The notes: generated by a model from the letters alone, not told the origin. Counted from the first letter of the stretch, positions 1-32,000 are shown. The stretch is 32,000 bases of DNA from Candidatus Saccharimonadota bacterium (GCF_008189285.1 NZ_CP043315.1:360001-392000), one strand, 5' to 3'. A program made the numbers and translations.

Positions 1-816
1 TATAAATGCTTGCTGCGATGTTACAATATTTTTTTGTGAAAAATTATTAGAAATCATTGTGCCAGATTCTTTTTGAAATGCAGATTCTACAAATATTTTT
101 ACATTATGCTTTTTCGCATATTTCACAGCTTTGTAGCAAACAACTTTTGCTCCATGTTTAGATGCAATTTCCATATTTTCATAACTAAGGCTATCTATTT
201 TCTTTCCTGAATTTGAATTTGGATCACAAGTAAAAACACCAGATACATTTTTGTATATATAGCAATCTGCATTTAGCTCAGCAGCAATAGCAACAGCAGT
301 CAAATCAGAAGAACTTTCCCCTAATGTGGTAATATTTTTGCTTGGAGAAATTCCTTGAAATCCGGCTACAACAGGTATTGTCTTTTGATTTATCAATTCT
401 TTTATGTATTTCATAGAAATTTGCTGAATTTCAGCATCTCCATAATTATCATCAGTAACAATAGGAAGCTGCCACCCACATAAGGGAATCGATTTATAGC
501 CACAATCTTGCAAACACAATGAAAAAACTCCAGCGCTTATTGTTTCTCCTGATGATAATATTAAATCTGATGCAATATTGGAATATTTTTTAATGGAATT
601 CAAATTTCCTGAATGCTTTTCAAGAGCGCATTCATTTTCTGATGAAATTTGAGATATTAAATCTCTTAATTGATTAGTTGTATCATTCATGGCAGACACA
701 ACAATTATAATGGAATGTTCATTAAATTTAGGGGATATTTTTTTAATGCAATGCTTAATTTTATCTATATCTGCTACAGTTGCTCCTCCAAATTTCATAA
801 CTAAACATCTCTTCAT
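1..816 (-). CDS. lysC: aspartate kinase, N-terminal 272 codons (3' end lies beyond the window start)
   Basis: Absent from the ORF track because it is open at the window edge. The reverse complement from the ATG at 816..814 reads MKRCLVMKFGGATVADIDKIKH...IIVVSAMNDTTNQL...PVVAGFQGISPSKNITTLGESSSDLTAVAIAAELNADCYIYKNVSGVFTCDP. These are the KFGG, VVSA, GRGGSD-like and DVDGV-like signatures of aspartokinase. The frame stays open to base 1. Confidence 0.85.
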   Translation of the reverse strand, partial: MKRCLVMKFGGATVADIDKIKHCIKKISPKFNEHSIIIVVSAMNDTTNQLRDLISQISSENECALEKHSGNLNSIKKYSNIASDLILSSGETISAGVFSLCLQDCGYKSIPLCGWQLPIVTDDNYGDAEIQQISMKYIKELINQKTIPVVAGFQGISPSKNITTLGESSSDLTAVAIAAELNADCYIYKNVSGVFTCDPNSNSGKKIDSLSYENMEIASKHGAKVVCYKAVKYAKKHNVKIFVESAFQKESGTMISNNFSQKNIVTSQQAFI

Positions 817-852
817 GATTAATGATATGCAAATGTTTCATAATAAATCAAA

Positions 853-1350
853 TCAATTTTCAAAATATTTCTTATCTTTGCTTGATCTTGATCCAAATTC
901 AAACACATATGCATCCTTGAGACATGATCCAAAAATTCCTGCAGCTGTAGAAATAATGCAAATCATCTCAGTAGATAGATCAGAGATCATGCCTAAAACT
1001 AATAGGCAGAATGATAATCCTGCAAATGCTAAAAATAACATAATATGTCTTTTTCTTTTCTCATGCTTGCTCAGTAAAGCATCTCTTTTTCTAGCATTTT
1101 TTCTATCTTTGTGATGTATATCTTCTTTTATAATGCTTTCTATAGTCTTTTTTAAAATAATATTAACATGCTGATCTCCACTTAGCTTCTGTATTAATGA
1201 AGATTTATTGCACCCTTTTAAATACTTAAAGATATCAGATGCACTAGAGAAAAACAATTTTGAATAACTCTGCTTTCCCATAAACATGTTTCCAATAAAC
1301 GATCCTATAAATTTAAAAAATTGAAGAATCTTAATTACAATATTAATCAT
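853..1350 (-). CDS. hypothetical membrane protein, last gene of the capsid-module operon (two C-terminal TM helices; holin-like topology is speculation)
   Basis: The ORF-track start at 1356 is a TTG; the first ATG is at 1350 (MINIVIKIL...). A basic stretch (KDRKNARKRDALLSKHEKRKRH) is followed by hydrophobic segments IMLFLAFAGLSFCLLVLGMI and MICIISTAAGIFGSCL. It is co-oriented with the upstream phage-like genes. I recognise no family. Confidence 0.5.
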   Translation of the reverse strand: MINIVIKILQFFKFIGSFIGNMFMGKQSYSKLFFSSASDIFKYLKGCNKSSLIQKLSGDQHVNIILKKTIESIIKEDIHHKDRKNARKRDALLSKHEKRKRHIMLFLAFAGLSFCLLVLGMISDLSTEMICIISTAAGIFGSCLKDAYVFEFGSRSSKDKKYFEN

Positions 1351-1412
1351 TTGCAAGTGGAATAATTGTTATCTCTGGCTTTGGTAATTCAATAATCTCT
1401 TGTATGTAAAAA

Positions 1413-2936
1413 TTATCTAAGATATTCATTATGTCTCCTTTCTTCATTTTGACAGCTCTTATATAAATTCATTCTCAATTCATTAAAATGATGGTCATAA
1501 TTTGCATTATCTATAATTTTCAAACCAACTATTTGTCCAAAATCTCTTTCAAAATCTATTTTTGTTTTATTGATACATTGAGGCAAATTATAATCCTCTC
1601 CATAAATTCTTTCAATCAAAAACTGACCATGCTGTTTAATTGAATTCATATCAACATAATTATCGCAAAAATAATTTTCTGCTACATAATTTATTTTTTC
1701 ATTTTTATCAGGCTGTTTGTATTCATTAAAATGCAATTTAAATCTTACTTCATTTTTATTATTTTGAAATATTTTCTCATAAGAGAATACATAAGCATAT
1801 TTTTCTTGCATATGAATATCTTTAAATTTAATTTTATCCATTGTTTCTATAAAAGACCAATATTCTGCTGGCCCAGAAATTGAAATTGAATATTTATATG
1901 CATTTTTGCTAACATAACAGTTAATCAATTTCAATAATTGTTGAAAAATGTCTTGACCAGCATCTGAATCAAATAAATTGCATCCATACTGAGATGATCC
2001 AACAAAGCTCTTTTCATTTATCACAACCCAATTTTTTCTATCCATAAAATCACCTGATTTATGAGCTGAAATGCATTGGTAAATCTTATTATTTAATAAA
2101 ACTTTATCTCTGCTTAAGTAGTGCTCTTCTTCTTTCCATGCTTTATATTGAGCAATATATTTGTCTCCGTTTAAATTAATATTGAAATCTTTAATATTAT
2201 CAATATTAAAATTCATTTTCCATGCTTCAGATTTACTTCTCTTCTGCTCCTTTTTTAATGTTATAAAAACTCTGCCATCACGCATGTAAGAATTCGATAC
2301 AATATACTTTCCAAATCTTTGAGCTTTTTTCGGCATATTTTTTTTAATTTTACTTACTGCTTCTCTAGAAATATATGAAGTTATACTATTCATCACGTCT
2401 ATCATTTTCATCTCATGCTCATTCCAACGAATATTAACATTGCATTCGAATGAATTATTATTGCTAGGAATATTGTATTCTTTGCTATATATTTTATCAT
2501 CATCTAAAGCTAAATGATAAATATTTGGATCATGCTTATTTAAATTAAAAACTCTTTTCTGAGAATCAAATAACAAAACATCATTTACATGCTTCCCGCT
2601 TGGATTAAAAATTTCATTAATAGGATCTAACTCAAATGCTTTTTCAATATCTTCTTGTTTGGGATCAGAAATCATACTAATAATAACTGATATTTTATCA
2701 ATTCTCTTTGAAACTATGCTCCCTAAAAAAACAACTTTATTATTATATGCAATTGCACAATGTTTAATTTTTTCAATAATTTCAATATCATGCAAGCTTA
2801 CATGAATTTCTGCTTTTGCTTTACTATTAACATTTTGACTTATTTTGATTAAATCTACTTTATTGCTATATTTATCTTCATCTTTTAAATCACTTGCATT
2901 AATTTCATTTTCAGATGCAAAAAATAAAATGCTCAT
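1413..2936 (-). CDS. hypothetical 507-aa protein of the capsid-module operon (unknown function)
   Basis: The ORF-track start at 2960 is a TTG. The ATG at 2936..2934 forms an ATGA overlap with the stop of the upstream 152-aa ORF, suggesting translational coupling. There is no Walker A, so it is not a large terminase. Residues about 274-314 (nt 2019..2141), AWKEEEHYLSRDKVLLNNKIYQCISAHKSGDFMDRKNWVVI, weakly resemble a CBM5/12-type W..Y..D.V....Y......W motif. Confidence 0.6.
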   Translation of the reverse strand: MSILFFASENEINASDLKDEDKYSNKVDLIKISQNVNSKAKAEIHVSLHDIEIIEKIKHCAIAYNNKVVFLGSIVSKRIDKISVIISMISDPKQEDIEKAFELDPINEIFNPSGKHVNDVLLFDSQKRVFNLNKHDPNIYHLALDDDKIYSKEYNIPSNNNSFECNVNIRWNEHEMKMIDVMNSITSYISREAVSKIKKNMPKKAQRFGKYIVSNSYMRDGRVFITLKKEQKRSKSEAWKMNFNIDNIKDFNINLNGDKYIAQYKAWKEEEHYLSRDKVLLNNKIYQCISAHKSGDFMDRKNWVVINEKSFVGSSQYGCNLFDSDAGQDIFQQLLKLINCYVSKNAYKYSISISGPAEYWSFIETMDKIKFKDIHMQEKYAYVFSYEKIFQNNKNEVRFKLHFNEYKQPDKNEKINYVAENYFCDNYVDMNSIKQHGQFLIERIYGEDYNLPQCINKTKIDFERDFGQIVGLKIIDNANYDHHFNELRMNLYKSCQNEERRHNEYLR

Positions 2937-3391
2937 ATTTCTTCTAATTCCAATTTCCAAGTAGATTTTCCATATTTAAATTCAGATGTTAATTTGATGA
3001 CCTTCACTTTCAACATAATTCTATAATTTAATTTTAACCCATCATAACTTTCAGCTTCATCAATAGATTTTAAATATACTCTTTTATTATCTGCTGTTAT
3101 TAAAAATAAAGAGCCAGGAACAATATTTCTATCAATTTTAATCTCTTCAGATGGCTTAATATTTTGATTCATGCCTAATGCACATTCTAAAATCATAATT
3201 TCATTCATTCTGATCTCAGGTGCTGATCCAAATCCACATATCGATGATGTGTATTTATTATTGTTTGATACTATAATAGGATCTCCATTTATACTACGCT
3301 TCATAAAACTATTTGCTTCTAGAGTTTGCGTGCATTGATTTGAATCTATCACATTATAATTTCCAACCTCATATTTTAAAATTAAATTCAT
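2933..3391 (-). CDS. hypothetical 152-aa protein of the capsid-module operon
   Basis: A strong SD (GAGGTGG) lies directly upstream of the ATG at 3391. It sits 6 nt after the upstream ORF and has an ATGA overlap with the downstream ORF. No family recognised. Confidence 0.6.
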   Translation of the reverse strand: MNLILKYEVGNYNVIDSNQCTQTLEANSFMKRSINGDPIIVSNNNKYTSSICGFGSAPEIRMNEIMILECALGMNQNIKPSEEIKIDRNIVPGSLFLITADNKRVYLKSIDEAESYDGLKLNYRIMLKVKVIKLTSEFKYGKSTWKLELEEI

Positions 3392-3397
3392 ACCACC

Positions 3398-3721
3398 TCA
3401 TTCATCTTCAACATCTCTTTGAATTGCAATCAAAAATCTTATGATTCCTTTGTTTACATCGCAAACACAATCAACGCATTTTTCATCGCTGCATATTTTA
3501 TTTTTTAATTTGACAAACTTCTCATAATATTCTGTATTAATTTCGAATTTCTTTAAACGCATACAGTATCTTATCCAAAGTTTTTCACAATCTTGTTCAT
3601 GCTGTTCTATTTCTATATTTAAAACATCATGCGCACTATTATCCTGAAATCCAATGTATGAATTTGGAAATACGCTTGATGCAATTTTTAATATTTTCTT
3701 ATTACATTCATTTAATTTCAT
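3398..3721 (-). CDS. hypothetical 107-aa cysteine-rich protein of the capsid-module operon
   Basis: An SD-like AAAGG lies upstream. It carries a C-terminal cysteine cluster, CSDEKCVDCVCD, plus further Cys residues. It sits where RcGTA-type clusters carry g8, but I see no recognisable similarity. Confidence 0.55.
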   Translation of the reverse strand: MKLNECNKKILKIASSVFPNSYIGFQDNSAHDVLNIEIEQHEQDCEKLWIRYCMRLKKFEINTEYYEKFVKLKNKICSDEKCVDCVCDVNKGIIRFLIAIQRDVEDE

Positions 3722-3741
3722 TTCTATACCTTTTGTTTGTT

Positions 3742-4248
3742 TTAATTTTGATAATTTGCACTATCAGTTTGCACTAATGTACTTTCATCATTATCACCCT
3801 CTTCAATATCAGTTGAGTGATAGCTAGCATTAGTATCCAGATCATTTTTTTCTTGAACTTTACTATCAATTTCTTGAATATGCACATTATCTGTTGCAAA
3901 AATACTTTGACTTCTAATTTCTTTAGCAAACAAATAGCCGTACCTATTATTAATTGGCTGAAGAAATGAATTAACTTTTACATATTTATCATTCCAAGCA
4001 GCCATAGAAAAATGCTTTGTATCAAGATTGCATACTATTCCAAAAAAATTCTGAATCACTCCAGTTTGTTTTTGATGCAAATTTAACGGAGCCATATGAC
4101 ACCAAATTTGTTCCATTTTTGTAACTTTTTGCACATATTTCCCATCTACAAAAACTTCATCTATGAAAATAGGCTCTATAAAATCTCTAAATCTTGGCAT
4201 TTCTCCTTGAAGAATAGAGTTCCATTTGTTTGGATAATTTGTGCTCAT
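3742..4248 (-). CDS. putative head-tail adaptor / head-closure-like protein (g7 position) with an acidic C-terminal tail
   Basis: It has an ATGA overlap with the upstream connector gene. It occupies the position directly after the gp6-like connector. The segment KMEQIWCHMAPLNLHQKQTG resembles the vWA.v.P.sg.E core of SPP1-gp16-type adaptors. The call is by position plus a weak motif only. Confidence 0.45.
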   Translation of the reverse strand: MSTNYPNKWNSILQGEMPRFRDFIEPIFIDEVFVDGKYVQKVTKMEQIWCHMAPLNLHQKQTGVIQNFFGIVCNLDTKHFSMAAWNDKYVKVNSFLQPINNRYGYLFAKEIRSQSIFATDNVHIQEIDSKVQEKNDLDTNASYHSTDIEEGDNDESTLVQTDSANYQN

Positions 4249-4787
4249 AATTTATTTCTCATGATTTTGAATGAATCCAACAAAACGTTATGATTTCTTA
4301 AATTATCACTCTTTTGAGCAGATCCATTGTATAAAACCTCAAATCTATTTAATAAATATTGCAAAATAGATGATGGCAAATCTTCTTCTTTTTCAAAACC
4401 AGCTGAATACTTAACTCTAACTTTTTTGTTCATATATTTATTCTTATTAAGCTCTAGAATCATGTAATCATTATGCTTTTGAACACAATAATCTTTGATA
4501 TTTTCAAATTTTCCATTTTTCATAACTTCAACGCTATTGATCTTTGCAATTGGCGGCTTTGGCAAATGCATTTGCACTTGATTATGCGTGTAAACCCATT
4601 TTTTTAATACAATAGATCTATCAGTGTAGGTTTCAGCCTGACTAATTGCAATTTTCAAAAGTTTCTTGATATATTCATCGCTCTCTTGAAGAGAAATTTT
4701 AAAATGATTCCTGATGAAATTTAAATCCACAGGCAAATCATTTGACTCTTCTTCTAAATGCAGATAATCATTACTAGCAACACTCAT
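4245..4787 (-). CDS. phage gp6-like head-tail connector protein (GTA g6-like)
   Basis: The N-terminus, LNFIRNHFKISLQESDEYIKKLLKIAISQAETYTDRSIVLKKWVY, matches the connector pattern (L..vK.hLrid..dDd.li..li.aA....e.ytgr.l....w). An AAGGA SD is present, and the gene starts right after the MCP stop. Confidence 0.7.
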   Translation of the reverse strand: MSVASNDYLHLEEESNDLPVDLNFIRNHFKISLQESDEYIKKLLKIAISQAETYTDRSIVLKKWVYTHNQVQMHLPKPPIAKINSVEVMKNGKFENIKDYCVQKHNDYMILELNKNKYMNKKVRVKYSAGFEKEEDLPSSILQYLLNRFEVLYNGSAQKSDNLRNHNVLLDSFKIMRNKL

Positions 4788-4797
4788 TATTTATCCT

Positions 4798-5997
4798 TTA
4801 CTTGCTATCTGCTTGAGTTTTTCTAAAGCCAACAAAAGCATCTTCTCTTATAACTTTAGCTCCAATATCATTTCTCACATAATTTTGCACCAAAGATTTT
4901 TTGCTGTATTTATCATGCAACACAAGCAGGTTGTCATTTTCTACAATCGCATAACCTTTTTTCAAATTACAAAAAATCAATTCACAATTCTTTCCTTCTA
5001 ATTCAGGAACAAAGTAAATTGGGTAATTTAAGAAATATTTATTATGACAATCTGAGTGAATCAAAAACCTTCCAGCCTTGTCTGTTAATTGCAAAAATTC
5101 ATTGTACATTCTTCTTGTCATCATCCATGCAGTATTTTCACCATGAAATTCTTCTGGAAGCTTACTCACCATATTAATGGCAGTTTCATAATTGAAATCT
5201 CCATCAATAATATATTTATCATCAGAAGGAACAATGCTATCTATTTTTCCTTCTACTCCATCTACAAACAAGCTTCTCTCTGTTTTAGACATATCATGTG
5301 CAATTTTAGCAAGAACAAATGATTCAAAATTAATTGGCTTGCTATGCATCATATCTTGAGGAATGTTTGCACAAGCTTCAATTGGACATAATTCAATATC
5401 ATTGTTTTTAAAAGTCACATCAGTTGAATTTGCATTATCATAAGCATTGTCACAGTCTCCTGCAGTGACTTGAATATCATTTACAAAGGAAAGCTTAAAA
5501 GATCTACCTCTTTGAATTGAATATTTTGAAGCCAATTTCCTAACTGGAGAAACATAACTTGACATTTGAGTTAAATATTGATTAAGATGCGGGAAAGTAA
5601 AATATCCACCTACTTCTTGCATGTCATTTTTTCTCTCTAATGAATTTCCAGTGCAAACATAGTCTCCAAATTCTTTTTCAAAATTATTATTACACTTAGA
5701 CCATGAAGAAATGCTTTTCTTTTCGATAGGTTTATTTTTATCATTTTTATCTGATAATTCAAACATTTTTCTATCTAAATCCATGCATTTCTTCTCCAAT
5801 TCACTTTGTTTGTTTTCCATATTTTTTTGCCCTTCTTTAATTTTTTCTTGATCTTGTTTAATGCTGACTTGTTCTTCTGTATTTTTTTTACTTTGCTCTT
5901 CTAGTTCATGCTTGCATTCATAAAATGCCTTTCCAAAAACTTTCAACGAATCTTGATGACTCGCATCTTTTCTCTCTATATTGTTAATTTGATTCAT
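4798..5997 (-). CDS. HK97-family major capsid protein with an N-terminal coiled-coil (delta/scaffold-like) region
   Basis: 399 aa. About 110 charged coiled-coil residues (EEQSKKNTEEQVSIKQDQEKIKEGQKNMENKQSELEKKCMDLDRKMFEL) are followed by GGYFTFPHLNQYLTQMSSYVSPVRKLASKYSI, typical of HK97-type MCPs. It directly follows a prohead protease gene. Confidence 0.85.
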   Translation of the reverse strand: MNQINNIERKDASHQDSLKVFGKAFYECKHELEEQSKKNTEEQVSIKQDQEKIKEGQKNMENKQSELEKKCMDLDRKMFELSDKNDKNKPIEKKSISSWSKCNNNFEKEFGDYVCTGNSLERKNDMQEVGGYFTFPHLNQYLTQMSSYVSPVRKLASKYSIQRGRSFKLSFVNDIQVTAGDCDNAYDNANSTDVTFKNNDIELCPIEACANIPQDMMHSKPINFESFVLAKIAHDMSKTERSLFVDGVEGKIDSIVPSDDKYIIDGDFNYETAINMVSKLPEEFHGENTAWMMTRRMYNEFLQLTDKAGRFLIHSDCHNKYFLNYPIYFVPELEGKNCELIFCNLKKGYAIVENDNLLVLHDKYSKKSLVQNYVRNDIGAKVIREDAFVGFRKTQADSK

Positions 5998-6049
5998 AAT
6001 TTACCTTTCTTAATTTTAATAACAAAAAATAATCTTGAGTAATAAATAA

Positions 6050-6481
6050 TCAACTTTCAACTTTATTAATCAAAGCTGAACGATTAGCAGGAAATCGAAC
6101 AATGGAAATTTCTCTTAAATCAATTTTAGTCAATCTTCTGACATTTCCATCTGTTTCATACATTATAGGCTTAAAACCAATAGAAAGACCACATATTTTT
6201 TTCTCTCTTATCATATTGTAAATTTCTTCACCCATATATAAATTTTTAAATATCTTGCCTGTAACGTGCAATCCAACATTATTTTCTTCAATTTCAATCC
6301 ACTTACCCAATGGAATTCCGAAATCATGTTGAAAAAGCATATCTATATCAGAAAAATCTCTAATAGCTGCTTTAAATGCATTAGGCAAAATAATATCACC
6401 TTTTAGATCTATTTCATTAAATGTGCTTGCATAGCCATAAAATAAACCATCTTCATTAATATTTTTAATTTCTAACTTCAT
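6050..6481 (-). CDS. HK97-family prohead maturation protease
   Basis: Motifs FYGYASTFNEIDLKGDIILPNAFKAAI...MLFQHD...GLSIGF...LREISIVRFPANRSA match the S78/U35 prohead protease pattern. Confidence 0.85.
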   Translation of the reverse strand: MKLEIKNINEDGLFYGYASTFNEIDLKGDIILPNAFKAAIRDFSDIDMLFQHDFGIPLGKWIEIEENNVGLHVTGKIFKNLYMGEEIYNMIREKKICGLSIGFKPIMYETDGNVRRLTKIDLREISIVRFPANRSALINKVES

Positions 6482-6505
6482 TTTCTCTTTCTAATTCTTT
6501 ATTTT

Positions 6506-6982
6506 TTATTCTTCTTCATTGCGTTCTGATAATGAATAATCCACAAATGGAATGAATAACATATCACTATTATGCATATAATATGCAGATTGAGTTTTCA
6601 AACAAATAGCAACAGTTTCTCTATTAATTGTTTTTTCTGCGCTTTCTGAATCAGGCACAAATTTCAATTTACATCCAAATAAACTTCCTTTTACAGAAAG
6701 AACAGGTGCTTTGTAAATAATATTTCCTTTATACGTAAAGGCTATATAATCAATATTATTATCATGATATTCACTGATTTGCCATTCACTTTCATTTGAA
6801 TAATCTTTAGCATTTAATGAAAAATCTTTGCTTTTATTAGATTCAACATTCTTATTTGCAACAACCATTTGATCAGATAATTTATTAATAGACTCTTCTA
6901 TTAAAAGAAAATTTCCATCCATTTGTTTAGCTGTTAATGGCCCACTATTTCTTTCGAAAGTTGTTAGTTCTAATTTATTCAT
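6506..6982 (-). CDS. hypothetical 158-aa protein between portal and protease (g3.5 position, but much larger)
   Basis: The ORF track starts at 7003. I prefer the ATG at 6982, which is preceded by an AAGGAAA SD and lies 1 nt after the portal TAA stop (6986..6984). It reads MNKLELTTFERNSGPLTAKQMDGNFLLIEESINKL... No family recognised. Confidence 0.55.
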   Translation of the reverse strand: MNKLELTTFERNSGPLTAKQMDGNFLLIEESINKLSDQMVVANKNVESNKSKDFSLNAKDYSNESEWQISEYHDNNIDYIAFTYKGNIIYKAPVLSVKGSLFGCKLKFVPDSESAEKTINRETVAICLKTQSAYYMHNSDMLFIPFVDYSLSERNEEE

Positions 6983-6983
6983 T

Positions 6984-8111
6984 TTATTTTCCTTTGTATC
7001 CACATAATTCGCGTTTTTCCTCTATAGATAGGAAAGATAGCCCATCAACATGTTTTTCGTATTCTTCTTTTTGCGCAGAAAGAACAGGAACGCTTGAAAA
7101 ATCATATTCTAGTTGCAAATCCGGATAGTTTTGCAATAACCAATCCTTCAATTGACTCAAAATCATACTAGCAAATGGAAAAAGAGTTTCTTTCCAGAAA
7201 TTAGATCTTGCTTCTCTGTAATATGTAAAAGATGAGGCTTCGTGCATTCCAAGCATTACTGGAGGGACTCCAAATGCCAATGCTATCTCTCTTGCTGAAT
7301 CCATCTTTGCTTTGCTAAAATCCATATCTTTTGGAGAAATGCTCATTTCTTTCCATTGAGCACCTCCTTCTAGAATCATTATTCTTCCAGCAGAATCTGA
7401 TCCAGAATATCTTGAGTCCAATCTTTCTCTTAGATCGCTAATTTGGTCATCAGTCAAATGATTGTCAAAAACTAATGCCCCAGAAACCCTTCCTCCATTG
7501 TTTAATATGGATTGATTGTGATTAGTAATAGAGTTATAAAGCATAGCTGATTTCTCAATAGATGAAATTGGACTCATTCCCTTCCATGGAGAAGAAGGAT
7601 TGAATAGTTTAATATGCAAGAATTTTTTGTCATTTGCATCAATTTTACACTCATCAGAGCATGCATATTGTTCTGCATCTCCAGAATCATTTCGATCTAT
7701 TCTAACATTTTTTGCATTCATACGAATAATCTCATCTTCATCATATTTGTATAAATAAGCATTTCCATGCAACAACAAATCAATCACTGTGGCATTAATC
7801 ATCATAAACCAATCGCATTTATCATTTGGTCTTGTGATTAATTTAGCTATTTCATGATCTTTCAGTATATTTCCATCTTTATCTTTTAATTCATATTTTA
7901 TATTTGCTATATTTTGCGCTATCAAATTAACGCATCTGTACACTATCACATTATCTTCATACAAGTTTCCACAGTATGATTCACGGCTTGTATAATTTGC
8001 AATAGTGTCATATATTACATTCTTTGGCTTGCTGAAATTCTTTTTCTCAAATTGAGAAGGCTCATTCATACGCTTGCCATTAGATTGCAAAAATTTCTTC
8101 AAAAAATTCAT
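6984..8111 (-). CDS. HK97-family phage portal protein
   Basis: 375 aa with VYRCVNLIAQNIANIKYEL, LLLHGNAYLY and GGAQWKEMSISPKDMDFSKAKMDSAREIALAFGVPPVMLG, all typical portal motifs. It is the first gene of the operon. Confidence 0.9.
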   Translation of the reverse strand: MNFLKKFLQSNGKRMNEPSQFEKKNFSKPKNVIYDTIANYTSRESYCGNLYEDNVIVYRCVNLIAQNIANIKYELKDKDGNILKDHEIAKLITRPNDKCDWFMMINATVIDLLLHGNAYLYKYDEDEIIRMNAKNVRIDRNDSGDAEQYACSDECKIDANDKKFLHIKLFNPSSPWKGMSPISSIEKSAMLYNSITNHNQSILNNGGRVSGALVFDNHLTDDQISDLRERLDSRYSGSDSAGRIMILEGGAQWKEMSISPKDMDFSKAKMDSAREIALAFGVPPVMLGMHEASSFTYYREARSNFWKETLFPFASMILSQLKDWLLQNYPDLQLEYDFSSVPVLSAQKEEYEKHVDGLSFLSIEEKRELCGYKGK

Positions 8112-8248
8112 ATTTCATATTCCATTTTGATCGTTTCCTTTGAGTTGGTTGGGAGTAGGAGTAAGATGCATCCTACATTTTCTGTTGTACTAAATTTTAG
8201 GGTGCATTTTCAAGCTTTTTATTTCAGACCTTCGAAAACATCCCTGTT

Positions 8249-8938
8249 TTACAGCACATTTTCCACTTTTTTAATTTCGTTAATAATGTACTTTTCATGC
8301 ATGCTTTTTCTATAATTTGCATATTTTGAATCAAAAAACTCCATCAAAAGTTTAGCTTGGTCTATTTTTTTCAAACCTAACAAGCATTCCATAATATTTA
8401 AAATACTTCTAGGCATTTTATCTTCATTTTTTCTGTACACAATATCACTTTTATTTCTAATCATTGATTTATAGAATTGACCTAAGTGCAAAATCGCATT
8501 AGTAAATTTTTTCTGTTTTAATCTAATCATTCCCATCCAATAATAGTGGGAACATGGATCAGAAGATTTCATTTTTGACAATTTAAAAAATTTCCTATAA
8601 GCAGAGTTCATATCCCCTCTTGCCATCAGTTTAATTCCATCTTGATGTATTTTTATGTAATCTTTTCTAGATATTTGATCTTCAGATTTATTTAGCGGGA
8701 TGTATTCAATAATATTTTCTATATATATTTCATGCCCATTTTTTTTAGTCAAACTTCTCCTTGAGGCTTCATTCAAAATATTTCTGATGCTTTCAATTTT
8801 CTTTTCGCAATTAATTTTCTGATCACCTGTAATTTGCTTGTCTTCACAAAGACTTATCAAGTGCATTTTTACATTATCCAATTCATAATCTACATCAGCG
8901 AACAAAACGCCACAAAAAAAAGCAAAAACTAAGAACAT
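8249..8938 (-). CDS. secreted TPR-repeat protein, CpoB/YbgF-like (Tol-Pal associated)
   Basis: The N-terminal signal-like segment is MFLVFAFFCGVLFA. The C-terminal half (SAYRKFFKL...HYYWMGMIRLKQKKFTNAILHLGQFYKSM...ILNIMECLLGLKKIDQAKLLMEFF) fits the TPR pattern of YbgF/CpoB. Family assignment is tentative. Confidence 0.45.
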   Translation of the reverse strand: MFLVFAFFCGVLFADVDYELDNVKMHLISLCEDKQITGDQKINCEKKIESIRNILNEASRRSLTKKNGHEIYIENIIEYIPLNKSEDQISRKDYIKIHQDGIKLMARGDMNSAYRKFFKLSKMKSSDPCSHYYWMGMIRLKQKKFTNAILHLGQFYKSMIRNKSDIVYRKNEDKMPRSILNIMECLLGLKKIDQAKLLMEFFDSKYANYRKSMHEKYIINEIKKVENVL

Positions 8939-9020
8939 ATACTTACATTATAAATGAAAAAATAGTTAAAAAAAGATTGAAAAATCTGAAGATTTAATAT
9001 ATCTTGAGTGTATTAAAACA

Positions 9021-10511
9021 ATGAAAAAATATCTTTTTTATATTAATATGGCTTTATTTGCCGCCGTACTTTGGTCTTTTTACAATAAGAGAAATATCCA
9101 AATCAAGGTTCCTAGCGTAGTTAATTCTCAAGTTGTAGTAAATAAACAACTAACCAAAGAAGCAATTAACATAGATAATAAAAATATCGAAGGAAAAATA
9201 CATTTCAATAATAATTCTTTTTCAAATTTGAAGATTAATTATAATAATAAGAAATACAATATCTTGAATTGTGATTCTTCTTGGAGCACAACATGGAATT
9301 CAAAAGATTCTAACACGCCAAACAACGACCAATGGTCTAGTAATAGTGAATCCCTTTCAAGCGATAAGCCTTTAATACTTACATGGAAAAGTCCTGAAGG
9401 ATCTATTTTCGTACAAAGCATGCAAATAGTAGATGACTATATAGTCAAAGTAGAATACTCTGTTTTCAACGCACTATCTAAGCCAATTAATATTGGATTA
9501 GACTTATTAACAGAAAAAGTTAAAGGAAATTTTATATATCAAAAAGATGACGCAACAATCAGAGCAAGCAAAAAGCATGCTTCCATCAATACAAATTCAT
9601 GGCATGGGTTTGAAGACGAATACTCTGCATTTGCTGTAATTCCTAAAAACAACATTTCATATTCATACAACTCAAATGATTCAAGTTCAAATGTAGCGTT
9701 TCCTTCTCAAACAATTAACCCTAAAGAATCTTCTTCGTGGAGCTTTTATGTGTTTGCAGGTCCAAAGAAATTAAGCATTTTAAAGAAATATGCAAAGAAA
9801 TACGAAGCAAATGGATTGGAAAATTTAATAAACTACGGCTTTCTATCAATTATAACCAAAACTATATTTGCAATTTTATCCTACATATTATCTATATTTG
9901 ACAACTTTGCATTTGCAATATGCTTGTTAACTTTAATTGTAAAGATAATACTAGCGCCATTTTCATATAAATCCCATATATCAATGATGAAAATTCAAAA
10001 ATTGCAGCCACAAATTGAGCGAATTAAAGAAGTGAACAAGGGAAACAATGTTGCTACACAGCAATCCATTCTTGCGCTATACAAACAAGAATCAATTAAT
10101 CCATTAGGAGGGATTTTGCCTTTTGTTTTCCAGATTCCATTATTTATATCTTTGTATGCAGCAATTTCAATAAGCATAGATTCAGTTAATGCTGGATTTT
10201 TGTGGATAAAAGACCTATCTATATCAGACCCATACTCTGTAAATAATTTGATCAAATACTTTACTGCAAAATCTTTGCCTTTTGATATAAATCTTTTATC
10301 AGCATTGTTTTCAATAACAATGATTGCCCAACAATGGAACACTTTAAAAAAACAAAAAGATAATTTTATTCTTGCTTTGCCTTTAGTTTCAGCAGTTCTG
10401 TTATCAAGCTATTCATCTGCATTTATGATATACATGATTTGGAGCAACATATTAGCGTATTTGCAATCAATCATATTCAATAGAATTATCAAAAAGAACT
10501 ATGCAAATTAA
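9021..10511 (+). CDS. yidC: membrane protein insertase YidC
   Basis: 496 aa with an N-terminal TM, a large periplasmic domain, and then the conserved core LLTLIVKIILAPFSYKSHISMMKIQKLQPQIERIKE...INPLGGILPFVFQIPLFISLY...FLWIKDLS. Confidence 0.9.
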   Translation: MKKYLFYINMALFAAVLWSFYNKRNIQIKVPSVVNSQVVVNKQLTKEAINIDNKNIEGKIHFNNNSFSNLKINYNNKKYNILNCDSSWSTTWNSKDSNTPNNDQWSSNSESLSSDKPLILTWKSPEGSIFVQSMQIVDDYIVKVEYSVFNALSKPINIGLDLLTEKVKGNFIYQKDDATIRASKKHASINTNSWHGFEDEYSAFAVIPKNNISYSYNSNDSSSNVAFPSQTINPKESSSWSFYVFAGPKKLSILKKYAKKYEANGLENLINYGFLSIITKTIFAILSYILSIFDNFAFAICLLTLIVKIILAPFSYKSHISMMKIQKLQPQIERIKEVNKGNNVATQQSILALYKQESINPLGGILPFVFQIPLFISLYAAISISIDSVNAGFLWIKDLSISDPYSVNNLIKYFTAKSLPFDINLLSALFSITMIAQQWNTLKKQKDNFILALPLVSAVLLSSYSSAFMIYMIWSNILAYLQSIIFNRIIKKNYAN

Positions 10512-10906
10512 TGCAAAGTCTACTAAGCAACTTAACTTTTTTCTATATAATGTCTTCTTTTTGCATAATATATGATTTAATTTTTTTTCAAGTCCACTTA
10601 TTTTCTTTAATTTTTTTTACACTATATTGCAAATTCAAACTTGTTTCCTTTATATCAACAATATCCTTTATATCTTTAATTTATGTAATCTCGATATTGA
10701 GCAAAAAAACATACATACAGCTAGGGGATATTTTTATGCTCATAATATCTGGATCAGACATAACAATAGATAGACTTCCTTATTTTATGCTGTACATAGG
10801 GATAATAAATCTACTCATAGGATTAATTTACAAGAAATTCACAAAGAAAAATGAAGTGCCAATGATTCCTGCAATATTAATTTCATGGATTTTATTAAAA
10901 TCTTAA
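10511..10906 (+). CDS. hypothetical polytopic membrane protein (131 aa)
   Basis: Its start overlaps the yidC stop (TAATG). It has about four hydrophobic segments. No family assigned; the GDIFML segment only vaguely recalls A24 peptidases. Confidence 0.45.
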   Translation: MQSLLSNLTFFYIMSSFCIIYDLIFFQVHLFSLIFFTLYCKFKLVSFISTISFISLIYVISILSKKTYIQLGDIFMLIISGSDITIDRLPYFMLYIGIINLLIGLIYKKFTKKNEVPMIPAILISWILLKS

Positions 10907-11003
10907 ATTAATTATAAAATCAGCAGCAATTTCAAATTATAAAAATACCATTCATCCAAAAACACAAATTGCTATCAATCATCAAATTTGATAAAAATGT
11001 AAT

Positions 11004-11576
11004 ATGAACTGCCCTTACATTACTAAATCTGGAGACAAAGGAAAAACTTCAATCATGAACAAAAGGCTTGCAAAATATAGCCCTCTAATATGTTTTATTG
11101 GAGCTCTTGATGAAATAAATTCAAATATTGGTTTAATTTTAAGTCATATAAATGAAAAAAACTTTTCTGATCTAAATCTAACAAAGCTTCTTCTAAACAT
11201 ACAAAATCAACTTCTAAATATAGGAGGATATATGAGCGGAGGAAACATAACAATTGATGAAAAGTACCATTTATACATAGAAGAGCAAAGCAATTTATTT
11301 TTCAAAAATCTGAAAAATGCAAATAATTTTGTTTTTCCTGGAGGATCTATGCTATCAAGTTATATACATATTACAAGATGCATCATTAGAAGATCAGAAA
11401 CTATATTTTGGCAATACATAAACCAAGCAAATTCAGAATCAGAATCACAGCCAGAATCACAGCATGTTGGGCAATATATCAATCGACTATCTGATTTATT
11501 TTTTGTTCTCGGAAGGTTACACGGACAAAAAAATGAACTACTATGGAAGGTAGGAGAATTTCTTTATGAACAATGA
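11004..11576 (+). CDS. ATP:cob(I)alamin adenosyltransferase, PduO/MMAB type
   Basis: The N-terminus YITKSGDKGKTSIMNKRLAKYSPLICFIGALDEINSNIGL matches the Y.r.GD.G.T.l..g.r..K.....e..G.lDElns.iG signature. FVFPGG and INRLSDLFFVL are also present. Confidence 0.8.
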   Translation: MNCPYITKSGDKGKTSIMNKRLAKYSPLICFIGALDEINSNIGLILSHINEKNFSDLNLTKLLLNIQNQLLNIGGYMSGGNITIDEKYHLYIEEQSNLFFKNLKNANNFVFPGGSMLSSYIHITRCIIRRSETIFWQYINQANSESESQPESQHVGQYINRLSDLFFVLGRLHGQKNELLWKVGEFLYEQ

Positions 11577-11931
11577 AAATAATATCAGCAATATGAGCTT
11601 TGAAGAAATTATTATGAAATTAGAGCAAATAACAACAAAACTTGAAAGTGGATCTATGCCATTAGATCAAGCAGTTGAAACATACACTAGCGGAATAGAG
11701 CTAAAGAAAACAGCAGAAAAACAGTTAAAGAATGCTTATTTAAAACTACAATCTGTTCAAGAAAGCGCAATTGTATCTAAATTCAGAGAGCAATTTGTTA
11801 TTTTGTTGGAAAATTTTCAAAATTCTATTATCCAATCTCTGGAATCAAAAGATAGCGAAAGCTCAATCAAAGCAAAGAATAAAGAATTTTTAAGCAATTT
11901 AATTGAAATTTACAACAGATCATCACAATAA
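11566..11931 (+). CDS. xseB: exodeoxyribonuclease VII small subunit with a C-terminal extension
   Basis: MSFEEIIMKLEQITTKLESGSMPLDQAVETYTSGIELKKTAEKQLKNA is the classic XseB helical hairpin. At 121 aa it is longer than the usual 70-80 aa or so. It overlaps the upstream gene by 11 nt. Confidence 0.75.
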   Translation: MNNENNISNMSFEEIIMKLEQITTKLESGSMPLDQAVETYTSGIELKKTAEKQLKNAYLKLQSVQESAIVSKFREQFVILLENFQNSIIQSLESKDSESSIKAKNKEFLSNLIEIYNRSSQ

Positions 11932-12015
11932 AATACGAAGCGTTGTAATTATAAAATCATAAAATATTCAAATTTGTTTGCAATTATTTAATTTATTAGA
12001 TATAACAATGGAGTT

Positions 12016-12246
12016 ATGTTTTTTGCGATTATAATAATGGGAATTTTAGCTTTAAAAGTTATCTATAAATATGAACCGAAAGGGTTAATTAAATATACAT
12101 ACAACATGCTTTTGTTTTCTTTATTTTTAGTAACATTAATATCACTTGTTGTATTTATGATATTTCTTATTTTATCGCCAGTTTTGTTAACAAAAACAGG
12201 AATAGATTTGGCCAAAAGCATCATGATGTATACAGCAAAAATTTAA
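12016..12246 (+). CDS. hypothetical small membrane protein (76 aa, two TM segments)
   Basis: The only support is an ORF with two hydrophobic stretches in an otherwise empty gap. In AT-rich DNA, short Phe/Ile/Leu-rich ORFs can arise by chance. Confidence 0.3.
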   Translation: MFFAIIIMGILALKVIYKYEPKGLIKYTYNMLLFSLFLVTLISLVVFMIFLILSPVLLTKTGIDLAKSIMMYTAKI

Positions 12247-12292
12247 ACGCAGCAGTTTGATTTACTTGTCATATATGGTATGAATATATTAT

Positions 12293-12961
12293 ATGTTTAA
12301 ACTGAGCCAAGATGGAATCAAAATAGCTAAAGTTCTTATACTAGTTATAGCTTTAAGCTTTGTTTTAGGTAAATTTATCACACTGCTATCAGTAGGGCTT
12401 TTAATTTTATTCAGAGATGAAAATAGAATTATTACCAATCCAAATGCAGTATTATCACCATGTGATGGAATTGTTTTATCCATTGAAAATAATGTAAAAT
12501 TCAATCTATCTGATAAATATCAAAACAATAAATGGAATAAAATAACTATTTTAAATGGAATACTAGATATCCATGCAAATAGAATGCCAATGAGTGGAGA
12601 AGTAGAAGAAATAATCTACACTCCTGGAGATTCTAGAGATCGCTATATCTACAAGCAAAATGAAAAAATATCTTGGATCATTAATGGAGATATAGATTTT
12701 ATTCTATCTCATTCTGTAGATACAATATTTCATGTTGTTTCATCCAAAGTAAAGAAAAATCAATTTGCAAAAATTGGAGAAACATATGCTAATAGCTTTA
12801 TAGGAGCAACAATAGAGCTGTATTTGCCTCAAGATATTGAAATTACTATTTCAGAAGGGCAAAAAATGGTTGCAAGCGAAACTTCTATAACAAACAGCAT
12901 AGTGAAAAATGCGATGAATCAACATCCCTCTAAAAAAATCACTAAGAAAGATACAAAATGA
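12293..12961 (+). CDS. phosphatidylserine decarboxylase-like paralog lacking the pyruvoyl-precursor serine (probable pseudoenzyme)
   Basis: It has the short-form Psd architecture: an N-terminal TM, then LFRDENR...SPCDGIV...DIHANRMPMSG. The self-cleavage motif reads FIGATIELYLP (GGA GCA ACA at 12803..12811), where the downstream copy has FGSRVDTYFP. Confidence 0.7.
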   Translation: MFKLSQDGIKIAKVLILVIALSFVLGKFITLLSVGLLILFRDENRIITNPNAVLSPCDGIVLSIENNVKFNLSDKYQNNKWNKITILNGILDIHANRMPMSGEVEEIIYTPGDSRDRYIYKQNEKISWIINGDIDFILSHSVDTIFHVVSSKVKKNQFAKIGETYANSFIGATIELYLPQDIEITISEGQKMVASETSITNSIVKNAMNQHPSKKITKKDTK

Positions 12962-13629
12962 TTAAAAGAACTTTTATTGATAAAGTAAGGTCAGATGGAT
13001 ACAACACAATTGCTATATCTTTTCTTGCTTCGCTATTTTCATTTTATTACAGTTATTATTTAGGATTATGCGGATTGCTATTTACTGCTTTTTGCATATG
13101 GTTTTTTAGAGATCCAGATAGGGTTGTGCCAAATAGAAGCGATATTGTTATAAGTCCAGCAGATGGAATTGTTGTTGATATAGAAAGAAACGTATCTTCT
13201 CCAGAATTTAAAGATGGATCTTGGACAAGAATAGGAATATTTCTAAGATTATCTGACGTTCATGTTAATAGATTTCCTATTAGCGGAAAAATTATGCACA
13301 TGAAATATGAAAAAGGAGGATTTGGATTTGCATGGGGCAAAAAAACTCATATGAAAAATGAGAGATTAGCCATATTTATCAAAGGATTTATTGATTGCAT
13401 AGTTGTTCAAATAGCTGGATTTGTAGCAAGAAGAATTGTCACAGATGTTTCTACTAAAGATGATGCAAAAATGGGATCAACTTATGGAATGATCAAATTT
13501 GGAAGCAGAGTAGACACTTATTTTCCTGGAGATATGATAATTCATATAAAAAGAAAGCAAACTGTAGTTGCCGGAGAAACAATCATAGCTAGCAAGCCAA
13601 AAATAACGAAAGAAAGCAATGAAAAATAA
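12958..13629 (+). CDS. psd: phosphatidylserine decarboxylase proenzyme (short, alphaproteobacterial type)
   Basis: FFRDPDRVVP...ISPADGIVV...DVHVNRFPISG...NERLAI...VQIAGFVARRIV...IKFGSRVDTYFP. The Asp/His/Gly-Ser signature is intact (GGA AGC at 13501..13506). It has an ATGA overlap with the upstream paralog. Confidence 0.85.
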   Translation: MIKRTFIDKVRSDGYNTIAISFLASLFSFYYSYYLGLCGLLFTAFCIWFFRDPDRVVPNRSDIVISPADGIVVDIERNVSSPEFKDGSWTRIGIFLRLSDVHVNRFPISGKIMHMKYEKGGFGFAWGKKTHMKNERLAIFIKGFIDCIVVQIAGFVARRIVTDVSTKDDAKMGSTYGMIKFGSRVDTYFPGDMIIHIKRKQTVVAGETIIASKPKITKESNEK

Positions 13630-13670
13630 AAATACGCATCAATCAATTGCATTTTCTGTAAAATATTTGA

Positions 13671-14474
13671 ATGGAAATAACTAACATGACAGGAAATAAA
13701 AACAACCCCACATCTGTTAGAAGTAACAAAAATAATGATTTTCATAAGAATAGAAATCGCAGAGTGAAAGATTTTTTTCGCAGTAGAATGTTCCTCATAC
13801 CAAGCTTTGTTACATCTATTTCCATATGTCTTGGAATGCAAGCTATACATTTTTCATTTACTCAAAACATAGAATATTCAGTATTATGCATAGCAATCGC
13901 GATGTTCATAGATGGAATTGATGGAAGAATAGCTAGATATTTAAATAGTGCGTCAGAATTTGGAAAAACATTAGATTCTCTTGCAGATTTCTTAAGTTTC
14001 TCTATAGCTCCTGCATTAACAATATATTTCTATAAATTAAATGATTGGATAAGCTTTGGATGGTCATGTTGTATATTTTTTGTATTATGCATGGCATTTA
14101 GATTAGCAAGATTTTCTAGCGATGAATCTGACCATGAATCTTTCACAGGAATACCAGCTCCAGCTGCTGGATTATTAGCATTTTTCCCATTTGCTTGTGA
14201 AAAAGTTTTCAGCATTTCAATGCATCCAGCGTATTTTGCATTCACTGTGCTTATAGTTTCTTTAGGAATGATAAGTAAATTTCAGACAATAGCATTAAAT
14301 AGAGTTCAAATCAATCACAAAACAATGAATGTTGTATTTGCATTAATAGCATCATTAACAGTATTGGCTATTACATATATATGGGCAGCTGGATTACTTA
14401 TTGGATTTATATATTTATCACACACAATTCTTGCAATCTTCAAGCACAATAAAAATAATCATAAAATTGATTAA
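13671..14474 (+). CDS. pssA: CDP-diacylglycerol--serine O-phosphatidyltransferase
   Basis: The CDP-alcohol phosphatidyltransferase motif DGIDGRIARYLNSASEFGKTLDSLADFLSF (D-G-x2-A-R-x8-G-x3-D-x3-D) is present with multiple TM segments. It is adjacent to psd. The start could also be the Met at 13686. Confidence 0.85.
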   Translation: MEITNMTGNKNNPTSVRSNKNNDFHKNRNRRVKDFFRSRMFLIPSFVTSISICLGMQAIHFSFTQNIEYSVLCIAIAMFIDGIDGRIARYLNSASEFGKTLDSLADFLSFSIAPALTIYFYKLNDWISFGWSCCIFFVLCMAFRLARFSSDESDHESFTGIPAPAAGLLAFFPFACEKVFSISMHPAYFAFTVLIVSLGMISKFQTIALNRVQINHKTMNVVFALIASLTVLAITYIWAAGLLIGFIYLSHTILAIFKHNKNNHKID

Positions 14475-14568
14475 GAAGTTTTAAAGCAAGCCATTTAATA
14501 AATTTAATAAAAACAATAAATTAACATGATTTCTTCCAATTTTCTTCGATTAATATTAAAATGCATAC

Positions 14569-15060
14569 ATGACAGAATTTAACAAAGAATATATAGAATA
14601 TTTAGTTAGTCTTGTAAAAGAAAATGAATTAGGCGAAATAGAATATACAAAATCAAAAGATGGAGAAGTTCGTGTTACAGTAAAAAATCAGAAATCTGAA
14701 AACAATATTGCGACTCAACCTCAAGTAATTTATTCTAATCCTATGATTGGAGCGAATTCAGAAGCTCAAGATAATCAAAATTCATCTAATCAATCTAATA
14801 ATATATCAAATAAACTGGGAGATAATTTTAAACCAATTAAATCTCCCATGATTGGAACAATATACACCTCCCCTAAGCCTGGAGACCCTCCTTTTGTGAA
14901 AAAAGGATCCAAAATTAATGAAGGAGATATTTTATTTATTGTTGAAGCAATGAAAGTGATGAATGAAGTAAAAGCTTCATTTTCAGGAACAATAGAAGAA
15001 ATTTTGATTTCCGATGCTGATCCTGTTGAATTTGATCAAATCTTAGCGAAGGTGTCATGA
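14569..15060 (+). CDS. accB: acetyl-CoA carboxylase biotin carboxyl carrier protein
   Basis: The C-terminal biotinyl domain carries IVEAMKVMNEV (biotinyl-lysine motif). Its stop overlaps the accC start (ATGA). Confidence 0.9.
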   Translation: MTEFNKEYIEYLVSLVKENELGEIEYTKSKDGEVRVTVKNQKSENNIATQPQVIYSNPMIGANSEAQDNQNSSNQSNNISNKLGDNFKPIKSPMIGTIYTSPKPGDPPFVKKGSKINEGDILFIVEAMKVMNEVKASFSGTIEEILISDADPVEFDQILAKVS

Positions 15061-16394
15061 TTAAGAAAGTTTTAATTGCTAATAGAGGAGAAATTGCTCT
15101 AAGAATTATAAGAGCATGCAAATCTTTAGGAATAAAATCTGTTGCAGTATATTCAACAGCAGATAAAAATTCAATGCATATTAAGATGGCGGATGAAAGC
15201 ATTTGCATAGGTCCTCCAAACGCAAATGAAAGCTATAGAAATATCAAATCAATTATTGCAGCAACAGAGCAATCTGATGCTGATGCAATACATCCTGGAT
15301 ATGGATTTTTATCTGAAAACGAAGAATTTGCACATGTAGTTGAGCAACATAATATAAAATTCATTGGGCCCTCTTCTAAGCATATAAAACTACTAGGAGA
15401 CAAAGTAGAAAGCAAAAGAATTATGCAAAAATACGGAATTACTACAATTCCTGGATCAGAAGCATTATCCACAGCTCAAGATGGGCTAGATTATGCAAAA
15501 AGCATAGGGTTCCCTGTAATCATTAAAGCTTCCAATGGTGGTGGTGGAAAAGGAATAAGAATAGCCAAAAAAGAAGATGAATTTCTCAGCAACTTTGCAG
15601 CAGTAGATCAGGAAGCTAGCGCATTATTTGGAAAAGGTGGAAGCATATATGTCGAAAAATACTTCGAACGCCCTAGGCATGTAGAATTTCAGGTGCTTTC
15701 AGATGGCAAAAAGGCTGTGCATTTATTTGAAAGAGAATGCTCGCTTCAAAGAAGAAGGCAAAAAGTTCTAGAAGAAGCTCCGTCAAATGTTTTGACAGAT
15801 CAACAAAGAGCAGAATGGGGTGAAAAAATCTCTAATATGATAGCTGCCATAGGATATGAAGGAGTTGGAACTTTAGAATTTCTATATCAAGACAATCAAT
15901 TATACTTCATGGAAATGAATACAAGATTGCAAGTAGAGCATACAATAACAGAAGAAATAACTGGAATAGATCTGGTTCAACAACAAATCAAAGTTGCATC
16001 TGGAATTCCATTAGAAATAAAACAATCTGACATTAAAATAAATGGACATGCAATGCAATGCAGAATAACAGCAGAAGACCCTATCACATTTACACCTAGC
16101 CCTGGATTAGTGAAAAGCCACCTTCCAGCATTAGGACCATATGCTAGAGTAGACACAATGTTATATAACGGCTATCAAATACAGCCATATTACGATAGCT
16201 TAATTTCAAAATTAGTTGTCAAAGGAAGCAATAGAGAAGAGTGTATACGCAATTTAAAGCAGGCATTGAAAGAATATATAATAGAAGGTCCAAAAACTAC
16301 ATTACCTTTATTTCACAAACTAATTGAAGATGAAGAGTTTCAAAAAGCTGATTTTACAATTAACTGGCTTGAGAATTGGATTCAAAATTCATAA
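15057..16394 (+). CDS. accC: acetyl-CoA carboxylase biotin carboxylase subunit
   Basis: KVLIANRGEIALRIIRACKSLGI, HPGYGFLSENEEFA, GGGGKGIRI and MNTRLQVEHTITE are the full ATP-grasp biotin carboxylase signature. Confidence 0.95.
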   Translation: MIKKVLIANRGEIALRIIRACKSLGIKSVAVYSTADKNSMHIKMADESICIGPPNANESYRNIKSIIAATEQSDADAIHPGYGFLSENEEFAHVVEQHNIKFIGPSSKHIKLLGDKVESKRIMQKYGITTIPGSEALSTAQDGLDYAKSIGFPVIIKASNGGGGKGIRIAKKEDEFLSNFAAVDQEASALFGKGGSIYVEKYFERPRHVEFQVLSDGKKAVHLFERECSLQRRRQKVLEEAPSNVLTDQQRAEWGEKISNMIAAIGYEGVGTLEFLYQDNQLYFMEMNTRLQVEHTITEEITGIDLVQQQIKVASGIPLEIKQSDIKINGHAMQCRITAEDPITFTPSPGLVKSHLPALGPYARVDTMLYNGYQIQPYYDSLISKLVVKGSNREECIRNLKQALKEYIIEGPKTTLPLFHKLIEDEEFQKADFTINWLENWIQNS

Positions 16395-16466
16395 ATTCAA
16401 TTAATTTGTGATGCATTTAAACAAATAATTCAATTTTAATACCCTTCTAACAATCTAATATAGATA

Positions 16467-16475
16467 TGATATAAT
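16467..16475 (+). promoter_or_regulatory. extended -10 box TGATATAAT, 5 nt upstream of the LRR-1 ATG
   Basis: TG at 16467-68 and TATAAT at 16470-75, then ACAAG, then the ATG at 16481. There is no Shine-Dalgarno. The same arrangement occurs at four paralogs. Confidence 0.5.
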
Positions 16476-16480
16476 ACAAG

Positions 16481-17881
16481 ATGAATATAAACAAATTATT
16501 ACTATCAACTATAATCATACAATCTATGGTTTCAGCACCAGATAAAGTAATGCTTGATATGATGAAGGAAGACATAGAAGTATATCAAAAAATTAGAGAA
16601 GAGAATGATAAGGATCGTGAAATTGTATCGGGAAATAGAGAGTTTGCTATTTCTTTTATGTTTGATCTAAAAGCGAAAAGCAAGGGTAAAGAAGCATCGT
16701 ACTTAAAAGATAATATTAATAAAGACATTATGAATATTATTGTTTCTTTCTTAGTAAAAAAAGGAGATTTCTATAAAATTAATCCAGATAATCCATATTA
16801 TTCTGAAAACATGTATAATTTGAATTATGAATTTGATTCATCAAGTTCATTGAAACACTATCTTGCAAAGTACATTGATGTTAATAATTTTGAATACGTA
16901 GATCATGATGGCAGATTTATAGAAAAAGCATACTTTTGCATAAGGTATATTTCTATGCATGATGATGAAATGAAAAGAGGTATGAGTAGTTTTACAGAGC
17001 TTAATCTATCACAAAGCCAAATCACTTCAATGAAGCCAGGAGCATTTGTAGGATTAAGTAGTTTGACAACGCTTAATCTATCATATAATCAAATCACTTC
17101 AATTAAGCCAGGAGCATTTGCAGGATTGAGTAGTTTGACAACGCTTAATCTATATAGAAATCGAATCACTTCACTTGAGCCAGGAATATTTGCAGGATTA
17201 AGTAGTTTGACAGAGCTTAGTCTATCAGACAATCAAATCACTTCACCTGAACAAGGGGTATTTGCAGGATTGAGTAGTTTGATAAAGCTGAATCTATCAA
17301 GCAATCAAATCACTTCACTTGAACCAGGAGCATTTGAAGGATTGAGTAGTTTGACAGAGCTTAGTCTATCAGACAATCAAATCACTTCAATTACAAGAGC
17401 ATTTGCAGGATTGAGTAGTTTGACAAAGCTTAATCTATATAGAAATCAAATTGCTTCAATTGAACCAGGAGCATTTGAAGGATTGGGTAGTTTGACAACG
17501 CTTGATTTATCATTGAATCAAATCACTTCAATTGAACCAAGAGTATTTGCAGGATTGAGTAGTTTGATAAAGCTTGATCTATCATGGAATCAAATCACTT
17601 CACTTGAAAAAGTAGCATTTGCAGGATTGAGCAGCTTAACAGAGCTTTATCTATCGTATAATAAAATCACTTTACTTGAACAAGGAGCATTTGCAGGATT
17701 GAGTAGTTTGACAAAGCTTAATCTATTAGGAAGTCAAATCACTTCACTTGAAAAAGTAGCATTTGCAGGATTGAGCGACTTGAAAATACTTAATTTGAAT
17801 TCTAATGCTTTAGATGAACAATCTAAGGATTGTTTGGAAGAGCTAAAAAAGATGCTCCCAAATATTGAAATCTCATCTTAA
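16481..17881 (+). CDS. secreted leucine-rich repeat protein, paralog 1 (signal peptide + conserved ~145-aa N-module + ~11 x 24-aa LRRs + C-cap)
   Basis: MNINKLLLSTIIIQSMVSA|PD is Sec-signal-like. From nt about 16981 to 17770 there are 72-bp periodic units encoding LxxLxLSxNQITSLEPGAFxGLSS. The C-cap is LKILNLNSNALDEQSKDCLEELKKMLPNIEISS. Confidence 0.9.
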   Translation: MNINKLLLSTIIIQSMVSAPDKVMLDMMKEDIEVYQKIREENDKDREIVSGNREFAISFMFDLKAKSKGKEASYLKDNINKDIMNIIVSFLVKKGDFYKINPDNPYYSENMYNLNYEFDSSSSLKHYLAKYIDVNNFEYVDHDGRFIEKAYFCIRYISMHDDEMKRGMSSFTELNLSQSQITSMKPGAFVGLSSLTTLNLSYNQITSIKPGAFAGLSSLTTLNLYRNRITSLEPGIFAGLSSLTELSLSDNQITSPEQGVFAGLSSLIKLNLSSNQITSLEPGAFEGLSSLTELSLSDNQITSITRAFAGLSSLTKLNLYRNQIASIEPGAFEGLGSLTTLDLSLNQITSIEPRVFAGLSSLIKLDLSWNQITSLEKVAFAGLSSLTELYLSYNKITLLEQGAFAGLSSLTKLNLLGSQITSLEKVAFAGLSDLKILNLNSNALDEQSKDCLEELKKMLPNIEISS

Positions 17882-17908
17882 TAGATATTCATTAAATCAA
17901 AATAAGTA

Positions 17909-17917
17909 TGATATAAT
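17909..17917 (+). promoter_or_regulatory. extended -10 box TGATATAAT, 5 nt upstream of the LRR-2 ATG
   Basis: TATAAT at 17912-17, then GCATA, then the ATG at 17923. It lies within the 41-nt LRR-1/LRR-2 spacer. The block ATTAAATCA(A/G)AATAAGTATGATATAAT is shared with the LRR-4/LRR-5 junction. Confidence 0.5.
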
Positions 17918-17922
17918 GCATA

Positions 17923-19173
17923 ATGAATATAAACAAATTATTGCTATCAACTATAATCATGCAATCTATTGTTGCAGCGCCAGATAAAGTAATGCTTGAT
18001 ATGATGAAGGAAGACATAGAAGTATATCAAAAAATTAGAGAAGAGAATGATAAGGATCGTGAAATTGTATCGGGAAATAGAGAGTTTGCTATTTCTTTTA
18101 TGTTTGATCTAAAAGCGAAAAGCAAGGGTAAAGAAGTATCGTACTTAAAAGATAATATCGATAAAGACATTATGAATATTATTGTTTCTTTCTTAATTGG
18201 AAACGGTTTTTTCTATAGAATTGATCCAAGCAATCCATATTATGTAGAAAATGAAGATTATAAATTAAGCTATCCATTTGATTCATTGAAATACTGTCTT
18301 GCAAAATACATTGATGTTAATAATTTTGAATACGTAGATCATGATGGCATATCTATGAGAAAAGGATACTTTGGCATGAAGTATATTTCTATGCATGATG
18401 ATAAAATGAAAAGAGGTATGAGTAGTTTGACAGAGCTTAGTCTACCAGACAATCAAATCACTTCACTTGAACCAGGAGTATTTGCAGGATTGAGTAGCTT
18501 AATAGATCTTGAGCTATCGCGTAACAAAATCACTTCACTTGAACAAGGAGTATTTGCAGGATTGAGTAGCTTAATAGATCTTGAGCTATCGCGTAACAAA
18601 ATCACTTCACTTGAACAAGGAGCATTTGAAGGATTGAGTAGTTTGACAGAGCTTTATCTATTAGGAAATCAAACCACTGAAATTAAACCAGGAGCATTTG
18701 TAGGATTGAGTGGTTTGACAGAACTTAGTCTATATAGAAATAAAATCACTTTACTTGAACAAGGAGCATTTGCAGGATTAAGTAGTTTGACAAAGCTTGA
18801 TATATCAGAAAATCAAATTGCTTCACTTGAACCAGGAGCATTTGCAGGATTGAGTAGTTTGATAAAGCTTGATCTATCAGACAATCAAATTGCTTCACTT
18901 GAACCAGGAGTATTTGAAGGATTGAGTAGTTTGATAAAGCTTGATCTATCATGGAATCAAATCACTTCAATTGAAAAAGGAGCATTTGAAGGATTAAGTA
19001 GTTTGACAAAGTTTGATCTACCAAGTTCAATCACTGAAATTAAACCAAGAGCATTTGAAGGATTGAGCGACTTGAAAATACTTAATTTGAATTCTAATGC
19101 TCTAGATGAAAAATCTAAGGATTGTTTGGAAGAGCTAAAAAAAATGCTCCCAAATATTGAAATATCATCTTAA
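17923..19173 (+). CDS. secreted leucine-rich repeat protein, paralog 2
   Basis: Same architecture as paralog 1. Positions 17980..18136 are identical to 16538..16694 of paralog 1 (157 nt). The LRR array spans about 18415..19060 and the C-cap is nearly identical to that of paralog 1. Confidence 0.9.
   Translation: MNINKLLLSTIIMQSIVAAPDKVMLDMMKEDIEVYQKIREENDKDREIVSGNREFAISFMFDLKAKSKGKEVSYLKDNIDKDIMNIIVSFLIGNGFFYRIDPSNPYYVENEDYKLSYPFDSLKYCLAKYIDVNNFEYVDHDGISMRKGYFGMKYISMHDDKMKRGMSSLTELSLPDNQITSLEPGVFAGLSSLIDLELSRNKITSLEQGVFAGLSSLIDLELSRNKITSLEQGAFEGLSSLTELYLLGNQTTEIKPGAFVGLSGLTELSLYRNKITLLEQGAFAGLSSLTKLDISENQIASLEPGAFAGLSSLIKLDLSDNQIASLEPGVFEGLSSLIKLDLSWNQITSIEKGAFEGLSSLTKFDLPSSITEIKPRAFEGLSDLKILNLNSNALDEKSKDCLEELKKMLPNIEISS
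18479..18622 (+). repeat. perfect 72-bp tandem duplication (2 units) inside LRR-2
   Basis: Units 18479..18550 and 18551..18622 are base-for-base identical (tatttgcaggattgagtagcttaatagatcttgagctatcgcgtaacaaaatcacttcacttgaacaaggag). Each encodes VFAGLSSLIDLELSRNKITSLEQG. Confidence 0.95.
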
Positions 19174-19286
19174 TAGATATTTATTAAATTATAAATGTTT
19201 ATTCATTTTTGCAATTATAAGTGATATTTAAACATAACAGAGCATGCCATACAAACTTTATCATTTAAATGATAAAGTAAGAGAAT

Positions 19287-20153
19287 ATGAATAAAAAAGT
19301 CGCACAAATTGCAATTATCGGATCACCTAATGTCGGAAAGTCTAGCTTATTAAACCATTGGCTTGACGATAAAGTTAGCATAGTTTCCTCTAAGCCTCAC
19401 ACAACTCGTAATGCTGTATTTGGATCAATAACTAAAGATAATTCACAAATAGTTTTTGTTGACACTCCTGGATTTGCAAGACCAGATGGTCTTTGGGGCG
19501 TTCATTTGACTGAATCTTTGAATAATGCATTGAAAGGCGTTGATGCTATCTTATTAGTTATAGATGCGAACAAGCCACTAAGACATGGAACTGAAATTCT
19601 TCTTGATTTAGCTTTAAAAAGCAATAAAAAATTATTTATTACTATACATAAATGCGATGCTGTTAAAAATCCAGCTTTATTTGAAACAGTTCAATGGATT
19701 AAAGATAAGGGATACAAACAAGAGGTATTTATCACATCAACAAATGATAAAATAGGGTTAGATGTATTGCTGAGCAATATGTTTAAAGCAACTAAAGATG
19801 GAGAGTGGTTGTTTGGAGAAAAAGAAAAAACAAATCTAACCAAAGAATGGATTGGCGCTGAGTACGTTAGAGAAAAAGCATTTTACTTGTTGCATCAAGA
19901 AATCCCTTTTCATCTTGTTGTTGTTCCAAGAAAATGGAATTTTAGAGAAAATTCATGGGATCTTCATGTAGATATTATTGTTCAAAACGTTGGGCATAAG
20001 AAAATTGCAATTGGTCAAGGTGCCAGCATGGTTAAAGAGATTGGATCGGCTGCAAGAGCAGAATTAATGACCAAATGGGGCAAAGGAAGCTTATTTATTG
20101 AAGTTAAAGTAGATAAAGATTTCAGGGAAAATGCTTTGAAATTATACCAATAA
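19287..20153 (+). CDS. era: GTPase Era
   Basis: G1 IAIIGSPNVGKSSLLN, G3 DTPG, G4-like HKCD, and a C-terminal KH domain (VREKAFYLLHQEIPF...IIVQNVGHKKIAIGQGASMVKEIG). Confidence 0.9.
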   Translation: MNKKVAQIAIIGSPNVGKSSLLNHWLDDKVSIVSSKPHTTRNAVFGSITKDNSQIVFVDTPGFARPDGLWGVHLTESLNNALKGVDAILLVIDANKPLRHGTEILLDLALKSNKKLFITIHKCDAVKNPALFETVQWIKDKGYKQEVFITSTNDKIGLDVLLSNMFKATKDGEWLFGEKEKTNLTKEWIGAEYVREKAFYLLHQEIPFHLVVVPRKWNFRENSWDLHVDIIVQNVGHKKIAIGQGASMVKEIGSAARAELMTKWGKGSLFIEVKVDKDFRENALKLYQ

Positions 20154-20333
20154 TTTATAGAAGTCAATTAAAAATCCAAAATGATAAATCAATAATACAA
20201 TTTCTAAAATATCATAAATATCATAAATTTTAACATAAAAATTTATTGAATTAAAAATCTGAAAGATACTTCGTATTAAGGCATCAATTATTCTTCTTTT
20301 TAAAGCATAAATATTTGTTAGTTTAAATAAATA

Positions 20334-20342
20334 TGATAGAGT
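20334..20342 (+). promoter_or_regulatory. degenerate extended -10 box TGATAGAGT, 5 nt upstream of the LRR-3 ATG
   Basis: TG at 20334-35 and TAGAGT at 20337-42, then GTGAA, then the ATG at 20348. The ORF-track ATG at 20333 sits inside this box. Confidence 0.35.
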
Positions 20343-20347
20343 GTGAA

Positions 20348-21931
20348 ATGAATATAAATAAATTATTATTGCAAACTATATTTATTCAATCTGCAGCTGC
20401 AATGCTAAATGAGCAAGATATAGATATGATGTGCAAAGATATTACAATATATCAAAAAGTGCAAAAAGAGAATGAATTAATAGCAAAAACTATATCATCT
20501 AATAAAATATGCGCGCTTCCATTTATGATTTGCTCATATAGAAAAAGAATGGCGCAGAAGAGCGGAGAGTCAAGAGGAATCGCAAATAAAGATATTGCAA
20601 AATACATTGTTTCATTCCTGATAGAAAGAAGCAAAAGTGAATTTTACAGAGTTGATCCAAAAAATGCAGATTATACAGCAAGCGAAGAGTATTCTTTGCG
20701 TTATATGTTTGATGCATTGAAGTATGATCTTGCAAAACATATTAATGCTGATGAATTTGGAAAAGCGGAGTATGCGCCATATGCAGGAATAGAATATTTT
20801 GATATATGCTATATTGCTCAACATTTTGATGAAGTGAAAGAACAGCTTAAATACTTTGTTAAAGAAATTAATTTAAAAGAAAATCAAATCACTTCAATTG
20901 ATTTAAGAATGCTTGTAGGGTTGGATAATTTAATAAGTCTTAATTTATCAAAAAATCAAATCACTTCTCTTGATCCAGGATTATTTTCTGGACTAAGCAA
21001 TTTGAAAAGCATTGTTATGCATAACAATCAAATAGCCTCACTTGATCCAGGATTATTTTCTGGATTAGGTGTTTTGGAAAGCATTTATCTGCATGAGAAT
21101 CAAATCACTTCTCTTGATCCAGGATTATTTTCTGGATTAGGTGTTTTGGAAAGCATTTATCTGTATGAAAATCAAATAGCTTCACTTGATCCAGGAGTAT
21201 TTTCTGGACTAAGCAATTTGAAAAGTATTATTATGCATAATAATCAAATAACTTCACTTGAACCAGGAGTATTTTTTGGATCAGATAGTTTAAAAACAAT
21301 TGATTTAGGGGCAAATCAAATCACTTCACTTAAAAAAAGAGCGTTTGCAGGGTTAATCAATTTGACAAGCCTTAATCTATCAAACAATCAAATCACTTCA
21401 GTTGAACCAGAAATGTTTGCAGAGTTAATCAATTTAAAAACACTTGATCTTTCATCCAATCAAATCACTTCTCTTGATCCAGGATTATTTTCTGGATTAG
21501 GTGTTTTGGAAAACATTTATCTGCATAATAATCAAATAGCTTCACTTGATCCAGGAGCATTTGCAGGATTGAGCAGCCTAACAGAGCTTGTTCTGATATA
21601 CAATCAAATCACTTCGCTTGAACCGGGAATATTTGAAGGATTAAGTAGTTTGCCAGAGCTTAATCTATCAGGCAATCAAATCACTGAAATTAAACCAGGA
21701 GCTTTTGAAGGATTGAATAGTTTGACAACGCTTGATCTATCAGGCAATCAAATCACTGAAATTAAACCAGGAGCTTTTGAAGGATTAAGTAGATTAGAAA
21801 CACTTGATCTACTATTAAATCAAACCACTTCAATTGATCAAGGAACATTTGAAGGATTGAATAGTTTGACAACGCTTGATCTGCAAGGCAACAAAATCAC
21901 TTCATTTGAAAAGGATTGTTTAAAGGATTGA
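20348..21931 (+). CDS. secreted leucine-rich repeat protein, paralog 3 (C-terminus disrupted by frameshifts)
   Basis: I prefer the start at 20348 (MNINKLLLQTIFIQSAAA), which aligns with the paralog N-termini. There are about 15 LRRs from about 20850. The ORF ends prematurely at ...NKITSFEKDCLKD*, and the ancestral last repeat and C-cap continue out of frame (next feature). Confidence 0.85.
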   Translation: MNINKLLLQTIFIQSAAAMLNEQDIDMMCKDITIYQKVQKENELIAKTISSNKICALPFMICSYRKRMAQKSGESRGIANKDIAKYIVSFLIERSKSEFYRVDPKNADYTASEEYSLRYMFDALKYDLAKHINADEFGKAEYAPYAGIEYFDICYIAQHFDEVKEQLKYFVKEINLKENQITSIDLRMLVGLDNLISLNLSKNQITSLDPGLFSGLSNLKSIVMHNNQIASLDPGLFSGLGVLESIYLHENQITSLDPGLFSGLGVLESIYLYENQIASLDPGVFSGLSNLKSIIMHNNQITSLEPGVFFGSDSLKTIDLGANQITSLKKRAFAGLINLTSLNLSNNQITSVEPEMFAELINLKTLDLSSNQITSLDPGLFSGLGVLENIYLHNNQIASLDPGAFAGLSSLTELVLIYNQITSLEPGIFEGLSSLPELNLSGNQITEIKPGAFEGLNSLTTLDLSGNQITEIKPGAFEGLSRLETLDLLLNQTTSIDQGTFEGLNSLTTLDLQGNKITSFEKDCLKD

Positions 21932-21935
21932 ATGT

Positions 21936-22034
21936 CTAAAATACCTTCGTTTAGAAGATAATGCTCTAAATAATCTAAACAATGAATCAAGGGATTATTT
22001 AAAAAGCCTAAGAAAAACATGTAAGGTTTATTAA
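21936..22034 (+). pseudogene. out-of-frame relic of the LRR-3 last repeat and C-terminal cap
   Basis: The frame starting at 21936 reads LKYLRLEDNALNNLNNESRDYLKSLRKTCKVY*. This aligns with the paralog cap LKILNLNSNALDEQSKDCLEELKKMLPNI. Between the annotated frame and this one, a third frame reads (E)KGLFKGLNV, which implies two 1-nt deletions. Confidence 0.7.
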
Positions 22035-22272
22035 TAGGTAAAAATCATCTGAAAAAGAAAGATGGCTAAATTCAATAATTCTAAAATATTAAAATTCTTT
22101 ATTTGTTTGAGATCCTGGATAGTTTAAACAGCATCATTTTTTTCGCAATGAAAAACCTTTTCTTGAAAGGCAATATTTGCAAAATAAAGTGGTATTTATT
22201 TTATATAATTACATAGAAATTTATTATGCTCGGATTGTAGGGCTAGTGATTTTTATGCTATTATAATGTGTA

Positions 22273-22355
22273 GCGGTTATGGCGGAATGGTAGACGCGCA
22301 GCGTTGAGGTCGTTGTGGATGAAAATCCGTGGAAGTTCAAGTCTTCTTAACCGTA
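22273..22355 (+). tRNA. tRNA-Leu (anticodon GAG), type II with long variable arm
   Basis: Manual cloverleaf: acceptor GCGGTTA/TAACCGT (G1:U72), D arm GCG-AATGGTAGA-CGC, anticodon stem CAGCG/CGTTG with loop TTGAGGT (GAG at 22306..22308), variable arm GGAT-GAAA-ATCC, T loop TTCAAGT. No CCA is encoded. A TATAAT lies at 22262..22267. Confidence 0.85.
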
Positions 22356-22447
22356 TTAATCAGTTTTAAACTAAAATTTAAACAAATTAGTTACAAGTGC
22401 TTTATATGCAATTATTTGTTATTTTAGTTAATTAAAGGAGATAAATT

Positions 22448-24094
22448 ATGAGTCAAATCAAAAAATCTTTAGAATATCATTCTAATTTTCCTAAAGGAAA
22501 ATGGGGGATGCATGCAACAAAGCCATTGTCTGCGCAAGATATGTCTCTTGCTTACTCTCCTGGAGTAGCAGATCCATGTCTAGAAATTGAATCAGACCCT
22601 AAATCTGCACTTGAATACACCTCAAAAGGAAATTTAGTTGCAGTCATTAGTAATGGAACCGCAGTATTAGGACTGGGAAATATAGGAGCATTAGCATCAA
22701 AGCCAGTAATGGAAGGCAAATGCATTCTTATGAACAAAATGTCTGGAGTTTTCGGAGTTGATATAGAGATTGACGAAAATGATGCTCAAAATATAATAGA
22801 TATTATAAGAAAAATCTCGCCTTCATTCGGAGCTATCAATTTGGAAGATATAAAAGCTCCTGAATGCTTTATGATTGAAGAAGAATTACAGAATTTGGGA
22901 ATTCCTGTCTTTCATGATGACCAACATGGAACTGCGATTGTTGCAACTGCAGGAATTGAAAATGCATTAAAATTAATAGGAAAATCATGGAGCTCTATTA
23001 AGGTTGTTGCAAATGGGGCTGGAGCTGCTGGAATAGCATGTTTAGATTCTATGGTTAATATGGGGCTAAATCCTAAAAATATCATGTTATTTGACTCTAA
23101 AGGATTGATAAATAAAGATAGGTCAGGATTAAATAAATATAAAGCAAAATATGCTTCAGATGAAAAATCTTGCACGTTGGAAGAAGCATTAGATGGAGCT
23201 GATGTATTTTTAGGCGTATCTGCTGCAAAAGCTTTAAAGCCAGAATGGACCAAGAAAATGTCTGAAAACCCTATAATTTTTGGTTTAGCAAATCCTGAAC
23301 CTGAAATTATGCCTGAACTAGCTAAAGCAGCTAGAAGAGATTGTATAATTGCAACAGGAAGATCTGATTATCCAAATCAAGTAAATAATCTTCTATGTTT
23401 TCCTTATATTTTTAGAGGAGCATTAGATTCAGGCGCAGAAAGAATTAATGATAACATGAAAAGAGCTTGCATCAAGGCGATTGCTGAAATTGCTAGAAAT
23501 GATGAAGAATTTGGAGTTGATCATATAATTCCTAGCGCATTGGACGAACGATTAGGATTAGTAGTTTCAAAAGCAGTTGCTGAAGCTTCTGGTGGGAAAA
23601 TTCCTAATCATTATGGAAGATATGTAGAAAAAATGTTAAATGAAAATTCAAGCAAGTATTTTAATATTTTTGACCAATCTAAATCTATGAATATTTCAAA
23701 TACACCTAATGCTGTTAAAGAAATTTACAAAGCATGGGATATTTCAATCAAGGAAGATACAAATGCAAATTACAAGCTTATGCCTTTAGAAAAATCTTGT
23801 GATGGTGAAAAATTAGTTTGGTTTTTCGGGTTAGAATCAAATCCTTGGATTGCTTATAGCCAAGCTGGAGGAAAAGTAATCGATCAAATTAAAGAGATGT
23901 TTGATTTTACAGACATTCCTCATGTTCCAATAGTTAGCTTAGAGCAATGTCGTAATTTAGAAAAAAGGAAGGATTTCTGTGGTAGACTTTCTTTAGACAA
24001 AGGATTGAAGATGGAATTTAAGCAAGGATTGAGAAATATAGCTTACTTAACCTTACTTCTAAGTGGTGTGGAGTATGAACAAACTTCCAATTGA
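22448..24094 (+). CDS. maeB: NADP-dependent malic enzyme (MaeB-type N-terminal domain) with a ~140-150-aa unrecognisable C-terminal extension
   Basis: A strong SD (AAAGGAGAT) is present. Malic enzyme motifs seen are LAYSPGVADPC, VISNGTAVLGLGNIGALASKPVMEGK, FGAINLEDIKAPECF, FHDDQHGTAIV and VANGAGAAGIAC. After about residue 400 the sequence resembles neither the PTA-like domain of long MaeB nor anything else I recognise. Confidence 0.85.
   Translation: MSQIKKSLEYHSNFPKGKWGMHATKPLSAQDMSLAYSPGVADPCLEIESDPKSALEYTSKGNLVAVISNGTAVLGLGNIGALASKPVMEGKCILMNKMSGVFGVDIEIDENDAQNIIDIIRKISPSFGAINLEDIKAPECFMIEEELQNLGIPVFHDDQHGTAIVATAGIENALKLIGKSWSSIKVVANGAGAAGIACLDSMVNMGLNPKNIMLFDSKGLINKDRSGLNKYKAKYASDEKSCTLEEALDGADVFLGVSAAKALKPEWTKKMSENPIIFGLANPEPEIMPELAKAARRDCIIATGRSDYPNQVNNLLCFPYIFRGALDSGAERINDNMKRACIKAIAEIARNDEEFGVDHIIPSALDERLGLVVSKAVAEASGGKIPNHYGRYVEKMLNENSSKYFNIFDQSKSMNISNTPNAVKEIYKAWDISIKEDTNANYKLMPLEKSCDGEKLVWFFGLESNPWIAYSQAGGKVIDQIKEMFDFTDIPHVPIVSLEQCRNLEKRKDFCGRLSLDKGLKMEFKQGLRNIAYLTLLLSGVEYEQTSN

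Positions 24095-32000: not shown

Follow-up and report, generated by a model that had tools for sequence, protein, structure and literature searches.

What does a cluster of phage-head genes encode when it sits, with no terminase beside it, in the 628-kb genome of an endosymbiont: a bare capsid, a tailed particle, or the remains of one? The window analysed here (the whole stretch of 32,000 nucleotides) comes from Candidatus Cytomitobacter indipagum, a Holosporaceae endosymbiont of a diplonemid, and its conserved operon, which resembles a gene transfer agent (GTA), is known already. George et al. (2022, Genome Biol Evol, PMC9254644) described precisely this cluster as a "head/portal-only" GTA, one of the reduced clusters of Holosporaceae and Rickettsiales endosymbionts; the organism, the genes and the position downstream of ybgF are the same, and synteny extends across C. 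primus, C. indipagum and N. abundans. The particle was drawn as capsid plus portal complex only, the genes after the adaptor having "no detectable similarity". Our initial annotation likewise saw head genes without tail genes, the tail module having been replaced by novel proteins. New here are the hub fold of the 507-aa product with its CBM5/12 domain, the membership of the last ORF in a phage lysis-cassette family (phrog_1544), and the assignment of the 152-aa, 507-aa and last ORFs to Holosporales-wide rather than lineage-specific families.

The operon comprises, in order of transcription:

6984..8111, minus strand: portal (g3 equivalent), 375 aa; Phage_portal, phrog_12, TIGR01537
6506..6982, minus strand: u165, 158-aa ORF in the portal/protease interval; clade-restricted
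6050..6481, minus strand: HK97-family prohead serine protease (g4), 143 aa; Peptidase_S78, TIGR01543, phrog_80
4798..5997, minus strand: HK97-fold major capsid protein (MCP, g5), 399 aa, with an N-terminal delta/scaffold-like region; TIGR01554, Phage_capsid
4245..4787, minus strand: head-tail adaptor (g6-like), 180 aa; Phage_connect_1, phrog_442, TIGR02215, hhalign to family F3
3742..4248, minus strand: u168, probable head-closure/stopper protein (g7-like), 168 aa; weak hhalign match and position
3398..3721, minus strand: u107, 107 aa, in the position of g8 (tail terminator)
2933..3391, minus strand: u152, family F14, candidate ring protein, 152 aa; hhalign
1413..2936, minus strand: u515, predicted tail hub with CBM5/12, 507 aa; predicted structure, Foldseek, CBM_5_12
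853..1350, minus strand: u167, holin-like membrane protein, phrog_1544, 165 aa; family and neighbours

ORF calls on the window place all ten in one orientation from 8111 to 853, with junctions from -4 nt (two ATGA overlaps) up to about 62 nt and AAGGA/GAGG-like motifs 5' of most starts, bearing out the tight linkage first described. Alignment of orthologs moved two starts, that of u165 to the ATG at 6982 and that of u167 to the ATG at 1350, giving 165 aa. One flank is lysC (AA_kinase, 1e-37); the other, initially called CpoB-like, has no Pfam match at E<=0.01 and is the gene named ybgF by George et al. (2022, PMC9254644). None of the window's ORFs was recognised as a terminase, integrase or repressor gene, our search found no convincing direct repeats around the operon, and the nearest tRNAs are at least 14 kb off.

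Four head genes proved solid by profile matches and hhalign. The portal matches Phage_portal (1.5e-65), phrog_12 (2.7e-72) and TIGR01537 (8.8e-53); its nearest relatives are those of Cytomitobacter and Nesciobacter, followed at 35-40% identity by GTA portals from Holosporales and Rhizobiales. The suggested origin from an alphaproteobacterial GTA-type head cluster is supported. The protease matches Peptidase_S78 (7.5e-30), TIGR01543 (5e-28) and phrog_80 (1.8e-39). In the MCP, TIGR01554 covers residues 31-389 (1.4e-33) and the Pfam domain Phage_capsid begins only at residue 130 (to 389; 3.9e-22), which leaves over the delta-like N-terminal region. Single-sequence matches of the 180-aa adaptor are weak (Phage_connect_1 1.1e-3, phrog_442 7.5e-6, TIGR02215 1.7e-5), but its alignment to F3, a family that takes in g6 genes from canonical Rhodobacterales GTA clusters, scores 99.8% in hhalign (E 4.7e-29). 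Judged by these profiles, portal, S78 protease and HK97-fold MCP with a scaffold-like N-terminus are a head-assembly set with a g6-type adaptor next to it.

What follows the adaptor is more diverged. The 168-aa protein had been called adaptor-like; it was not confirmed as such and is only weakly g7-like (hhalign E around 3e-3). Its only above-background matches are to families in the g7 position, namely F44 (13-35%, E 4e-4 to 2e-3), itself linked to canonical g7 at 96.8%, and merged g7 (9%, E 3.8e-3, 102 collinear columns), compared with 0.1% for families outside that position. Position and this weak match together make u168, with its acidic C-terminal tail that varies across the clade, a probable head-closure or stopper protein. 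u107 (15-40% identity within the clade) has no match in Pfam, PHROG, NCBIfam or our family and profile comparisons, and its position suggests a tail terminator. u152, 151-154 aa long in six of six genomes, matches the 170-aa family F14 (hhalign 99.2%, E 2.4e-19), drawn from clusters of Holosporaceae, Finniella, Paracaedibacteraceae and Nucleicultricaceae. On every contig that showed both genes, u152 is found immediately 5' of the hub gene or close to that place, and in the window the two overlap by ATGA. Pfam, PHROG, PDB-sequence and phage tblastn searches returned no match for it, a single-sequence AlphaFold model has low confidence (pLDDT 29), and hhalign shows no similarity of u107 or u152 to g8, g9 or g12. 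Gene order marks u152 as a candidate ring protein, distal-tail or tube-like. For u107, too, the ring role rests on gene order, and for u168 the g7 match stands at 9-35% in hhalign.

The 158-aa u165 is a different case. Present in seven of seven related loci at 17-35% identity and restricted to the clade, it has no match in Pfam, PHROG or NCBIfam and is unrelated to the small ORFs between portal and protease of canonical GTAs. Its N-terminal 35 or so residues (LnTyERN-GPLT--QMDeNW--IE) weakly resemble the N-terminus of F38, a CBM5/12 fibre-like protein of other Holosporales (hhalign 62%, E 7.5e-5).

Does the operon, then, lack tail genes? The largest ORF argues that it does not. An AlphaFold2 model of u515 built on a 14-sequence alignment (pLDDT 77, pTM 0.71) yields 47 Foldseek matches in the PDB at E<=1e-3 (best 8.9e-10, probability 1.00), and all 50 PDB entries listed belong to assemblies of the tail tip, baseplate or central spike. 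They include the MuSo2 43-kDa tail protein, Mu gp44, T4 gp27, VgrG, the pyocin R2 hub (TM 0.51 on target) and a phage tail-associated lysin, with eCIS/PVC/AFP, phage 80alpha, T5 and Bxb1 among the assemblies. Against BFVD there are 341 matches at E<=1e-3, among them proteins named 43 kDa tail protein, Phage protein D, baseplate hub and minor tail protein. Foldseek probability is 1.00 for the top 39 PDB matches and all 50 BFVD matches listed, and the predicted fold resembles gp27, Mu gp44, P2 gpD, VgrG and Tal hubs along almost all of the chain. Insertions and domain orientation keep the TM-scores modest (0.3 on query, 0.43-0.51 on targets), sequence identity to these hubs is only 6-11%, and u515 has no Pfam match of the Phage_GPD type. 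Unlike baseplate hubs, it carries a central CBM5/12 insertion (about residues 265-307; CBM_5_12 in Pfam 1.3e-4; family profile against the ChiA1 chitin-binding domain 1ed7, 5.4e-5), and sheath, spike and wedge genes do not lie alongside. Library matches beyond its own family are multi-repeat CBM_5_12 proteins. On this predicted structure u515 is a single-chain tail hub of gp27/Mu gp44/VgrG/Tal type with a CBM5/12 domain inserted, which contradicts both the absence of tail genes and the replacement of the tail by novel proteins. The initial annotation had also allowed for an ordinary GTA or prophage with structurally recognisable tail families and terL close by; the 507-aa ORF does fall in such a family, and terL lies elsewhere in the genome, not in the cluster (George et al. 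2022, PMC9254644).

The last ORF is phage-related as well. u167 is the operon's most conserved gene (47-68% identity in the clade versus 43-54% for the portal; dN 0.25 versus 0.33) and encodes one N-terminal and two C-terminal hydrophobic segments (approximately residues 1-20, 103-123 and 128-145). It groups with the gene that ends the Holosporales clusters (F18; F79 by hhalign at 99.2%), which lies directly 3' of a Hydrolase_2 endolysin, and its L007 homologue matches phrog_1544 over the full profile (9e-18). We call it holin-like because its homologues sit 3' of an endolysin both in Holosporales and in phages, where they come after GH108+PG_binding_3 endolysins (Polaromonas phage Tiera, Vibrio phage VHML). 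Pfam holin families give no match, and phrog_1544 itself is annotated "unknown function"; family membership and neighbours thus point to a lysis-cassette membrane protein, in keeping with the early guess of one membrane or holin-like release protein. In contrast to phage lysis cassettes, the Cytomitobacter and Nesciobacter operons have no endolysin, a holin lacking an endolysin being unusual, and the u167 family has a soluble N-terminal part of about 90 residues.

Three of the five ORFs thought lineage-specific thus match Holosporales families: the 152-aa ORF (hhalign 99.2%), the 507-aa ORF (97.8% and E 8.7e-13 to F19, a family of about 600 aa) and the last (99.2-100%). In less reduced Holosporales the order, a composite assembled from several loci, is g6, g7-like, g8-like, F14, F19 hub, a protein of about 300 aa, a CBM5/12 fibre-like protein (weakly matching tail-fibre PHROGs), a Hydrolase_2 endolysin and F18/F79. 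Tube, tape-measure and chaperone homologues were found neither between the g8-like gene and F14 in about ten such loci nor in the C. indipagum cluster. We think it probable, though well short of certain, that the operon is a vertically inherited, domesticated GTA-type cluster of Cytomitobacter/Nesciobacter endosymbionts whose particle is short-tailed (tube-less) rather than a bare head.

Might it instead be a decaying prophage or GTA, functionless now? Its gene set is smaller than that of RcGTA, the endolysin, fibre and ~300-aa genes of other Holosporales are missing, the fastest-evolving gene, u165, is near-neutral (dN 0.88 versus a saturated dS of about 1), and TEM of more than 850 symbiont cells showed no particles (George et al. 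2022, PMC9254644). However, six genomes of 558-628 kb have all ten genes intact and collinear, with the same neighbours on either side, a seventh, partial contig carrying the first genes, although dS is at least 0.86 and above 1, hence saturated, for most genes (dN 0.25 to 0.88). Such synteny supports a maintained operon, as first proposed, and so does the tight packing; at about 27% GC an unconstrained frame of 500 codons would not stay open. Transcripts of most cluster genes were also detected, and dN/dS was below 1 where comparison was feasible, from which purifying selection was inferred (George et al. 2022, PMC9254644). We regard decay as highly improbable. An encapsulin-like, head-only cargo capsid, its tail swapped for lineage-specific cargo, surface or host-interaction proteins, would suit the failure of sequence searches to give a tail family for five ORFs and the lack of tube, tape-measure and chaperone genes, and repurposing was raised by George et al. 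(2022, PMC9254644). But the hub fold of the largest ORF, the retained adaptor and g7-like neck genes, and the sharing of three of the five ORFs with Holosporales clusters that bear a fibre-like gene and an endolysin make it quite unlikely; a closed nanocompartment needs neither portal nor adaptor.

We give similarly little credence to a complete long-tailed GTA whose tube, chaperone and tape-measure genes are scattered and too divergent to recognise. terL is indeed apart from the cluster (in L006 some 10 kb separate it from the portal), and in some Holosporales inserted genes part the F14-F19 block from the head block. Moreover, since sequence methods missed the hub, other tail genes could be missed as well, and the rest of the genome could harbour divergent genes for a tube or tape measure. 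Against this stand the less reduced loci, where those genes are lacking between the g8-like gene and F14, and the finding of no further phage-related genes in the 600-kb genomes (George et al. 2022, PMC9254644). Rather unlikely, too, is that the same short-tailed particle has been turned to protein delivery or action on the eukaryotic host (CBM5/12 adhesion, membrane attack) instead of DNA transfer. Gene transfer would gain clonal intracellular populations little, membrane protein and portal are the most conserved genes, and the hub has kept a carbohydrate-binding domain; yet retention of portal and protease, and of terL as published, fits DNA packaging, and fibre-like proteins in related clusters carry CBM5/12-type domains too.

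How would the short-tailed, GTA-type particle that we favour be built? RcGTA shares the order portal, protease, MCP, g6, g7, the first four being homologous, and a general plan in which ring proteins come between an adaptor and a three-fold hub. Its stopper, terminator, tube and distal-tail proteins have one shared fold and stack from adaptor to hub, and its gp27 fold is divided, part in hub g13 and part in megatron g15 (Bardy et al. 2020, PMC7296036). Here, by contrast, terL is not adjacent, hhalign finds no homologue of g8, g9, g10, g10.1 or g11-g15, u515 carries the whole gp27 fold in one chain, and a holin-like gene lies in cis. With no tube, chaperones or tape measure found in the cluster, we expect only a stub of a tail. 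A GlcNAc-type glycan at the surface of the target may be the ligand of the hub's CBM5/12, and u167 may permeabilise the producer's membrane for release, its companions in less reduced Holosporales, endolysin and fibre, presumably having been lost. Because terL is reported from elsewhere in the genome (George et al. 2022, PMC9254644), the default, if unproven, function is packaging of DNA, and with it GTA-like transfer from one symbiont cell to another. u168, u107 and u152 would form stacked rings (stopper, terminator, distal-tail-like) joining the portal-adaptor complex to the hub trimer; in one genome u168 and u107 are fused in frame (L002:13626-14303, 225 aa), which fits neighbouring ring proteins present 1:1.

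The cluster belongs to Candidatus Cytomitobacter indipagum, a member of the Holosporaceae that lives as an endosymbiont in diplonemid protists and has a genome of 628 kb: the 507-aa protein of the cluster matches FZC35_01500 of that organism at 100% identity. The very same cluster has been described as a head/portal-only gene transfer agent (GTA) by George et al. (2022, Genome Biol Evol, PMC9254644), who reported that terL is encoded elsewhere in the genome, that transcripts of the cluster are detected, that dN/dS is below 1 wherever measurable, and that TEM of more than 850 cells showed no particles. Both locus and conservation have been published before, and the core finding is not new. What we add is modest and was not found in the searchable literature: a predicted tail hub carrying a CBM5/12, a putative holin-like protein, a module common to the Holosporales, and a natural fusion of two of the genes.

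Ten ORFs, all read from the minus strand between 8111 and 853, make up the operon, which lies in AT-rich sequence (window GC 25-35%). Its junctions measure, in order, 1, 24, 52, 10, -4 (ATGA), 20, 6, -4 (ATGA) and about 62 nt, and purine-rich motifs precede most start codons. The initial annotation had this layout, and the head genes, largely right. The less readily placed ORFs, and the gene upstream of the portal, are as follows.

Upstream gene and less readily placed ORFs of the operon
8249-8938, minus strand, 229-aa gene upstream of the portal gene, ybgF in the literature and CpoB-like in the initial annotation
6506-6982, minus strand, 158-aa ORF between portal and protease genes
3742-4248, minus strand, 168-aa ORF
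3398-3721, minus strand, 107-aa ORF in the g8 position
2933-3391, minus strand, 152-aa ORF
1413-2936, minus strand, 507-aa ORF
853-1350, minus strand, last ORF, 165 aa

The 229-aa gene has no Pfam match at E<=0.01, and none is on record for its orthologues; beyond it lies yidC, on the opposite strand. This non-phage gene and yidC stand where a large terminase gene (g2) would directly precede the portal. The downstream neighbour is lysC (AA_kinase, 1e-37), and elsewhere the window contains housekeeping genes, five leucine-rich-repeat (LRR) paralogues and two tRNAs at least 14 kb from the operon. Scans of this AT-rich DNA for promoters and terminators turned up no more candidates than expected from shuffled sequence. 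A candidate replication origin near 11 kb was rejected: across positions 1-32000 the sign changes of GC skew, near 11 kb and near 28 kb, coincide exactly with switches of coding strand, so that skew follows the direction of transcription and is no guide to an origin beside the operon.

Three head genes are unambiguous from their profile matches: portal (Phage_portal, 1.5e-65), S78 prohead protease (7.5e-30) and HK97 capsid protein (TIGR01554, 1.4e-33, with some 130 N-terminal residues outside the domain). For comparison we used a 120-sequence portal alignment to collect 80 GTA-like loci from alphaproteobacterial genomes, called and clustered their ORFs and built family profiles; a contig scan with a single portal sequence had found no loci. 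Across these loci, portal, protease and capsid protein cluster with the canonical GTA families F0, F2 and F1 and are homologous, in the same order, to g3-g5 of the Rhodobacter capsulatus GTA (RcGTA). The 180-aa protein is weak when searched alone, but hhalign links it at 99.8% to a family whose members include g6 from canonical Rhodobacterales clusters, which identifies it by profile as a g6-type adaptor. The proposed RcGTA-like order of portal, protease, capsid protein, g6 and g7 stands for g3-g5 and g6, while its g7 member is weakly matched: the only above-background profile matches of the 168-aa ORF are g7-position families (9-35% probability, E 4e-4 to 4e-3, up to 102 collinear columns). 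It is probably a stopper. The 107-aa ORF matched none of the profiles or families compared. The 158-aa ORF is confined to this clade, is nearly unconstrained in sequence, is unlike the small ORFs between portal and protease in canonical GTAs, and resembles a Holosporales fibre-like protein over an N-terminal motif of about 35 residues only (62% probability).

Single-sequence searches of the unplaced ORFs against Pfam, PHROGs, NCBIfam and PDB sequences returned only a weak CBM_5_12 match, and six-species profiles searched against PDB sequences again returned the CBM only. The match lies in the 507-aa protein and falls below the Pfam gathering score (1.3e-4; 22.4 bits against 26.2). When a profile of this protein and its C. 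primus orthologue was run against 1.84 billion representative proteins, about ten full-length or near-full-length relatives emerged beyond the query pair; all other matches were multi-repeat CBM_5_12 proteins, aligned at residues ~265-307. Because of these matches, and because the family profile also matches the chitin-binding domain of chitinase A1 (5.4e-5), we regard it as settled at the level of sequence that the central motif is a real CBM5/12. Its residues W267, Y273, H292 and W303 are invariant or nearly so.

An AlphaFold2 model of the same protein, built from a 14-sequence alignment, reached pLDDT 77 and pTM 0.71. Foldseek found 47 matches to it in the PDB at E<=1e-3 (best 8.9e-10), and all 50 PDB entries listed are tail-tip, baseplate or central-spike assemblies. 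Among the proteins named are the MuSo2 43-kDa tail protein, Mu gp44, a Neisseria tail protein, T4 gp27, VgrG, the pyocin R2 hub and a tail-associated lysin from a phage. Extracellular contractile injection systems and PVC/AFP are among the assemblies, as are tail tips or baseplates from phages 80alpha, T5, Bxb1 and HFTV1. Against BFVD there were 341 matches at E<=1e-3, the named ones being tail, hub or structural proteins ('43 kDa tail protein', 'Phage protein D', 'baseplate hub', 'minor tail protein'). The model thus identifies the 507-aa protein as a tail hub with a multi-domain gp27-like fold of the gp27/gp44 type, and the claim that the operon has no tail genes has to be given up.

Where does this hub come from? 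Canonical clusters run terL, portal, protease, capsid protein, g6, g7, g8, g9, g10, g10.1, g11, g12, g13, g14. The less reduced Holosporales (Holosporaceae, Finniella, Paracaedibacteraceae, Nucleicultricaceae) have a different downstream module, whose order is a composite pieced together from several loci.

Composite order of the Holosporales downstream module
1, g7-like gene, 96.8% to canonical g7
2, g8-like gene, 87.8% to canonical g8
3, F14, a 170-aa family
4, F19, a ~600-aa family
5, ~300-aa protein
6, ~200-aa protein with CBM_5_12 and weak tail-fibre PHROG matches
7, endolysin (Hydrolase_2)
8, final membrane protein, F18/F79

Three of the five ORFs that had been called lineage-specific belong to this module, as hhalign links the 152-aa ORF to F14 (99.2%, E 2.4e-19), the 507-aa ORF to F19 (97.8%, E 8.7e-13, 384 columns) and the last ORF to F18/F79 (99-100%). 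Nor has the tail module been replaced by novel proteins, as the initial annotation proposed, since the predicted hub has an ordinary phage fold and the three ORFs come from a Holosporales-wide set. Three members of the module have been lost in the Cytomitobacter/Nesciobacter clade: the ~300-aa protein, the fibre-like protein and the endolysin. The 152-aa/F14 family matched nothing in Pfam, PHROGs, PDB sequences or phages, and a single-sequence AlphaFold run on the 152-aa ORF gave no usable fold (pLDDT 29). A tblastn search of 50,697 phage records with the Holosporales hub and F14 came back empty, and the sole match to a degenerate GCIQRLWQ pattern among viral contigs was another Holosporales GTA-like contig. 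In one less reduced Holosporales MAG an EamA transporter gene lies on the opposite strand between the F14 and hub genes (L007:11226-12167), and in another locus (L057) the g8-like gene and F14 lie about 3.6 kb apart, so that tail block and head block can drift apart. An 11-kb 'viral' contig in IMG/VR (IMGVR_UViG_3300047994_000542) is itself a Holosporales GTA-like cluster (portal, capsid protein, g6, g7-like, g8-like, F14) and exemplifies GTA-like clusters catalogued as viruses.

The last ORF carries hydrophobic segments at about residues 1-20, 103-123 and 128-145. It matches phrog_1544 at 0.045 only; a Holosporales homologue (in L007) does so at 9e-18 with the whole profile covered, and family membership comes via BLAST clustering with the L007 and L028 proteins. 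By tblastn the family is present in Polaromonas phage Tiera and in Vibrio phages.

Phage members of phrog_1544
L090:3453-3977, Polaromonas phage Tiera, directly after a GH108+PG_binding_3 endolysin
L092:3444-3860, Vibrio phage VHML, directly after a GH108+PG_binding_3 endolysin and just before the terminase genes
L091:3447-3929, Vibrio phage 1.165.O, after a DUF5675 protein

In Holosporales loci the gene follows a Hydrolase_2 endolysin, a neighbour that is missing in the window. Judged by this gene order, phrog_1544, annotated as 'unknown function', looks like an unannotated holin or lysis-accessory family, and the last ORF would be a membrane protein of a lysis cassette, which we call holin-like from context and topology. 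It is the operon's most conserved gene (68% identity to C. primus, dN 0.25), its conservation exceeding that of portal and yidC although the cluster is without an endolysin.

Full loci, fetched via portal relatives, were compared for the window, C. primus, two 619-622-kb genomes, a 558-kb MAG and N. abundans; a seventh locus is a partial contig of the closest relative (76% portal identity). The same ten genes and the same flanking genes recur in all six full loci. Identity to the window is 17-28% for the 158-aa ORF (35% against the seventh contig), 23-40% for the 152- and 507-aa ORFs, 43-54% for the portal and 47-68% for the last ORF. No pair has a dS under 0.86 and most genes exceed 1; dS is saturated in all available pairs, the closest relative included, which makes dN/dS untrustworthy. 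We nonetheless infer purifying selection on every operon gene, given that ten frames, one of them 500 codons long, stay open in DNA of ~27% GC at that divergence. The view of the operon as maintained and domesticated is borne out by the same intact frames and synteny. In one 619-kb genome (ENA ERZ25333217) the orthologues of the 168- and 107-aa ORFs are fused in frame as a single 225-aa ORF (L002:13626-14303), which suggests that the two proteins work together in equal numbers.

Several known systems might account for such a cluster. An integrated prophage does not fit: as originally noted, no integrase or repressor was recognised among the ORFs of the window, nor were replication or lysis-lysogeny genes, repeats around the operon are chance-level AT-rich matches rather than att sites, and the flanks are identical in six species. 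An encapsulin nanocompartment is an HK97 shell without portal, protease or neck that holds cargo bearing a targeting peptide, whereas the operon has portal, protease, adaptor and hub. A canonical GTA shares the head, but there terL adjoins the portal; here none adjoins it and, as the initial annotation had it, no terminase was recognised among the window's ORFs, terL being located elsewhere by George et al. (PMC9254644). The g8-g15 tail set (terminator, tube, chaperones, tape measure, distal tail, hub g13, peptidase, megatron) has no match in the operon: hhalign of the 107-, 152- and 507-aa ORFs against families F7, F8, F9, F10, F6, F5 and F12 gave no link, nor did the 152-aa/F14 and 507-aa/F19 families link to canonical g7-g14 families. 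RcGTA splits the hub fold between hub g13 and megatron g15 (Bardy et al. 2020); unlike it, the operon's predicted hub is a single, unsplit chain of gp27/gp44 type without profile similarity to g13.

We favour a GTA-type head bearing a reduced tail. In RcGTA, stopper, terminator, tube and distal-tail proteins of one fold are stacked between adaptor and hub (Bardy et al. 2020), so the most economical reading is that the portal would be followed by the g6 adaptor, then by rings of the 168-, 107- and 152-aa proteins, and lastly by a trimer of the hub. Since the cluster yielded no tube, chaperone or tape-measure gene, the tail of the particle would be a stub. The hub would display a module predicted to bind glycans, the holin-like protein may take part in release, and any DNA packaging would fall to the terL known from the literature. 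There is a broader and, in our estimation, rather unlikely proposal: that Holosporales have a distinct minimal tail design (GTA-type head and neck, one or two ring proteins, no tube or tape measure, an unsplit gp44-like CBM5/12 hub and a most-conserved holin-like protein) and also that in the endolysin- and fibre-less Cytomitobacter/Nesciobacter, with genomes of 560-630 kb, it serves a use other than classical gene transfer, such as contact with or delivery into host structures.

The question behind this is why obligate endosymbionts with genomes of ~600 kb keep phage-particle genes. In the published picture of this lineage the capsid lacked any device for attaching or delivering, and this fed the ideas of a storage compartment or of loss in progress. 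That picture changes with the predicted hub and its glycan-binding domain, and with the putative membrane protein of lysis type, both Holosporales-wide: the object to expect would be a particle able to exit, bind a surface and open a channel. The increments are modest, yet they make particle function more testable by narrowing the targets for cryo-ET and proteomics, with the hub CBM and the holin-like protein as concrete test proteins.

Two sets of duplicated genes elsewhere in the window deserve mention.

Duplicated genes in the window
12293-12961, plus strand, phosphatidylserine-decarboxylase-like gene
12958-13629, plus strand, phosphatidylserine-decarboxylase-like gene, in tandem and overlapping the first
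16481-17881, plus strand, LRR protein
17923-19173, plus strand, LRR protein
20333-21931, plus strand, LRR protein
25903-27516, plus strand, LRR protein
27559-28539, plus strand, LRR protein

The LRR paralogues (Pfam LRR_8 up to 6.7e-195 in the three scanned) have in common a conserved N-terminal region of ~170 aa starting MNINKLLLS, account for a sizeable part of a reduced genome, and probably act as secreted host-interaction factors. The decarboxylase-like duplication is kept in all five related genomes (L001-L005), with PF02666 occurring twice per locus.
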